Virus record (IMG/VR): IMGVR_UViG_3300011217_000001
Coordinates: 1-64,000 of that record
From: a virus
Lineage: Duplodnaviria; Caudoviricetes
Length of the DNA: 64,000 nt
Strand: one strand, 5' to 3'
Below the pieces are notes generated by a model. That model did not search any database, was not told where the DNA came from, and saw only the letters and a program-made list of their open reading frames with translations. Each line of letters opens with the position of its first letter. Position 1 is the first letter of the stretch. Below, one piece after another: positions 1-64,000 of the stretch. Made by a program: the position numbers and the translations under genes.

Positions 1-1987
1 TGTGCTTCTTGTTGTTCGCCTCCAACCACTTGATCATGCGCTCAGCCAGTGCACGATCTTCGATCTCTGCCAACCACGCCTTCAGCTTTGCCGGCTTCTC
101 GGTGTTCATGGCAATCTTGATCGCACCATACGGCGGAGCTTCTGCATGACCGTACTTCGGAGCGAATACCTTCTCCCACATGTCGTAGTACACGAACACG
201 GAGGACTCAGGCTTGGTGTAAGAACTCACGTCACGGATCTGCATCCGGGTCATGTAGTCGTACTTACCATTCAAGATCGAGTTGCGGATGCTGTCTTCCA
301 TGTTGCCGATGGTCTTGTTGATCTTGATGATCGAGAGCTTCTCGCCCTTGTAGACCGTATCCATGATCTCATCGATCAGCCCATGTGCCTTGTCATTCAC
401 ATGCTTGGGCACATTGGAGTTACGCAGCGCAACGCCCTTGATCTCCTTCTTGAACTCCACGTACACGTTACCCTCTCGGGCTGACATGTTGGCGTAGTAG
501 TGCTTGGCACGGCCAGTCAGAGCAAACACCGGGAAGGCGTACTCGTTCTTCATGGCCAGCTTGTGCAGGTGTTCACGGGTGACACCCATGTTGACCGACA
601 GCTTTGCCAGGACGTGACGGATAGCCTGCGATGCCAGGTAGACCATCGTGCTGGAGATAGCACGCGACTTCGGCGAGAAGTCCAGCGTACCGACGAACCA
701 CTTGGTCCAGTGCTGGGTGGTGAAGATCGTCGAGTCAGTATCCGAGGCAATGGCGCAACGACGGATAATGGTCGGCAGAGCTGCGATCGATGCAGGCATG
801 CAGTTGGTGACCCACAGCGCCTGAATCATGTCCGCATAGGCATCCAGCACCAACGGGATCGCCTTGGCGGTTGCACCCATGATGCCGTAGCCTTCCGGGT
901 TCTCTGCCTTCAACTTCTTCAGGTTGGTGCCGTAGAGTTCCTTCTCGCACAGCATCGAGACGAAAGCCTTGAGGTCATCGTCCATTGCACCGATGTGCTC
1001 GGATGCTTCTTCCACCGACAGCGGGGCCGTTGCCTTGCTCGACAGCTGATCCAGGAACTCATGACAGAAGTCACGGTTGTATTCGGCCAGGTGGTAAAAG
1101 TCACCAACGTACACCACGGCAGCGCGCTGTACCGGACTGAGACGATCCACCAGTGCACGGATCGACTCGCTTTCAATTGCGTCGCGCCAGTACAGGTCAC
1201 TGGAGCGAGTGATGCAGGCCATGGTCTGTTCCATGGTCGGGTAGACGATGCCGTACTTGCTCAATGCGGCTGCGATCTTACCCAGGTCTGCGGTGTTGAT
1301 GATCGAGATGATGTTGGCCTTGACCAACTCGGCAGACCAGTAATGACGGTTGCCGTACAGGAACTTCTCGTTACTGGCATTGCCATACGAGGTCGCCGAC
1401 CGGCAGGAACTGGTCAGGGTGCTGTGCGAAGACTTGTTGTAGAGCGGGGTGTGTTGTGCAGCGTGTGCGCCCGACAGCGAGTTGTTCTTGACCTTCGTCG
1501 AGGACTGCTCTGCGTCCTTCTGCCCGGCCAGTGCCGAGAACTCACGGTAAGCAACCATGTCACCGTTGAGCTTGGCGATATCCGCTTCAGACTGCGCCGT
1601 GAACATCTCGTGCTTTGCAGTCGAGCGCTTCTTCAGGTTACCACTGACGTACTTGCCCAGGATGGACTCATGACGCAGGGGATTGGCGTAGACCGCCAAG
1701 GTGGGACTGATGATGTCACCGGCTTGAACTGCTTCGCCGATGTACTGGTCCCACGGCATCGTTCGTTGGACACGATTACCCGGAGTGTCCTTGCTCAGGC
1801 ACATGATCTCCGGGGACTTGATTTCCAGGGGACCACCCGGGCCGACTTGCTTGCGGACGTAGTCAACGCATTCGTCAAAGTCAATCCCGGTATCCAATTG
1901 CAGGTAGGTGGCACAATCTCGGATGTATGCAGGGACGAGATTGACGTCTCGTTTGTAGTCATCCTTTGCCATGACAAAGTGTTTCAT
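1..1987 (-). CDS. Family B DNA polymerase, polymerase-domain subunit (phiKZ gp50-like); runs off the left edge
   Basis: Absent from the ORF track because it has no stop in the window. Manual translation from ATG at 1987 (MKHFVMAKDDYKRD...) is open to position 2 and contains KVKNNSLSG (motif B-like), IASDTDSTIF (motif C, DTDS) and EIKGVALR. Confidence 0.88.
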   Translation of the reverse strand, partial: MKHFVMAKDDYKRDVNLVPAYIRDCATYLQLDTGIDFDECVDYVRKQVGPGGPLEIKSPEIMCLSKDTPGNRVQRTMPWDQYIGEAVQAGDIISPTLAVYANPLRHESILGKYVSGNLKKRSTAKHEMFTAQSEADIAKLNGDMVAYREFSALAGQKDAEQSSTKVKNNSLSGAHAAQHTPLYNKSSHSTLTSSCRSATSYGNASNEKFLYGNRHYWSAELVKANIISIINTADLGKIAAALSKYGIVYPTMEQTMACITRSSDLYWRDAIESESIRALVDRLSPVQRAAVVYVGDFYHLAEYNRDFCHEFLDQLSSKATAPLSVEEASEHIGAMDDDLKAFVSMLCEKELYGTNLKKLKAENPEGYGIMGATAKAIPLVLDAYADMIQALWVTNCMPASIAALPTIIRRCAIASDTDSTIFTTQHWTKWFVGTLDFSPKSRAISSTMVYLASQAIRHVLAKLSVNMGVTREHLHKLAMKNEYAFPVFALTGRAKHYYANMSAREGNVYVEFKKEIKGVALRNSNVPKHVNDKAHGLIDEIMDTVYKGEKLSIIKINKTIGNMEDSIRNSILNGKYDYMTRMQIRDVSSYTKPESSVFVYYDMWEKVFAPKYGHAEAPPYGAIKIAMNTEKPAKLKAWLAEIEDRALAERMIKWLEANNKKH

Positions 1988-2043
1988 GTACTGCTCCGCC
2001 TAAGGTACACTAGATAGCCCCGGAATGTAGAAAAAGAAAATAG

Positions 2044-2074
2044 GGCATAAAAAGGCCAGGCCCGAAGGCCTGGC
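2044..2074 (-). terminator. GC hairpin plus TATGCC box
   Basis: GCCAGGCC-cgaa-GGCCTGGC (2055-2074) with GGCATA at 2044-2049, downstream of the minus gene ending at 2153. Confidence 0.65.
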
Positions 2075-2152
2075 TAAAGAGTGCGGGTAAGCCAGTACAA
2101 GCATCGCAGAAACGACCCAGGCTTCTGCATACAATAGCCTACCCGGCTATCT

Positions 2153-2563
2153 TTATTCGACCACTTCCATGTCCAGAGCCTGGAAACCGTTGGCAGCCAG
2201 CACGCGAACGATCAGTGCGGCATCGTCGTCACTGCTGATGTTGGTCTCCCAGCGCACGCGCTTGGCGTTGAGGACTTTGATGGTCGGCTCTTTGATCCAG
2301 GCCACGCCGATGATGACGGTTTCGCCATTCTGCAGGCGCAGCTTGACCCACGGATACGCGCTGGCGCGGTTGGGTACATCCGAGGGTAGGGTCGGGTAAA
2401 CGTTGGTGTGCTTGGCGGCAGTGTCCACGCCCAGCGCTCTGGCGGTGTCGGCATCCAGATGTGCAAGGACTTTGGCGAAGCTGTAACCGGTGCCGATGAC
2501 GAACGACGGGTACAGCTCGAAGGACACGGTGGAGTTCAGTGGCAGCTTCGAAAGCGGGGTCAT
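2153..2563 (-). CDS. Conserved jumbo-phage protein (phiKZ gp49-like)
   Basis: 136-aa ORF directly upstream of the polymerase, as recalled for phiKZ-like phages; AAKHTNVYPTLP and IIGVAWIK motifs. Confidence 0.65.
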   Translation of the reverse strand: MTPLSKLPLNSTVSFELYPSFVIGTGYSFAKVLAHLDADTARALGVDTAAKHTNVYPTLPSDVPNRASAYPWVKLRLQNGETVIIGVAWIKEPTIKVLNAKRVRWETNISSDDDAALIVRVLAANGFQALDMEVVE

Positions 2564-2594
2564 GATGAGCCTATGTCAACTGGGTGTCATAAGA

Positions 2595-3107
2595 TCAGCG
2601 TTCTTCGCGGATCTCGATATGCTCCAGCACCATATCGCCATGGCACCAGCCATCGAATACCAGTTCCTTGTCCATCGCCGCATGATCCAGCCTGGCGGTG
2701 TTGACCGCATTGACCACGCCCTGCCTGAGTCGCTCGGTGGCCCGCAGGAGGATCTCGGTATCCTCATCGTTGACCATGGACTTGGCCATGACTGGATTGC
2801 CGGTGCGGATCGAGTTCACGATGGCTGCGCCAATCTCATCCTCATCATAGTTGATGTTGGACATCATGGCGGCGGTCTGCTCGAAGTCCTCGAAGGCACG
2901 CTTGGTGGACAGGATCACCGAGCCCTTGTGGATCACATCCTTTCCGAGCTTGGAGGTTTCGCCACTACCCTCCTTGTAGTACGCCATGTTCGGCTTGGTC
3001 GTACAGTACGGACTGGTGTCAAACGGTAGCGCATGACGATATCGATGACTGACGTCTTCAACTACCTTCTGGAGCAGGTAGTCAGTTTCTTCCTTCGTGG
3101 GTTCCAT
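2595..3107 (-). CDS. Hypothetical protein, member of tandem paralog array
   Basis: 170 aa, GGAG RBS upstream, C-terminal LVFDGWCHGDMVLE motif. Confidence 0.75.
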   Translation of the reverse strand: MEPTKEETDYLLQKVVEDVSHRYRHALPFDTSPYCTTKPNMAYYKEGSGETSKLGKDVIHKGSVILSTKRAFEDFEQTAAMMSNINYDEDEIGAAIVNSIRTGNPVMAKSMVNDEDTEILLRATERLRQGVVNAVNTARLDHAAMDKELVFDGWCHGDMVLEHIEIREER

Positions 3108-3118
3108 CTCTTTCTCCG

Positions 3119-3538
3119 TTACAACCGGTCGATAGCGACGATCATGTCAGTACCGAGCCAGTCATCAAAGCGAATGTGCTCTACGTCAACTTCATGCTCA
3201 CAGAAGCCGCCGAGCAGAGGACCGATCGTGTCGTTGTAGTCGAGCACGATATCCATCAGGCGATTGTGCGCTTTCCTTAACACGTCCTCTGCTAGATCCA
3301 CTCGTGGCTCGACGATGTACGACAGTACGGCATCTTCCAGGAGTTCTGCTTGGCTGACGTAGCGGGTGAAGTACCTGCGCTTGTCCAACTCGTTCTGCAC
3401 CCACTGCTGGAGCGTGAAGCGTCCCAGCATCTTGGCCGTCTGTCTCATGAGCCTGAACGTCGACTCATTGAAACGGTGGTCGTAGATGATGTCGCGAGTT
3501 GGCAAGATCAGGCTTATTGGTCGGCCTGACTTTGACAT
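3119..3538 (-). CDS. Hypothetical protein, member of tandem paralog array
   Basis: 139 aa, C-terminal IRFDDWLGTDMIVA motif, tightly coupled to its neighbours. Confidence 0.75.
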   Translation of the reverse strand: MSKSGRPISLILPTRDIIYDHRFNESTFRLMRQTAKMLGRFTLQQWVQNELDKRRYFTRYVSQAELLEDAVLSYIVEPRVDLAEDVLRKAHNRLMDIVLDYNDTIGPLLGGFCEHEVDVEHIRFDDWLGTDMIVAIDRL

Positions 3539-3978
3539 TCTTCAGTTTCCAGCTCGACGACCAGATCACTGGCAAGCCAGCCCTGGAAGTTGATAGCGTT
3601 GTCGTTGTTACGGTTGATGTACTTCTCGAACGGCTTCAGGTACGGAGCCAGTTCGGCGTACAGCCTGCCAACGCCCTTCTCGAACGTGGCTAGCGCCTTA
3701 ACGAATTCGTCGTACTCAAACTCGGACAGGTTGATGTCCTCGGCGACGAGCTTCTCCAGAACCTGCTTGAAGGCATCGTCTTCGTAGACCAGGTCAGCGC
3801 TGGTCTTGTCTTCACCGTCATCCAGTGTTGCGATCATCATCCAGAGACGGAACGTGAGGGCGACCAGTTGACTGAACGGGTAGGCCAGCGGCAGCTGATC
3901 CAGATCCTGTTCCACCTCCTGCAATCGCTTCTCCGCTTCCCGCATCGGGAGTAGTAGAAGCATCTTCTTCATTTTCAT
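3514..3978 (-). CDS. Hypothetical protein, member of tandem paralog array
   Basis: 154 aa, C-terminal INFQGWLASDLVVE motif. Confidence 0.75.
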   Translation of the reverse strand: MKMKKMLLLLPMREAEKRLQEVEQDLDQLPLAYPFSQLVALTFRLWMMIATLDDGEDKTSADLVYEDDAFKQVLEKLVAEDINLSEFEYDEFVKALATFEKGVGRLYAELAPYLKPFEKYINRNNDNAINFQGWLASDLVVELETEECQSQADQ

Positions 3979-4384
3979 CGGCAGTGTTCTCGGTAGCCTC
4001 TACAGCCACCACTATGTCTCGGCCCACAAAACCATGCAGCGTTGCGGAGTGCCGATACTCTCCTAGGATCGTTTCGAGCGTTGGGATCAGGACTTGGAGG
4101 CCGTCACCGAGCGCGTCAGTCATTGCATGTGCAACGCGATCGTATTTTACATCGCCGCTACTATTAGGTGGGAATTGGCTGGAGTAGAAGTTCTCGTCAA
4201 GCTCCAGTATAAGATCGCGCGACATCCTCCGAAGGTATTCGGTTTGATTGGGTGCGCGCATTAGTGCAAACAGATGTGCGAGCATAGAAGGCTCATCCAC
4301 CCCGAACACCCGGAGGTGTTCGAGGTAGGGAGCCATCTCCTTGAGCAGTCTGCTTGCATCGATGATGACAAGCGTCTGTTCCAT
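3818..4384 (-). CDS. Hypothetical protein, member of tandem paralog array, with low-complexity tail overlapping the next gene
   Basis: 188 aa, TLHGFVGRDIVVA motif; start overlaps the stop of the upstream gene (TAATG coupling). Confidence 0.7.
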   Translation of the reverse strand: MEQTLVIIDASRLLKEMAPYLEHLRVFGVDEPSMLAHLFALMRAPNQTEYLRRMSRDLILELDENFYSSQFPPNSSGDVKYDRVAHAMTDALGDGLQVLIPTLETILGEYRHSATLHGFVGRDIVVAVEATENTADENEEDASTTPDAGSGEAIAGGGTGSGSAAAGLPVQSTGRPHVPSLDDDRNTG

Positions 4385-4833
4385 TATCTTCTTCTCTGGC
4401 GTTCGGGTACGAAAGTCCCCATGCCCTCAAGCCCTTCCTCGTCATCGCTTTCGCAATGGAACTTGGGAGGAGGGGACTGGGGGTCGAGGTCCATCTGCGT
4501 AATCTCCAGAACCCCACTGCCGCCGAGGCGGTAGCTATAGTGGTAGCGGGGATGGATCCGGATGATGCGATGGATGTAATCTTCGAGCGAGTTCTTGAAG
4601 GCTTGGATGATTTCTTCTTTCTTCCAGCGCTGGATCGAATAGCGCCGGAGGTAGTCAACCGCAGAGCGGTGCAGCAGCTCAATATCCGAGAAGTAACTAT
4701 CAAGGATGACCTCTGCGACCGACAGGGCATCAAGGTGAAGATGCTTGGGATCGTCGTAATCGCAGGCAAACTGGAGGTCTTGAACGAAGGATCTCAAAAG
4801 ACCCTGAATGTCGCCTAGCACAGTGCTTGACAT
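4384..4833 (-). CDS. Hypothetical protein (possible paralog-array member)
   Basis: 149 aa, translationally coupled to the downstream ORF. Confidence 0.7.
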   Translation of the reverse strand: MSSTVLGDIQGLLRSFVQDLQFACDYDDPKHLHLDALSVAEVILDSYFSDIELLHRSAVDYLRRYSIQRWKKEEIIQAFKNSLEDYIHRIIRIHPRYHYSYRLGGSGVLEITQMDLDPQSPPPKFHCESDDEEGLEGMGTFVPERQRRR

Positions 4834-4849
4834 TGTATTGCTCTCTGGT

Positions 4850-5320
4850 TCAGTGGCCGCGCTTGGACAGCTTCTCCAGCGCCCCGCTCTCCTTGAGGCG
4901 GGTCCACTCTTCGATTCGGTAGTCTTGCTTGGGTACGATGGAGATGGTCAGCGGGGTGATCATTTCAACTTCCCAGATCATCCAGCTGTCACGTTCCATG
5001 AAGACCTCCAGCCAGCGATTGACCGCAACCACTGCGCGATCGATCACTTGAGTGTAGAAGTCTTCGTACACCTCGCCCTTCTCGATGTTCTTCGACCACG
5101 GCAGGAGCTGTGCGAACAACTCCTCATGGCCAATCGGGCTTGCCCAGCAGGCGCGGCGATCGATCTCGTTGGTCAGGACGGCGACCAGCATCTGTCCACA
5201 TTCAGTGATGTTCGGACGCTTGGTCTTCGTATCGCCGTACATCTCCAGGAACCCTTCGATGTTCCGGGTCATCCTTTTGGCGAGACTGCCAAGGTCGTAA
5301 ATCCGTGCGGTGTGTCTCAT
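4850..5320 (-). CDS. Hypothetical protein (possible paralog-array member)
   Basis: 156 aa, starts 1 nt after the upstream stop. Confidence 0.7.
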   Translation of the reverse strand: MRHTARIYDLGSLAKRMTRNIEGFLEMYGDTKTKRPNITECGQMLVAVLTNEIDRRACWASPIGHEELFAQLLPWSKNIEKGEVYEDFYTQVIDRAVVAVNRWLEVFMERDSWMIWEVEMITPLTISIVPKQDYRIEEWTRLKESGALEKLSKRGH

Positions 5321-5321
5321 G

Positions 5322-5702
5322 TCACGTCCATCTCGATGTTTCTAAGTTGTTATAGGTCAGAATCAGATCGCGCTCCCGAACGTCAATGTCGGGAGTCTCT
5401 TCGCAGAGCTCCCTTGGAATCCGGAGCTTGATGCTGAGAGTGATCAACTGAGGCGAGGTTCTGCGCTCGAAGAAATCTTCAAGCATTGGGTCAGGACGGA
5501 AGGCGAAGGTTGGCGGAACGTTGACGTAGCAGTATTCATTCAGGAAGTAGCTGAACCACAACCTGACTGCCGCATTTGTTCGACCTTCGTTGAAGCTATC
5601 CAAGATGGGAAGCCTCTCGCGATGATGCAACGCATCGCGCACTATCCTGCGGACATCCCGGTGTTCACGAGAGATGTCGTAGATCAGTATTGCCCGACGC
5701 AT
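5322..5702 (-). CDS. Hypothetical protein, first gene behind a candidate early promoter
   Basis: 126 aa, GGAG RBS upstream of the ATG. Confidence 0.7.
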   Translation of the reverse strand: MRRAILIYDISREHRDVRRIVRDALHHRERLPILDSFNEGRTNAAVRLWFSYFLNEYCYVNVPPTFAFRPDPMLEDFFERRTSPQLITLSIKLRIPRELCEETPDIDVRERDLILTYNNLETSRWT

Positions 5703-5732
5703 GGTGAAACTCCACTAGTGCTCTTCACTGAG

Positions 5733-5761
5733 ATAGTGTATGGCTGAAACTCATTAGAATG
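5733..5761 (-). promoter_or_regulatory. Candidate early (virion RNAP) promoter
   Basis: Minus strand reads CATT-N8-TTTCAGCCA-TACACTAT, the same spacing as five other copies. Confidence 0.5.
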
Positions 5762-5846
5762 GCCTCTAGGGCTCTTCTACATAGAAAAGGCTATGGGAGT
5801 ACTTATTTACTCCGCGCGCTCCTTAGAGAGCCATACAGAGCCTTGC

Positions 5847-5874
5847 GGCATAAAGGCCGGGGTTCTCCCCGGCC
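5847..5874 (-). terminator. GC hairpin plus TATGCC box
   Basis: GGCCGGGG-ttct-CCCCGGCC just after the stop at 5877, with GGCATA at 5847. Confidence 0.65.
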
Positions 5875-5876
5875 AG

Positions 5877-6263
5877 TTACCTGATACAGATCAGCAGTGC
5901 TCCGTGCCGATGGTCTTCGATCTCGCAAGACCGGGGTTTGTCGCTATCCAAGACGATGTGGTCAGGTAGGAACGTGGAGATCCGCTTGACCTCTTCCAGG
6001 ATGTCCTCGGCGATTGGCTCAGCCATATCGGGGAACAATTCCAACATCGGCAGGTAATGGAACAGTTCAGTGGTGACCACTGCGAGGTCGTCCCTGTCCC
6101 GAGTCAGCGCCACTAGCCCAAGGACACGCACGGATATCTTCAAGAACCACATCCGGTCCAGTCGGTAATGTCCGCGACGTTCCTTATTGGCAACGCGCTC
6201 GAAGGCTTTCACGGAGGAGGGTACGCTGGCCCTCCTGTCGTAATCGACGATGAATCGCGTCAT
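5877..6263 (-). CDS. Hypothetical protein
   Basis: 128 aa, ATGA overlap with the upstream gene. Confidence 0.7.
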   Translation of the reverse strand: MTRFIVDYDRRASVPSSVKAFERVANKERRGHYRLDRMWFLKISVRVLGLVALTRDRDDLAVVTTELFHYLPMLELFPDMAEPIAEDILEEVKRISTFLPDHIVLDSDKPRSCEIEDHRHGALLICIR

Positions 6264-6460
6264 CCCAAACCGATGCCGGTGGGCTTGTTGATGACGTTGT
6301 CTTTGTCAGGGTTGTAGGGTAGCATCGGGAAGTAGTTGTGCCACACTCCGGTCTGGCACTTGGTGCACTGCATGTTGGCCAGATCAAACTGGCGGCCCAA
6401 ATAGGCTTCCACCGTGGTGTCCACCGTATTGCACTTGCAGCAGACGAACAGAGAGCTCAT
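6260..6460 (-). CDS. Small Cys-rich zinc-ribbon protein
   Basis: 66 aa, CCKC...CTKC pattern, ATGA overlaps on both sides. Confidence 0.7.
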   Translation of the reverse strand: MSSLFVCCKCNTVDTTVEAYLGRQFDLANMQCTKCQTGVWHNYFPMLPYNPDKDNVINKPTGIGLG

Positions 6461-6852
6461 GCCGATTCCTTCTCGAAGGTTGCAATCACCGGATCAGAGC
6501 GGCGATGCATCAGGGGACGCCCTTCGTTGCGGGCGTTGATCTTGTCCAGCTGTTCGTCGGTCAGGGTCAGGCAACCTGCGTCGATGGACACCTGCATGTA
6601 GGCGATGATCTTCTGGATCTTGGCCTTACGGGCCTGCGGCTTACCGATACCGAACAGCTCCACGCCGATCTCGTTGAGGAAATCAGCCACGCCCAACACG
6701 TCGTTGATCTCCCCCACCAGGCAGTCAGAAGCAGCCATTCGGTTGGACGGTACACGGTGGGTAATGCCGAAGGACAGCATCTTGGTGGACGCCTGCGTGA
6801 TCTCTGCAGCTTCCTCGCCCATGCGGTTGAGCAGGTATTCTTCCAAGTTCAT
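6457..6852 (-). CDS. MazG-like NTP pyrophosphohydrolase
   Basis: MGEEAAEITQA...GEINDVL fits the ExxE...ExxD MazG helical pattern. Confidence 0.7.
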   Translation of the reverse strand: MNLEEYLLNRMGEEAAEITQASTKMLSFGITHRVPSNRMAASDCLVGEINDVLGVADFLNEIGVELFGIGKPQARKAKIQKIIAYMQVSIDAGCLTLTDEQLDKINARNEGRPLMHRRSDPVIATFEKESA

Positions 6853-6931
6853 TGAACAGCCCCTTTCTTATGAGTTCACCCTACGGTTCATAGCATCGTC
6901 TGGGGTGTAGAAATTGAAACCAGGAGGCGCC

Positions 6932-7735
6932 ATGTCCGTCATCAACAAAGCATTGCGCGAAATCGCTGCCACGATTCCGGTGCAGATTCTCAACGAGGTG
7001 TTCAATCCGCCGTCGCGCTTCGATGGTTACCGGGCGCCGATCAACTACGAAACCGGTCTGCGTGAGAAGGTTCTCTACGGTCGACTGATCGAAGATCTCA
7101 ACCTGACCGGCGGTCATGAGGTCACCATTCCTCTGGTGGGTCTGCAGCCGCAGTACGCTGATGAGTTCCGGGTGATCTACGAGATTCCCGATCGACTCAC
7201 CAACAACCGCGACATCATCCAGCCTCTGAATGTGACCTTCGGCGAAGGCACGATCATGGGCACCACCAACATGGGTATGCGTGGCCATTCTCCGATGCTC
7301 GATGCAGCCTCGGGTATCCTGTCCTCACACCTCCCCATCCCGTTGGTGTCCACCGCTTACGTGCGCCTGGTCGGTCGCAACGTGATCTGCGTGGAAGACA
7401 ACATGGCCCTGCCGCGCAACATCTTCCTGCGCGCAATCGTGGGCTATGATGCCGAGTTCTCCTCACTGAACCCGCGCAGCTGGCACAAGTTCACCAAGGG
7501 CGCCAAGTTGGCCACCAAGGCCTACATCTTCAACCATCAGGAAATCCTCATCGATGAAGGTGAGATCCGTGGTGGCTTCAGCGTGGGCTCGTACAAGAAC
7601 ATCGTCGAGCGTTACGCTGACGCGGAAGAACTGTACCAGGAGTTCCTGCAGAAGGAATGGAAGGTCACTTCGATTCTGGGCGACTACGAGCAGAAGAAGC
7701 GCAGTCTCAAACTCTTGATGGCCTCGGGTCGTTAA
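6932..7735 (+). CDS. Conserved Chimalliviridae-type protein (probably phiKZ gp42-like)
   Basis: AGGAGG RBS at 6922-6927 favours ATG 6932; strong codon bias. The family assignment is from recall only. Confidence 0.6.
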   Translation: MSVINKALREIAATIPVQILNEVFNPPSRFDGYRAPINYETGLREKVLYGRLIEDLNLTGGHEVTIPLVGLQPQYADEFRVIYEIPDRLTNNRDIIQPLNVTFGEGTIMGTTNMGMRGHSPMLDAASGILSSHLPIPLVSTAYVRLVGRNVICVEDNMALPRNIFLRAIVGYDAEFSSLNPRSWHKFTKGAKLATKAYIFNHQEILIDEGEIRGGFSVGSYKNIVERYADAEELYQEFLQKEWKVTSILGDYEQKKRSLKLLMASGR

Positions 7736-7736
7736 G

Positions 7737-7773
7737 GACATAGGGGAGGGGCAAGTGCCCCTCCCTTTATGCC
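7737..7773. terminator. Bidirectional hairpin between convergent genes, flanked by GACATA and TATGCC
   Basis: GACATA-GGGGAGGGGCA-ag-TGCCCCTCCC-TT-TATGCC. Confidence 0.7.
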
Positions 7774-8162
7774 GCCGTGTGGGCGAGCACGGTCACCACG
7801 CGCTTGTCGGCATAGTTGATCCGACTGCGGATGGTGATCATGTTGACGTTCTGTTTCTTGATGCGATCCAAGTCACAACGCACTGCACGCATCAACCGGC
7901 CCTGGAAGTCGTTGGGCGGAAGGGCGCAGACGATCTCATGGATATCCACATCCACGAAGTCTTCCTTGTGAGTCTTGGCGATCTGGATGGTGACTCGCAG
8001 ATCCTTCACCTCGAATTCGCGACACATGGCCTCGACGATCTTGGCGACATTGCGCTGGATGATGCCGATACCCAGATCGACAATGGAAGCAGTCACAGGC
8101 TTCTCCTCGGGGGTGGGGATCAGTAACCCTTTAGGCAAGACGTTGTAGGTATCGATGGCCAT
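7767..8162 (-). CDS. Hypothetical protein
   Basis: Likely start MAIDTY at 8162; the in-frame extension upstream runs through a terminator. Confidence 0.65.
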   Translation of the reverse strand: MAIDTYNVLPKGLLIPTPEEKPVTASIVDLGIGIIQRNVAKIVEAMCREFEVKDLRVTIQIAKTHKEDFVDVDIHEIVCALPPNDFQGRLMRAVRCDLDRIKKQNVNMITIRSRINYADKRVVTVLAHTAA

Positions 8163-8171
8163 ATGGGAACC

Positions 8172-8216
8172 AAAAAAAAAAAGAGATAGGTGTAGGGGGA
8201 GCCCGAAGGCTCCCCC
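8172..8216 (-). terminator. Intrinsic terminator
   Basis: GGGGGAGCC-cgaa-GGCTCCCCC with an A-run at 8172-8182 (U-run on the minus strand). Confidence 0.65.
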
Positions 8217-8223
8217 ATAACCA

Positions 8224-8805
8224 TTAGGCCGTTGCGTACACGTCGCCGTTGATGATCTGCTTGGCATCCATGCGGGCACGGACCATGGCCAGCTGGACGT
8301 CATTCAGGCGCATCTTGAACGAGCTGAACGGCTCGGTCGGACGGTAGCGCTTGGCGGTGCTGGGCATGTTGACCAGCTGTGCTTCGATGGTGCGCTTGGG
8401 CTTGGCGCTGAAGAAGCCGCGCTTGGTCACGTGGTTGTGCAGGATCGGGGTGACCAGCCAACGGAACTCGCCATCGTTGATCCAGGTGCTGGAGAAGATC
8501 GGCTTGGTGTCCAGCTGGTCTTCATTGACGTCTTCCGGACCGAAGGCGTGGTAGACGTTCACCCGCAGTTCCTGGTCGATCACCACGGCCTTGAAGAACA
8601 AGTCCTTGCGGTCATCCGGCAGGTGCTTGAGGAACTTCTCCTCCTGTGCCAACCAGTACAGCAGGTGGGTCGCCATCGGACGAGCCATCGAACCATCAAA
8701 CAGGTTCGGGGCGCCTTCACGGGTGAGGAAGGCTTCATCGGGGAAGCAGTAGCCGATAGCGGCCAGGTGGCACAGCGGGTTCAGCGGATAGTGACTGCGC
8801 TTCAT
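8224..8805 (-). CDS. Hypothetical protein
   Basis: 193 aa, AGGAG RBS, strong codon bias. Confidence 0.8.
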   Translation of the reverse strand: MKRSHYPLNPLCHLAAIGYCFPDEAFLTREGAPNLFDGSMARPMATHLLYWLAQEEKFLKHLPDDRKDLFFKAVVIDQELRVNVYHAFGPEDVNEDQLDTKPIFSSTWINDGEFRWLVTPILHNHVTKRGFFSAKPKRTIEAQLVNMPSTAKRYRPTEPFSSFKMRLNDVQLAMVRARMDAKQIINGDVYATA

Positions 8806-8859
8806 GGTGTTACTCCTTTGAGGGTTCTCATAGCTAAGTGGGTGTACTTCAGGTTTTAC

Positions 8860-8891
8860 GGCATACTGAGCAGACCCGAAGGCCTGCTCAG
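8860..8891 (-). terminator. GC hairpin plus TATGCC box
   Basis: CTGAGCAG...CTGCTCAG with GGCATA at 8860. Confidence 0.6.
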
Positions 8892-8903
8892 CACTTCTGG
8901 CTT

Positions 8904-9377
8904 TTACACCAGGGAGTTCAGGTAGTCAGTGGCTTCTTCGATGGTCGTGTAGACCTTGGCGCCACTACCGGCGAGCTGGTCATGTACGGCCAGCAGCTGT
9001 GCTGCATCGCCCTTGACTTCGGTGTCAGCAGCCTGCGGGGCAAGCAGCACGACAACAGTGTGGTCCGGATCAGCGTGTGCTTTGTTCAGCACGCGATGGA
9101 TCTCGGTGTAGTCCTGCCCATTGTCCAGCACGTACAGCTGGATGGGGTAGACCGGATTCTCTTCAGCAGCCTCAGCCAGTGCAGCCTGTTCCAGCTGCTG
9201 GGTTTCCATCGAAATGCTCTCAGCGGAGACTGCAGCGTCCAGGACGTACACCTTGCTCATCTGCAGGTGTTCGGCCAGGTACTTCTGCCAGGGGCTGTCT
9301 TCGTTCTGGACAGCATGGATGTCCACGCGGCTGGAGGCATCAGCGCTGGGGTCGAGCAGGGAGGAAAGGTCACGCAT
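8904..9377 (-). CDS. Hypothetical protein, possible nucleoside-deoxyribosyltransferase/flavodoxin-like fold
   Basis: GGAG RBS before ATG 9377; alternating beta/alpha pattern ending GAKVYTTIEEATDYLN. The fold is an inference. Confidence 0.55.
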   Translation of the reverse strand: MRDLSSLLDPSADASSRVDIHAVQNEDSPWQKYLAEHLQMSKVYVLDAAVSAESISMETQQLEQAALAEAAEENPVYPIQLYVLDNGQDYTEIHRVLNKAHADPDHTVVVLLAPQAADTEVKGDAAQLLAVHDQLAGSGAKVYTTIEEATDYLNSLV

Positions 9378-9416
9378 GTCAGACTCCAAAGGAATGGGTG
9401 AGTAAGCTACACAAGA

Positions 9417-9791
9417 TTAGCTGGCGGCTTGCTCACACACGGCAATCAAAGCTTCCAGCTGATCCAAGTACACCTGCAGGCTGGTAGCGCTGCGTGTGAT
9501 ACTGGGCTGGGGCATACAGTCGAGCAGTCGTTCGTAGGCGTGGTTAAGATACCGACGCTGGTCACTGTGCTCAGGTGCTTCTTTCAAGAGTTGGTATAAC
9601 TTCCGGTCAGCCAGTCGATAGGCTTTCATCCCGGTCTTGTACTCAACGTCATCCCCACGTTGATTGTTGAAGTAGGGTAACTTGAGGCTCTTCTTCAAGG
9701 CAGCTGGTTTAAGCTGCTTGTATACATCGACTTTACTTGACACGACTAGGTACTCATGGCTATCCACTGATTGGATCGTAGTATACCCCAA
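9417..9791 (-). CDS. Hypothetical protein (lower GC, start uncertain)
   Basis: 124-aa ORF with TTG start that fills the gap co-directionally. Confidence 0.55.
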   Translation of the reverse strand: MGYTTIQSVDSHEYLVVSSKVDVYKQLKPAALKKSLKLPYFNNQRGDDVEYKTGMKAYRLADRKLYQLLKEAPEHSDQRRYLNHAYERLLDCMPQPSITRSATSLQVYLDQLEALIAVCEQAAS

Positions 9792-9987
9792 CCCTATCAG
9801 TTTCTACTCCACTGGGCGCTAAGGGTCTTGTAGAGGGCATAGAAAGGTTTCTCGGAGGCTAGTAGCTACGCTACGCCTCCTCTACCCCGTCCCTAAAGTT
9901 TCTCGCATACCCCCTTCCTTTAAATGGTTTCCCCCGAAGAGAAAGTTCCATTCAGATAAAAGGGGTTAGGAGTAATTTTTTACTACA

Positions 9988-10038
9988 GACATAAAACCAC
10001 CAGGAAGGAGAGGACCGAAGTCCCCTCCTCCCCAGTGG
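9988..10038 (-). terminator. Hairpin plus TATGTC box
   Basis: GGAGAGGAC-cgaa-GTCCCCTCC with GACATA at 9988, after the stop at 10057. Confidence 0.55.
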
Positions 10039-10056
10039 AAGCACGCGTTGAAACGA

Positions 10057-11292
10057 TTACGCAGCCGGGCCTTCGGAGGCAGCAGCTTCTTCAGCGACTT
10101 CAGCAGCAGCCGGCGCCGAGGCCGGACGCGGACGAGCGCGGAAGGAAGCGAAGCGATCCAGGTAGGCGATCGCAGCTTCACCACGGGTAGCAGCTTCGAA
10201 CTCGGCGGTCAGGGCAGCGCCACCGACTTCCAGCACGTCCAGCATGGCCTGGTTGATTTCTTCGGTCACTTCTTCGTTGCCCTGCAGCAGCTCGAAGTGT
10301 TCGGAGATGGCCGTGGCCAGCTGGTCCGAGGCGGCCCAGGCGCCCGGGGTGTGCAGGGTGCCGAAGCGGGACTGGAAGTTGTAGCGGTTGGTCATGATCG
10401 AGGAGATCTTGCCACGCACGCGCGGGTCCAGACGACCCTCGACGTGATCAGCCTGCGCCTGACGCACTTCCATCTCGCGACGGATGCGCACGTTGTTCTG
10501 CAGGCTCTGGGTGGCGGCCAGGCGAACTTCGCCGATGGTTTCACCTTCCAGAGCGATCAGGCCTTCAGCCAGACCCTTCACCAGCTGGTCTTCGGTCTCG
10601 TAGTTGTTCGGGCTGATGCCCAGGGCCTGGCAGTAGGCGCCACGCACCATTTCGTCGGTGGACATCAGTTCCGCGTACAGCCGTTCCAGGCGGGCTTCGG
10701 TTTCCACGGTGGTATCGATGATGACGGCATCGATGCGCTCCAGGGTGGATTCCTGCTCGTCGGTGACCAGCGACTCGTCGGCCAGCTCGGCCAGTTCCGG
10801 GTAGAACTCGGTCAGGTGAGCGGCCAGCTTTTCCTGGGCTTCCTGCGAGTACTCGTCCGGGGTGCCGACCGAACCGGTCTGCGCCATGGCCACGAAGAAG
10901 CCGTTGTAGCTTTCTTCGCTCGGGTGGGTCAGGAAGCTGAGGACGGCTTCGCGGACCAGCGGATCGACTTCGCTCGGCTGAGCGGCGGTGTCGTTGGCGT
11001 CGGAGACGGTATCGCCAGCCGGAGCTTCGGTCAGCTCAGCCTGGGCACCGGTGACCGGCTCGTCTTCCTCGACGTCCACGCCGGCGGCAGCGACGGCTTC
11101 CGGGAAGCGCTGGCTGATGGTGTTGACCAGGTAGTCGTGATCGGCTTCGCTGTAGGTGATCACATCGACCGGACCTTCGACGTCCTTCAGGTCTTCCTTC
11201 AGGAAAGCGTCGTGGGTCTCCTTGCTCGGGTTGGCGAGGAAGGCAGCGGCCAGGGAGATCAGGGTTGCGTTGTTCTGGGTTTCGGTGTTCAT
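10057..11292 (-). CDS. Acidic Ala/Glu-rich protein with a duplicated N-terminal domain
   Basis: 411 aa, very strong codon bias, internal repeat FLxxPSxE...YS...(F/Y)PE. Confidence 0.85.
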   Translation of the reverse strand: MNTETQNNATLISLAAAFLANPSKETHDAFLKEDLKDVEGPVDVITYSEADHDYLVNTISQRFPEAVAAAGVDVEEDEPVTGAQAELTEAPAGDTVSDANDTAAQPSEVDPLVREAVLSFLTHPSEESYNGFFVAMAQTGSVGTPDEYSQEAQEKLAAHLTEFYPELAELADESLVTDEQESTLERIDAVIIDTTVETEARLERLYAELMSTDEMVRGAYCQALGISPNNYETEDQLVKGLAEGLIALEGETIGEVRLAATQSLQNNVRIRREMEVRQAQADHVEGRLDPRVRGKISSIMTNRYNFQSRFGTLHTPGAWAASDQLATAISEHFELLQGNEEVTEEINQAMLDVLEVGGAALTAEFEAATRGEAAIAYLDRFASFRARPRPASAPAAAEVAEEAAASEGPAA

Positions 11293-11499
11293 TGTGCTTT
11301 TTGTGCTCTTGTTGATGGGACGGTTACTGCGGGATCAGAACGCTCTGGAACGCCCTGTAGGAGATGCGGGGATAGTTGTACGAGCAACCATCAGTCGCCA
11401 AATCAAAGTCCCCTAGAGGACGCTACAGGACGCCAGAACGTATCTAAGTATTTACACCCAGATGATAGCTTATGGGTGTAATGGTTTACTGCTGATTGC

Positions 11500-11661
11500 T
11501 CAGATGGCCGGTGCGGCGGATTCACCACCACCGAGGTCCGGCATCGTGGTCTCCCCGTCAACGACCGTGTGGTCGGTGCCACCCTTCTCTTCAGTGAGCA
11601 GGGTATAAGCAACGGCGCCAACAGCCACGACGCCGGCAACAGCCAGGAGGGATTTGAACAT
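11500..11661 (-). CDS. 53-aa single-TM microprotein (not in the ORF track)
   Basis: MFKSLLAVAGVVAVGAVAYTLLTEEKGGTDHTVVDGETTMPDLGGGESAAPAI*, first ORF after the TATATTAC promoter. Confidence 0.65.
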   Translation of the reverse strand: MFKSLLAVAGVVAVGAVAYTLLTEEKGGTDHTVVDGETTMPDLGGGESAAPAI

Positions 11662-11740
11662 TATGAATTACTCGATATGTGGAATTGCGAAGAAGGACAT
11701 TCGAGCGGAGAACTATGTTTCAAGTCATGCGCTCACAAGG

Positions 11741-11769
11741 GTAATATAGAGTTCAAAAGATTTCCGATC
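11741..11769 (-). promoter_or_regulatory. Candidate early (virion RNAP) promoter
   Basis: Minus strand reads GATC-N8-TTTGAACTC-TATATTAC; TATATTAC is the described phiKZ early promoter core. Confidence 0.7.
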
Positions 11770-11809
11770 CCATTTTATGCACCCCCCTTAGAAAACACGG
11801 TAGGCGAAC

Positions 11810-13030
11810 ATGGCCGAGTCACTGAAGACGGTCTTTGCAGATGTTTGCAAGGACGTCAAGATTGATCTGGCGCTGATGAAGCGCATTCACCGATTCCGCA
11901 TTGAGTTCGCCACCAAGAACCCTGACCATGTCAAGTTCCTCGGTTCGAACTTGCTGGGTCACTACCCGTTCCGCTTCCGTGACGAACAGCGAGCGGAATG
12001 GTTCGACGACATCCTGAACATCGACGAAGAAGAACTGCGCAGCCGTATCGTCGCGCTGCCCACGATCAACGAAGATTTCGTTCGAATCACTGACGCCATG
12101 AACCAGAGCTGCTGCTGGTTGGTCAGTGCGATCTATCACTCCAAGCTGCCCGCCTCCCAGAAGGAGACGGGCATGAAGGATGTGCTGACGATCCTGCAGT
12201 ACAAGTTCCTCAGCTCCATCATGGCACACAACTTCAAGTTCCCCAGCGATCTGGCGGTAGCGCAGGCAACGGCTGCTGCGATGACGCGCAAGTTCCTGCT
12301 GAAGATCGTTGGCAGCTGGGGAGCCCTGATCGATTTTCGTACGGACGACATCTTGTCCAAAACCTCGGTGCATCACGACACCATCGTAAAGCACGGTCCT
12401 GACGCCGCCGTGGGTTACATGATCACCGATATCCAGCAGCGTCTGCGTGAGTACGTGAAGAACTTGACGGAACTGTTCTACGAGGTGCGTGCCAGTGGCA
12501 ACACCTTGCGGTCCACGTCCTCGACGGTTGAGTTGAACGGACAAGTGATCGTGAAGGACAAGCAACGCACCTACACGACCTACACCCGCTACCTCCACGA
12601 CGTAATTGGCGATCGCCCCACCTTCATCCGTTCGGAGCTGGTGCAGGTGATCATCTCGTCGATGCGCACCACTCCGCAGAAACTGCTTGAGGAGGCGCTC
12701 ACCTGGATCTCGGATAACCACCGAGTACCGGGTGTGCCCGAAGTCGAGCAGCTTGTTGATGAGACTCTTGTCCACGCGTACAGCGTTGTGCTCAACGACA
12801 AGACTCTGGCCAACAGCGGCTCGATCCTTGTTCCTTTGATCGCTCGGCTGAGAGCGCTCTACATGGCGTCCAGGATGGTTGATCCGTCGCTTCTGAAAAT
12901 GAAAGCCCTCTCCGACAAGGTTGTCAGGCAGGCTGTGAAAACGCGAAACGAGAGCGTGATCTCTTCGGTACGGACGTCGGTGATGTTGTACCTCGTCCTG
13001 CGGGCGTTCGCCAAGGAGCATTACTCGTAG
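11810..13030 (+). CDS. Virion structural protein (phiKZ gp32-like)
   Basis: 406 aa; FLGSNLLG, KFLLKIVGSWG and LYMASR motifs recalled from this conserved family. Confidence 0.65.
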   Translation: MAESLKTVFADVCKDVKIDLALMKRIHRFRIEFATKNPDHVKFLGSNLLGHYPFRFRDEQRAEWFDDILNIDEEELRSRIVALPTINEDFVRITDAMNQSCCWLVSAIYHSKLPASQKETGMKDVLTILQYKFLSSIMAHNFKFPSDLAVAQATAAAMTRKFLLKIVGSWGALIDFRTDDILSKTSVHHDTIVKHGPDAAVGYMITDIQQRLREYVKNLTELFYEVRASGNTLRSTSSTVELNGQVIVKDKQRTYTTYTRYLHDVIGDRPTFIRSELVQVIISSMRTTPQKLLEEALTWISDNHRVPGVPEVEQLVDETLVHAYSVVLNDKTLANSGSILVPLIARLRALYMASRMVDPSLLKMKALSDKVVRQAVKTRNESVISSVRTSVMLYLVLRAFAKEHYS

Positions 13031-13060
13031 TAGGCAGTACCAACCCCAAGGCAGGCCCCG

Positions 13061-13483
13061 ATGAAGTTCTTCCTCTTCTACTTGGGTGTGTTGTGCCACC
13101 ACGTAACAGGCAGATCCCATACGCAAACGTATCAACGATCCAATGAGGCTTCCACAAAGAAGTTCTCGATCGGCACCGAGGGAGTCTTGGAGCTGACGGT
13201 CGTGTGCAAGCGTATCGTCTATCGCACTACCTACGACAGATGGTGGATTCCATCCAGTCGCAAGAGTGTGTTCGTGGTATCAGGCATGGTTTCCGGCTCT
13301 CAGGCCGACCGTGTCGACCCACAGTGTATGGAGCCCGTCACCTACCCAATGATGAGCAACTGGTTCCTGAAATGGAGCGAGTATCCGCACTACCTGGCGA
13401 TCAACGCCTACCTCGACCGTGTGATCCGGCAATTGCGCCGGGACAATCTCGATGGCGAGATTCGAGAGATAGTGGCGATGTAA
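13061..13483 (+). CDS. Hypothetical protein
   Basis: 140-aa ORF ending at a bidirectional hairpin. Confidence 0.6.
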   Translation: MKFFLFYLGVLCHHVTGRSHTQTYQRSNEASTKKFSIGTEGVLELTVVCKRIVYRTTYDRWWIPSSRKSVFVVSGMVSGSQADRVDPQCMEPVTYPMMSNWFLKWSEYPHYLAINAYLDRVIRQLRRDNLDGEIREIVAM

Positions 13484-13485
13484 AC

Positions 13486-13529
13486 GGCATAGAGGCAGGG
13501 CTCGCGCCCTGCCTCTATGTTTCTATGCC
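13486..13529. terminator. Bidirectional hairpin flanked by GGCATA and TATGTT/TATGCC
   Basis: CATAGAGGCAGGGC-tcgc-GCCCTGCCTCTATG between convergent genes. Confidence 0.7.
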
Positions 13530-14347
13530 CTCAGTTGGGCGAGGTAGTAACCGTACTGGTCAACCGCCTGCCCGACGCTGGAGACAGCCGTGGTCTGGAA
13601 GGTGGACTCTTCGACAGCCAACGTAATCGTGCGCGGGAACTTGATGCCTGAAGGATCGTGCTCCACTACACCGATCGGGGAAACCAATCGGCAGGTGTAG
13701 CGACGGGTGCGATCATGGAGTTTGACCAGACCGAGATGGTTGATCGGGAAGACGTCCTCAACGGCAATCTCCACGTTCACTTTCTCAGGAGGCATGTGGT
13801 CGGTCTCAGGAATGTGACCATATCCACGAACCAACTGAACTTTCTCGATGTGGTACTCGTGATGACCGTCATCTTCGATCTGGAAATTGAAGCCAGTACC
13901 TTTTCGCTCACCGTCGAACCGTCGGAAGTGCACCTTCACCTCGAAGAAGCCAGAGGTGTAGTAAACGATCTTCCAGCAGTAGTCCTTGGCACCGCGCAAT
14001 ATCAACTTGCGGAACTTGGACAAGCCGACATCAAGTGATATCTGGAGTGAGAAGAGATAGGGGATGGAGACGTGCAACGTGTAAGCGTCTTCCGTATCCG
14101 GTCGCAGGGTCAGGTTGATACCCAGACGATTACCGACCTTGAAGAAGTTCCAGAACGCAGAGAACTCCTCCAAGTGCCCGGGTACAAGTCGGCCGAAGCC
14201 GACCCACACATGTCCCTTATCCCGAGCAAAGCCCCAGCCGAACCCACGCAGGATTGCCATGAGCAATCGGACCACGGTCAACAGTGGCCAGAAGATCAGT
14301 GACAACACTGATGTTGGTTTCTTCAGTACCTGTGCCCAGCGATCCAT
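13523..14347 (-). CDS. Hypothetical protein with N-terminal hydrophobic segment
   Basis: 274 aa, GGAG RBS, hydrophobic stretch VLSLIFWPLLTVVRLLMAIL. Confidence 0.7.
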   Translation of the reverse strand: MDRWAQVLKKPTSVLSLIFWPLLTVVRLLMAILRGFGWGFARDKGHVWVGFGRLVPGHLEEFSAFWNFFKVGNRLGINLTLRPDTEDAYTLHVSIPYLFSLQISLDVGLSKFRKLILRGAKDYCWKIVYYTSGFFEVKVHFRRFDGERKGTGFNFQIEDDGHHEYHIEKVQLVRGYGHIPETDHMPPEKVNVEIAVEDVFPINHLGLVKLHDRTRRYTCRLVSPIGVVEHDPSGIKFPRTITLAVEESTFQTTAVSSVGQAVDQYGYYLAQLRA

Positions 14348-14390
14348 TACAACTCTCCTGTTCTAAATGCACTACAAGGGTTCATACAGA

Positions 14391-16610
14391 TCAGCTTCGC
14401 CAGACCGCCAACTCACGCAGCGGATCGGCACGCCTCCCACGAAGACCATTGCGCAGCGTATCAGAATCGATTGGTCGACGGCGAGAGATTGCATCGGACT
14501 TCAGACTGACGCCTCGCGAGTCCTCGCTACTACGCAGCAGTTCATCCACACTGGTTGCGTCAACATCAGACACCACCACACGGCTCTGGAGAACCTTCAG
14601 GCGATGAGACAGCTTGGCTTCAAGCATCGGGTCACGGATGCTCTTCAGGCGATCTGCCAGCTCATCGATCTCCTTCTGGATATCCTGCTGCTCCTCCTGC
14701 TGACGCACTTCCTCGTGACGCAAGGCGCGACCAGTGTTGGAAACGGCACGACGCAGCAGCTTGGTCGGGATACCGTAGTACTCCAGGTTACGACCGTACT
14801 GAGCCAGCCAGTGGTTGAGCAGCCAGGAGATGACCATGTCGTCATGCCCACCGGCGGCATGATCCAGTCGGCCATTCTTGATGACCAACGAACGGATCTC
14901 GTTGGACAGCGTCTTGTCGATGACGCCATCGCAGCAGTTGCGGGCTGCTTCCTGAAGCACGTCTCCGTACAGCAGGTCACGGCTGCTCTTGGTGGTGACA
15001 AAGCCGAACAGCTCCTTGTACTTGGAGTAGAACTCCACGCTGCGGTGCGTCTCCGGCGTACGCCAGACTTCCTCGAAGCGATCACGCTTCTCAGAGGCTT
15101 CATCGACCACACGGTTGAACAGGCGCTTGAAGGGATCCATCCCCATCTTCGGCAGCAGCATCAGCAGCATGTCCAGCACCGACTGACCCGAACCCTTACG
15201 CTCGATGATCAGCGTCATGTTCGGATACTTCTTCAGCAGGTGTGCCACGTAGGTGGCGTACTGGAGCAGGTTGGTCTTGTTGTACGTACCAGCAGCAGCG
15301 GTGGCCATGTTGTACGCGTTGGACACCACCAGACCGATGCCGTCACGTCCGATCGCATCGGAGGTATCCATACCCGACAGGAAGTGACTGTTGTCGTGGA
15401 CGTACATGAAGTCTTCGGAGTCGAAGTACTTGCGCAGTGCGTAACGACCCTCACGATGGATCTCGTTCTCCACGATCTCCATTTCGCTCAGACGGATGGC
15501 CTCGTTCTGTGCGGGAGTCAGCGGCGAGCTCTGCGTACCAGAGGTCCAGATGTTCAGGTAGTCGCGGTCAGCCGCTTCACCGGAGATCTTGGCCTTGGCC
15601 ATTGCCACGTGCAACCATTCGTCGGTCAGACCCAGCTGACGATGGGACATGGTGATGTTCAGCAGCGGAGAGACCTTATCGCGACCGTTGGCCTTGACAG
15701 TCTCAATCAGCTCGGCGTTGTTCGTGCAGTCGAAGTAAGCCTCGTTCCACACCGTACCGCCCATCAGCACGTCGTAGATGAAGCCGCCATCGCGGTCGTC
15801 CTTTCGGCCCGCAGTCGTTGTGTAGATGATGCCCGAGGGCTGGCCATTCTTTCGGGCGTTCTCTCGTGCCGCGTTACCCGAGGAGATGGCCACCGGCAGA
15901 GTGATGCCGATGTAGTCAACGTACGGCGGCTCATCGAAGTGCAGAACCGGCACGGTCAGACCACGACCCAGCTTGTCAGCACCCTTGGGGTCGCCCTGCG
16001 ACACGCCGGTGCTGTAGCGATTACCCAGCGCCATGTAGCTGATCTCTTCGCTGTTGTTGGCATCAGCGGCAGAGCGTTCCAGCATCCACGGCGGCAGTTC
16101 ATCGCGGAAGGTTTTGAGTCGGTCGATATTGGCCTTGCGCAGCGCATGATCCTTCGTGATCAGATACATGCGGGTATTGCGCGCACCGATGTACACGATC
16201 CAAGTGGACAGGGCGTCAGTTGAAACCGACTTGCCGGTCTGTCGCGGCTGAATCAGGAAGCAGTCGATGTTGTTGAAGAAGCTCCAGTACAGCGCCATGT
16301 TGCCACGGTTGGCGCGTAGCGGCACAGCCTCCGGTTCACCCTGAGGCGGCACTCGGACAACTTCACGGAAGAAGTACATCGGATTGAACTTGCACTCGCG
16401 GCTGATCATCAGCTTGATCTCCGGATCGAGGTCCGGATCGTGTGCGTTCACTCCAGACAGCTCCGGCTGCATGAGCGCCAGATGCCAGTGGTAGTTCTGG
16501 ATTCCCATGGCCTTGTACTTGGAGGCCATCTTCAGGAAGCTTTCGTTCGTCGTGTTGTAGTCTGGGATGGGGTTGTAATACTTGTCCCAGTCCTCTTTGA
16601 ACAAAATCAT
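14391..16610 (-). CDS. terL: Terminase large subunit (phiKZ gp25-like)
   Basis: Walker A QPRQTGKS, Walker B LHFDE, coupling motif YTTTAG, nuclease residues GMDTSD and GGHDDMV; likely start MILF at 16610. Confidence 0.93.
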   Translation of the reverse strand: MILFKEDWDKYYNPIPDYNTTNESFLKMASKYKAMGIQNYHWHLALMQPELSGVNAHDPDLDPEIKLMISRECKFNPMYFFREVVRVPPQGEPEAVPLRANRGNMALYWSFFNNIDCFLIQPRQTGKSVSTDALSTWIVYIGARNTRMYLITKDHALRKANIDRLKTFRDELPPWMLERSAADANNSEEISYMALGNRYSTGVSQGDPKGADKLGRGLTVPVLHFDEPPYVDYIGITLPVAISSGNAARENARKNGQPSGIIYTTTAGRKDDRDGGFIYDVLMGGTVWNEAYFDCTNNAELIETVKANGRDKVSPLLNITMSHRQLGLTDEWLHVAMAKAKISGEAADRDYLNIWTSGTQSSPLTPAQNEAIRLSEMEIVENEIHREGRYALRKYFDSEDFMYVHDNSHFLSGMDTSDAIGRDGIGLVVSNAYNMATAAAGTYNKTNLLQYATYVAHLLKKYPNMTLIIERKGSGQSVLDMLLMLLPKMGMDPFKRLFNRVVDEASEKRDRFEEVWRTPETHRSVEFYSKYKELFGFVTTKSSRDLLYGDVLQEAARNCCDGVIDKTLSNEIRSLVIKNGRLDHAAGGHDDMVISWLLNHWLAQYGRNLEYYGIPTKLLRRAVSNTGRALRHEEVRQQEEQQDIQKEIDELADRLKSIRDPMLEAKLSHRLKVLQSRVVVSDVDATSVDELLRSSEDSRGVSLKSDAISRRRPIDSDTLRNGLRGRRADPLRELAVWRS

Positions 16611-16694
16611 AGCCAGACACCAAAAAAATAAGTCCCATAGAATCTCCCGCCCCACCCACCTTTCGGTGAGCAGAGCGGGATCTCCTAAGGAAAC

Positions 16695-17036
16695 TTATCG
16701 GCCGAATGTGAAGTACACGGTGTGGGAGCTGAAGCGCAGCAGCACACAGGCGATCGCGGAGATGAGCGGCCACAGCAGGATCTTGTCGTAGCCGTAGTTG
16801 TAGTCATCGTAGATGAAGTAGAACGCGATACCACCCAGGACGATCCAGAGCCAGCAACTCAGCAGAACACCGAACCAGAAGAGCAACGGCCGACTATTTG
16901 CGTCTTTGACCTCCCCAAGGAAAGTACCTGGCAGCATGCTGGCCGTCGAAATGATGCGGGAGCGTTCGCTGAGCAGACGCAGTGCCTTGAAGGTAAGGTA
17001 GACGCCTGCAATGATGCTGAAGATGAAAATGGACAT
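16695..17036 (-). CDS. Membrane protein (3 predicted TM)
   Basis: Start MSIFIFSII at 17036 avoids overlap with the upstream gene; three hydrophobic segments. Confidence 0.7.
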   Translation of the reverse strand: MSIFIFSIIAGVYLTFKALRLLSERSRIISTASMLPGTFLGEVKDANSRPLLFWFGVLLSCWLWIVLGGIAFYFIYDDYNYGYDKILLWPLISAIACVLLRFSSHTVYFTFGR

Positions 17037-17053
17037 GTTTGCTTGAAGCTCCG

Positions 17054-17422
17054 TTATGCGGTCGTTGAAACTCGGGTCGAGCACCAGGTACGATAACCCA
17101 CCATGCTCAGGATGGGGTAAAGAGAAATGCCGCTCGGGATCAGGACGATCCACGAGCGGCTCCAGAATATCGCGATGAGCAATGGAACCAAAATGCCCCA
17201 AGCGATCAGAGCGAAGAAGACACCATTCCAAACGATGCCATGTGCACGGTAACGCTTGTCACCATGATCGATGGCCAGGGTCGACCTGGTCCAGAATGTG
17301 TCGATGCTCCGACTGGCCTTACTCTTGTTCCACGTGCGGGTCATGACCCAGCCCCAGAACAGCAGTGGGATGGATGCAACAGCAGCGAACAGCACGTCAA
17401 ACAGATTGATTACAAACATCAC
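17054..17422 (-). CDS. Membrane protein (3 predicted TM)
   Basis: 122 aa, AAGGA RBS, three hydrophobic segments. Confidence 0.7.
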   Translation of the reverse strand: MMFVINLFDVLFAAVASIPLLFWGWVMTRTWNKSKASRSIDTFWTRSTLAIDHGDKRYRAHGIVWNGVFFALIAWGILVPLLIAIFWSRSWIVLIPSGISLYPILSMVGYRTWCSTRVSTTA

Positions 17423-17441
17423 GGTTCCTTTTGCGATTGGT

Positions 17442-17681
17442 TTACAGGTAGTGGAACTGCGGAGGCTCTTCGAAGAAGTGCTCGTGGATCAGGGCGCCGG
17501 CGATGATGCCAACGCCCAGCAGTACGATACCACCAGCTACGACGGCTGCCGGGTCGTCTTCCCAGGCGCGCTGAACGAAGTTCTTGCGCGGGGCGACCTT
17601 GGCCGGAACGTGGATGGGTGCGGTCGGTGCATCAACAACGCGAACCAGTCGCAGCTGGCTCGGAGTGACTTGCGAAGCCAT
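17442..17681 (-). CDS. Small single-TM protein
   Basis: 79 aa, GGAG RBS, AAVVAGGIVLLGVGIIAGALI. Confidence 0.7.
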   Translation of the reverse strand: MASQVTPSQLRLVRVVDAPTAPIHVPAKVAPRKNFVQRAWEDDPAAVVAGGIVLLGVGIIAGALIHEHFFEEPPQFHYL

Positions 17682-17693
17682 AGCGGCTATCTC

Positions 17694-18056
17694 CTACAAG
17701 TGGAAACGATGGGAAATGGGGTTGAGGCGTTGGTGACGAATGCCCCTTGCGTGACCCAATGTAATTACCGTGGTAACTGCAAAGTTGATCACAAGTACCG
17801 CATGAACGTAAATCGAAAGTATAGCCAAGATTGTTGCCAGTGTGGCGACTACGAAGTATCCGACTTCGACGTACACCATTTGTTGCTCCCCCTTCAGATA
17901 CTCCCCGCCACTATAATCGAAATGATGGTGATCGTGCCCTCTCAGTCGCCAGTAGATGTGATTGGCCCAGCTGTAGATGTTTGCGGCATTGAAGCCAACC
18001 GCAGCCACCGTGAAAATGATTAGGATGGTCGTCAGGATAATCACGTGTTTCTCCAT
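17694..18056 (-). CDS. His-rich membrane protein (3 predicted TM)
   Basis: 120 aa, GHDHHHF loop, first gene after an early promoter. Confidence 0.65.
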   Translation of the reverse strand: MEKHVIILTTILIIFTVAAVGFNAANIYSWANHIYWRLRGHDHHHFDYSGGEYLKGEQQMVYVEVGYFVVATLATILAILSIYVHAVLVINFAVTTVITLGHARGIRHQRLNPISHRFHL

Positions 18057-18090
18057 TGGTTGTTCGGATTACAAAGGTTATTGCAGTAAG

Positions 18091-18119
18091 GTGATATAGG
18101 GTTGAAAGATATTGGAATC
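18091..18119 (-). promoter_or_regulatory. Candidate early (virion RNAP) promoter
   Basis: Minus strand reads GATT-N8-TTTCAACCC-TATATCAC. Confidence 0.65.
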
Positions 18120-18121
18120 AC

Positions 18122-18159
18122 GGCATAAAGGGAGGGGCCGAAGCCCCTCCCGATATGTC
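18122..18159 (-). terminator. Hairpin flanked by GGCATA and TATGTC after the tail tube gene
   Basis: GGGAGGGGC-cgaa-GCCCCTCCC. Confidence 0.7.
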
Positions 18160-18168
18160 CAACCCAAG

Positions 18169-19038
18169 TTACGGGCTGATGGCGGTGTTCGCCTGGCGGT
18201 TGATTGCCTCGACGTAACCGGTGTCCGACATGGCAGCCACGTCGGCACTGATGCGATCCATGAACGCCGGACGCAGGTTCGGGTTCACGCCGGTCATGTT
18301 GATGCGGCGCATCTGCTGCTCGGCGAAGCGGAGCACGCCTTCGCCCTGCTGCGTCACGCCCGAGAAGCGGATCGGGATGTCCAGCTTTTCGCCGGCCTGG
18401 GTCAGGTCACGACGGGACTGCACTTCGCCGCCGGTTTCCGGCATCATGTTGGTGGTCAGGTAAGCCTTGAGCGGCCACTGATGGGTCGGGTCCGGCTCGA
18501 TGTAGAGCACGGTGGCACCGACTACGTCCGGCAGCAGATCCGTCGGACGGTTGGCAGCAACGCTGTTGGCCATCACGGTGGGAACCTTGCTTTCCGGATC
18601 CATCATCAGACCGGTCATCCAGCCTTCCAGGAACTTGTTCCAGGAGCGGCCGTACTTCTCGTTCACGGTGTGCGAGGGCTGGGAGCGCTCGCGCTTCATG
18701 TCCGAGACTGCCTGCATCATTTCGCCGGCACCACCGAACGGGGTGTCTTCGAAGGACGCAGTCAGCGTACCGGTCAGGCCTTCGATCACGAGCGACTGCT
18801 CTTCGATCAGGGCCTTCAGGGCGCCAACCCAGTATTCCGGGTTCGGCAGGTTCTGGAAACCAGCGGGGGCTTCCAGCAGCAGCGCGAAGAGGTTCCGGCG
18901 GACGAAAGGCGCGTTGGAGACGTACGCCTTGTAATCCGGAGTGAAGCCCATCGACGCGCCGTAGCGGGTGTCAAGGGTCGGAGCGTGGCCGAAGCGGTTC
19001 GGACCCTTCTGACCCGCGAGAGCGTCTTTCAAACGCAT
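18169..19038 (-). CDS. Tail tube protein (phiKZ gp30-like)
   Basis: 289 aa, downstream of the sheath gene, EKYGRS and YIEPDP motifs, AGGAG RBS. Confidence 0.82.
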   Translation of the reverse strand: MRLKDALAGQKGPNRFGHAPTLDTRYGASMGFTPDYKAYVSNAPFVRRNLFALLLEAPAGFQNLPNPEYWVGALKALIEEQSLVIEGLTGTLTASFEDTPFGGAGEMMQAVSDMKRERSQPSHTVNEKYGRSWNKFLEGWMTGLMMDPESKVPTVMANSVAANRPTDLLPDVVGATVLYIEPDPTHQWPLKAYLTTNMMPETGGEVQSRRDLTQAGEKLDIPIRFSGVTQQGEGVLRFAEQQMRRINMTGVNPNLRPAFMDRISADVAAMSDTGYVEAINRQANTAISP

Positions 19039-19091
19039 GGAGTAACTCCTGAGTTGTAGTGAACGGGTTCAGGGCGTGACCATCGGGGGGC

Positions 19092-21173
19092 TTACGCCCC
19101 CGTCTGGCTCGCTTCCATGTCGGCACGGCGACGGGCGACGATCGTGTAGGAACCCACGGTCATCTGGCCATTGGCACCGACGTCCACCTGGGTCGACCAG
19201 CTCCAGCCACGCTGGGTGTCATCCGGGGTGTACGTGGTGGTCGAGGTGAAGATGAAGCGGGTGCCGAAGCGATCCTTCAGCTCGGCGTTGATCAGGCGAT
19301 CCGAACGTTCGGCGAACTGGTCCGCCGTCAGCTTGGAGTTGCCGGTCAGACGACGCCACACGCGCTGGCAGATCTTCTCGACCTCGACGATGGCGAACAT
19401 CGTCACCAGCGAGTTGAGCACCGAGGAGTCGTCCTGGTACACGGTCTGGAACGCCGGGAAGTGCGCCGAACGACGGTCGAAGTTCTGGGCGTAGATCATG
19501 TTGTTGCGCCAGTCTTCGTCACGAGCACCGGCACGACGGAACACGATGTTGGTGTCCTTGAAGGACGACATCACGTTGTTCGGCCACTCGTCCATCGAGA
19601 ACTCGTCCGACCAGAAACCGTTCGATGCACCCATGAACTTCGAGCACATGTTCGCGATTTCGTAGGTGAACGGCAGCAGACCACGGTAGATCGACTGGTT
19701 CTTCAGCTTGCCGGCGCCAGCAACCACCGCAGCGCGGCAAGCGGGCGTACCGAACAGCACCGACTCGGGGTAGTTCGAGGCACGGGTCGACAGCGCCATG
19801 GCGGCCGAGGAGTCGGCTTCCTGCGAGTTGATCGGACGTGCCACGTCCTGCGTCGCCACGATCACGGCCACGTCGTAACGCTTGCCGATGATCGACAGCA
19901 GCGCGTTCTTCGTTTCCATGTCGAAACCGGAATCGTAGAACACGGACATGTCGTAGACAGCGGTGTCGTACAGATCCGCTTCCATGTCGCCGAAGTTCTG
20001 AGCCTGCTCACGCACCAGCTCGTTGAAGGTCGCAGCGTCGGTCTTGCCGTCGTCACCACCCACCGCGTAATGCGTGGAGGCAGCATCGAACAGCAGGCCA
20101 TCCTGCAGCGGGCCGCGCAGTTCCACCGCGAAGTACGGGGTGAGGTACTGGTCGGTCGCGGTCAGGAAGTTGACCAGGTGGTAGTGCTCTTCGGCATCGT
20201 CGCTGTCACCCAGCAGACCATGCGGCTGCTCGGCTTCGAACAGACGGGTCAGCACTTCCTTGAGGTTGTCCTCGTAGATGAACTGAGCGCCGAACGGACC
20301 CTGCTTGCGCAGCACGCCGCTGTCTTCGACTTCACGCCAGGTTTCCACCAGCGAGTCGCCGATGAAGAAGGCCTGGTCTTCGGCCGAGATGACGCCGTCC
20401 TTGAACGAGAAGTCCAGGTAGCGCTGACCCTTGACACCTTCCTGCACGACAGCCGAACTGGCAGCGTTGGGACGCTCCACGGCGGCCAGGCGGTACAGGT
20501 AGGCGCTGTTGGAGACCATGGTGGCCTCGTCCAAGCCGGCCGGCTGGGAGTTGACGTTCGGGGCCGACAGGCGGATGCCCAGGTTCTTGCCGTACGAACC
20601 CGGATCGGAAACGCTGATTTCCCAGATCGGGAACATCTCCGACTGCTCGCCGGTGCTGGACACGATCTTGCCGACGGTCTGGGTTGCAGCGCCGAGGTCG
20701 CCCTTGACGTGTTCACCCCAGGCCAGGCGGACGATCCAGCCCTCGACGGTTTCGCCGGTGGGGATCTTCTGCTGGTTGGTGTCGAGCTTGAAGCGACCAT
20801 CGGTGCCGCGCTCGTACTGCTTGATCTGATCCTTGACCATGTCCACGTAGAGCGCCCAGGTGGCAGCGTCAGCTGCGGCCGGATCGATCACACGCTGCAC
20901 GTACATGGCGTTGGCGTTGGCGTTCATCAGCTTGACGAACGGGAGCTGGTGCGTGGCGAACTTGCCGCGTGCGTCCAGCGATTTGATGCCGTACATCTGT
21001 TCGAAGCCCGCGCCGCTCACGAGCTGCGGCAGGGTCGGGCCTTTCTCTGCGAAAACGTAAAACATCGGGCAGTGCGACGGGATCAGCTCCGGGTCATAGA
21101 CCGGGGCCGTCCGCGAACGGTCCAACGTGCCACGCAGGTTGGCGAACGGAGCGGCGGTGCGAAGTGCAGTCAT
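19092..21173 (-). CDS. Tail sheath protein (phiKZ gp29-like)
   Basis: 693 aa; FAEKGPT, FYDSGF, YPESVLFGTPACRA and QTVYQDDSSVL motifs. Confidence 0.88.
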   Translation of the reverse strand: MTALRTAAPFANLRGTLDRSRTAPVYDPELIPSHCPMFYVFAEKGPTLPQLVSGAGFEQMYGIKSLDARGKFATHQLPFVKLMNANANAMYVQRVIDPAAADAATWALYVDMVKDQIKQYERGTDGRFKLDTNQQKIPTGETVEGWIVRLAWGEHVKGDLGAATQTVGKIVSSTGEQSEMFPIWEISVSDPGSYGKNLGIRLSAPNVNSQPAGLDEATMVSNSAYLYRLAAVERPNAASSAVVQEGVKGQRYLDFSFKDGVISAEDQAFFIGDSLVETWREVEDSGVLRKQGPFGAQFIYEDNLKEVLTRLFEAEQPHGLLGDSDDAEEHYHLVNFLTATDQYLTPYFAVELRGPLQDGLLFDAASTHYAVGGDDGKTDAATFNELVREQAQNFGDMEADLYDTAVYDMSVFYDSGFDMETKNALLSIIGKRYDVAVIVATQDVARPINSQEADSSAAMALSTRASNYPESVLFGTPACRAAVVAGAGKLKNQSIYRGLLPFTYEIANMCSKFMGASNGFWSDEFSMDEWPNNVMSSFKDTNIVFRRAGARDEDWRNNMIYAQNFDRRSAHFPAFQTVYQDDSSVLNSLVTMFAIVEVEKICQRVWRRLTGNSKLTADQFAERSDRLINAELKDRFGTRFIFTSTTTYTPDDTQRGWSWSTQVDVGANGQMTVGSYTIVARRRADMEASQTGA

Positions 21174-21291
21174 CAGGGGCTCCTGTGGGCGAATGTTATA
21201 GCGACTAGCGATGCTCGTACATCATAGTAATACGGAAATACTTTAGGCGTAACGAGTATCTTTTTACAACTTCAGAGCAAAGGCCGGCGAC

Positions 21292-22206
21292 ATGATCCTC
21301 CAACCTTATCAGACCAAGCCCCTGGGCGCCTACAATCTCGGTCGAATCGAGAAGGAAATCAACGTGGCGCTCATTGAGGGCGAGCTGCGTGATGCCACGA
21401 CGAAGTCGGGCACCGTATATGACAAGGTGAAAGAAATACCGCCGAGCAACAAAGTCATCCCACAGTTCGGGCATCCGATTGCAATCACCCGTGGTACGGG
21501 TGAGACTTACTGGGTGGTCGACACGCGTCCGTATACCGCCGTCGACCGACTGGGTGTATTCCAGGTTCGTGATCACAGCCAGCATGATTTCATCGTCATG
21601 CGAGGCGTGCTCTCCCGGATCTGGGCAGAGGGAGAACAGGGACTGTTCATTACATTGGGCGACATTGCGCCCAAGGCCTTCGCAACGTGGATCTCCGACA
21701 ACCTCACTCGCGCCCTGAATCTGAACCCTCAGGAGCAGCAGAACGTCGCCATTGCTGCGGCGTGGTACTACCTGGGGCTGTTCGAAGATGCCACCGAGAT
21801 GGAAGACGAAATCACCCGTCGCCGTCTCTCCACGGTCATCGCCAACCTCACCCGCAGCAACCCCAACACGGTTGCCGAGCTGATGGCTGAGCACCGCACC
21901 CCGCACAACATCGACGAGTTCGTGGAGCTGCTGAAGAACGGCACGTTCTCCCCGCGCCTGAATCAGGTGACCGTCCCGTTCCTGTACACGATCCTGCGCA
22001 GCTCGTGGTTCTCCACCAATGACCAGGAAATGGTCAACGTGTCCCTGGAGCATCCGCCGACCTGGATCACGATGGTGTACGCGGCCTTCAACGATCGTCT
22101 GTACCACCGTACGTTCCTGACCAAGCTTCTCCAGAAGCTGGACAAGGGGCAGGTGAGCAAGACCTTCACCTTCAACCTGCTGAACATGATCGGAGTACGA
22201 GAATGA
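21292..22206 (+). CDS. Virion structural protein (phiKZ gp28-like)
   Basis: 304 aa, divergent from the sheath gene, LEHPPTWI motif, synteny. Confidence 0.7.
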   Translation: MILQPYQTKPLGAYNLGRIEKEINVALIEGELRDATTKSGTVYDKVKEIPPSNKVIPQFGHPIAITRGTGETYWVVDTRPYTAVDRLGVFQVRDHSQHDFIVMRGVLSRIWAEGEQGLFITLGDIAPKAFATWISDNLTRALNLNPQEQQNVAIAAAWYYLGLFEDATEMEDEITRRRLSTVIANLTRSNPNTVAELMAEHRTPHNIDEFVELLKNGTFSPRLNQVTVPFLYTILRSSWFSTNDQEMVNVSLEHPPTWITMVYAAFNDRLYHRTFLTKLLQKLDKGQVSKTFTFNLLNMIGVRE

Positions 22207-24776
22207 CTGATTTCCTCGTAGCCCATGCATTGCAGAATGTGTGGTGCACGCCGGATCAGGATAAGCAGGTGATCTTCAAGCCTGCCAAGCTGACCCGGCC
22301 ACGAGGGGACATCGCTACCACGAACGTCTTGTGGGATACGATTCCCCTGCCGACGCCGAAGGACCGCTACCACGTTTATCAGATCGGTCAGCTGCACGCC
22401 CCGCTGATCGGTCTGATGCCGGACAAGATGATCTGGCAGACGGTCAGCGAGAACATGCGTCGCAAGTACCTGTACAGCGACATCTACACCGAGAGCGGCC
22501 TGCAGTTGCCACGCTTCCAGTGCTGGTTCCTGGTCAACGAGGATGGCAACGTCCTGCTGGCCGTACAGGATCAGCCGCGACTGGTCGAGCTGGACAACAC
22601 GCCGATCTTCCTGCGTCTGTACAGCAACGCCTACTTCCAGTCCGAACGCTCCCGTGGCAAGGAGAACGTGATCTTCACCGAAGGCCTGGTGATGAACGAT
22701 GTCAACTCGATGCTGCTGATGCAGCGCCGCTACCGCGACCGCAAGGCAAAGGGTGGCATGGCACTGGCATTCGTCGATGGCATCTACGTCGAAGACTTCG
22801 TTCCGATGACGCTGGACAAGGGCGCACTCGTTGAGTACGTTCATGACACCACCGTCAAGAACGTGGTTGACTTCAAGATCTCTGATCTGGACAACTACGT
22901 CTCCACGCTGGACAACAAGCGCAAGTACCTGCTGAACTACAAGAACCAGATCGACTCGACGATTGACTATCGTGACGACCTGGAAATATACCTGCTCAAC
23001 CTGCAGGGTACGAAGTGGAAGGGCAGCCTGTATCACCGCAATCAGGAAGACGCGGTGCGCATGGTGACCCACAAGGACTACGGCATCCCGGTCTCTTATG
23101 TCACCTCCAAGCGGGAGGCGATGGGGCTGTGGAAGAACACCGACCAGATGACCGTGCGCATGTTCATCCGCCACAGCGGCTACCATCGTCCGCTGGTGGA
23201 TGAGCACCATCGCATCAAGGAGCTCTACCGCCTGCCTGCGCTGGATCTGCGCAAGGCGCTGCTGGGCATCGACTCGGTCGTACCGTTCTGGCACGCGCCG
23301 AAGTTGGAAGAGTCCATGTACCCGAAGATCATGCGATCCAAGGGTTCTGCGATCACGGTGCCGATGGTGCAGGATGCCTACGGCTACAACGCTACTGCCA
23401 AGCTGATCGGCGACTCGCCGTTGAAGGTCAAGCAGGACAGCGTGCGTCGCTACGTGGACCTGCCGGTGGAATTGCGCAACCGTTCGACCATCTACGAGTA
23501 CAACAGCAGCGGTCGGCTGCTGGGCTTCTATTCCCACAGCGACAACATCAACTACGTCCCGCGCAATGCGCTGTGTACGTTGGTGGAAGGTGTGGTGGGT
23601 GTGGGTGGCGTCAGTGCGCCCTTCGTCTTCGGACAGAAGGAGTCGTTGATCGATCTGGTGTACAACTACCGCTTCTACACCGCCCCGGTCTGGCGTGGTG
23701 AGGTCCGTCAGGGCGAGTGGCAGGATGTGTCCGGTGACCAGTCCAAGTACGCCATCAGTGGCGGCAAGGTGACCTGGGCTACTGGTGCTGACACGTTCAC
23801 CGCAGTTGGTTGCGACGATCGCTTCTTGGCCTATCAGTTCACGATGGCGCCGATCGACGGCCTGCTGAAGTTCAGCGTGGTTGCCGAGCAGACGATGCTG
23901 GGCAAGACCTTCACCGGTCCGCTGTATCTGGCACCGGGTCAGTTGGACCTGTGGCTCAATGGTGCTCCTCTGATCGAGAACCTGGACTACTTCGTGAAGT
24001 GGCCGCAGGTGATCATCACCAACAAGGAGTACATCGATCAGGCCAACGCTCGTCAGTCCATCACGGTCCGCGCCACTGGCTTCTGTCAGTCGGACATGTC
24101 CCGTGAGCCGGCTGCGGAGTTCGGCTATGTCGAGCATGGGCTGCTCAGTCGCAATCGCCGCTACAATGTGCGTGACGACAAGGTGGTTCGCATCATCGTG
24201 GAAGGCACGCTCCGTCACCGCGACGAGCTGATCTTCTCCGAGAACGATCAGGGTGTGCAGATGCAGAATATCCGCAATGGTGCGCCGTACCTGATCACCG
24301 AGCCGGTTATCCCTCTGCGTGGTCTGACCACCGAGGACACCTACTCGATGCGTGCCAAGTCCAAGGCCAACGACAAGTACGTCGAAGACTACCTGACCAT
24401 GAAGTTGCCGGAACCGGCTAAGCCGCCGACCTCGCCGATCCCGCGCCTGTATCAGGTCTACAGCCCCTTCTCCTCGAAGGTGATGTACGACATGATCAAC
24501 GGGCTGCTGGACATCAGCAAGTTCAGTGGCGCTGGTTACTACTACTCGGACAAGGAAGTACGTGACGCGTTGGCAGACTACGTCTACCTGCTCGACTACG
24601 ACCCGGTCCGTCAGGGCGTGAACAGCGACTACGTGAGCATCCATCCGCACAACCTGTACGTTGAGACGGTGCTGAACATCTACCAGTACAGCTTCCTCCA
24701 GCGCGCCATCAAGATCTTCCTTGATGACAAGGTTGACATCAATCGTTTCATCCGACTCAAAGAAGGGTACGTCTAA
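22203..24776 (+). CDS. Virion/baseplate structural protein (phiKZ gp27-like)
   Basis: 857 aa; NVWCTPDQDKQ and YHRNQEDAVRMVTHKDY motifs; synteny. Confidence 0.75.
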   Translation: MTDFLVAHALQNVWCTPDQDKQVIFKPAKLTRPRGDIATTNVLWDTIPLPTPKDRYHVYQIGQLHAPLIGLMPDKMIWQTVSENMRRKYLYSDIYTESGLQLPRFQCWFLVNEDGNVLLAVQDQPRLVELDNTPIFLRLYSNAYFQSERSRGKENVIFTEGLVMNDVNSMLLMQRRYRDRKAKGGMALAFVDGIYVEDFVPMTLDKGALVEYVHDTTVKNVVDFKISDLDNYVSTLDNKRKYLLNYKNQIDSTIDYRDDLEIYLLNLQGTKWKGSLYHRNQEDAVRMVTHKDYGIPVSYVTSKREAMGLWKNTDQMTVRMFIRHSGYHRPLVDEHHRIKELYRLPALDLRKALLGIDSVVPFWHAPKLEESMYPKIMRSKGSAITVPMVQDAYGYNATAKLIGDSPLKVKQDSVRRYVDLPVELRNRSTIYEYNSSGRLLGFYSHSDNINYVPRNALCTLVEGVVGVGGVSAPFVFGQKESLIDLVYNYRFYTAPVWRGEVRQGEWQDVSGDQSKYAISGGKVTWATGADTFTAVGCDDRFLAYQFTMAPIDGLLKFSVVAEQTMLGKTFTGPLYLAPGQLDLWLNGAPLIENLDYFVKWPQVIITNKEYIDQANARQSITVRATGFCQSDMSREPAAEFGYVEHGLLSRNRRYNVRDDKVVRIIVEGTLRHRDELIFSENDQGVQMQNIRNGAPYLITEPVIPLRGLTTEDTYSMRAKSKANDKYVEDYLTMKLPEPAKPPTSPIPRLYQVYSPFSSKVMYDMINGLLDISKFSGAGYYYSDKEVRDALADYVYLLDYDPVRQGVNSDYVSIHPHNLYVETVLNIYQYSFLQRAIKIFLDDKVDINRFIRLKEGYV

Positions 24777-26452
24777 TGGCCGAGATCAAAGAGCCGTTGG
24801 TCCCCATCCAAGATCCGGACCGCTCGTTCCGCGTGTGGAGCATCGAGGAGATCTACGGTCACAGCACCGATGGTCGATACGTGCCAAACGTGGGCGATGC
24901 GGTGTGGTCCTGGGTGGAAGGCCTGTTCCGCGTCATCGAGGTGGACTACACCACGTCCATCTCCAAGCTGAAGTCGCACGTCGGTCCGAGCCAGGGTGGT
25001 ATCACCGACGAGTTCGACATCCTGCTGGGCATGGGTCCGGGCTACCGCTCTGAATCCTTCCGCATGCTGCTGGACACCTCGGTCATCCCGCACGGCATGC
25101 AGCCGGATCGCCGTACCCGCCTGTACGGCAAGGACGCCACGCGCTACAAGGTGTTCAAGGGCACCAACATCGGTCAGACCGGTGAAGTCATCTCTGCGTA
25201 CTACATGAACGGTTCGTTCCTCGGCGACTTCATCCCGCTGGAACTGGTCGCCATGGAGCACAAGGACAGCCAGAACATTTCGGTCAAGGCCTGCATGCGT
25301 GGCTACACCATGCAGAAGCTGGAAGACGGCGAAGTGGTGACGCTGGTGGTGTACGATGACGAGGGCGGTCCGCTTTCGATCCAGAAGTTCATCATCTACA
25401 ACACCGGCTTCATTCGTGCGAGCGAGGAAGGTAAGAAGTACATCTCCTCCATCGCCATCGATTCGCCGTTCATCTCCAACGCCGATCCGAAGTACCTGGA
25501 CTTCCCGATCAACCTGCCGGTCCCGGGCTTGCAGCTGATGGGCGTGGTCAACTACAGCGATGGCTCCAAGCGTCGCGTACCGATCGATGGCACGAAGTTC
25601 AGCCTGTACGGCATCGACAACTACGTGGCGTCCATTGAAGACCAGGTCATTCCTCTCACGCTGGCCTACAAGCTCGGCGCAGAGGAGTACAGCTACAACG
25701 CCAGCCCCTCGATCAACAAGCACTTGAGCGAGCGTTACTGGGCCCGTACGCGCATGCTGGATGGCGCCTACAGCGTCAAGCTCTTCGCCTACCCGACCTG
25801 GGTGTCTGCACTGGTCGGTTACCGCATGCAGTTCTTCCTGTACAACCTCGACCGCGAGGAGGTCTACAACGTCACCTCGCTCATCGAGCTGGCCGAAGGT
25901 TCGGCGCCGTTCGACGGCACCGCCTACGGTGTTGTGCAGAAGCTGAAGTACGTGGTTGATCTGAACAAGGTCGACGGCAAGTACGCTGCGTATCGTCACC
26001 CGCAGACCTTCGAGGTTGCACTGCTGGCGCCGGGTACGCAGAATACCAACAACTGGTCCATCGGCTTCAGTCCGGGCCAGGATCCGCCGTACGGTCTGGG
26101 CCTGGAGGCGAAGATGACCTTCGTCAACGTGAACCAGTGGAAGCTGAAGATCGACTGCGGCCTGCCCAACCTGCAGCGCTGGCTGGACGAGGTGTTCTAC
26201 AACACCCAGCCGCTGTACAACGCCGAACGCGAAGTCAAGGCTCCCGAGCCGAACTACTTCGTGCTGGTGTTCGGTGGCCGCGAGATCGAGTACCCGATCA
26301 GCCAGTGGAATGCTGAGCTGCTGGTGCCCAACGATCTGCTCCAGGGTCAGTTGGTCTACATCCGGTTCCTGCGTCGTGAACCCACTGCTGGTTACCAGCT
26401 GGGTATCTCGGCACTGCCGGTGCACATCAACCAGGTTGCCAACCAGCTGTAA
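24776..26452 (+). CDS. Virion/baseplate structural protein (phiKZ gp26-like)
   Basis: 558 aa, TAATG-coupled to the gp27-like gene, YSVKLFAYPTW motif. Confidence 0.72.
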   Translation: MAEIKEPLVPIQDPDRSFRVWSIEEIYGHSTDGRYVPNVGDAVWSWVEGLFRVIEVDYTTSISKLKSHVGPSQGGITDEFDILLGMGPGYRSESFRMLLDTSVIPHGMQPDRRTRLYGKDATRYKVFKGTNIGQTGEVISAYYMNGSFLGDFIPLELVAMEHKDSQNISVKACMRGYTMQKLEDGEVVTLVVYDDEGGPLSIQKFIIYNTGFIRASEEGKKYISSIAIDSPFISNADPKYLDFPINLPVPGLQLMGVVNYSDGSKRRVPIDGTKFSLYGIDNYVASIEDQVIPLTLAYKLGAEEYSYNASPSINKHLSERYWARTRMLDGAYSVKLFAYPTWVSALVGYRMQFFLYNLDREEVYNVTSLIELAEGSAPFDGTAYGVVQKLKYVVDLNKVDGKYAAYRHPQTFEVALLAPGTQNTNNWSIGFSPGQDPPYGLGLEAKMTFVNVNQWKLKIDCGLPNLQRWLDEVFYNTQPLYNAEREVKAPEPNYFVLVFGGREIEYPISQWNAELLVPNDLLQGQLVYIRFLRREPTAGYQLGISALPVHINQVANQL

Positions 26453-26454
26453 AC

Positions 26455-26492
26455 GTCATAGAGGGAGGGGCTTCGCGCCCCTCCCCTATGCC
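26455..26492 (+). terminator. Hairpin flanked by GTCATA and TATGCC
   Basis: GGGAGGGGC-ttcgc-GCCCCTCCC-CTATGCC right after the stop at 26452. Confidence 0.7.
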
Positions 26493-26499
26493 CTGAGAC

Positions 26500-26547
26500 A
26501 AAAAAAAAAGACAAAAAAAAAAGGAGCCGCCAAGAGGCGACGGCTCC
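26500..26547 (-). terminator. Intrinsic terminator with long U tracts
   Basis: GGAGCCG...CGGCTCC preceded on + by two long A runs; follows the stop at 26566. Confidence 0.7.
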
Positions 26548-26565
26548 TCGCCCTTCTACAAGCAA

Positions 26566-27192
26566 TTATTCTTCAGCGTCTTCGACAACCCCACGGCCGA
26601 AGTGACGGTCCCAGAAAGTCTGGATGCTGGCAGGTGCCGGCTGTCCAGTGATGATCCGACGATAAACAGCGCGGAAGCCGTTGGTCAGTTCATGCATCTG
26701 CTGGTTGTCGTCTGCGCGGCCAAGTGCCCACTTGTTGTAGATGGTCAGCAACTTGGTCATCGATTCAACGATGTCTTCAATCGCGCGATCTTCGAAGGTG
26801 GAGGTCGCTACAGACATGACCGACTTGAATGCTCGCAAGTTGGCCTTGATGTGACCGAACGGATCGATCACTACGGTCGCTGCCGTGTCGAATGCTTCGG
26901 TGGTCTCGCTACTCAGGATCTGGTAGCAGGATTCGCTCAGGTACTTCTCCGTTGCAGCCCGAGCCTTTTCGGCTTCAGTAACAGGCTGATCGATCACGAG
27001 GTTTTCGAATTCGGTCTTGATGTGGTACAGGTCGAGGCGGTTGAAAGCGCCACCGAGAGGATTCAGCATGCTGGCAAACTTCTTGCTCAGCTCGTCGATG
27101 ATTTCCTGGTCCGTGTAGTTGTAGTCACGGAGCCTCTGGACCTTCTCGATGATAGCAGGTCTCTGGATGAACTCCGCACGTTCTTTGAGCAT
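26566..27192 (-). CDS. Hypothetical protein
   Basis: 208-aa helical ORF with AAGGGG RBS. Confidence 0.75.
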   Translation of the reverse strand: MLKERAEFIQRPAIIEKVQRLRDYNYTDQEIIDELSKKFASMLNPLGGAFNRLDLYHIKTEFENLVIDQPVTEAEKARAATEKYLSESCYQILSSETTEAFDTAATVVIDPFGHIKANLRAFKSVMSVATSTFEDRAIEDIVESMTKLLTIYNKWALGRADDNQQMHELTNGFRAVYRRIITGQPAPASIQTFWDRHFGRGVVEDAEE

Positions 27193-27221
27193 TTCATATC
27201 CCCTTGTTCACTTGTTGTATC

Positions 27222-27264
27222 GGCATAGCGAACCAGGGGAGCACTGCTCCCCTAGTCCGGTGCC
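27222..27264 (-). terminator. Hairpin plus TATGCC box
   Basis: AGGGGAGCA-c-TGCTCCCCT with GGCATA at 27222. Confidence 0.6.
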
Positions 27265-27285
27265 ACGGCGCAGGCCGGCAGCTGA

Positions 27286-27765
27286 TTACTTCAGGACTTC
27301 TTCGCCGAGGGCGACCAGGTGACGCTTGACGGCCTTCAGGCTGCCACGGCTGCCGTCGCCGGCGCGGGTGGTGTAGTTGGTCGACAGGGCGCCATGCTTG
27401 ACGATGGTCTTGCCCTTGTTCTGCGGATCGTTGGATTCGCGGGTGCGCAGGTAGGTGTGGGTGACGCGGTCTTCGCCGATGTTGAAGGACAGGGTCGTGC
27501 GATCGATGTCCTTGTTGCCGTTCAGGACGTCGTTGGAGGATTCGCCATGGGCCAGGCCGGTGGCGGCCACGGCCAGCGCGGTGGCGTTCTTCACGTTCTT
27601 CAGGATCGCCGGGGTCACGCCGAACTCTTCGAAGATCGGGGTGCAGATCGATTCACCCAGGCCTTCGGGAGCCTGACCGTGGGAGTTGTAGGACAGCTCC
27701 TTCTTGATGCGGTCAGCGTGCTCGCGAACCTTGGCGTCGCCTTCGAAGATGGTCTTGTTGGACAT
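27286..27765 (-). CDS. Hypothetical protein, probably highly expressed early product
   Basis: 159 aa, extreme codon bias, behind two candidate early promoters. Confidence 0.85.
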   Translation of the reverse strand: MSNKTIFEGDAKVREHADRIKKELSYNSHGQAPEGLGESICTPIFEEFGVTPAILKNVKNATALAVAATGLAHGESSNDVLNGNKDIDRTTLSFNIGEDRVTHTYLRTRESNDPQNKGKTIVKHGALSTNYTTRAGDGSRGSLKAVKRHLVALGEEVLK

Positions 27766-27878
27766 GGTGCTTTTTCCAGTTGGTTTAGGGACGAACTACC
27801 CAGCAGGGCACTTCACAGTGTAGCACTGCGATGTACTTTTTTAGGGATAAGATGTTACTGCGTTGGTAGGTCAATTGG

Positions 27879-27907
27879 ATGATATATGCTTCAAACCGTT
27901 TTGAATC
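27879..27907 (-). promoter_or_regulatory. Candidate early promoter
   Basis: Minus strand reads GATT-N8-TTTGAAGCA-TATATCAT. Confidence 0.65.
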
Positions 27908-27952
27908 GAATTACGAAATGGGCGCAGTTTCCTAGCGAGTAGTACTACTACG

Positions 27953-27981
27953 GTAGTGTGTAAGTGAAACATGTTGGCATC
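27953..27981 (-). promoter_or_regulatory. Second, degenerate early promoter
   Basis: Minus strand reads GATG-N8-TTTCACTTA-CACACTAC. Confidence 0.4.
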
Positions 27982-27995
27982 GAATTCTGGCAAAG

Positions 27996-28053
27996 GGCAT
28001 AAAGGCTGAGGGTCGCACGGTCGCAACCGTGGCCCTCAACCTGCTTTTATGCC
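27996..28053. terminator. Long hairpin closed by GGCATAAA and TTTATGCC
   Basis: GGCATAAA-GG-TGAGGG...CCCTCA-CC...TTTATGCC. Confidence 0.65.
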
Positions 28054-28054
28054 G

Positions 28055-28650
28055 CTAGGCAATTCAGGACATTAGCCCTGTTAGTTTCGAGGTTTCTGAT
28101 GTGGCGCTAGATAAGGCCACTTGAAGCGACTGTGCGCTTCCCACAACCGCTCCCAAAGTTGAGCGGCTGTAGGCTGGACACAGGTCCAACAATCAAAGGC
28201 CGATTTGCTCAGGCCAGAGATTCATTCGACAGGAAAGATAGCTAGTTAACCCATTGGGACTTTCCAGATCCCGGGTATAGCCTAGATCAAGGGAGGTTTT
28301 CAATCCCTCCAGAACTTGACCAAGATTTTGCTCGACTGTCTATACCATACGGCATTGATGCAAAACGCATCCCGTAGTAATCGTCAAAGAGTAGCGACCA
28401 CCTCGCAATTACTACAGGCTGCATTCTCGCTATCGATCGCCCGGCTAAGGGAACAGGGGGGAACCCGGCCGAGGAGTGCGTCATTGCACAACGAGCCTAC
28501 AACTTCAGATCCACAGATCCGCGTACCGCTAAGAATCCCTCATTGATGCACCAAAGAGAGATCCACCTTGCTTAGGACGATTATGCGATTGGGTCATCGT
28601 CTGCATGGGAGTTGTGCCCGGGGAAAGCACTCTCCCAAATGATTGCTGAG
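28055..28650 (-). ncRNA. Candidate large structured non-coding RNA (~600 nt), family unknown
   Basis: No credible CDS; at least 12 stems found by eye; three A.C mismatches on + become G.U pairs on -; bounded by the protease stop codon and a terminator. Confidence 0.55.
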
Positions 28651-28662
28651 CCGTGTTGGAAA

Positions 28663-29430
28663 TTACTTCCAGTCGGCGCTCGGCGGACGGTTGCTGCCGC
28701 CGGCCCAGCCCAGGTCGCGTTCGATCTGGTTCAGCATCGAGCATGCGGCGGACTCCATGCCGTTGCTCGCCTTCATCTGGATGTCGCGAGCCATGCGCAG
28801 CTGCTGCGGCGAAATGGCGAACGATTCCAGCGACGGGTTGTGCCACTTGCGGGCCACGGCGATGCCGGGTTCATTCACGTAGTCCCAGGTGACCAGGGAC
28901 TTCATGCGCTTGTGGAGCACGTTACCCACCCAGCCATCTTCGGTCAGCGAACGCACCGAGAAGCACACGTCTTCTTCGGGATTCTCGAACGCTTCACGCA
29001 GCGCAGGGCCCATCGGACCAGCCGGCTTGACGCGACCCAGTACGGCGATCACCTGCCGGCCATTGGCCTCGCGGATGTTGTCGATGCGCACGTGGGCGAC
29101 GTGGTGGGAGATGTTCGGCTCGTAGATGTCGCAGACGCGGTTGATGAACTGCCGCATGTCCATGTCACCCTTGCGCGGATGACCGTACTCGCCACGCAGG
29201 TTGCCGGTGGCAATCTTGCGCATCAGCGGCGAGGAAGATTCAAACAGGTGCTTGGCATCCTCGAAGGGATAGAAAGCACCGGAGCTGTTGTGGTAGTCGA
29301 ACGCACCCAGTACCACGTTGTCGTAGTAGCCGCGTGCGTCTGCCTTCAGCGTGCCGGCCTTGTTGACGCCAACCAGCGCAGTACATTCGTACTTGGCCGA
29401 CTGGACAGGCTTTGCGCCCATGTAGCTCAT
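28663..29430 (-). CDS. Prohead (head maturation) protease (phiKZ gp175-like)
   Basis: LRGEYGHP (His), CFSVRSLT (Ser) and TWDYVNEPGI (Asp) motifs. Confidence 0.9.
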   Translation of the reverse strand: MSYMGAKPVQSAKYECTALVGVNKAGTLKADARGYYDNVVLGAFDYHNSSGAFYPFEDAKHLFESSSPLMRKIATGNLRGEYGHPRKGDMDMRQFINRVCDIYEPNISHHVAHVRIDNIREANGRQVIAVLGRVKPAGPMGPALREAFENPEEDVCFSVRSLTEDGWVGNVLHKRMKSLVTWDYVNEPGIAVARKWHNPSLESFAISPQQLRMARDIQMKASNGMESAACSMLNQIERDLGWAGGSNRPPSADWK

Positions 29431-29442
29431 TGGAGATCCTTT

Positions 29443-30177
29443 TTACGTCAGGAGCATCTGTTCGATGCGTTCCGAACGCGTGCTGGGATTACGCAGCGCG
29501 CTGTTCAGGCCTTCATCGAAATAGTTACCCATCAACTTGGACAGGGTGTTGGAAGCGCCGAAGGTCACCGACCGGAACGGCACGTACACCGGAGGGTTCT
29601 TGAAGATTTCCAGCCGCGAGGTCAAGCTCTGGCGAGCCAGCTTGCCCATGTCCTTCGCATTACGCGCGATGGACGCGGTGAACATCTCCATGATGACGTG
29701 GTTGTCGCAGATGCCCATGCCGGCATGATAACTTGCCGACTTGTACACGTTGGCCACGTCCTCCAGGTTCATGTAGAACGGCACGTTGCCCTTGGAGTGG
29801 AACTCATCGAAGATCAGGTACACCAAGGTGTCCGTCTTGACGAGGTTGACATTTGCCACGACCGTGGAGCCCTTCTCAAAGAAGAACTCCATGTAGCGCT
29901 CACCATCGACGTCCACGCGATCGGTGCTGGTAGGCTCGATGCGCATGATGGCTGCTGCGGACGAAACGCCGGCCCACTGACCCTCGACAACGATGCCGAA
30001 GATACCGAGGATGTAAACCTCCTGACCCAAGAAGGCCAGGCTCTTCTCGGTGTAGCGCTCAGGGACGTAGATCTTGCAATCCTTGAGCGCCACCAGTTGG
30101 CCGTCTTCCAGTTCCTTCAGAGCTGCATGGACCTTACTCGCGTCACGGTTGTTGAAGAACAGAGCTTTCAGGTCCAT
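29443..30177 (-). CDS. Virion protein, phiKZ gp176-like (candidate vRNAP-associated subunit)
   Basis: 244 aa, synteny between the protease and the gp177-like gene, SKLMGNYFDEGLNSAL motif. Confidence 0.65.
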   Translation of the reverse strand: MDLKALFFNNRDASKVHAALKELEDGQLVALKDCKIYVPERYTEKSLAFLGQEVYILGIFGIVVEGQWAGVSSAAAIMRIEPTSTDRVDVDGERYMEFFFEKGSTVVANVNLVKTDTLVYLIFDEFHSKGNVPFYMNLEDVANVYKSASYHAGMGICDNHVIMEMFTASIARNAKDMGKLARQSLTSRLEIFKNPPVYVPFRSVTFGASNTLSKLMGNYFDEGLNSALRNPSTRSERIEQMLLT

Positions 30178-30182
30178 TTAGC

Positions 30183-31619
30183 TTACGCCTTGTCGATGGT
30201 GATTTGGGGAGCGACCCAGTCGACGAGGATGTCGATGGCCGCTAGCAGCGCGCAATCACGCGCTTCCATGTCCGGGCTGACACGGCGAGCGTCGTCGAAC
30301 GCCAGCAGCAGCTTGTAGGCCATGGTGTGCGGGAAGAACAGCGTGCACACCAGATGACGCGCGGTGATGTACAGGTTGTCCATGTCGCGGCCAGCCAGCG
30401 TGCTGACAGCTCCCTCGATGCGCTTGTACTGCACTTCCACGTCGAGCGGTTCGAGCTCGTCGGGGATCTTGGCAGCCGTTTCGCGCAGCACGAAGATGAA
30501 GGCCTGGCGGACGACGTCGAGCTTGTTGTTCTCGACACGCATGGCAACCATGCGCTGTTCATTGCCCCACGCCTTGACGTAGCGGTCAGCCTGCGCCAGC
30601 AGTGCTTCGATCTTGATCTCGCGATCGGTGACCATCGCACCCATCAGCACTTCCGGGGAACCGCCTTCTTCCAGGAAGTACTTGGTGTAGACGTCGCCGT
30701 CCACGTAGATGATGCTCGGGCAGCTCGGGTCTTCGGACGGACCTGCCGGGTAGATCACGCCCAGGCGCTTGGACTTCTCCATCACGCCACGGTCAACCAG
30801 CGCACGATGCACGACACGACCCAGGGTCGCCATGACCTCACCCATCTGGGCACGGTAGGACGACTCGTCGGCCATGCCTTCCGGCATCGACATGAACAGG
30901 TTGCGCGCCATCAGGAACTCGACCAGGCGGGTGTTGGCATTGCCGATCGAATTGCTGACCAGGGCTTCGTTCTCCGCGCCCTGTTCGGTCGAGAAGACCT
31001 TGTTGTAGATGTAGCGGGTCAGGTCGTTCGAGGAACCGCCGTTCATCTCCGAGGCCAGCGCTTCCACGTCGGCGTCGATCGAGCCGATGCCGGTCAGCAT
31101 CACCTTGACGGAGTCTTCGGTCGTTTCAGCACGCGGGAAGATCGGGCGGGTCGGCAGGTATTCAGCCGCCACGCGATCGGCGTAGGGAGCAACCATTTCC
31201 GACAGCATCGGGTTGTCCCAGATGCGCGGCCAGAACTGCGGCTCCACGCGGACCGCATCGGACAGGCCACCGATGCGATCGGAGACGTACTTGTCCACGC
31301 CAGCCAGCACTTCGTCGATGGTGGGCACGACGATGTCGCGTGCCCAGTCCAGGTTCTTGGTGACGGTTTCGGCGATGACGTTGGCCGCTTCTTCCATGAC
31401 CAGGTCGTGCTCGCACACACCACGCTCATCGACACGACGGCTGTTGATGACGTACGGCGCCTGCAACTCGGTGTCGCCTTCGTCACGGGGGACGTCGACG
31501 AAGCACGCGTTGAGCAGCGAAGCCATCGGGGTGCCGTCAATGACACCCAGACGTTCCCCGCGATCAGCCAGGCGCTGTGCCAGTGCGTAACTGGCGCCTA
31601 CTGCGGAATCGTTCAGCAT
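30183..31619 (-). CDS. Virion head protein (phiKZ gp177-like)
   Basis: Start MLNDS at 31619; HD...E and IYVDGDVYTKYFLEEGGSPEVLMGA motifs; synteny. Confidence 0.68.
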   Translation of the reverse strand: MLNDSAVGASYALAQRLADRGERLGVIDGTPMASLLNACFVDVPRDEGDTELQAPYVINSRRVDERGVCEHDLVMEEAANVIAETVTKNLDWARDIVVPTIDEVLAGVDKYVSDRIGGLSDAVRVEPQFWPRIWDNPMLSEMVAPYADRVAAEYLPTRPIFPRAETTEDSVKVMLTGIGSIDADVEALASEMNGGSSNDLTRYIYNKVFSTEQGAENEALVSNSIGNANTRLVEFLMARNLFMSMPEGMADESSYRAQMGEVMATLGRVVHRALVDRGVMEKSKRLGVIYPAGPSEDPSCPSIIYVDGDVYTKYFLEEGGSPEVLMGAMVTDREIKIEALLAQADRYVKAWGNEQRMVAMRVENNKLDVVRQAFIFVLRETAAKIPDELEPLDVEVQYKRIEGAVSTLAGRDMDNLYITARHLVCTLFFPHTMAYKLLLAFDDARRVSPDMEARDCALLAAIDILVDWVAPQITIDKA

Positions 31620-31623
31620 TGCC

Positions 31624-31827
31624 TTAGCCCTCGCTCTTGCTGACCGGAGCCAGCTTGTTCTGCAGCTTGCCGCCGACCACCAGAGCCAGCGAGCTGTCGG
31701 TGATGGTCTGACCGTCGATGCGGTTGGAGGCCGAGTTGCCAGCCACACGCTTGGTGACGGCGCAGACCAGCGCGATGGCATTGCTCGCCACGGCCTGGTT
31801 CATGTCTTGCAGGTTGTTGTCGCTCAT
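31624..31827 (-). CDS. Small conserved protein
   Basis: 67 aa, exactly fills the gap between the RNAP beta gene and the gp177-like gene. Confidence 0.7.
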   Translation of the reverse strand: MSDNNLQDMNQAVASNAIALVCAVTKRVAGNSASNRIDGQTITDSSLALVVGGKLQNKLAPVSKSEG

Positions 31828-31829
31828 GG

Positions 31830-34800
31830 TTACCCTCTGTAGATCTCAGCCATCTTCTTGGAAATTGCGATCATGATCGTGTTGGTCGTACCGATGTAGA
31901 CCGGCGACATCACGATACGTGCGTTGACACTCTTGTACCCGAAGAACAGATCGATCGGCTTACCATCCATGGTGACGTTCACGCCAGCCATGACACGACC
32001 GACAATGGACTTCAGCTGGTTGGCCACCACGATCTTGCCACCAACACCTGCAGGCGACTTGCCAGTGATGTAGACCTTGATGATCAGGTTGTCCATCAAC
32101 AGCGGTCGACCACCGATGCTGAGCGAGTCATCGACCATGCCCGAAACGTAGGGCTGACCAGATGCTTTGGCCAGGCTCCGACGCGCCGAATCCGACGCAC
32201 GAGCGACCTTTGCCAGAGACGGGGACATGTCCTCGATCTCGCCGTGGTAAAGCACTTCGATTCTCTCGACGACACCATGCGCCTTAGCGCGCGGGGTCTG
32301 AGACGACAGCAGACGCAGCGTCTCACGAGATTCATCGTCGAACAGCTTGTTCTCCGCAGTCGTCGACTCTTCGATGGTGCATAGAATACTTTCGACGTCC
32401 ACCACGTCGCCGATCCCGACAAACCCAGTGATATGCTGATCAAAGGACAGTTGGATCTCGCGAACCTTGGTTACGTTGGCCGTCAGCTCCTTGGCCATCC
32501 GTTCAGAGATGACAGAGGAGTCTTCGAAGGTATCCACACTTTCCAGCAGAGCGACGCGGCCCAGTACGCCCGCCTTCCACACCACGTTGCTCTTGTTGTA
32601 CAGATCCTTCTCGAAGAACATCGAGTTGTAGGCCAGGTTGTCGCCACGCTTGAACGTGTCGCCTGCCTTCAAGGAAGTCACGACCTGATGCGGGATCGTG
32701 GCGCCGGCCATGATGCCGAAACGACGCCCCAGTTCCACGCTGTCAGATGTGCCGTCCTCGTACTCGACCAGGATCGCATCTTCAGTAACGCTGACCACCT
32801 TGCCGTTCTTGTCTGCTGCCTTTGCGAACAAGTCGGACGTACGCTGACCAACCACCTGCTCGTAACCGGTACGCAACGGAGTGGGTCGATAACCATCGGC
32901 GGCGATCGAGCGCGAGTGCTGAATACTCGCAAAGTTCACACGCTTGGGATCATCGCGGTCAATGGTGGGCGAAAGCATTGCCGGGGTGGAGAAGATCGAA
33001 GACGGACCATCGGCACCCTTGATGTAGTGGCGCGACATGCCGTACAAGTTCGTCAGCAGTGGATTGGGAGCAAACGACGTCGTGATTGCCACTTCGCCGG
33101 AGTCCTTCGTTGCTTCGGAGATCTTGCCCTTGTCATTGCGGTGGTAGACGCGCGAACGCTTCACCATCGAACGACCCGAACGACCACCCGTACCGCTGAA
33201 CGTGACTTCCTCGATTTCCTTCAGGTTGTGGATCGGGTTGGCTTCCTCCACGATACGCTGGGAGGTGTCCTTGGCGATCGCCATCCAGACCGCATTGGGC
33301 GACATTTCAATCGCACCACCGGTAGCGCCCGGACGAGCACGGAACGTACGCACAGCACGCGCCAGTTCGTTGTACACCGCACCGGCCATACGCTCATAAC
33401 CACGGAAGCGCTGGTAGTCGGTATCGGTTTCCTGCGGCGCCCAGTCGGTTTGCAGCAGTTCAGCGGCACGACGCAGCAGCGGGATGAACTTGACCGGTTC
33501 GCCCATTTCCTTCAGGACGTCCACGGTGATCGGGTCGAGGAACAGATCCTTGATCGACTCCAACTCGCGGATATAGCGAACACCCACGCCGTTGTTTTCC
33601 AACACGGTGTAGTAGATGTCCTTCTGGTCGAAGTTGTACACGCTGTAGTTGCGGATCGACTTCTCAAACACATTGAAGCCAACCATCAGCATCGAGGCAA
33701 CCGAACCATCGCGCTTGAACACCAGCGTCTCATCGTTGAACACCACCGAGAACTCGTCCTCGGCCAGATGGGCACGCTCACCACGCGGTACACGGCGCGG
33801 GTTCAGACGCAGTTCGCTCAGCAGGGTTTCCAGACCCACGTAGTAGGCCAGCACCACGCCCAGCGGTAGGTCACGATCGAACACGGTCAGCTCGATCATC
33901 TCGATCGGAGACTTGGCACGATCCAGACCCGTCAAGGCGTAGATGTCACCCAGCGCAACGATCGTCTCTGCATCCTCGTGGATATAGAACGTGTTGGTGT
34001 CGTCGACGAAGATCGGCAGCTGAGCCGGACCCTTGTAGCCACAGATCACACCCTTGTTGGTGTTCTCGATAGCCGACAGACCAGCGCTGTCCTTGAACTG
34101 CTTGAAGCGAGTGCTGTGGTCGAAGAACAGGTGCACGTCGTCCTGCACCGTGAACGAACGGAAGCGCTGGGAGAGCTGGCTGTAGATGCGCGGAACACGC
34201 AGCTCGTGGTCGAACACCGTGCCCTGACGCAGGTCAGTGACGCTGGTGTCTTCCTGATCATTGCCAGCCGCAGCGATGCGGTTACCCAGCCAGTTGGTCA
34301 GGTTGTACTTGACGTTGTCGTTGCGCGACACCGACAGCTTACCGTAGTAGCTGGACAGCGCCACACGGCGGCTGTTCACCTTGCGGATCGGAAGCTCGTT
34401 ACGCTGGGTAGCCAGACGATAGCGAACACCGTTGGCCAGGTAGGTGCCATCCTTACGGACACGCGGCAGACGGAAGCGAAGCGTGGACGGCTTGCCATCC
34501 ACCGGCGTCAGACGCACGGTGTAGGCGTGGTAGTCGTTCATTGCATCGACATGTGCTTCCACGTTGAACTGCGTCACCGCCACGCCAGCGTTCTGAACAC
34601 CCATGACCATGCCAGCGATGTGCTTCTGGAGGTACTGGGTAACGTAGCGCGGAGTGAAGTCAGCCAGCGTGGACTTCAGCATCGACTTGTCGTATACCGT
34701 GGGGATGTCGTTGAACTCAGCCGAAGCTGTGTCGATCTGCATCTCTTCCGGCTGGATCTGGATGAAGTCAGCCAGCGAACCTTCCCCACCCATCGGATTG

Positions 34801-36176
34801 GGAATGTCCATGAAGGACTTGGCCAGTGCTTCGAAACGACGCAGCTCAGCAGCCGACATGCGACCGTAGAGCGCCTGACCACGGGCACGTTCAGCAACGC
34901 CGGCGATCAGTTCCTCGTTGCGGGTACGGACAGGCTCCTCAGGCTTCGGTGCAACGCCTGCAGGGTTGTCCACGCCATCACCACGCGCCTCGGCAGCTTC
35001 CTGCTGTTCGCGGGCCTTCTCGACGTCCTCAGCGAGCTTCTCCAGCGCTTCGAGGTCGCCATCGATATTGCCTTCGATCTCAGCGGTCTCCGCCTCACTC
35101 TCGTTGAGTTCGAACTCTTCGGGAGCAAAGGAGATGATCGTCGCATCGCGCAACAGTGCCTTCTCGGCGGCCTTGTCATCGGCGGTCTGAGCCTTGGGTG
35201 CCTTGTCAGCCAGCGCTTCGATCTCGGCCTGCTCTTCCAGTTCCAGAGCCGAGGCATCATCTTCAGAGACCCACTGGGTGGAATCGTCTGAAATGACGGC
35301 AGGCTCGACTTCGGTACGAGCTTCCTGCAGATTGATCAGCATGGCCAGCAGACGACGCTGCATGTTCTCAGCCGGCAGACCGTTGCGAGCCTTGGTGCCG
35401 TTCTCGACTTCCAGATCGGTCGGCTTGCGCCAGCCATCAAGCAGGCCCAGGTTCAGCACGAACCAGCTATCCGACTCCTGCCAGATCAGGTTGACGTGCT
35501 TCATGTCCTCGGCAGCAACCTGCGAGAGCATGGACAGATGACGCTCCGGACCCAGCCACTTCCACAGCTCCAGGATGAACAGCTTCTCCGGAGAGTCGAA
35601 GATCTGCAGCGTGGAACGGGTCATGTCCTTCATGCCACGACGCAGCTGGGTCATCGACGGGATCGTGTCCGGCAGCTTGCACACTAGGAAGTTCTGGCGA
35701 TTGAGCTTGGCCGTCTCACTGATCTTCTGCCAGCAAGTGGAATTGATGTTGTACCACTTGTTGTAGCCGGCGAAGAAGTTGCCCAGGTAGCGCGAGGTGT
35801 GGCTGAGGATGGCGTAGTTGTACACCAGCAGCGTACGTGGATCACGCATGACCGCATCGATGTTCTTCAGCGGACGAGTGCGACGGTAGCGCTGGTGGTA
35901 GTCGCGGATCAGCTTCTGGGCAGGGATCGGCAGCGGACGCGGGGCACCCAGACGCGAGGTCAGTTCGGTAACCGAATCCACCTGTACCATGCGGCGCTCG
36001 TTGCGCAGCAGTGGATCGTCGGTGGAGATACCGTAGGACACTTCATCGTCCGGCACATAGTGCAGGATCGAGTTGATCGGCAGCTGCATCAGCAGCGTCT
36101 TGCTCAGCTTTGGCTTGGCAAGTTCACTGGCGCGCCGCACGCCGAAGCGTCGGTAGTAGGGTTGATACAGCATCAT
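31830..36176 (-). CDS. Virion RNA polymerase beta subunit, large part (phiKZ gp178-like)
   Basis: 1448 aa; GTGGRS, YHRNDKGKISEATKDSGEV, RDDPKRVNFASIQ, LRTGYE, FEDSSVISE and GGKIVVANQLKS match beta-subunit conserved regions. Confidence 0.93.
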   Translation of the reverse strand: MMLYQPYYRRFGVRRASELAKPKLSKTLLMQLPINSILHYVPDDEVSYGISTDDPLLRNERRMVQVDSVTELTSRLGAPRPLPIPAQKLIRDYHQRYRRTRPLKNIDAVMRDPRTLLVYNYAILSHTSRYLGNFFAGYNKWYNINSTCWQKISETAKLNRQNFLVCKLPDTIPSMTQLRRGMKDMTRSTLQIFDSPEKLFILELWKWLGPERHLSMLSQVAAEDMKHVNLIWQESDSWFVLNLGLLDGWRKPTDLEVENGTKARNGLPAENMQRRLLAMLINLQEARTEVEPAVISDDSTQWVSEDDASALELEEQAEIEALADKAPKAQTADDKAAEKALLRDATIISFAPEEFELNESEAETAEIEGNIDGDLEALEKLAEDVEKAREQQEAAEARGDGVDNPAGVAPKPEEPVRTRNEELIAGVAERARGQALYGRMSAAELRRFEALAKSFMDIPNPMGGEGSLADFIQIQPEEMQIDTASAEFNDIPTVYDKSMLKSTLADFTPRYVTQYLQKHIAGMVMGVQNAGVAVTQFNVEAHVDAMNDYHAYTVRLTPVDGKPSTLRFRLPRVRKDGTYLANGVRYRLATQRNELPIRKVNSRRVALSSYYGKLSVSRNDNVKYNLTNWLGNRIAAAGNDQEDTSVTDLRQGTVFDHELRVPRIYSQLSQRFRSFTVQDDVHLFFDHSTRFKQFKDSAGLSAIENTNKGVICGYKGPAQLPIFVDDTNTFYIHEDAETIVALGDIYALTGLDRAKSPIEMIELTVFDRDLPLGVVLAYYVGLETLLSELRLNPRRVPRGERAHLAEDEFSVVFNDETLVFKRDGSVASMLMVGFNVFEKSIRNYSVYNFDQKDIYYTVLENNGVGVRYIRELESIKDLFLDPITVDVLKEMGEPVKFIPLLRRAAELLQTDWAPQETDTDYQRFRGYERMAGAVYNELARAVRTFRARPGATGGAIEMSPNAVWMAIAKDTSQRIVEEANPIHNLKEIEEVTFSGTGGRSGRSMVKRSRVYHRNDKGKISEATKDSGEVAITTSFAPNPLLTNLYGMSRHYIKGADGPSSIFSTPAMLSPTIDRDDPKRVNFASIQHSRSIAADGYRPTPLRTGYEQVVGQRTSDLFAKAADKNGKVVSVTEDAILVEYEDGTSDSVELGRRFGIMAGATIPHQVVTSLKAGDTFKRGDNLAYNSMFFEKDLYNKSNVVWKAGVLGRVALLESVDTFEDSSVISERMAKELTANVTKVREIQLSFDQHITGFVGIGDVVDVESILCTIEESTTAENKLFDDESRETLRLLSSQTPRAKAHGVVERIEVLYHGEIEDMSPSLAKVARASDSARRSLAKASGQPYVSGMVDDSLSIGGRPLLMDNLIIKVYITGKSPAGVGGKIVVANQLKSIVGRVMAGVNVTMDGKPIDLFFGYKSVNARIVMSPVYIGTTNTIMIAISKKMAEIYRG

Positions 36177-36200
36177 GGAAATGTCTCGCTCTGAAAGAGC

Positions 36201-37853
36201 TTAGCGCTTGGCCAAGCTCTTGGGGGTGCTGGTGAGGTTGTGCAGGACCATCTTCACCATCTGCACGTCAACGGATGCGTTCATGCCACCACGCGGATCG
36301 ATGAACGCTCGCTTGGAGTTGAGCGTCTTCAGGATCTCGGCGACACCTTCCTCGGAGTACACCGAGGTGAAGTTACACATGTCACCGTCGAAGTCGGCGC
36401 CCATGCCTGCCACACGTGCAGTAGGAATGACCTGCGCGTCCAGCCACAGCGACGGGTTGAAGATCGGGTACTCCAGCGCCGTGTGCGTTTCGTCCAGCGG
36501 TTCCCAGTCCGGACCCAGCTCACGACGCACCTCACCACGAGTGGTGGTTTTGGTGTAGACCGTGGAGGGGTAACTCGAACCGATGCCGGTGACCGGATAA
36601 CGCGTCACGAAGGCGCCGTCCTTGTTCCAGATCTTGTAGCCGGACAGGTAGATGAACTCGCACAGGGTAATCGGGCGAACATGTGCGCGATCGCGATCAG
36701 CAGGTAGATCACGAATGTCGCTGAACACCTTGAAGGTCATGTCAGGGCCAGTGTAGACCAGCGCCAGATAGTGACCCTTCTTGCCCAGGCGCAGCGGACG
36801 ATCACGCAGACGCGTTTCGCCATAGCTGGAGATCACCTTCTCCAACCCTTCGGTGGAGTTGAAGCGATCGTAGTCATCCGGACGCAGTTCGACCAGCTCC
36901 GACTCCAGCGTCTTCGGGTTGACCAGATAGCCCTGGTTGGCACCGGCGGAGAAGATGTCGGGCAGGTAACTGTAGCGCAGCGCGTGGATCGACTTGGGCA
37001 GGATGGCCTTGGACTGCTGGTACAGACCCACCACCGTGTCGGAGAACTTCGGTGCGTTGGGAGCACCCAGTACCGAGGTGGAGGTATCCATGGCCGTGAT
37101 GACGTTACGCGTGCCGTTGAAGACACGACGCGAGCCCCACTTCTTCTGGATGAACCCCTTCTTGCCCGTGATGATCCGCTCGATGTACTCGTACAGTTCA
37201 TTGAAGGCGCGCTGCAACAGCAGCGGCGGCAGGTTCACCGACGGGCCGATGTCGTCATATTCGGTCTCCACCACCGTGCGCGAGATGCTCAGCAGACGGG
37301 AGTAGATATCGTTGATTTCATCGTAGGTCGTACGACCAGAGTCATCGGTTTCGATGTCACGCAGACCAGCGGGCAGGACCAGCACCTTCGTGGTGGTAGC
37401 CCGATCCACGAACTTCTTGATCAGAGCGATACGAGCCGAACGCAGGTCCGACTTGTTCTCCTTGTACTGGATGTCCTTGAAGTGCCGCATAAAGAAGCGG
37501 AACCCCGTCTGGCCATCGATTTCGTTGGAGGATTCAAAGTCCTTCAACTCATCGTTCCAGACAGCGTAGGCCTGACCAGTCAGGATGCCGCCGTACAAGC
37601 CCTTCAGCTTGACGATGGTGCGATAGATGAACGGGTGGAAAATCGGCACCTTCACGTCGATGTAGGCAAAGCGCCCATCGCGAGAGGGATCACCGATACG
37701 ACCGAAGATCTTCAGGGAGAAAAGCCCGTCGTCATGGAGCGGACCACCGACCGACTCGTAGATGTCCAGACTGGTGACAGGCTGGATCTTTTTGAGTCGC
37801 TCCGGAGTGATCTCCAGGATACTGACATTGAATGGTGTGTCGAGCCGATTCAC
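36201..37853 (-). CDS. Virion RNA polymerase beta' N-terminal/catalytic subunit (phiKZ gp180-like)
   Basis: DDGLFSLKIFG, LVLPAGLRD, ITGKKGFIQ, TRYP and the catalytic GADFDGD motif. Confidence 0.94.
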   Translation of the reverse strand: MNRLDTPFNVSILEITPERLKKIQPVTSLDIYESVGGPLHDDGLFSLKIFGRIGDPSRDGRFAYIDVKVPIFHPFIYRTIVKLKGLYGGILTGQAYAVWNDELKDFESSNEIDGQTGFRFFMRHFKDIQYKENKSDLRSARIALIKKFVDRATTTKVLVLPAGLRDIETDDSGRTTYDEINDIYSRLLSISRTVVETEYDDIGPSVNLPPLLLQRAFNELYEYIERIITGKKGFIQKKWGSRRVFNGTRNVITAMDTSTSVLGAPNAPKFSDTVVGLYQQSKAILPKSIHALRYSYLPDIFSAGANQGYLVNPKTLESELVELRPDDYDRFNSTEGLEKVISSYGETRLRDRPLRLGKKGHYLALVYTGPDMTFKVFSDIRDLPADRDRAHVRPITLCEFIYLSGYKIWNKDGAFVTRYPVTGIGSSYPSTVYTKTTTRGEVRRELGPDWEPLDETHTALEYPIFNPSLWLDAQVIPTARVAGMGADFDGDMCNFTSVYSEEGVAEILKTLNSKRAFIDPRGGMNASVDVQMVKMVLHNLTSTPKSLAKR

Positions 37854-37909
37854 AGCGGCCTACTCCTTAATTCTATAGACGGGTATTGATAAAGGGCCAG
37901 GGTAGAGAT

Positions 37910-40900
37910 ATGGCTTCGACGAACGACAGAAAGAACAAGAAGGGTCCGCCGCCCAACAAGAACGCCCGCAATAACAAAGTGGACGATTCTGGGCTGGACC
38001 TCGGCGATTTCGACTTTGGCTTGGATGAATTCGACTTCAAGCCGGAGAAGGACAATCGCCGCCCGACGACCAAACTGGCCGCCGGCATGTACGAGGGCGC
38101 AAAGTCGACGGTCTCCGACAAGCATTTCATCGAGGACTTCATCAAGCGTGCCCTGCCCGACGGTTACGGTCAAGCGTTCAATGTTGCCGATTCGACGTGG
38201 TCGTCCACCAAGGATCTATACAATAACGCCGCCACCGAAATGCGGGCACCGCTGAAAGAGATTCAGCGCACCTCCAAAAAATTGCTCGCATCTGTAGAAA
38301 ATGTCATCCCCGAGAAGCTGTATTCGCGGATCGACAAACTGCTGACCGAGAAGGAGTCCTACTTCGACAATGCGCGTTCCGAACAGGATCGTCGCAAGGA
38401 GCAGGACGACAACGAGATCAACACCACCATTGGTGAGATCTTCAAGGAAAACATGCGGGCTTCCGAAGCCGTCTACGCCCACCAGAAGGTGGACAGGACG
38501 ATTCGTGAGAAGGTCGAGGACGACCAGCACAACAACTCACTGTTGCAGCTGGAAACCACTCGCGCCGGCATCGACCGCATGGTCTCCTTCCAGGACAACT
38601 TCACTGCTCGCTATCAGCGCAAGTCGCTGGAGCTGCAGTTCAAGCAGTTGTTCATGATGCGAGATCTGACCGACGTCACGATCAAGTCCAGTGAGCTGAG
38701 CAACAAGTTCCTGGAGAGCATCACCAAGAACACCGCGTTGCCCGATGCGGTGAAGATCAAGACCGCAGAAGTCAACCGACAGATGCTGAAGCAGCGTCTG
38801 ATCGGTGGTGTGCAGAACAAGGCCTCTGAGTATGTTCGTGGTTTCGGCAAGCAGCTGAAGTCCAACATCCAGAACGTGATGACCACCTATACCCGCCAGA
38901 TGATGGAAGGGTTCAACATGGGTCGGCAGTTGGCCGAGTCCATGGAGTCTGCCAAGGAGTTTGGCGACGGGGGTGGTCCGCACGAGATGATCGGCGGGAT
39001 GGTTGGCGGCGAGTTGGCAGAGCAGGCAGGTTATCGCTTCGCTCAGTTCGTCTCCCAGATCACCGACCAGATGCCGGAACTGAAGCGTGGCGGCAGTGCG
39101 CTGAAGTATTTCACCACCGGCATTCCGGAGATGTTCAACGAGCTGGCTCAGCGTGGCACCACGCAGACCGGTTGGAAGGGTACGCTGGCTCGTATGGCAC
39201 AGCAGCTGATCCCGACCCACATGCTCAACTCCAGCCTCGGCGATTCGCCGATCTTGGACAGTGACACGCACAGCGGCTTCACCAATGGCGCCAATCGTGC
39301 GTTGATCGAAGTCATCCCCGGATACCTGTCGCGCATCTTGCACGCACAGCGGGTGATGATGTCCAAGAACCCGAATATCAAGCGCATCGTCTACAACGCC
39401 GACCGTGGCTCTTTCACGACCAAGGATGAGGCAGTCAAGGACGCAGCGTGGCGTATGTTCGGCGAGGCTAACACCACCGGTGCTCGCAACAGCTTGGGCG
39501 AGTTCGTCAATTCGGTTGCGGGTAATAACAAGATCTCTCCGGCGGCGGAAGGTGCCCTGAAAGATCAGCTGATGCGAGACTCTCTGAGTGCCAACCCTTG
39601 GAGTGTCAGCAACTACGCCAACAAGGACTACTACGACGAGAAGCTGGCTCCGCAGATCAGGCAGGAAATTGCCGACCTATTTGCGCAAGCCATGGGGATG
39701 GGTCAGGGTGAGAAGTTCGACGTCCGCATCCATGACGTCAATCGAGCTTCCAAGCTGCGTGAGAAGTACACCGCAATGCGCAACAACCTCGACGATCCCC
39801 GTGACAAGACCAAGGGGTATATCGAGGCAGGTCAGCGTGAGCTGATGGAAGCGCTGGGACTGATCGAGAAGGGCGGTTTGACTGGTCGCATGAACTATAA
39901 CGAAGCGTTCCGACGCATTCGTGACGCCAATGCAACCACCGAATATCCCGATGAGGTATGGGAACTGGCTGAGCAGTCGGGCGTACCGGCGGCTCTGGTG
40001 GCAAAGGTCATCGCACCGGCCACCCCTGCTCCGATCGGCGCAGCAACTCCGCCCTCGCGTGCAACCATCAATAGTGGTCGCCGAGCCAAGGGTATCTCCA
40101 AGCGTCGCCAGAAGATCATGGACCAGCGGGCTGTTGAAGCTGCTGAACCACCGGTTGGCGCAGGCCATGGTAAGGTCAACGCTCGTGACATCATTACCAG
40201 CATCAATGAATCGGTGACTGGTGAGGGTGAGCTGATCTCCGCAATCCGTGCCAACAACATCACTGCGCAGGCAACCACCACGGTGGAACTGCTGGGTGAC
40301 ATCCGCGAGATGCTGGCCTCTGGTCAGTTTGGCGGTGGTGGTGGTAGCGGTGGCCCTCCTCCGCTCCCGGGTGCGTACACCCGCCGCAAGGGCTTCTGGG
40401 GCGGCACTGAGCATGCCTTCCGTTGGATCGGTGGTAAGCTGGCTGCCGGTGGTCGCGCGGCCGGTACTGGCGCTGGTATGGCATGGCGTGGCGGCAGGAC
40501 TGCTGGCAGCTTCCTCGGTCGTATGCTGGGTAGTCTGGGTAGCGCTGCGTGGACGGGTGTAAAGGGCGCTGCCGGTATCGGCTGGGCTGCTGGCGCCAAC
40601 TCCGCAGAGGCCGCACTGAACTACATCTCCGACGTCCGTGACAAGCAGGGACGCGTGTTGCTGGAAGCTCGCCTGATGCGTTTGGGTGAATACTTCGATG
40701 CAACCACGGGCAAGGTGATTACCAAGCTGTCGGATATCCGTGGTCCGGTCAAGGACAAGTCTGGCAACATCGTCCTGACCGCCTACGACTTCGATCAGCA
40801 GCTTTACAACAGCAATGGGCAGCGCGTCCTGGCAGGTCTGACTGCTGGCGGGCGTGGCTTCCTGAAGGCGCTGGGGTGGACGAGCACTGCTCCGTTCCGC

Positions 40901-43900
40901 GCTGGCAACTTCGTCCGCACCACGATCAACGGCGCACTGGCTCGCATGGATGCCGAGAAGGACATCTACGTTCGCGGTGAACCGCAGGCACCTCGCCTGT
41001 TGGCCATCAAGATCAAGTCCGGCAACTACTTCGTCCAGGATGGCGATGCTGGCACCAAGATCGTGATGAGCTGGCGTGACTGTACCAATACCGTCATGGA
41101 CAGCGATGGCAACATCGTACTGACCACCGACGATATCAAGCGCGGCCTGGTGGATGTCAACGGTCTTCCGTTCGGCCTGACACTGGGTGGTCGCATCGGT
41201 CACGCTGCGGTGAACGTGGCTCTGAACATTGCTGCACGTCTGAGCAAGTTCACCAAGTGGGCAGTTGCTGCTCCGAAGAAACTGATGGACTTCCTGTCCG
41301 GTGTTCGTCTGGATAGCATCACCAACGTCTTCGTCGGCGTGGGTAGCTATATCGGCGACCAGCTGCAGAACCAGCTGGATGTGCAGAACAAGCAGCTGAA
41401 CGTTCTGCAGAACATCTACGAGTTGCTTGATGCGCGTCTGCCCAAGCCGGTGTTCGGTGATACCGACGGTGACGGCCTGCGCGATGGCAGCTGGCAGGAG
41501 AAGGAAAAGAACGGCGGTGGTGACGGGGAGGATGCCCGCGACCGTCCGGGTCATACTGGCAAGGCCTCGTCCAAGGACAACATCGTCGCCAACATGTTTG
41601 GTATCGGTGGTAAGGTCAAGGGCCTGTGGAACAAGCTCTTCGGTAAGAAGGGTGGTGGCGGTGGGGATGGTGACGGTGACTGCGGTTGTGGTTGCTGTGG
41701 CTGTGATGGCGAGGGCGGCGGTAGCGACTTCTACGTCGATGCCGATGGTCGCAAGCGTCGTCGTTCTCGTGCGCCGAGGAAGGACACCAAGGGTCGTAAG
41801 CGTGGTGGTTGGCGCCGTAACCGCGCAGCTCGCGCTGCTCGTTTCCGTCGTCGCCGTGGCCTGCCGGCTCGTCCGCGTACGGGTGCTACTCCGCGTGTTG
41901 TTCGCCCGCCGCCGCTGCCCGGTGTACGTCGTGCTCCGCGCTTTGGTCGCCTGGGTCGTGGTCTGGCTCGCTTCCGCCCGCGTGGTGCAAGTCTGGGTGG
42001 TATCGCTACGGGCGTAGCCATGGGTCTGGGTGGTAGCTATCTGGTTGACAAACTGGGTGGCGATGACTCGACCGGCGGTAAGATCGTCAACGGTGTGGCC
42101 GATACCGCAGGAATGGTGTCGACCGGCATGATGGCAGCTTCGGCAGCCTCCACGCTCACCGGTGGCGCTGCGGCTGGTACTGCGGCGGCTGGTACTGCTG
42201 CTGCGGCTGGTGGCGCTGGCACTGCGGCTACGGTCGCAGGTGGCGGCGTCATGGCGACCATTGGTCTGCCTGTGCTTGCAGTGGCTGCTGTTGCCGCTGC
42301 AGTCGGCTACGTCGGTTATAAGGCGTGGAAGAAGTACAAGTACGGCACCTACGTCCCGGTCCGTGCATTCCGTATGGCGCAGTACGGTGTGGGTTACAAG
42401 GATGCCAGTGGGGTCGAGAAGATCGTCGACTTCGAGCAGATGGTTGCCCCGCACACCAAGATGGTAAACGGTGTGTTGGACATCTCCGCAGAGAAGTTGT
42501 CGATGAAGGAGATCTACGAGCACTTCGGTCTGGACGACGGCTGGTTCACCAACAATCAGGAAGAGCGCAATCTGTTCGATGTGTGGCTGACTCGTCGATT
42601 CAAGCCGGTGTACTTGGCTTGGTTCCAGGCGATGAAGACCATTGCGCCGAACGTGGCTCTGAATGATGCGGACGACTCGCTGGACAAGGACAAGAAGCTC
42701 GAACTGGTGAAGGCGGGTTCGAAGGTTGGTCCCGATCCCCTGCAGGTTACCGCAGGTCCGTTCGGTGAACCGCTGGAGATGAAGGCAGCTGACGTTGACC
42801 GGGCACTGAACCTGGCTATCGCTCGAATCGAGCAGGATGGCAAGGGAATCCTCAGTGGCATGAAGCGCATCTCCGATGCGTCGATGGCCCTGACGCCCGG
42901 CATGAGTACGTTGATGTCCCCGCTGACCGATTGGGCTGACAAGCGTCAGGAAGACGCTGATATGGAAATGGCTGCTCGCGCAAGGGAGCAGGCGAAGAAC
43001 AAGCCCAATGTGACCGCACCTGGAGCCAACGGCGCGTCCGTCTCCGCAGGCAATGCTGCCATCACCTGGAACAACGGTGTCCCGACGGCAACCGCAGGCG
43101 GGGTGAGCGCAACGCCACCTGGTTTCATGAACATGCAATACAAGCCCGGCCAAGGACTGGCGGCGGCTCCTCCGATGGCACCCATCATGCTCAACGGCAC
43201 GATGCAGTTGGTTCTGGATCGAGAGGCTTCTGATCTGGAAGGTACTTACGGCACGCTGAAGCTGCCTGACGGTACGGTGTTCCAAACGCTGGAGTTGCCA
43301 TGGAAGAATAATGCGGCCCGAGTGTCGTGTATCCCAACGGGTGTCTACAAGTGTGCTCGTCGTCAGACAACGTCATTCGGTTACGCCTACGAGGTTTACG
43401 GCGTGCCGGGACGTTCGGCAATTCTGATCCACGCCGGTAACTCGGCAGGGTCGGCAGAGCACGGTAAGAAGGCTGACTCCCAGGGTTGTATCCTCCTGGG
43501 TATGGGGCGTGGTCGCTCTGGTACTCAAAAGACCATTACCAACTCGCAGGCAGCGATGAAGCTGTTCTACGAGAAGATGGCCGGACGACCGTTCCAGATG
43601 GCGATCATTGGTGGTATGGCGTGCATCGACCCCAACGCTGTGCGTGAAGCCAATCAGAACAAGCAGGCCAACTCTGCGTACAACACCACTCCGGCTCAGG
43701 CTTCGGCCGATGCAGCAGCGGCAGCGGCGCGGACGGCAGCAGGTTCTGCAGGGACGAGCGGGGCGCCGACCTCGGCTAGCACTCCGTACTCGTTCATGAA
43801 CACGGCTTACGCGCCTGGCTCAGGTATGGGTTCGGGTGGTCCTGCGATGATGAACACCGGCTACCAGGCTGGTAACTACTCCAACCCCGGTCCGATGGGG

Positions 43901-45175
43901 CAGACGGTAGATCATCCGGGTAACGGTACGGGCGGTAGTGTCAATGACCTCCCCATGCCGCCACCTGGTGCAGTGGGTGCGAAGGCTATCGGTCCGCTGA
44001 TCATCGCGGCCGCTAAGATGGCTGGTGTTGATCCGAAGTTGATGATGACCATGGCGTCGATTGAGTCGGGCTTCCGTCCGCAGGTCGGCGCAGGCACGTC
44101 CTCAGCCAAGGGTCTGTATCAGTTCATCAACAGCACCTGGCAGTCGATGCTGAAGAAGTATGGTGCGAAGTACGGCATCTCGCCGGATGCGCATCAGTTC
44201 GATGCTCGTGCCAACGCTCTGATGGGTGCCGAGTTCCTGAAGGAGAATGCTGCGATGTTGCGTAAGAGCATCGGGCGTGAACCGACGGATACCGATCTGT
44301 ACATGGCGCACTTCATGGGCGCTGGTGGTGCTGTCAGTGCACTGCGTTCGCCTTCCGAGGCGATTGGTGCACAGGCGATGCCGGCAGCGGCAAGTGCCAA
44401 CCGCAACATCTACTTCGAGCGTGACGGTCGTCCCAAGACGATGGGTGGCGTGATTGCCCATCTGGACAAGCTGGTACGGGGCCATCGCTACGGTTCGAGT
44501 GACATTGCGGCCATCGGTGCGGGTAGCTTCAACACCCGTTCTGGTGAAGGCGACACGGGGCAGGCGGCCAGCTACACGGCCAGTGCCATGCCTCCTTCGG
44601 CTACCGGAGCTCCCAACCCTGCGCTGGCTATGGCAGGAGCGCCTCCGGCTGGAGCCAACGCAACTCCGGCCCAGTACGTCGAAGCACCGCGTCCGGCAAA
44701 CCCGGCAGGCAATGATCAGGGTGCTGGTGGTACGGGATTGGTCAGTGCTGGTACGGCCAACTCCGATCCGCAGGCTCAGATGCAGCAAGCGGCTTATCGT
44801 CAGTCTTACGAGGCAGACGTGAACAGCCGTGCCGTTCAGAGTGCTCAGCAGGCTCAGACCGGTGGCGTGATGGAAATCATGAACAGGCAGCTGTTGGTGA
44901 TGCGTTCCATGGAAGGGCACCTGCGCGACATCAGCACGAAGATGGGTAACAATCCGGCAGCTCTCAAAATGCCAGCCCAATCTTCTGAAGAGCCCACTCC
45001 TGAGGCAGCACCCACCCCCGCTGCACCGCCCGCAAGGACGGTGGAAAAGGATGGCTTGATGGTACAGCAGAGCACTCGCTCCAAGCGGGAAGCGGCTCGC
45101 CGTGAAGCCAACCTGAATGCAGCCCAGAACTCGACCCCTGTGGTTGACTTTGGTCTGCGCAGCGACGTGGCATAA
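37910..45175 (+). CDS. Large tail protein (phiKZ gp181-like, tape-measure/tail-tip) with DUF5675-like and lytic transglycosylase domains
   Basis: ~2421 aa from ATG 37910; YQRKSLELQF, KNTALPDAVK and EVIPGYLSRI; SLT motifs IESGF, AKGLYQFINSTW and LYMAHFMGAGG. Confidence 0.88.
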   Translation: MASTNDRKNKKGPPPNKNARNNKVDDSGLDLGDFDFGLDEFDFKPEKDNRRPTTKLAAGMYEGAKSTVSDKHFIEDFIKRALPDGYGQAFNVADSTWSSTKDLYNNAATEMRAPLKEIQRTSKKLLASVENVIPEKLYSRIDKLLTEKESYFDNARSEQDRRKEQDDNEINTTIGEIFKENMRASEAVYAHQKVDRTIREKVEDDQHNNSLLQLETTRAGIDRMVSFQDNFTARYQRKSLELQFKQLFMMRDLTDVTIKSSELSNKFLESITKNTALPDAVKIKTAEVNRQMLKQRLIGGVQNKASEYVRGFGKQLKSNIQNVMTTYTRQMMEGFNMGRQLAESMESAKEFGDGGGPHEMIGGMVGGELAEQAGYRFAQFVSQITDQMPELKRGGSALKYFTTGIPEMFNELAQRGTTQTGWKGTLARMAQQLIPTHMLNSSLGDSPILDSDTHSGFTNGANRALIEVIPGYLSRILHAQRVMMSKNPNIKRIVYNADRGSFTTKDEAVKDAAWRMFGEANTTGARNSLGEFVNSVAGNNKISPAAEGALKDQLMRDSLSANPWSVSNYANKDYYDEKLAPQIRQEIADLFAQAMGMGQGEKFDVRIHDVNRASKLREKYTAMRNNLDDPRDKTKGYIEAGQRELMEALGLIEKGGLTGRMNYNEAFRRIRDANATTEYPDEVWELAEQSGVPAALVAKVIAPATPAPIGAATPPSRATINSGRRAKGISKRRQKIMDQRAVEAAEPPVGAGHGKVNARDIITSINESVTGEGELISAIRANNITAQATTTVELLGDIREMLASGQFGGGGGSGGPPPLPGAYTRRKGFWGGTEHAFRWIGGKLAAGGRAAGTGAGMAWRGGRTAGSFLGRMLGSLGSAAWTGVKGAAGIGWAAGANSAEAALNYISDVRDKQGRVLLEARLMRLGEYFDATTGKVITKLSDIRGPVKDKSGNIVLTAYDFDQQLYNSNGQRVLAGLTAGGRGFLKALGWTSTAPFRAGNFVRTTINGALARMDAEKDIYVRGEPQAPRLLAIKIKSGNYFVQDGDAGTKIVMSWRDCTNTVMDSDGNIVLTTDDIKRGLVDVNGLPFGLTLGGRIGHAAVNVALNIAARLSKFTKWAVAAPKKLMDFLSGVRLDSITNVFVGVGSYIGDQLQNQLDVQNKQLNVLQNIYELLDARLPKPVFGDTDGDGLRDGSWQEKEKNGGGDGEDARDRPGHTGKASSKDNIVANMFGIGGKVKGLWNKLFGKKGGGGGDGDGDCGCGCCGCDGEGGGSDFYVDADGRKRRRSRAPRKDTKGRKRGGWRRNRAARAARFRRRRGLPARPRTGATPRVVRPPPLPGVRRAPRFGRLGRGLARFRPRGASLGGIATGVAMGLGGSYLVDKLGGDDSTGGKIVNGVADTAGMVSTGMMAASAASTLTGGAAAGTAAAGTAAAAGGAGTAATVAGGGVMATIGLPVLAVAAVAAAVGYVGYKAWKKYKYGTYVPVRAFRMAQYGVGYKDASGVEKIVDFEQMVAPHTKMVNGVLDISAEKLSMKEIYEHFGLDDGWFTNNQEERNLFDVWLTRRFKPVYLAWFQAMKTIAPNVALNDADDSLDKDKKLELVKAGSKVGPDPLQVTAGPFGEPLEMKAADVDRALNLAIARIEQDGKGILSGMKRISDASMALTPGMSTLMSPLTDWADKRQEDADMEMAARAREQAKNKPNVTAPGANGASVSAGNAAITWNNGVPTATAGGVSATPPGFMNMQYKPGQGLAAAPPMAPIMLNGTMQLVLDREASDLEGTYGTLKLPDGTVFQTLELPWKNNAARVSCIPTGVYKCARRQTTSFGYAYEVYGVPGRSAILIHAGNSAGSAEHGKKADSQGCILLGMGRGRSGTQKTITNSQAAMKLFYEKMAGRPFQMAIIGGMACIDPNAVREANQNKQANSAYNTTPAQASADAAAAAARTAAGSAGTSGAPTSASTPYSFMNTAYAPGSGMGSGGPAMMNTGYQAGNYSNPGPMGQTVDHPGNGTGGSVNDLPMPPPGAVGAKAIGPLIIAAAKMAGVDPKLMMTMASIESGFRPQVGAGTSSAKGLYQFINSTWQSMLKKYGAKYGISPDAHQFDARANALMGAEFLKENAAMLRKSIGREPTDTDLYMAHFMGAGGAVSALRSPSEAIGAQAMPAAASANRNIYFERDGRPKTMGGVIAHLDKLVRGHRYGSSDIAAIGAGSFNTRSGEGDTGQAASYTASAMPPSATGAPNPALAMAGAPPAGANATPAQYVEAPRPANPAGNDQGAGGTGLVSAGTANSDPQAQMQQAAYRQSYEADVNSRAVQSAQQAQTGGVMEIMNRQLLVMRSMEGHLRDISTKMGNNPAALKMPAQSSEEPTPEAAPTPAAPPARTVEKDGLMVQQSTRSKREAARREANLNAAQNSTPVVDFGLRSDVA

Positions 45176-45219
45176 AGTGGAAAGGGGCGGGGGGAAACCT
45201 CCGCCCCTACTTTTTTTTT
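45169..45219 (+). terminator. Intrinsic terminator (also carries GGCATA on its left)
   Basis: AGGGGCGG...CCGCCCCT followed by a T run. Confidence 0.7.
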
Positions 45220-45240
45220 CTTTTGACATGAGAACCCAAG

Positions 45241-47391
45241 ATGGCAACCCTTAACCGTCACGATCGCGACTGGATGCGTCAGACTTTTCTCGTCTCCGCT
45301 GAAAAGATGGACGACATTGAGTTTGAACGCCGCACGTTGCGCGAGGTGGACTTCGGGTTCACCGATACCACATTGGGCGGCAACTTTGTCATCAACCCTC
45401 CACCGCAGCTTACCCGTACTGCGGACGTCAAGGCCTACGGTATCACCGCATTCGGTGCCAAGGGTTTTGAAAACAAGGGTATGGGTCGGTGGTACGAAGA
45501 AGCCATCGATAGTCGCTCGCAGCGTTTGTATATTCGCTTCGGCGTACCTCAGTTCAACTCGCTGTTGAACTTCTTCGCGAACATGTACAGTCCCGGCATG
45601 GCAATCATGGCACGCACTGGTCGTGTGCCTGGCGTCATGTACGAGGCTGGCAAGATGGTGGGTACAGTGGCCACGCTACCTGCCCAGCCGATGATCATGG
45701 TCAACCGCGCACTCAACTACATGCTCGGCAAGCCATCCAGCCGGTTCTACTCGCTGAATCAGGCAATGCCGCTGTACTGGGATGCAGTCAACACGATCGT
45801 CAATGGACTGGCAACCAACATGGGGATCATTCCCCGCGCCATGACGGTAGAGGAGCAGACGCGCTGGGCAGATGACCGCTCGACCTTCACCTCCGACGAC
45901 ATGAAGGCGTACTACGAAGTCCAGCCGGATATCTTCCATCGCTGGGGTGGTATCGACGTCTACTGGATCGCGGGCAAGGCGCAGCGCAAGGCCAACCTGT
46001 TCAACGAGCAGCTTGACCGTGTGATGGACAGTAACTACCGGGGCAAGGGTTTCAAGGACGACCTGCCTGGTAAGGACACTCCGTTCATGGCACGCTTCGG
46101 CGCGGCCATGAAGAATATCTACGGCGCCTACGCTTCCCCGACCAATCCGAAGAGCTACTTCTTGCAGGATCCAAAGGACGGTGGTGCTGGCGTTGATGCG
46201 AAGTGGACGGCAGCCAATGCGTACCTGAAAGCATACGCAGATCGAGCCGATCGCGCGTTCGCCATCAAGAACGCTGACGCAGTCGAGCAGGGCTCGGACA
46301 AGGTCGGTATGGAGAACGGTCAGAAGGCGAAGTGGTGGGATGCCATGACCTCCTTCTTCCACGGCGAGAATCAGGACGGTTCGCAGTTCCTGGGCTTGCG
46401 TGTGGACTACACCGGTCCGACTCAGCTGAGCATCTCCAACGAGGCAGGTGAGTCGGAGATCTCCCAGAAGATCAACTCGATCGCTTCGGCCAACCGAGCC
46501 GCACGTACCAACCTCGCCGATGGTAAGTTGTTCGGCGGTGTTGCAGGTGAGGCCGTAGGTGCTGTTACGCAGGGCGCGTCTGACTTCATTGCAGGCGCTG
46601 CTGACAAGTTCGGCATGGCTGGCGCCGCTGCACTGGCAGGTAATGCCCAGATCGAAATCCCCAAGGTCTGGATGTCCTCCCGCGCCTCGCTGCCCCGCAT
46701 GGACTTCTCCTTGACCCTGCGTTCGGCATATGGCAACAAGATGGCGCGCCTGCTCCATCTGTACGTCCCCCTGGCCTGCATCCTCGCCGGCGGTTCTCCG
46801 CTGGCTACGGGTAAGCAGTCCTACACCTCGCCGTTCCTGTGTGAGGCGTACTGCCGTGGCATGATGCAGTCGCGTCTGGCGATGATGGACAACATCAACG
46901 TCACGCACGGCGCCGGCAACATCGGCTTCACCGAAGACTTCGAGCCGCTGCAGTTGGACGTGTCGTTCTCGATGGTCGATCTGTCCACCGTGTTCTTCAT
47001 GCCCATCGCTCCTCAGGGTTCGTGGGAAGCTACCGCTGCAGTTGCTGCGGGCCAGATGGCAGCCACCACCCCGGTTGGTAACACGATCGGTAATGCTGTG
47101 GGTGGCTTGACTGGCACCGACAATGCGGGTGAGGCCCTGGGTCAGTTGGCCGTTCTTGGCCTGGGCTCTACCTGGGACGATGAGAACATGCTCACTGACT
47201 ACTTGGCACTGCTGGGTGGTCTGTCGCTACAGGATCAGACCTCTGCGGGTCGCCGTCTGAAGCTGGCCATTACCCGTCAGATGGTGGCAGGTAAGAACTG
47301 GATCGCTCCGTCGCGTATTGGTGTCCACGCTATGGGCTCCAAGCCGGGTCGACTGATCTCCATTCTGTACCGTGGTTCGGATCGTCCGTAA
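45241..47391 (+). CDS. Tail/baseplate structural protein (phiKZ gp182-like)
   Basis: 716 aa; FTDTTLGGNFVINPPPQ, GMGRWYEEAID, RFGVPQFN and SYTSPFLC motifs; synteny. Confidence 0.78.
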   Translation: MATLNRHDRDWMRQTFLVSAEKMDDIEFERRTLREVDFGFTDTTLGGNFVINPPPQLTRTADVKAYGITAFGAKGFENKGMGRWYEEAIDSRSQRLYIRFGVPQFNSLLNFFANMYSPGMAIMARTGRVPGVMYEAGKMVGTVATLPAQPMIMVNRALNYMLGKPSSRFYSLNQAMPLYWDAVNTIVNGLATNMGIIPRAMTVEEQTRWADDRSTFTSDDMKAYYEVQPDIFHRWGGIDVYWIAGKAQRKANLFNEQLDRVMDSNYRGKGFKDDLPGKDTPFMARFGAAMKNIYGAYASPTNPKSYFLQDPKDGGAGVDAKWTAANAYLKAYADRADRAFAIKNADAVEQGSDKVGMENGQKAKWWDAMTSFFHGENQDGSQFLGLRVDYTGPTQLSISNEAGESEISQKINSIASANRAARTNLADGKLFGGVAGEAVGAVTQGASDFIAGAADKFGMAGAAALAGNAQIEIPKVWMSSRASLPRMDFSLTLRSAYGNKMARLLHLYVPLACILAGGSPLATGKQSYTSPFLCEAYCRGMMQSRLAMMDNINVTHGAGNIGFTEDFEPLQLDVSFSMVDLSTVFFMPIAPQGSWEATAAVAAGQMAATTPVGNTIGNAVGGLTGTDNAGEALGQLAVLGLGSTWDDENMLTDYLALLGGLSLQDQTSAGRRLKLAITRQMVAGKNWIAPSRIGVHAMGSKPGRLISILYRGSDRP

Positions 47392-47393
47392 AG

Positions 47394-47430
47394 GGCATAC
47401 GAGGAGGGGCTTTCGCCCCTCCTCTATGTC
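47394..47430. terminator. Bidirectional hairpin flanked by GGCATA and TATGTC
   Basis: GAGGAGGGGC-tttc-GCCCCTCCTC between convergent genes. Confidence 0.7.
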
Positions 47431-47431
47431 G

Positions 47432-48661
47432 TCAACCAAATTCGGGAGCGAACGGGAAATAGTCCAGCACCTGATCCTTGACCGCCACGTTGGGGAACAA
47501 GGGAGCCAGCAGGATGGCCGTCTCGAAGCGTTCGTCCCAACGGAATACCGTCAGGGCATCACCACTGGCTTCAGAGAAAGCAGTGATGTCAATCACAGCC
47601 GAACCATTGCGATCGGTGTACCACCAGTTCTCCTGCATCAGACCCAGCACGTCCCGCAGCGTGGCGCACTCAGCCTGTTCCTGTTCCTGTGTGCAGGGGA
47701 TCGGCTTGCGGTAGTTACGCATGATCATCTCGCAAGCGTCCGGATAACGCGCACAGATGACCTTGCCGGGAACTACCGAGAGCATGTACCAGATCGCCGT
47801 CAAATCAGCAACAGCAGCCGCCTGAGGGAAAATCCCCAGTACCACTTCCTTACGACTCTCCGGCTCGATGTTGGCCAACATGTCCTTGAGCTGGTTGGAC
47901 ATGCCAGTGGCAACCATGTCCTTACCGGTAGCCGTGGCCACGGCCTGCTCAGCTTCAAGATCGACGACCTTGATCGAATCATCACTGCCACCAGTGAGCG
48001 CCTTGATGCCCTTGGCAGAGTCAACGAACTCACGTCCGTCCTTGTCCTTGAAACGAGCGATACTGATGTTGCCGAAGGAGTCCTTGGAGATGACCTTCAG
48101 GTTGTTCTTCAGCAGGTTGGTGTTACCCAGTGCATCCTGCTTGACACTGTCCTTCAGGTTGGAGAAGTTGAAGCCTTTCTCCGAAACCGAGCTAGCCAGA
48201 CGATCGCCGAGGAACCCAGCGTTTTCGCGCAGGTAGCTCTTGGTCGCATTGGCAAACCCAGACTTGACGTCACCAGCAAGATTCTTCTTGATGTCCGTCA
48301 GGTTGTTCTTGAGCTTCTTGGCCTCGTTGACCATGCCCTTGGCGATACCCACCGCCTTACGGGCTGTCTCCACGCCCTTCTTGACAGTGGCGATACCGTT
48401 CTTGACGGCCTTCAGTGCCGCCGAGTTCTTGACGGCATCGATCTTACTTTTAACCGCAGAGATCTTGCCCTTGACGTCAGCCAGCTTACCCAGTTTGGAA
48501 CCAAAGGCGCCCAGCTTACCAGTCAGGCCACCTGCCATGCCTGCCAGCTTGGAGGTGATGTTGTTGCGAGATACGGTATCGGCAATCTTGTACGGGTCAA
48601 CCGTCAAGATCTTATCTTTGGCACCCTTGGAGAAAATGGTGCTAGCAAGGCGCTTGGCCAT
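47432..48661 (-). CDS. Putative virion protein with Lys/Ala-rich amphipathic N-terminal half
   Basis: 409-aa ORF with typical codon usage; the function is inferred from context only. Confidence 0.6.
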   Translation of the reverse strand: MAKRLASTIFSKGAKDKILTVDPYKIADTVSRNNITSKLAGMAGGLTGKLGAFGSKLGKLADVKGKISAVKSKIDAVKNSAALKAVKNGIATVKKGVETARKAVGIAKGMVNEAKKLKNNLTDIKKNLAGDVKSGFANATKSYLRENAGFLGDRLASSVSEKGFNFSNLKDSVKQDALGNTNLLKNNLKVISKDSFGNISIARFKDKDGREFVDSAKGIKALTGGSDDSIKVVDLEAEQAVATATGKDMVATGMSNQLKDMLANIEPESRKEVVLGIFPQAAAVADLTAIWYMLSVVPGKVICARYPDACEMIMRNYRKPIPCTQEQEQAECATLRDVLGLMQENWWYTDRNGSAVIDITAFSEASGDALTVFRWDERFETAILLAPLFPNVAVKDQVLDYFPFAPEFG

Positions 48662-48711
48662 AGTCGTGATTCCCTGGAACTGTCATAAGCTAGGCAAAAA
48701 AAAAGAGTAAG

Positions 48712-48744
48712 GGCATAACAGCCCTCCCCCTTACGGGAGAGGGC
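48712..48744 (-). terminator. Hairpin plus TATGCC box
   Basis: GCCCTC...GAGGGC with GGCATA at 48712 and an A run further left. Confidence 0.6.
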
Positions 48745-48753
48745 CATCATTAC

Positions 48754-49215
48754 TTAGCAGCAGTGGCGATGCAGTGCCAGATGCTGCAGCATCCAGTCCA
48801 GCGGCTGGGAGTAGTTGCTCACCACCAGATTGTTGTCGCCGTCACGATGGACGTGATAGGCGGCGATCGGCAGCTTGCACTCGCGCAGCATTTTGGCCAG
48901 GTCTTCATTCTGCTCGATCTTGAAGCCCAGGCCTTCGCACAGCAGGTCTTCCATCGCATCAGCAGTGACGTTCCCACGCGGGAGGGTCTGAGCGATTTCG
49001 ATGGCCCGGTTCACCGGTACGTGGCGCAGGCGCATCACCGACATCCCCGTCTTGATCCACATCCGGAAGTTTTCCAGAGAGGCGAACTTCCCGTGTTCGG
49101 GATGGTCCAGAGGCAGGGTGGTAGCGGGATGCAACAGGCGACCCAACGCCGACCGCGCATTGCGGTTGATGTTGATGTGGTCGATGCCTTCGCGGTTCGG
49201 GTTGAACTCAGTCAT
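48754..49215 (-). CDS. NADAR/T4 gp30.3-like protein, degenerate paralog
   Basis: GIDHININ...LGRLL...HPEHGKFASLENFRMWIKTG. Confidence 0.55.
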   Translation of the reverse strand: MTEFNPNREGIDHININRNARSALGRLLHPATTLPLDHPEHGKFASLENFRMWIKTGMSVMRLRHVPVNRAIEIAQTLPRGNVTADAMEDLLCEGLGFKIEQNEDLAKMLRECKLPIAAYHVHRDGDNNLVVSNYSQPLDWMLQHLALHRHCC

Positions 49216-49705
49216 TTCGTGTATTTCCCTTCAGTACATTTCGGATGGAGTTGATGTGCTCGATCTGCCACGAGTATTTCTCACTCATGTCAATCACCTT
49301 CACTTTGTCGCCACTGCCGTAGCAGTAGTAATGACACAGCGGAAGGGTCGACTCGCGCAGCAGTTCGCGCAGCTCTTGATTCTGCCGGATCTTGAGCTCG
49401 ATGACGTTCTTGATCTGCTCATGGAAATCTGCCGCCTCAACGCGAGGCAGCGTCTTACCCAACCGCTTGGCATCAAAGCCGCTTGCGGTGGAGAAGTCTT
49501 CCCAGTGCTTTTCAATGTAACCGCATCGCGCCCAATACCAGAACCCCTCCACGGTGTTGAACTTGCCGTGTTGAGGGTGGATGAAACCGATTGGTGCCAA
49601 GTTGCTCAGCAAACGGCCTAGCTTGGTCTTACCCCCGGTGTAGATGTTGATGTGGTCATCTCCATCGCTACCCGGTCCGACCTGTTCGTTTTCCGAGGTT
49701 GACAT
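49208..49705 (-). CDS. NADAR/T4 gp30.3-like protein
   Basis: GDDHINIY...LGRLLSNLA...HPQHGKFNTVEGFWYW...SGFDAKRLGK...KIRQN..LRELLRES; start MSTSE at 49705. Confidence 0.6.
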   Translation of the reverse strand: MSTSENEQVGPGSDGDDHINIYTGGKTKLGRLLSNLAPIGFIHPQHGKFNTVEGFWYWARCGYIEKHWEDFSTASGFDAKRLGKTLPRVEAADFHEQIKNVIELKIRQNQELRELLRESTLPLCHYYCYGSGDKVKVIDMSEKYSWQIEHINSIRNVLKGNTRND

Positions 49706-50129
49706 CTTGCGGTTCTTCTCCGAAATCAAACTTTTCTCCAGAGGGCTTTACCGGAGTAAAGGTCTCACCAGGACGTCTGTGGATGTCCAGTGAGATCACC
49801 GTGTTCGGTCCCTCATCCCATTCCGTGTGAAACTCAATCCACGATCTGCGCGGGTTCAGGAAACGGATCGCGCGGCGGAACATCTTCCAGGACATGTTGT
49901 TTTGAGCCAACTGCCTGTTGAGGTTGCCACGGTCCGTAGACCTTTTCTTGGAATGCGTTTTCGAACGACCATGAGACTTGTTGATGTGATCCACCATCAA
50001 CTTGCCCCAATGCAACGGACCGACCTGACGCTCCGCGAGTATATCTCGCCATAGACGGGTCAGTTCACCGATAGCCTTCATTCTACCCTTGTCGGGCAGT
50101 GATAGCAGCCGGGTGATTTTCTCGGTCAT
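49668..50129 (-). CDS. Conserved hypothetical basic protein
   Basis: 153 aa, RGNLNRQL...MSWKMFRRAIRFL. Confidence 0.7.
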   Translation of the reverse strand: MTEKITRLLSLPDKGRMKAIGELTRLWRDILAERQVGPLHWGKLMVDHINKSHGRSKTHSKKRSTDRGNLNRQLAQNNMSWKMFRRAIRFLNPRRSWIEFHTEWDEGPNTVISLDIHRRPGETFTPVKPSGEKFDFGEEPQDVNLGKRTGRTG

Positions 50130-50180
50130 GACTTCTGAGCTTTCTCAGGAGCCGTGGTAATGATGTCGATCACTTCGACA

Positions 50181-50699
50181 TTATCTCCATTTTCTGGCTA
50201 TCAAGCTAAACGCGGCCACAACCTCGGCCACATCCTCCAACAACTTCTCGTTGACGCGCTGAAAGTACCCCTCGTTTTCTTTCTTACTTTCGATTGCATT
50301 GCACAGCCTGCCGTAGAACTCTTGAAGCTTTGGCAGGGTCTCGTTGGCACTAAGGACATGTCCGTCCATCGTAACCAGGAACTCTTCCATCGTACGCAAC
50401 TCGGGATCGCGCTGGATGGAAGTGACGGCGGAGGGCGGGAACCCGTCGCCAGTCTTAATGCCGTTGGCAGTGAGGAGCAAGGAGGAAATCAAAGCTTCGG
50501 CCCCATCGATGTGGGTCTTCAGCGTGACTTGACGGAGCATGGACCGAGGGATTTCTTTCCCGGAGGGTTCCAGAAGGTCAAGTAGTTCCTTGTTCCGATA
50601 CAGCAACGGCGTGGCTTCTTTTTGAAGGCGATCCTTCACTACTTCTTCCCGCAGCCTGCCAAATCCGAGCAATCGGATCAGACGTTTGAAGATGTTCAT
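50181..50699 (-). CDS. Hypothetical protein
   Basis: 172 aa, GAGG RBS. Confidence 0.7.
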   Translation of the reverse strand: MNIFKRLIRLLGFGRLREEVVKDRLQKEATPLLYRNKELLDLLEPSGKEIPRSMLRQVTLKTHIDGAEALISSLLLTANGIKTGDGFPPSAVTSIQRDPELRTMEEFLVTMDGHVLSANETLPKLQEFYGRLCNAIESKKENEGYFQRVNEKLLEDVAEVVAAFSLIARKWR

Positions 50700-50727
50700 G
50701 TAACCTCTTGAATGCAGCTTCCCATGA

Positions 50728-50756
50728 ATGATATAGGCTTGTGATTTTTTTCAATG
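50728..50756 (-). promoter_or_regulatory. Candidate early promoter
   Basis: Minus strand reads CATT-N8-TCACAAGCC-TATATCAT. Confidence 0.5.
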
Positions 50757-50766
50757 GAGAACGGCT

Positions 50767-51246
50767 ATGCAGAAAGAGTGCGTAAAACTGGCCGATCGAT
50801 ACATGCCGAGTGATCCGGCAGATGACGATGCGGTCCTGAAGTACACCCAGGCACGCCGCCTCCAGTTGGTCAAGGACGCAGACGTTGATCTGGTCGCTGA
50901 CCCCAAGGGCGGTACTGTTGTGCTCAAAGCACTGTCCGATTTGGACAAGACTGCTCTGGGCAAGAAGAAGCTCGGCATTGCCGAGAAGGGTGCGGAGAAC
51001 GATCGCCTGGTGGCAAGCGCTGTGGTGCGCATGTTCAAGGACGACGGCTCGACCGACCCGTTCCTGAAGGAGAACGCAGCCAAGGGTCGTAAGGCCTACG
51101 AGGCCGACGACGCAGCGCGTCTGCCCGAACCGGTGTTCGTCGAAGGCGAAACCGAGGTGGGCGTGTCTTCGGAGAACTACGCCGAGTTCACCTCGCGCAT
51201 GCAGCGTCAAGGTGTGAGCGACGGTCAGGACAAGGAAAAGAAATAG
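50767..51246 (+). CDS. Conserved hypothetical protein
   Basis: 159 aa, GGAG RBS, helical N-terminal half. Confidence 0.75.
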   Translation: MQKECVKLADRYMPSDPADDDAVLKYTQARRLQLVKDADVDLVADPKGGTVVLKALSDLDKTALGKKKLGIAEKGAENDRLVASAVVRMFKDDGSTDPFLKENAAKGRKAYEADDAARLPEPVFVEGETEVGVSSENYAEFTSRMQRQGVSDGQDKEKK

Positions 51247-51286
51247 GGTATAGCAGCAGGCAGGGCTCGCGCCCTGCCTGTATGCC
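51247..51286. terminator. Bidirectional hairpin flanked by GGTATA and TATGCC
   Basis: CAGGCAGGGC-tcgc-GCCCTGCCTG; the 22-mer core is identical to 13493-13514. Confidence 0.7.
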
Positions 51287-51287
51287 G

Positions 51288-52019
51288 TTAGGACATGATT
51301 GAGTAGACAGCCGCCGGGAAGAAGACGATGCCCACAAAGTCACGCCACATGTTCACGGTCTCGGCAAAGGGATCCAACGCCGCACTGTCTGGAGCGATGA
51401 TACATTCCTTCTCGGTCAGCGCCCTGTCCTTGTAAAGCCTCGGACAGAACAACGACACGGTACGGATCGGCATGTTCATCACATCCTTACCGTGCAGCTT
51501 TGCCCACTCGTCAAGCGAGTAGAGGAACACTGCACTGTAACCGTTGGACAGCCGGTACGGATGGAGATCTCGCAGCGGCATGTTGACCACCTTGATGCTG
51601 GTGCGCGTCCCCAACCAGAACGCCACAGCCGACTCGATGGCTACCATGTCCTCGGCATCCATCTGGTAGGGCCAGACGTTGATCTCAAACGAGAAGCCAT
51701 CAGCGAACGGCGTGTTGGGAATGTTGGCAGCCAGTGATCGCTTCAGGTCATCCAGCGCCTTGAACGCGCCCGTTGGACGAGCCAGTGCGAGAATGCTCAC
51801 GTCACGCTCTGCGTATGCCTTGCGATAAGCAGCGTTGGAGACACGCCCTTCGGTGATCTCCTCCATGTCATCGTGGAGGCGTTCCAGATAGGCGGGGTTG
51901 CCAAGCATCTTCGCCGCAGCTTCCCCGTCGATACTGGCTACCGTTGCGATGCGAGTATCCAGCAACACATCCAACATGACGTGGATGCGGTGGTGGTAGT
52001 CGTCACTTCTGCTCGCCAT
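51288..52019 (-). CDS. Conserved protein, possibly degenerate HAD-like fold
   Basis: GGAGG RBS, N-terminal IHVMLDVLLDTR; the fold is an inference. Confidence 0.55.
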   Translation of the reverse strand: MASRSDDYHHRIHVMLDVLLDTRIATVASIDGEAAAKMLGNPAYLERLHDDMEEITEGRVSNAAYRKAYAERDVSILALARPTGAFKALDDLKRSLAANIPNTPFADGFSFEINVWPYQMDAEDMVAIESAVAFWLGTRTSIKVVNMPLRDLHPYRLSNGYSAVFLYSLDEWAKLHGKDVMNMPIRTVSLFCPRLYKDRALTEKECIIAPDSAALDPFAETVNMWRDFVGIVFFPAAVYSIMS

Positions 52020-52533
52020 CGGTTTCCTCCATGAAGGAGATACGCAGCTTGCGCTGATCACCCATGACGCGCTGCAGAGCCCAGTACAGAAGCTGGACAG
52101 TGACGAGCCAGGGGTTCTCGTTCATCAGCTTGATCAGCTCTTCCTCATCGCGCGAGTTCTTCTGGTAGTCAGGATCTTCCTGTTCCAGCCAGTCTGCGCT
52201 GGTGAGACGACAGGCCGAACGACCAATGGCCTTGACCGTATCGTCCCAGTTGTCCTCGCCGCTGAGGTGGAAGCGCAATTCCATGGTGATGTTCATGATC
52301 AGCTTGAACATGTCCACGTTGGCACGCAGTTCCACCCACTGTTCGATCACGGCTCCGTCGGTATTGGGTAACAGAGCCACGTTCGTGTTGTGGGCGAATT
52401 CCTCCAGCTGTTCCATCAGGTGGCCGAAGTATTTCTCGGTCATGCGCCCCTGTCCAGCCAGACGCAGTTGGTTGACGAACACAGCGTCGAAGATTGCATT
52501 GACGCTACCGCCGAAGGACTGCACGTGTTCCAT
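52003..52533 (-). CDS. Hypothetical protein
   Basis: 176 aa, within the operon. Confidence 0.72.
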   Translation of the reverse strand: MEHVQSFGGSVNAIFDAVFVNQLRLAGQGRMTEKYFGHLMEQLEEFAHNTNVALLPNTDGAVIEQWVELRANVDMFKLIMNITMELRFHLSGEDNWDDTVKAIGRSACRLTSADWLEQEDPDYQKNSRDEEELIKLMNENPWLVTVQLLYWALQRVMGDQRKLRISFMEETDGEQK

Positions 52534-52544
52534 GGAAAGCTACC

Positions 52545-53225
52545 TCAAAGATTCAGATTGTTGTCCAGATGGGCAGCCATCAAGTAGGCGCCCAGGGTTT
52601 CGGTGCTCTTGACCTTGGTGGGCAGTCGAGCAAGCGTCTCCAGACGCACGGTGCCGTTGTCCACGATCTGGCGGTTCATGGCCTGGAAGCCAACCTCGTC
52701 GCCCCCGCGCCAGCGCAGCAGTTCCTTGATGGCTGCGTTGAAGCCCTGCGCCGACATGACCTGCAGTTCCGGGAAGGAGACCGAGCTGCCCTTGGACGGA
52801 CCAGTGGGCTGACCAGTACGTTCGTCGACGTGCTTGTTGTCTTCGGGGATCTTGATCTTCTTGTCCAGCATTTCCACCTGCAGACGAACCGGCATGTCCA
52901 CGACCATGTACTTCTTGGGGGTCACGAACGGAACGCCAGTGACGGCGTCGGTCATCTCGATGTGCTGGAAGATCGGGATCTCGTACTTCTCGGCCACCGC
53001 CAAGTTGCGTTCCATCTTCAACTTGACGTCGGTCAGGTTCGGTACGATGATCGGAGCAATCTCCTCACCGGATTCGAACTTGGCCATCAGGTCATCAAAC
53101 TCGGCATCGCTCATCGGATCGAAGAGCTGTTCCTTGTGCCACAGCGCTTGTTCGCGACTCCCCAACATTTCGGTGAGGACATCGACGTACAAGTCCATGG
53201 CCTCCTTACGGTTCTTCGTCGCCAC
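52545..53225 (-). CDS. Virion RNA polymerase beta subunit, C-terminal part (phiKZ gp149-like)
   Basis: QVEMLDKKI...RTGQPTGPSKGSSVSFPELQVM...IKELLRWRGGD resembles the beta C-terminal TQQPLGGK...FGEME...EMLTVKSDD region. Confidence 0.82.
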   Translation of the reverse strand: MATKNRKEAMDLYVDVLTEMLGSREQALWHKEQLFDPMSDAEFDDLMAKFESGEEIAPIIVPNLTDVKLKMERNLAVAEKYEIPIFQHIEMTDAVTGVPFVTPKKYMVVDMPVRLQVEMLDKKIKIPEDNKHVDERTGQPTGPSKGSSVSFPELQVMSAQGFNAAIKELLRWRGGDEVGFQAMNRQIVDNGTVRLETLARLPTKVKSTETLGAYLMAAHLDNNLNL

Positions 53226-53670
53226 TTTGCTTCTCCACGTTCACGATGAAAACGATCACTTCCAGCTTCAGCCTTCTCGCTTCCATGATCATGTTGCGAG
53301 TGCCGGGGGACTTGGCGTCCCAGAAAGCGACCAGTATGCTTGCAGTTTGCGCCATAGCGAGATTGCGGTCCATACCCGCTTTGGCGTTGTACTGCTTGTC
53401 ATACTTATTCGTTTTGATCACCGCCCCGGGAGCTTCGAGGTCGTCCCACTTAGGAGCATGACCTTCCCACTTCAGGTTGTTTTCTTCGGCGAATCGAACG
53501 CCGAGCATATCCGGGCCGGACTTTTCCAAGCCACTGACCACGGTGAACTTTCCGCGCGTATCGAGCAGTAGCTTCAAGTGCGCTTTGACGAAGTCATAGT
53601 TCGAGTAGCCACGGCTACCCGCTACAATGACCTTCAGCTCGTCTTCTTTCAAATCGTCGGTGTGTACCAT
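53206..53670 (-). CDS. YspA-like SLOG family protein
   Basis: KVIVAGSR, VVSG..SGPDMLG, AGMDRNLAMA and VAFWDAKSPGTRNMI motifs. Confidence 0.8.
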   Translation of the reverse strand: MVHTDDLKEDELKVIVAGSRGYSNYDFVKAHLKLLLDTRGKFTVVSGLEKSGPDMLGVRFAEENNLKWEGHAPKWDDLEAPGAVIKTNKYDKQYNAKAGMDRNLAMAQTASILVAFWDAKSPGTRNMIMEARRLKLEVIVFIVNVEKQSGDEEP

Positions 53671-53969
53671 CAGACCAGCTCGTGTTTGACCAGAGCCGGC
53701 ATGACGTAGGTCTTGAAGCCATATACCCAGTCCCCGACCGAGTCTTCCTGGATCAGGCACTCGCGGGCATCGAAGGTATCGGCAGCCAGCAGACCTAGCT
53801 TAATGCGCAGGTGCTTGTTGACTGCCTCGATGATGCTCTCGCTGCTCAGATGGCTCCAGCCAGCCGGGCAGGTGTCGTTGAGCAGGAGCTGCACATCGCG
53901 CAGCCCCTTGCCGTGCTGATCAAAGATCTTGATCAGCTTCTCCACCACTTCGGGGAATTGTGAACGCAT
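53670..53969 (-). CDS. Hypothetical protein
   Basis: Start MRSQF at 53969, TGATG-coupled to the SLOG gene. Confidence 0.65.
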   Translation of the reverse strand: MRSQFPEVVEKLIKIFDQHGKGLRDVQLLLNDTCPAGWSHLSSESIIEAVNKHLRIKLGLLAADTFDARECLIQEDSVGDWVYGFKTYVMPALVKHELV

Positions 53970-53994
53970 TGTCCTGTCTCGGTGAAGGCGGCGC

Positions 53995-55401
53995 TTAACG
54001 CGCCGCGCCGTCGTACCACCACGGCTTGTACAGACCCTTACGCATGCGCAGCAGGTCGGCCGTGGAGAGGAACTTCTTGGGCTCGATCTTCTCGTCGTTC
54101 TCGAACAGCCAGTAGCCGCGAGTACCGCCGAGCAGTTCATCCCAATCGTAGCCACGTTCCTTCAGATCCTTGTACAGATCTGCAGGAGTGCACAGCAGGG
54201 ACCGGTCGAAGTCATGACGCAGGTTGACCAGCTGGCACAGCTCGGAGGTGATCTCCATGGCGCGCTGGAGGAGCTTGTCCTCGCCACACTTGCCACGGAC
54301 GGTCGTACGCTGCATCTTGACGTCAGGCAGCAGTTCGAGGAAGTACGCGCGGTCATGACCACCCAGGCCGAAGCCGTCGGAGTTCTTCAGGTAGTAGAAC
54401 TCGCTCAGGGTCGGCAGCAGGCCGTCGGACTGCGAGCACAGCAGTTCGATGGGCAGGCCAGACGGACCGAACTTGCCGCGCAGGTTGACCATGGAGATGG
54501 CCATCAGATCGGTGTCACCCTTCAGGGCATCGTCCGAACCACGCGGGAACTCCGGCGTACCGTTCTGCTTGTTGATCAGCGGCACAGCACGGGTGATGTG
54601 CCAGCAGTTGTTCAGCAGGAAGGTGAACTTTTCCGGGGTATCCTTGACCTTGGCGTCGCCCTTCATCATGGCGAACTTCTTCGGTGCCGGCTTGTGCGGA
54701 TCCATGTTGATGACGTCGCCCACGTGAGCAGTCATCATGATGTACATGCCACCGGCCGCAGCCAGCTTCGGCATCTGGCGCACCATCTGGCTCTTGGCCA
54801 TGGCCGCGTGCATTTCCAGCGGGTTCTGTTCCTTGGCGCCGATGTTGTTGTCTTCACGCTTCTTGGTGATCGTGGAGACTTCGAACTGGCTGATGCTGTC
54901 CAGTTCCATCGGGGTCGGATACAGGAACGACATCTGCTGTCCCTGCGAATCGACGAACGGGGTCAGCTGACGGAACGACTTGTTCTTGTTCTTGACCTCG
55001 ATCATCTCCTTGACCTGCTCGAACCACTCATCGCCTTCCTGCTCGGCGGGCGTGGTGATGCTCAGGCGACCTTCGGCCAGCAGGTTGCGACCGCCGATGT
55101 TCGGCATGTGTTTGGCCAGCGACATCAGGCGCGGGTTGCCGAGCGAATACTCGGTGTCATAGGAGTTACCCTCGGACGAACGATGTCGGTCCAGGGTGGT
55201 GAGGTACATGTGGTGCATCAGCGAGGACTTGTGCATGTTCGCACGCGCCACGATGCCGGTGGTGTGACTCAGGCCGCCATTGAGAATCATCTCATCATGG
55301 ATGCCCTTGAAGTAGTTGCCCGTGGGAATGTCCAGACAGGCACCGATGTTCAGGTTCGGACGAAACTCCGGGGCTTGGGTAAAACCGCCAATCAACGACA
55401 T
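53995..55401 (-). CDS. uvsX: UvsX/RecA-like recombinase (phiKZ gp152-like)
   Basis: NIGACLDIPTG, divergent Walker A ARANMHKSS, YDTE, LDSIS, MTAHVG and NLRGKFGPSG. Confidence 0.82.
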   Translation of the reverse strand: MSLIGGFTQAPEFRPNLNIGACLDIPTGNYFKGIHDEMILNGGLSHTTGIVARANMHKSSLMHHMYLTTLDRHRSSEGNSYDTEYSLGNPRLMSLAKHMPNIGGRNLLAEGRLSITTPAEQEGDEWFEQVKEMIEVKNKNKSFRQLTPFVDSQGQQMSFLYPTPMELDSISQFEVSTITKKREDNNIGAKEQNPLEMHAAMAKSQMVRQMPKLAAAGGMYIMMTAHVGDVINMDPHKPAPKKFAMMKGDAKVKDTPEKFTFLLNNCWHITRAVPLINKQNGTPEFPRGSDDALKGDTDLMAISMVNLRGKFGPSGLPIELLCSQSDGLLPTLSEFYYLKNSDGFGLGGHDRAYFLELLPDVKMQRTTVRGKCGEDKLLQRAMEITSELCQLVNLRHDFDRSLLCTPADLYKDLKERGYDWDELLGGTRGYWLFENDEKIEPKKFLSTADLLRMRKGLYKPWWYDGAAR

Positions 55402-55512
55402 TTTTGCACACCTGTTGTCTGGGAAATCATCAAACGATAGCGTCCGTACGTTTATTTTTATGAGCAGCGTTCTACACGCACCCCTATCAACCTTGAGTCA
55501 AGGAACTCGAAC

Positions 55513-56379
55513 ATGAATTACATTGAACTGCCCGATGACGTCGAAGAAGAGCAGGGGCTTGACGAGGTCCAGCAGCTCAGCGAGCAGATCTCCACCGAAG
55601 CGATGATCGGCGACCAGTACATCAACGCCTTCACCGGCCGACTGGACACCTTCGTCAAGGGCGTGAGCACCTACCTGAAGCAAGCCTTCAGCAAGGATCT
55701 GAAGGTGCGTGCTGGCTTCAATACGCTGCAGATCCACAACTTCATCAGCAAGTACCCCTACACCTCGCTGGCCGTGGCGGAGCTGCCGATCCCGCGTGGG
55801 CTGGTCAGCGACTACCCGACCATGGTCGAGGAGCTGCACAAGTCCTACAAGGAGCTCTCCGGCTTTGCTGTGACCGAGCTGCCTGACTGCGTGGGCTGGC
55901 TGGGTGAAATGCTCGGCGAGCCGTCCAAGTTGCAGAGCATCACCTCCGGCCGCAGCAGCATGCTCTCGGACAAGGGTCCGGCTGACACGCTGCAGGGCCT
56001 GCTGGCTTGCTTCTCCGACAGCGCCAGCCATCAGCTCAAGGATCGTCCGTTCGGTTCGCTGTACCCCTCTGCTCAGTCCTACGAGCGCACTGGTGCACGC
56101 CTGAACGATCTGGCCCTGATGATGAACGAGCTGGATCTGTCCAAGCTCAACGGCTACCTGGATCGTGCCGACGAACTGATGCGTGAGCTGGCCAAGCGCA
56201 TCACCAACCGTGAACCCGGCTTCGAACGCATCTCCGGTCCGCAGCTGAAGTACATGGCCGAGATGGGCTGGCGCATGGCTTCGCGTGCCGAAGCGCTGAG
56301 CACGCTGTACTACCACGCGGTTCTGGCTGCCAATGCCTACCGCGAGAGCTACGAGCACCTCAAGCGCGTTTACAAGTAA
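55513..56379 (+). CDS. Virion head protein (phiKZ gp153-like)
   Basis: 288 aa, divergent from uvsX, acidic N-terminal leader ending ISTE. Confidence 0.62.
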   Translation: MNYIELPDDVEEEQGLDEVQQLSEQISTEAMIGDQYINAFTGRLDTFVKGVSTYLKQAFSKDLKVRAGFNTLQIHNFISKYPYTSLAVAELPIPRGLVSDYPTMVEELHKSYKELSGFAVTELPDCVGWLGEMLGEPSKLQSITSGRSSMLSDKGPADTLQGLLACFSDSASHQLKDRPFGSLYPSAQSYERTGARLNDLALMMNELDLSKLNGYLDRADELMRELAKRITNREPGFERISGPQLKYMAEMGWRMASRAEALSTLYYHAVLAANAYRESYEHLKRVYK

Positions 56380-56380
56380 C

Positions 56381-56418
56381 AACATAAGGGGAGGGGCCGA
56401 AGCCCCTCCCTCTATGCC
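56381..56418. terminator. Bidirectional hairpin flanked by AACATA and TATGCC
   Basis: GGGAGGGGCCGAAGCCCCTCCC, identical to 18130-18151. Confidence 0.7.
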
Positions 56419-56834
56419 GCGTCCCGCACCATGTACACGTACTGACTCTGAGCCATGCGATCGAAATGCATGCTCTTGAGCAGACTGGCCGCGTAGGTGC
56501 TGGTGAAGTAGCAACGCGTCAGGATGCGCTTGGTTTCCTTGTCCATCTCGGTGACCGAGCTGGTGCCAGCCTGCACCATACGACGCACGAGATTGACGAA
56601 GACCGTCTTCTGTACGTTCGGTGCACGCAGGTCAAGGAAGCCTTCACTGAGCGCCTGCATCACCTTGCGGTAGTGCGCACGGATGGTGTCCGTGCTTGCG
56701 CCTTCGGTGATCAGCACCTGGGCAACATCATTGCCGAAGATGTTGATCAGACCACCGCCCATGTCCTCGGCACTGGTGAGCAGGGCGGCTACTTCAGCCG
56801 CCGTGAACTTCTTTTCCACAAAATCAGTTGCCAT
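56412..56834 (-). CDS. Hypothetical protein
   Basis: 140 aa, GGAGG RBS. Confidence 0.75.
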   Translation of the reverse strand: MATDFVEKKFTAAEVAALLTSAEDMGGGLINIFGNDVAQVLITEGASTDTIRAHYRKVMQALSEGFLDLRAPNVQKTVFVNLVRRMVQAGTSSVTEMDKETKRILTRCYFTSTYAASLLKSMHFDRMAQSQYVYMVRDAA

Positions 56835-56845
56835 CGTTTTCCTCC

Positions 56846-59320
56846 TTAGCGCATTACCACATGTTCGTTGTGGACATCAGGCACCACGATGTTGGCAGGA
56901 TTGAGGACGCAGGCCTGTGCTTGATTCATGGTGATGTACTGAGTGGCGGAGTGGGAGGTGAGGAACACCTGCGTGATCGTGCGATCATCCACTACGTTCT
57001 TCAAGAACAGCATCAGTTTCGAGCGGTGCGTCTCATCGAAGTACTTGCCCAACTCATCAGCCCAGAGCGGGTAGTTCTGCAGATTGAGATACACCATGGC
57101 CGTCAGCTTGAAGGCGAAGTCAAACAACTCCACCTGCCCGTCCGATCCTTCCGACACGTCACTGATGGCCTTGTTGCTAGCGGCCACCATGAACGGGAAC
57201 TTGTAGTCCAGATCCCCATCATCCATCGAACACGACTGAATCGTCATGTCGTACTCCCAGATAGGAGCGATGACAGAGTTCATGTGATCTGTGAGCGCAT
57301 TGATGAATCCAAGTACCAAAGAAGCGATCAAACCACTCTTCGGAGACATCTCTTCTTCAATGATTCGCAGTGCACGCCGTCGGACTTCCATTTCCTCCAT
57401 GGCCTTGCGCAGATCTTCGATGATGGCCGTCAGGGTGATCTTCTCCGTCATCTTCTGCTGCAGCGCTGCCAGCTGAGTCTGGTGAGTGGAGATCACACCT
57501 TCAATGCCATTGTTCTTCTCGATCTCGATGATCTTCTGGACATGCTCGTAAGCCTGAGACATGCGTACCGTCAGATCAGCAAAACGAGCCAGCTGTTCAT
57601 CGATGCGGGACTTGACCGTGGTCAGCGAAGAGATCTCACTGGACAGGACCGCGATCTCGCTGGAGGTCTTGGCAATGTCCTGCTCCAGACGAGCCAGACG
57701 TTTGCTGTAGTGCGTACCCTCGCCACCACCTGCAATGTCAGACTTGCGCAATGCAGCTTCGATGTGATCCAGATCCTCGACCTTCTGTGCGCGCTCCACC
57801 AACATCGTCGCTTCGTTGATCCACGTGTGAATCATCCCAGAGTGCATCTTGGGATTGTGCGACATGCAGTTGTTGGACGCCACGTAATCCCACAGCGGAC
57901 CCAGACGCGGATAGTCGTGACACAGCTTGGTGTAGCGGGTGTACTGCAAGGCGATCGCATCGATCTCTTCCAGATAGCGTTCGTGGTCAACACACTTACC
58001 TTCCAGCACCTTCACGCCAGCTTCAAGCGCAGCCTTGTTTTCCAACAGGCCATCGATCTCGTTCTCGCTGACACCTTCCTTCCACACGTACCCGCACTTG
58101 GGACAGGTGGAATCCTTGGCCGACATGATCATCTCAATGCGGCGCTCTACCGAGGCGACCTTGTTCTCTTCGCCTTGGATCTGGCGCTTGAGTTCGGTCA
58201 ACTCCTGTCGCACTTCCTCGCGCCGCTGCTTGGTGTAGTAGCGGTTGGAGTTGTCGGGCAGGTTGGAGAAGATATCCACGAAGGTGTTGATGACGTCGTG
58301 GGAATCGGACAGCGTGTTCTTGTTCGGGCTGGCGCCTGCGAAGTTGATGATCTGCGCATCGATCGCCGCAATGTCAGCGCCCAGCTTGTTCTGCATCTCC
58401 CGCAACTTGTCCAAGCTGTCCGCGCCAGATTCTTCAAGTGCTCGAATCACCGTCTCCATGTCGGCGTAGTCACGGGAGTACACGTCGAAGCGACCACGAG
58501 CACCACTGAGGTCGCCCTGCAGCTTGTAGATGTGCTCCTGCATCTCCTCAACGCTACCGAACTTGTATTCGGCCGGGAAGAAGGAGTTGATCTTCAGCAG
58601 TGCCTTGGAATCACGCTCCAGCTGCTCGATGGTCTGGTTGTACTGATGCCACACGTTGTTCAGATGCGGCAGGTCAGTCTTGCGCTGAGAGAACAGCTCA
58701 ACCAGTTCGGCGGTCAGGTCAGCGATGCGTCCGTCGAGGTTGTCCATGTCCTCCAGTGCCAGCAGTCGAGCAGTCTGCTGAATCACGCGACGTTCGTATT
58801 CCTTGATGGAACCTTCAGCATCACGAGCACGAGCAGCAAACTCCTTGTACTTGCTCATGACGTAGCCATAGTCGGCCGTGGACAGTCGGGTCATCCAGTG
58901 ACGACGTTCCTGTGCACGCATACGGCTAAAGCGGATACGGTCGGTCAGCAGGTCATGGAGCTCCTGATCCAGTCCCAGCTCCTGCTTGACGATCTCACGT
59001 TGCAACGTAACCAGTCCACTGGTGTTGAGTTCCACCCCGTCCTTCAAGACGCTGTGCTTACCAGTGCCACCAGTCATCAGCGAGGTGAAGATGTAGTTGC
59101 TGTTGTCATGGGTCAGTTGAACGACCTTACGACCACCCTTGGTGAAGTCTTCCTTGTTCGGAGGCAGCGGAGACATCTCGCGCATCACCGAACTCTTACC
59201 GCTCCCGTTTGTCCCCAGAATCAGCTGGTAGTCTGAGGTCGGGGTATAGATGAACTCGTGGATGTTGTTCAACGTGGCAAGACGTGTATATCCTACGAGC
59301 TCGACCTTTTCAATTCGCAT
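56846..59320 (-). CDS. sbcC: SbcC/Rad50-like SMC ATPase (phiKZ gp165-like)
   Basis: Walker A GTNGSGKS, coiled coils, zinc hook CPKC, signature GSDGQ, Walker B WADELG, H-loop TSH. Confidence 0.92.
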   Translation of the reverse strand: MRIEKVELVGYTRLATLNNIHEFIYTPTSDYQLILGTNGSGKSSVMREMSPLPPNKEDFTKGGRKVVQLTHDNSNYIFTSLMTGGTGKHSVLKDGVELNTSGLVTLQREIVKQELGLDQELHDLLTDRIRFSRMRAQERRHWMTRLSTADYGYVMSKYKEFAARARDAEGSIKEYERRVIQQTARLLALEDMDNLDGRIADLTAELVELFSQRKTDLPHLNNVWHQYNQTIEQLERDSKALLKINSFFPAEYKFGSVEEMQEHIYKLQGDLSGARGRFDVYSRDYADMETVIRALEESGADSLDKLREMQNKLGADIAAIDAQIINFAGASPNKNTLSDSHDVINTFVDIFSNLPDNSNRYYTKQRREEVRQELTELKRQIQGEENKVASVERRIEMIMSAKDSTCPKCGYVWKEGVSENEIDGLLENKAALEAGVKVLEGKCVDHERYLEEIDAIALQYTRYTKLCHDYPRLGPLWDYVASNNCMSHNPKMHSGMIHTWINEATMLVERAQKVEDLDHIEAALRKSDIAGGGEGTHYSKRLARLEQDIAKTSSEIAVLSSEISSLTTVKSRIDEQLARFADLTVRMSQAYEHVQKIIEIEKNNGIEGVISTHQTQLAALQQKMTEKITLTAIIEDLRKAMEEMEVRRRALRIIEEEMSPKSGLIASLVLGFINALTDHMNSVIAPIWEYDMTIQSCSMDDGDLDYKFPFMVAASNKAISDVSEGSDGQVELFDFAFKLTAMVYLNLQNYPLWADELGKYFDETHRSKLMLFLKNVVDDRTITQVFLTSHSATQYITMNQAQACVLNPANIVVPDVHNEHVVMR

Positions 59321-59380
59321 ACGAACCCTTTCGTGCTGTTCTACATAACCTGAGAACGGCGCGTAACTAAATACGAAGGT

Positions 59381-60349
59381 ATGTCCATGAACGAAGCTAA
59401 GCCCGGCAATCTCAGTGAACTGCCGTCAGGCTTCCACTTCCACTCGTTTGCTTACGCGGCAGAAAACCTGTCCATCGAAACCGACGAAGACAACAAGCCT
59501 GCCACTGAACTGCGCGTGTGGCTGGTGGAAGGTTTCCCGATGGCCGATGGTGAGATCACTGCCGAGAACGAAGAGATCGAGGTGGAGGGTGTGGACGGTG
59601 AAGGTAAGGCCTACACCGAGAAAGTGGAGACCACCATCACTCCGTCGGCGCAGTGGCTGAACCTGGGGGGTAACAATCGCCAGACTCCGCCAAACGTACG
59701 TCGTGGTGAGCGCCTGATCGTCTTGAAGTTCGGCGACGCCCCGCAGCTGTACTGGCACTGTCTGGACCTTGACCTGAACCTGCGCAAGTTGGAGACGGTT
59801 CGCTTCTCGATCTCTGGCGTGACCAGTGAGAAGGAAGACGGCACCAAGGAAGGCAACTGCTACTACATCGAGATGTCCTCCCACGAACAGTACTTCATGT
59901 TCGAGAACTCCACCAAGAACGGTGAGAAGGCCAAGTTCACCATTCAGGTCAACCTGAAAGACGGAGCCGCTTTCATTGCCGATGAGAAGGGCAACGAGTT
60001 CGAGTTCGACTCGGTGGATACGATCTTGCGTTTGCTCAACGCCGACAAGACGCTGGTTGAGCTGAACCGCAAGAAGATCCTCATGAAGGCCGCCGACAAG
60101 ATTGAGATGACGGCGGGCAATGAGATCTCCATGAAGACAAAGCACGTGCTCATCGATGCTCCGGATACGGACGTCACGGGCAACGTGGAGATCGCCAAGA
60201 ACCTCGGCGTGCTCGGCACTGCTACCATCGGCAACCTGGTGGTCACTGGCACGTCCAAGATGACAGGTACGATCTCCGGCGGCACGATCGAAGCAGATAC
60301 GGTCAAGGCCTCGACCAGCGTGACTGCACCGAATCTCAAATACACTTGA
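59381..60349 (+). CDS. Baseplate central spike / gpV-like protein (phiKZ gp164-like)
   Basis: AQWLNLGGNNRQTPPNVRRGE OB-like region followed by a beta-repeat C-terminus. Confidence 0.72.
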   Translation: MSMNEAKPGNLSELPSGFHFHSFAYAAENLSIETDEDNKPATELRVWLVEGFPMADGEITAENEEIEVEGVDGEGKAYTEKVETTITPSAQWLNLGGNNRQTPPNVRRGERLIVLKFGDAPQLYWHCLDLDLNLRKLETVRFSISGVTSEKEDGTKEGNCYYIEMSSHEQYFMFENSTKNGEKAKFTIQVNLKDGAAFIADEKGNEFEFDSVDTILRLLNADKTLVELNRKKILMKAADKIEMTAGNEISMKTKHVLIDAPDTDVTGNVEIAKNLGVLGTATIGNLVVTGTSKMTGTISGGTIEADTVKASTSVTAPNLKYT

Positions 60350-60350
60350 C

Positions 60351-60387
60351 GGCATAGGGGAGGGGCACGCGCCCCTCCCCGTATGTT
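60351..60387. terminator. Bidirectional hairpin flanked by GGCATA and TATGTT
   Basis: GGGGAGGGGC-acgc-GCCCCTCCCC. Confidence 0.7.
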
Positions 60388-60389
60388 GT

Positions 60390-61004
60390 TTACGTGATCG
60401 TGGTCTGTGCCATGATCTGGCGCTCGTAGTCCTTGATGATTGCCTGCAGCCGAGCGATCTCGGTATTGGCGGCAATCAGTCGGGCTTCAGTAGTGTCACG
60501 ATTGGTAGTCGCAGCAGCTCGCGCCCGTTCCAGCGCTTCATGCTGCGTCGTGGTCACCACGCCGGTGGATGGCCCCTGAGCGAGGGAGATTGCAGGTACG
60601 ATGCCGAACGACGAGGAAACGGCAGCGGCTACCTGCTCACTCACAAACTCCAGAGGCATGTCCTTGGGAACCATCCCCAAGTTGACCGCCAAGATCGTGC
60701 GCATGTAGGGCACGATGTCCTGATCGGGGTACTTGGCGATATAGGTGTCCGGGACATTGATCGTGGCTTTCTTGTCCGAGATCAGCGTGACGATGCAAGC
60801 ATCGCCCAACTGGTCAGCCAAGTAGTCACTCTCCTCCAGGCCCATCGGCTGATAGAACTCAGCGAAGATGTCGATGTCAGCCTGGAGGAGTTCCGGGAAC
60901 GTACGGATTGCTTTGACCGTGTAGACCACGGCCGCGTCAGCAGCCCAGGGCGAGCGCAGTTCAAACTGACCCTGGGTTTCAATGGGCGGAAGGATACTCG
61001 CCAT
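60390..61004 (-). CDS. Conserved putative virion protein
   Basis: ~204 aa, GAGG RBS, VPDTYIAKYP motif, C-terminal coiled coil. Confidence 0.65.
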   Translation of the reverse strand: MASILPPIETQGQFELRSPWAADAAVVYTVKAIRTFPELLQADIDIFAEFYQPMGLEESDYLADQLGDACIVTLISDKKATINVPDTYIAKYPDQDIVPYMRTILAVNLGMVPKDMPLEFVSEQVAAAVSSSFGIVPAISLAQGPSTGVVTTTQHEALERARAAATTNRDTTEARLIAANTEIARLQAIIKDYERQIMAQTTIT

Positions 61005-61012
61005 CAATCACC

Positions 61013-62356
61013 TCACGTCTGCGGCACGGGCGGGATGGACTGCTTTTCCAGCCACGCCTTGGCCACGACCAGATATTGCACCTTGTTGAAGCTGGCCGCC
61101 GCGTAGATGACGCCGTTGCGGATCAGGCGATTGACCTTCTGCGGGACGTCGGAGAACTCGGTCATGGTTTCAGCAGCCACCAGCAGGGTGGACAGCAGCT
61201 GGGTCCATTCGCGGGTTTCCGGCGACTGGCGCGAGTAGTCGATCGAGGTGGAGGGTACGTTGATGTAGTCCTTCACGTAATCGGTCAGCAGGAAGGTGCC
61301 GTTGCGATTCTCCGGACCACCCACGACCATCAGCGACATCGACTTGAACATCACCGGCAAGGTGGTGCCGTACTCGATGAAGTGATCGTCGTTGTAACCC
61401 GGGCTCTTGCAGGCCCAGCGCGCCAGCTGCAAGCCGTCCTTGTGGCGCAGGATCGGGGAGAAGATGCCAGCCTGGTGAGTCTTGTTTTCCGTGGCGTATT
61501 GCAGCCAGTTCGGAATCATGATAAACTCGGTGCTGGTGAACAGATCCGGGAAGATCTTGACCCAGTCCTCGCGGGGGTGGGTGGAGTTCTCCAGGATGTG
61601 CTTGACGATCTCTTCCTTGATCGTGTCGATGTTGTTGCCCGCGATGCCGTAGTGGATCGTGGTCCAGTTCGTCGGCACCTTGAAGGTCGGGTCCAGGGGA
61701 TCCTGGTAGTCGAACACGTCGGCGCGCACGGTGGTGTACGGGGAACCATCGGCAGCAGCGTCCACGCGCTCCAGCGTCTCGGAGACCGAACGCAGGTTGA
61801 CCAGCGCCTGTACGTCCAGCGGGTCGGCGAAGAAGTCATCCAGGTTGTCGATCGGCGGCACGACGCGGATGGTGTACGCATCGTACTGCAGGCGGAAGGC
61901 CTTGTCGGAGAACCAGATCTTCAGTCGGTTCTCGGGGACGTTCGTACCGGCGGTCAGCTGCCAGGTGAGGAACTCCGGCATCCAACGCGAACCGTCGGTG
62001 ACCAGGTCGCCGAAGGAGACGTTGTCGATCTTGTCGCCCCACTCATTCATCAGGGCGGTGAGGAAGTCCTCACGGGTGCCAGTGATGATGCCCTGCTCGG
62101 ATGCGTTGTAGCACCACGCGCCGATCTTCAGGATGTTGTCGTGGATATCGAACGGCGGCTCGACCGTCGCCTCGTCACCTTCCTCGATGCTCTGGAAGAC
62201 GACCAGACCCACACCCTTGGCCTCAGGCGAGGTATACAGGAGTCGATCGGTTGCGTAGGTCAGCGCCTTGGCGGAGATCTCACCGAAGTCAGCCACGACA
62301 TTGGGTGCGTTGTCGGCCATTGGTCCAATGACCATAAAGCCCTTCAGGTTAAGCAT
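61013..62356 (-). CDS. Virion structural protein (phiKZ gp157-like)
   Basis: 447 aa; MLNLKGF, FGEIS, KIWFSD and WVKIFPDLF..TEF motifs. Confidence 0.7.
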   Translation of the reverse strand: MLNLKGFMVIGPMADNAPNVVADFGEISAKALTYATDRLLYTSPEAKGVGLVVFQSIEEGDEATVEPPFDIHDNILKIGAWCYNASEQGIITGTREDFLTALMNEWGDKIDNVSFGDLVTDGSRWMPEFLTWQLTAGTNVPENRLKIWFSDKAFRLQYDAYTIRVVPPIDNLDDFFADPLDVQALVNLRSVSETLERVDAAADGSPYTTVRADVFDYQDPLDPTFKVPTNWTTIHYGIAGNNIDTIKEEIVKHILENSTHPREDWVKIFPDLFTSTEFIMIPNWLQYATENKTHQAGIFSPILRHKDGLQLARWACKSPGYNDDHFIEYGTTLPVMFKSMSLMVVGGPENRNGTFLLTDYVKDYINVPSTSIDYSRQSPETREWTQLLSTLLVAAETMTEFSDVPQKVNRLIRNGVIYAAASFNKVQYLVVAKAWLEKQSIPPVPQT

Positions 62357-62434
62357 CTAAACACCTCGGTGCTGAAGTTTGGAGAAAGATCACTATGAGA
62401 AGCCATACCATTACTCCCACGGGGGAAACGTAAA

Positions 62435-62986
62435 ATGCTGTACAGCCTGCTGAAAGGGCTTCTCGCTATCTGGCCCTTCCTCAAGGAAGTGGTCCTGGGT
62501 AATGCAGATCTGAAAGAGGTTGTCCGCAAGAACAAGATCATCACTGCGATGACTGTACTGAACGTCATGTTGTTCCTGATGTTTCTGTACATGGCCGATA
62601 AGGTCATCACCTACAACACTCAGGCCGGTACGACGTATCATCAGCAAACACTGATGAAGTACCAGCTGGAAGTGGAGCAGGGGAAAGTCAAGACACTTGC
62701 TGAGGATCTTGAACTGGAGCGTACGAGGTCTGTGCGCTTTGAGGCAAAGTACGCAGAGTCTCTGCTGCTCGTCACTGACTTGACCAACGCCCTGTTGGCC
62801 CGTGATGGCAAGACTCCAGCACTTCGACGTGAGGCTGCCAATGCCACGCCGGAAACCTCTCAGCTCGTGGACAGGATCGAGGCTCTGAAGCGAGACGAAG
62901 TCCCACCTGCACCGCCTGTCACCTCGACCGCACCGACTCAGGATGTCACTCCGGCATTCGATACGGGAGGCCCGCGTCGCCGCTAG
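62435..62986 (+). CDS. Membrane-anchored coiled-coil protein
   Basis: TM IITAMTVLNVMLFLMFLYM, then a coiled coil and a Pro/Thr tail. Confidence 0.7.
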   Translation: MLYSLLKGLLAIWPFLKEVVLGNADLKEVVRKNKIITAMTVLNVMLFLMFLYMADKVITYNTQAGTTYHQQTLMKYQLEVEQGKVKTLAEDLELERTRSVRFEAKYAESLLLVTDLTNALLARDGKTPALRREAANATPETSQLVDRIEALKRDEVPPAPPVTSTAPTQDVTPAFDTGGPRRR

Positions 62987-63038
62987 TATTTCTTTACCTG
63001 ATCCGCCAATCAGATAGGAAACTAGCGGCGGTTGTGAC

Positions 63039-64000
63039 ATGGCAGAGAAGAACGAAGAAATCAAAGCGACCCACGCGGTACTCTATACCGACGGCGGGTG
63101 CATGCCACCACGCGGCCCAGGCGGCTGGGGCATTCATGGCTACACCTTCACACTGGAAGCGCCCAAGCAAGGTTCGGGCTGTCCAAAGGCCAACCCGGAA
63201 GCGGGTGGCTACGAAATGAAAGCATCTGGCAAGCCCTCGATTACGGTCGTCGATTACGTCGACTTCTTCGGGACGCTGCCTGACGGATCTACCAATAACA
63301 TCGCTGAATTGATGGCAGCGATTGAAGCATTCACCTTTGTCCGTGACCACGGGCTCAAAGCGGTGACCATGCACTTGGACAGTCAGTACGTGCTGAAGGG
63401 CATGACCGAATGGCACAAGGGCTGGGAAAGTCGCGGGTGGATGCGCCCGGATGGCCATGAAGTGCCTAACCGAAAATTGTGGGAACAACTGCTCGCGCTG
63501 AAGCGTGAAGTGGAAGGCGCTGGGGTCAAGACTCGTTACAACTGGGTCAAGGGTCACAGCGGCAACCTCGGTAACGTTCTGGCCGACAGCCTGGCAACGC
63601 GTGCTGTGTCTGCATCGATCAACAAAGTCGAGCTGACCGTACGTGACCTCACTCCAGGCAAGGGTTACTGGAATCGCGACAACGATCGCAATCGACTGAT
63701 CTACCAGTCCGGGTGGTTGTTCAACACCCACATCAGCACCGAGAATGCGTCTAAGGATGGGCGGACGATCTACTACACCTGTGACCTGCAGGAAAAGATC
63801 GAATACCATGGCAAGCCGATTGCCAACTCGTGCTACAGCGTGATGTTCCTGAAGCACACCGATCCGGTGATGGAGCTGGTTCGCACCTACCAGAACCATG
63901 TGGATCGCTCCACTGCCAACTCGCTGATCTTTGGCAAGTTGAAGAACATCCTACACAAGGACGTGTACGCTGACCTGCTCGAATACGGCGACACCTTCAT
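63039..64000 (+). CDS. rnhA: Ribonuclease HI (phiKZ gp155-like), runs off the right edge
   Basis: Manual translation from ATG 63039 gives LYTDGG, GGWGIHG, TNNIAELMA, LDSQYVLKG and WVKGHSGNLGNVLADSLA. Confidence 0.92.
   Translation, partial: MAEKNEEIKATHAVLYTDGGCMPPRGPGGWGIHGYTFTLEAPKQGSGCPKANPEAGGYEMKASGKPSITVVDYVDFFGTLPDGSTNNIAELMAAIEAFTFVRDHGLKAVTMHLDSQYVLKGMTEWHKGWESRGWMRPDGHEVPNRKLWEQLLALKREVEGAGVKTRYNWVKGHSGNLGNVLADSLATRAVSASINKVELTVRDLTPGKGYWNRDNDRNRLIYQSGWLFNTHISTENASKDGRTIYYTCDLQEKIEYHGKPIANSCYSVMFLKHTDPVMELVRTYQNHVDRSTANSLIFGKLKNILHKDVYADLLEYGDTF

Follow-up and report, generated by a model that had tools for sequence, protein, structure and literature searches.

The minus strand of the DNA analysed here probably carries, from about 28644 to 27996, an autonomous gene for a structured non-coding RNA of ~650 nt, and this RNA belongs to a family not yet described whose members lie at different genome places in related giant phages. 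Positions are those of the window, that is, the whole stretch of 64,000 nucleotides that was analysed (positions 1 to 64,000 of IMG/VR record IMGVR_UViG_3300011217_000001). We read the locus as an autonomous RNA gene because its stability is strand-specific, its open reading frames are lost in relatives, its helices are kept by compensatory changes, and its core is present twice and recurs elsewhere. The original prediction had proposed a large, densely structured, non-coding RNA on the minus strand that ends at the hairpin at 27996-28053, and this part stood; the description of the RNA as a feature of the vRNAP/head-protease operon did not, and a conserved link to that operon is not supported.

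The source genome is that of a 230-kb phiKZ-like jumbo phage, and its DNA is 88% identical to that of Xanthomonas phage Xoo-sp14 across the region. The RNA lies in an 897-nt space between two genes of the same strand, and the equivalent gap is unannotated in Xoo-sp14 too:

28663-29430, minus strand: gene for the head maturation protease, phiKZ gp175 type (phrog_3014, E 6.5e-72)
27286-27765, minus strand: next gene on this strand, encoding 159 aa (phrog_9746)

The protease product is full length (255 aa, as in relatives, on which PF20034 Peptidase_S80 is recorded), and a virion structural gene is found on the minus strand in the same neighbourhood. ARAGORN detected neither tRNA nor tmRNA genes in the window or in the whole genome (0 in both). 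The genome (record G000) has a single other long stretch that lacks an ORF of at least 70 aa, at G000 197242-197899, outside the window. This stretch has small ORFs, among them one of ~70 aa whose N-terminus is hydrophobic, as well as two hairpin/TTTATGCC elements (see below); no similarity was found between it and the RNA at 28644-27996.

We then looked at folding on both strands. The minus strand of 28055-28662 gave -228.3 kcal/mol, compared with -197.6±8.0 for dinucleotide shuffles (z of -3.86, 0/20 shuffles as good), whereas the plus strand gave -188.2 kcal/mol with a z of -0.81. Only the minus strand is much better than its shuffles, and the preference for that strand, which had been deduced from A.C mismatches that turn into G.U pairs, was borne out. 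In 150-nt windows on the minus strand, z ranged from -4.8 to -6.1 at 27950-28250 and was -4.2 at 28350-28499; no local excess of stability was seen at 28400-28650, the first ~250 nt of the RNA (z ~0). A strong folding excess was also observed at 26350-26600, between two convergent genes and on both strands (z about -4 to -5), where it is probably due to a bidirectional terminator hairpin. As for coding potential, none of the nine ORFs of the stretch (29-76 aa) stays open: each of them meets a stop or a frameshift in at least one of the relatives L003, L004 and Xoo-sp14, in agreement with the earlier view that the stretch has no credible ORF.

The RNA is composed of two related halves, and each half ends in the same core made of three abutting hairpins. 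These are, in order, helix 0 (GUUG-NNN / NNN-CAGC), a 13-bp hairpin (base CCU-NN-AG / CU-NN-GGG) and a small hairpin. The window holds core copies at 28357-28428 (with the distal strand of helix 0 at 28493-28505) and at 28123-28190. Three lineages could be aligned over the locus, the window, L002/L003, and L004 together with Xoo-sp14; the second half was aligned with four sequences (alignment A2), and L054 was added for the first half (alignment A3). From 5' to 3' the elements of the RNA are:

28607-28636, minus strand: first hairpin (H1) of the MFE fold, kept in L003 and L004, shorter in L054
28522-28590, minus strand: long-range helix, 28578-28590 with 28522-28532, enclosing a hairpin at 28533-28564
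28506-28521, minus strand: variable hairpin between two conserved single-stranded motifs
28418-28505, minus strand: helix 0 of the first half, 28493-28505 with 28418-28428, with hairpins inserted
28357-28418, minus strand: module A, made of the 13-bp hairpin (28371-28418) and the small hairpin (28357-28371)
28338-28350, minus strand: TATG / TATAGAC box that opens the second half
28228-28340, minus strand: multi-branch core of the second half (RNAalifold on A2), with a closing helix, 28331-28340 with 28228-28237, and two inner hairpins
28192-28221, minus strand: hairpin (helix 10 of A2) with two pairs changed on both sides
28123-28190, minus strand: helix 0 (28173-28190), module B (28140-28173) and small hairpin (28123-28140)
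28065-28120, minus strand: two hairpins, 28101-28120 and 28065-28080

The proteases of the three lineages are 93-99% identical and the RNA stretch 83-89%. Two segments of the latter are almost fully rewritten between lineages, even between phages with 99% identical proteases, and the hairpins are kept there. More generally, many helices are kept in relatives via compensatory changes. In A3, the long-range helix, the 9-bp hairpin inside it and the variable hairpin all keep their pairing despite different letters. The long-range helix (28522-28590) has two pairs changed on both sides between the window and L003, L004 and L054; the 9-bp hairpin (28533-28564) shows the same pairing with other letters in three lineages, as read from the alignment; and the stem letters of the variable hairpin (28506-28521) are wholly different in the window, L003, L004 and L054, its position being kept. 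Helix 0 of the first half was paired by RNAalifold (A3 columns 167-177 with 243-253); its strand letters GUUG...CAGC are kept family-wide and its inner pairs covary. In A2, 97.4% of the cells are paired and 10 pairs are changed on both sides, compared with 3.9±1.4 in shuffles (0/500) and with 0-3 when the partners were slid. The closing helix of the multi-branch core is altered on both sides in L054 (by eye), and helices 11-13 of A2 hold over the module B region. The hairpin at 28065-28080 lies inside a 48-nt stretch that is invariant in the clade, and a CUAAU-loop hairpin resembling the 28065-28120 part was also present in the metagenomic phages G029, G030 and G007.

The same type of count was made on the core. 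With 10 copies, 93% of the cells are paired and 37 show a double change, compared with 12.4±3.1 in shuffles; with 17 copies, 92.8% are paired and there are 65 double-change cells, compared with 22.8±3.9 (0/500 shuffles). These pair statistics, like those of A2, ignore phylogeny, and the effective number of independent lineages behind them is small (three sub-clades plus about six others). When the core was turned into a covariance model (R1) and the model was rebuilt (R2), module A scored 54.8 bits with R1 and 56.3 bits with R2, and the module B region 65.3 bits with R1.

All the stem pairs listed in the original prediction could be found, in place or a few bases away. The 8-bp long-range pair that it proposed between 28168 and 28494 was rejected because the changes are uncompensated: the 28494 arm is altered in two relatives and its partner is invariant. 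The GGTATAG/CTATACC stem (28274/28346) competes with the closing helix, which covaries. Several long-range helices given by RNAalifold were either invariant or broken in one lineage; those joining the start of the second half to the base of the terminator were discarded, being invariant and broken in L003.

These data bear on a reading in which there is no RNA gene at all: a protein gene would have decayed here, or the stretch would work at the DNA level, for instance as an origin, as a site for packaging or as a hotspot of recombination. Relatives whose protease is at most 57% identical carry other genes at this very position, among them one of 252 aa (phrog_5043), the GC content drops to ~0.47-0.54 in the gene-free stretch from ~0.6 in the flanking genes, and parts of the stretch are replaced between phages with 99% identical proteases, as indicated above. 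Against it, no trace of the 252-aa gene is left in the window's stretch at the level of protein similarity, and decay of that gene was rejected on this ground. Moreover, the changes are compensatory and concentrated at paired positions, both folding and core-model matches are strand-specific (antisense matches do not exceed 15 bits), and a terminator-type hairpin ends the family members in the lineages inspected. We consider this reading very improbable. In L051, L060, L061 and L062 (protease 54-57% identical), the 252-aa phrog_5043 protein, which has no Pfam match, is encoded directly after the protease, often followed by a BCS1/AAA ATPase gene; the window's genome lacks both genes.

The gene-free stretch after the protease is also found in two relatives with 59-61% identical proteases: it spans 805 nt in L050 and no less than 669 nt in L054, whose contig ends there. 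A terminator-type GC hairpin follows each half in L050, and L054 has one between the halves before the contig end; the window's clade keeps the last GC hairpin only. The two halves would have arisen by tandem duplication, with which the hairpins of L050 and L054 fit. The TATG/TATAGAC box that opens the second half is common to the window, L004, L050, L054 and the metagenomic phages G020 and G021. It might be a promoter placed before the second half, but we keep this as a possibility since L003 reads TATT. When the L050 and L054 gaps were compared with isolated phages by blastn, no match was obtained, and nhmmer with the clade alignment found nothing at distant loci, so sequence alone does not reach them.

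We next considered the ends of the RNA and the region that follows it:

28653-28666, minus strand: promoter-like T-rich box ending in a TTACA-like sequence and overlapping the protease stop codon
28635-28644, minus strand: conserved 5' motif, AUGAUGUGG-like, probable start region of the RNA
27996-28053, minus strand: GC-rich terminal hairpin followed by TTTATGCC
27766-27995, minus strand: probable promoter and 5'UTR region of the 159-aa gene, outside the RNA, 88-99% identical to Xoo-sp14

A box of this type lies ~10 nt upstream of the AUGAUGUGG-like motif in eight lineages (the window, L003, L004, L054, RTH11, LucasX, G006 and G004), and this motif is found where the gene-free stretch begins on its 5' side, in the Xoo-sp14 clade as well as in the RTH11/LucasX clade. 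The window's box is the most degenerate copy, and no canonical promoter was found at the locus. From its sequence, we infer that the T-rich box is the RNA's own promoter; the RNA would then be transcribed from this box, which here happens to overlap the protease stop codon. The co-transcription with the protease that had been proposed is not supported by these observations: the conserved promoter-like box stands ahead of the RNA in every context, even where no co-oriented gene lies upstream.

At the other end, 23 of the 36 TTTATG sites in the genome, the one at 27996-28053 included, are directly 3' of a strong GC hairpin, and such hairpin plus TTTATGCC elements occur, for example, at window positions 2044, 5847, 7766, 18122 and 45169. 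The core of the phiKZ late promoter is TATG, with transcription starting at its G (PMC4666361). We take the element for a terminator combined with a TATG-type late promoter, and it would form the 3' end of the RNA; a simple scan did not call a canonical U-tract terminator at the 27996-28053 hairpin. The 230 nt that follow (27766-27995) are more conserved than most of the flanking coding sequence. They contain a ATATATCATCCA-like motif also found at G000 228555, 50726 and 211708, and a AAAAAAGTAC box resembling the phiKZ middle promoter, and they are probably a stacked promoter region with a long 5'UTR. This region belongs to the next gene and not to the RNA.

The R1 model was run on the whole records of 32 related jumbo phages. 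Every Xoo-sp14-like phage has one or two core copies, and single copies were found elsewhere in G004, G006, G011, G020, G021, G029 and G030; R2 added G007 and the isolates RTH11 and LucasX. Outside the Xoo-sp14 clade the copies occupy other genomic sites, in gene-free stretches of ~0.3-0.8 kb (~270-290 nt in G020 and G021). The RTH11 and LucasX gaps, of 848 and 807 nt respectively, are both unannotated, and the second goes unmentioned in the LucasX paper (PMC9009655). In RTH11, LucasX and the metagenomic records except G007, the inspected copies are at the 3' end of a strongly folded gene-free stretch, and all these stretches (G007 apart) end in a GC hairpin. A whole-stretch alignment of RTH11, LucasX and G006 has 45 of its 188 predicted pairs changed on both sides.

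The tie to the protease operon is not supported by this survey, for ordinary genes occupy the spot when the protease is at most 57% identical, and the core is found elsewhere in RTH11, LucasX and eight metagenomic phages. The survey also bears on the idea of a structured trailer in the 3' untranslated part of the late protease operon, produced by read-through only and acting in cis, for example by stopping 3' exonucleases or by insulating the next promoter. Such a trailer would explain why, in the window, the RNA shares the strand of the protease gene, follows its stop codon directly and extends to the first hairpin of terminator type; stable hairpin stacks are typical of protective 3' ends, and the failure to find a canonical promoter also goes in this direction. 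However, the same core, 5' motif and box are found in RTH11, LucasX, G006 and G004, far from the protease gene, with an upstream neighbour in the opposite orientation in RTH11 and LucasX; in G029, G030, G007 and G011 the RNA follows tRNA arrays; close protease relatives lack the RNA altogether; and the conserved junctions and multi-branch domains exceed the needs of a protective stack of hairpins. We regard the trailer as improbable, and altogether a purely cis-acting trailer, a dead gene or a DNA element is unlikely. An autonomous gene whose product would not be a cis-element of the protease mRNA is the reading we retain.

The tRNA arrays deserve attention on their own. Co-oriented tRNA genes are directly upstream of the RNA in two independent lineages, the G029/G030/G007 group and G011; none was found near the RNA in the window, RTH11, LucasX, G004, G020 or G021. 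A gene for an SspB-like protein (ClpXP adaptor) lies just downstream of the RNA in RTH11 (L093 3037-3576) and in G011 (L076 1653-2372), so that the order in G011 is five tRNAs, the RNA and the SspB-like gene. A link to the latter gene was not retained, as only one lineage group shows it and the window's genome has no such gene. One may ask if the RNA has a role related to tRNA or translation, either as a decoy for tRNA-targeting defence nucleases or for a tRNA-processing or tRNA-modifying enzyme, or as a processed companion of tRNA arrays. Both kinds of neighbour would suit this role, as would the build of the core, whose helices stack almost continuously and which has a conserved U.G pair close to the base. 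Yet the window's genome has no tRNA, tmRNA or SspB-like gene, neither ARAGORN nor the Rfam models for tRNA, tmRNA and RNase P match the RNA, the RNase P-like GGAAAGUCC word is limited to the window's clade, and the adjacency may merely reflect a shared accessory region. A tRNA-related role is improbable and a weaker alternative than the trans-acting scaffold or decoy described below.

The family is restricted in its distribution. R2 gave no match in phiKZ, PhiPA3, Psa21, RSL2, RP31, FLC9, Special G or PCH45. There was none either in RaK2 (NC_019526) or 121Q (NC_025447), in a comparison that covered the core only and in which the positive control, RTH11, scored 40.7 bits. A strict DNA pattern of the core matched only five IMG/VR contigs, four of them already known (L095, obtained in this way, had no R2 score), and exact patterns from the RNA returned only three known IMG/VR contigs. 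These few matches indicate a family that is real but narrow. With a gapped DNA pattern taken from the 5'UTR next to it, four metagenome contig matches were obtained, all unrelated and due to chance. Inside a coding region of the window (18617-18700, plus strand) there is a weak core-model match of 23-24 bits, with the same score at the Xoo-sp14 equivalent, which is probably due to chance. Three soil metatranscriptome runs labelled as RNA (X15, X18 and X20) contain L003-like phage contigs of 47-234 kb that span the locus; they reflect either heavy DNA carry-over or genome-wide transcription in active infection and, being whole-genome contigs, say nothing on transcript ends or levels.

We then compared the RNA with known classes. 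Rfam (4227 models) gave no match in the whole window at gathering thresholds; a local search of 27600-28800 with E up to 10 yielded two chance-level matches only (E above 3), and on the related loci only tRNAs were found. The absence of a tRNA, tmRNA, RNase P or intron match, noted at the outset from the sequence, was confirmed by Rfam and ARAGORN together. RNase P RNA was also discarded because members outside the window's clade do not have the GGAAAGUCC word, and a group I or II intron because the protease has its full length, a separate start exists for the next gene and no intron model matches.

ROOL and GOLLD are large 'ornate' RNAs of phages and prophages (RF03087, RF01998; PMC12286853). 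They did not match at E ≤10 in the window or at E ≤1 in 13 related loci. The likeness lies in the general build: a phage-borne RNA of several hundred nt, with many helices, multi-branch domains and conserved junctions between covarying helices. As to adjacency to tRNA genes, which is frequent for ROOL and GOLLD in phages, some lineages of the present family show it and others do not. Unlike them, the present RNA is hosted by phiKZ-like jumbo phages of Xanthomonas-type bacteria, and its tandem two-half build with a repeated three-hairpin core has not been described for ROOL or GOLLD. The transcription papers on phiKZ and 201phi2-1, based on ONT-cappable-seq, report only small RNAs (PMC11512511, PMC10914365). 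Like the RNA studied here, these are non-coding, come from phiKZ-like jumbo phages and are bounded by phage promoters and terminators; they differ in being <250 nt and mostly 5'UTR-derived, the conserved one lying upstream of the gp182 homologue, and the core model has no match in phiKZ or PhiPA3.

The pRNA of phi29, of ~170 nt and with a defined two-domain fold, acts in trans in virion morphogenesis. It is likewise a phage-encoded structured RNA, and the window's copy of our RNA adjoins head genes; there is no sequence or model similarity between the two, and the linkage to head genes is not conserved in the family.

The conserved junctions and multi-branch domains, together with a gene-like build that can move, lead us to propose a folded RNA that would act in trans in the middle to late phase of infection, most likely by binding protein as a scaffold or a decoy. 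More tentatively, it may represent a new 'ornate' RNA family of phiKZ-like (nucleus-forming type) jumbo phages: a mobile gene made of duplicable ~300-nt units, whose product might assemble into a defined particle, by itself or together with a protein of the phage or its host, or serve as a decoy against host RNA- or tRNA-directed defence. This is a conceivable reading that we would not put forward as the probable one.

That phiKZ expresses non-coding RNAs is all that a 2026 review records of this kind (PMC13282480), and it follows that little is known about such RNAs in jumbo phages. The present data add a concrete RNA family with strong covariation support and clear boundaries, present in three cultured phages that all infect Xanthomonas (Xoo-sp14, RTH11 and LucasX), and the family is for these reasons directly testable. 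To our knowledge, large structure-conserved RNAs are rare, and those found so far are ribozymes, riboswitches or self-assembling particles. The build from movable and duplicable units bears on how RNA genes evolve in phages. If the RNA does belong with the 'ornate' families, it would have a dedicated role in the infection cycle, comparable to that of the ROOL and GOLLD particles or of the phi29 pRNA.
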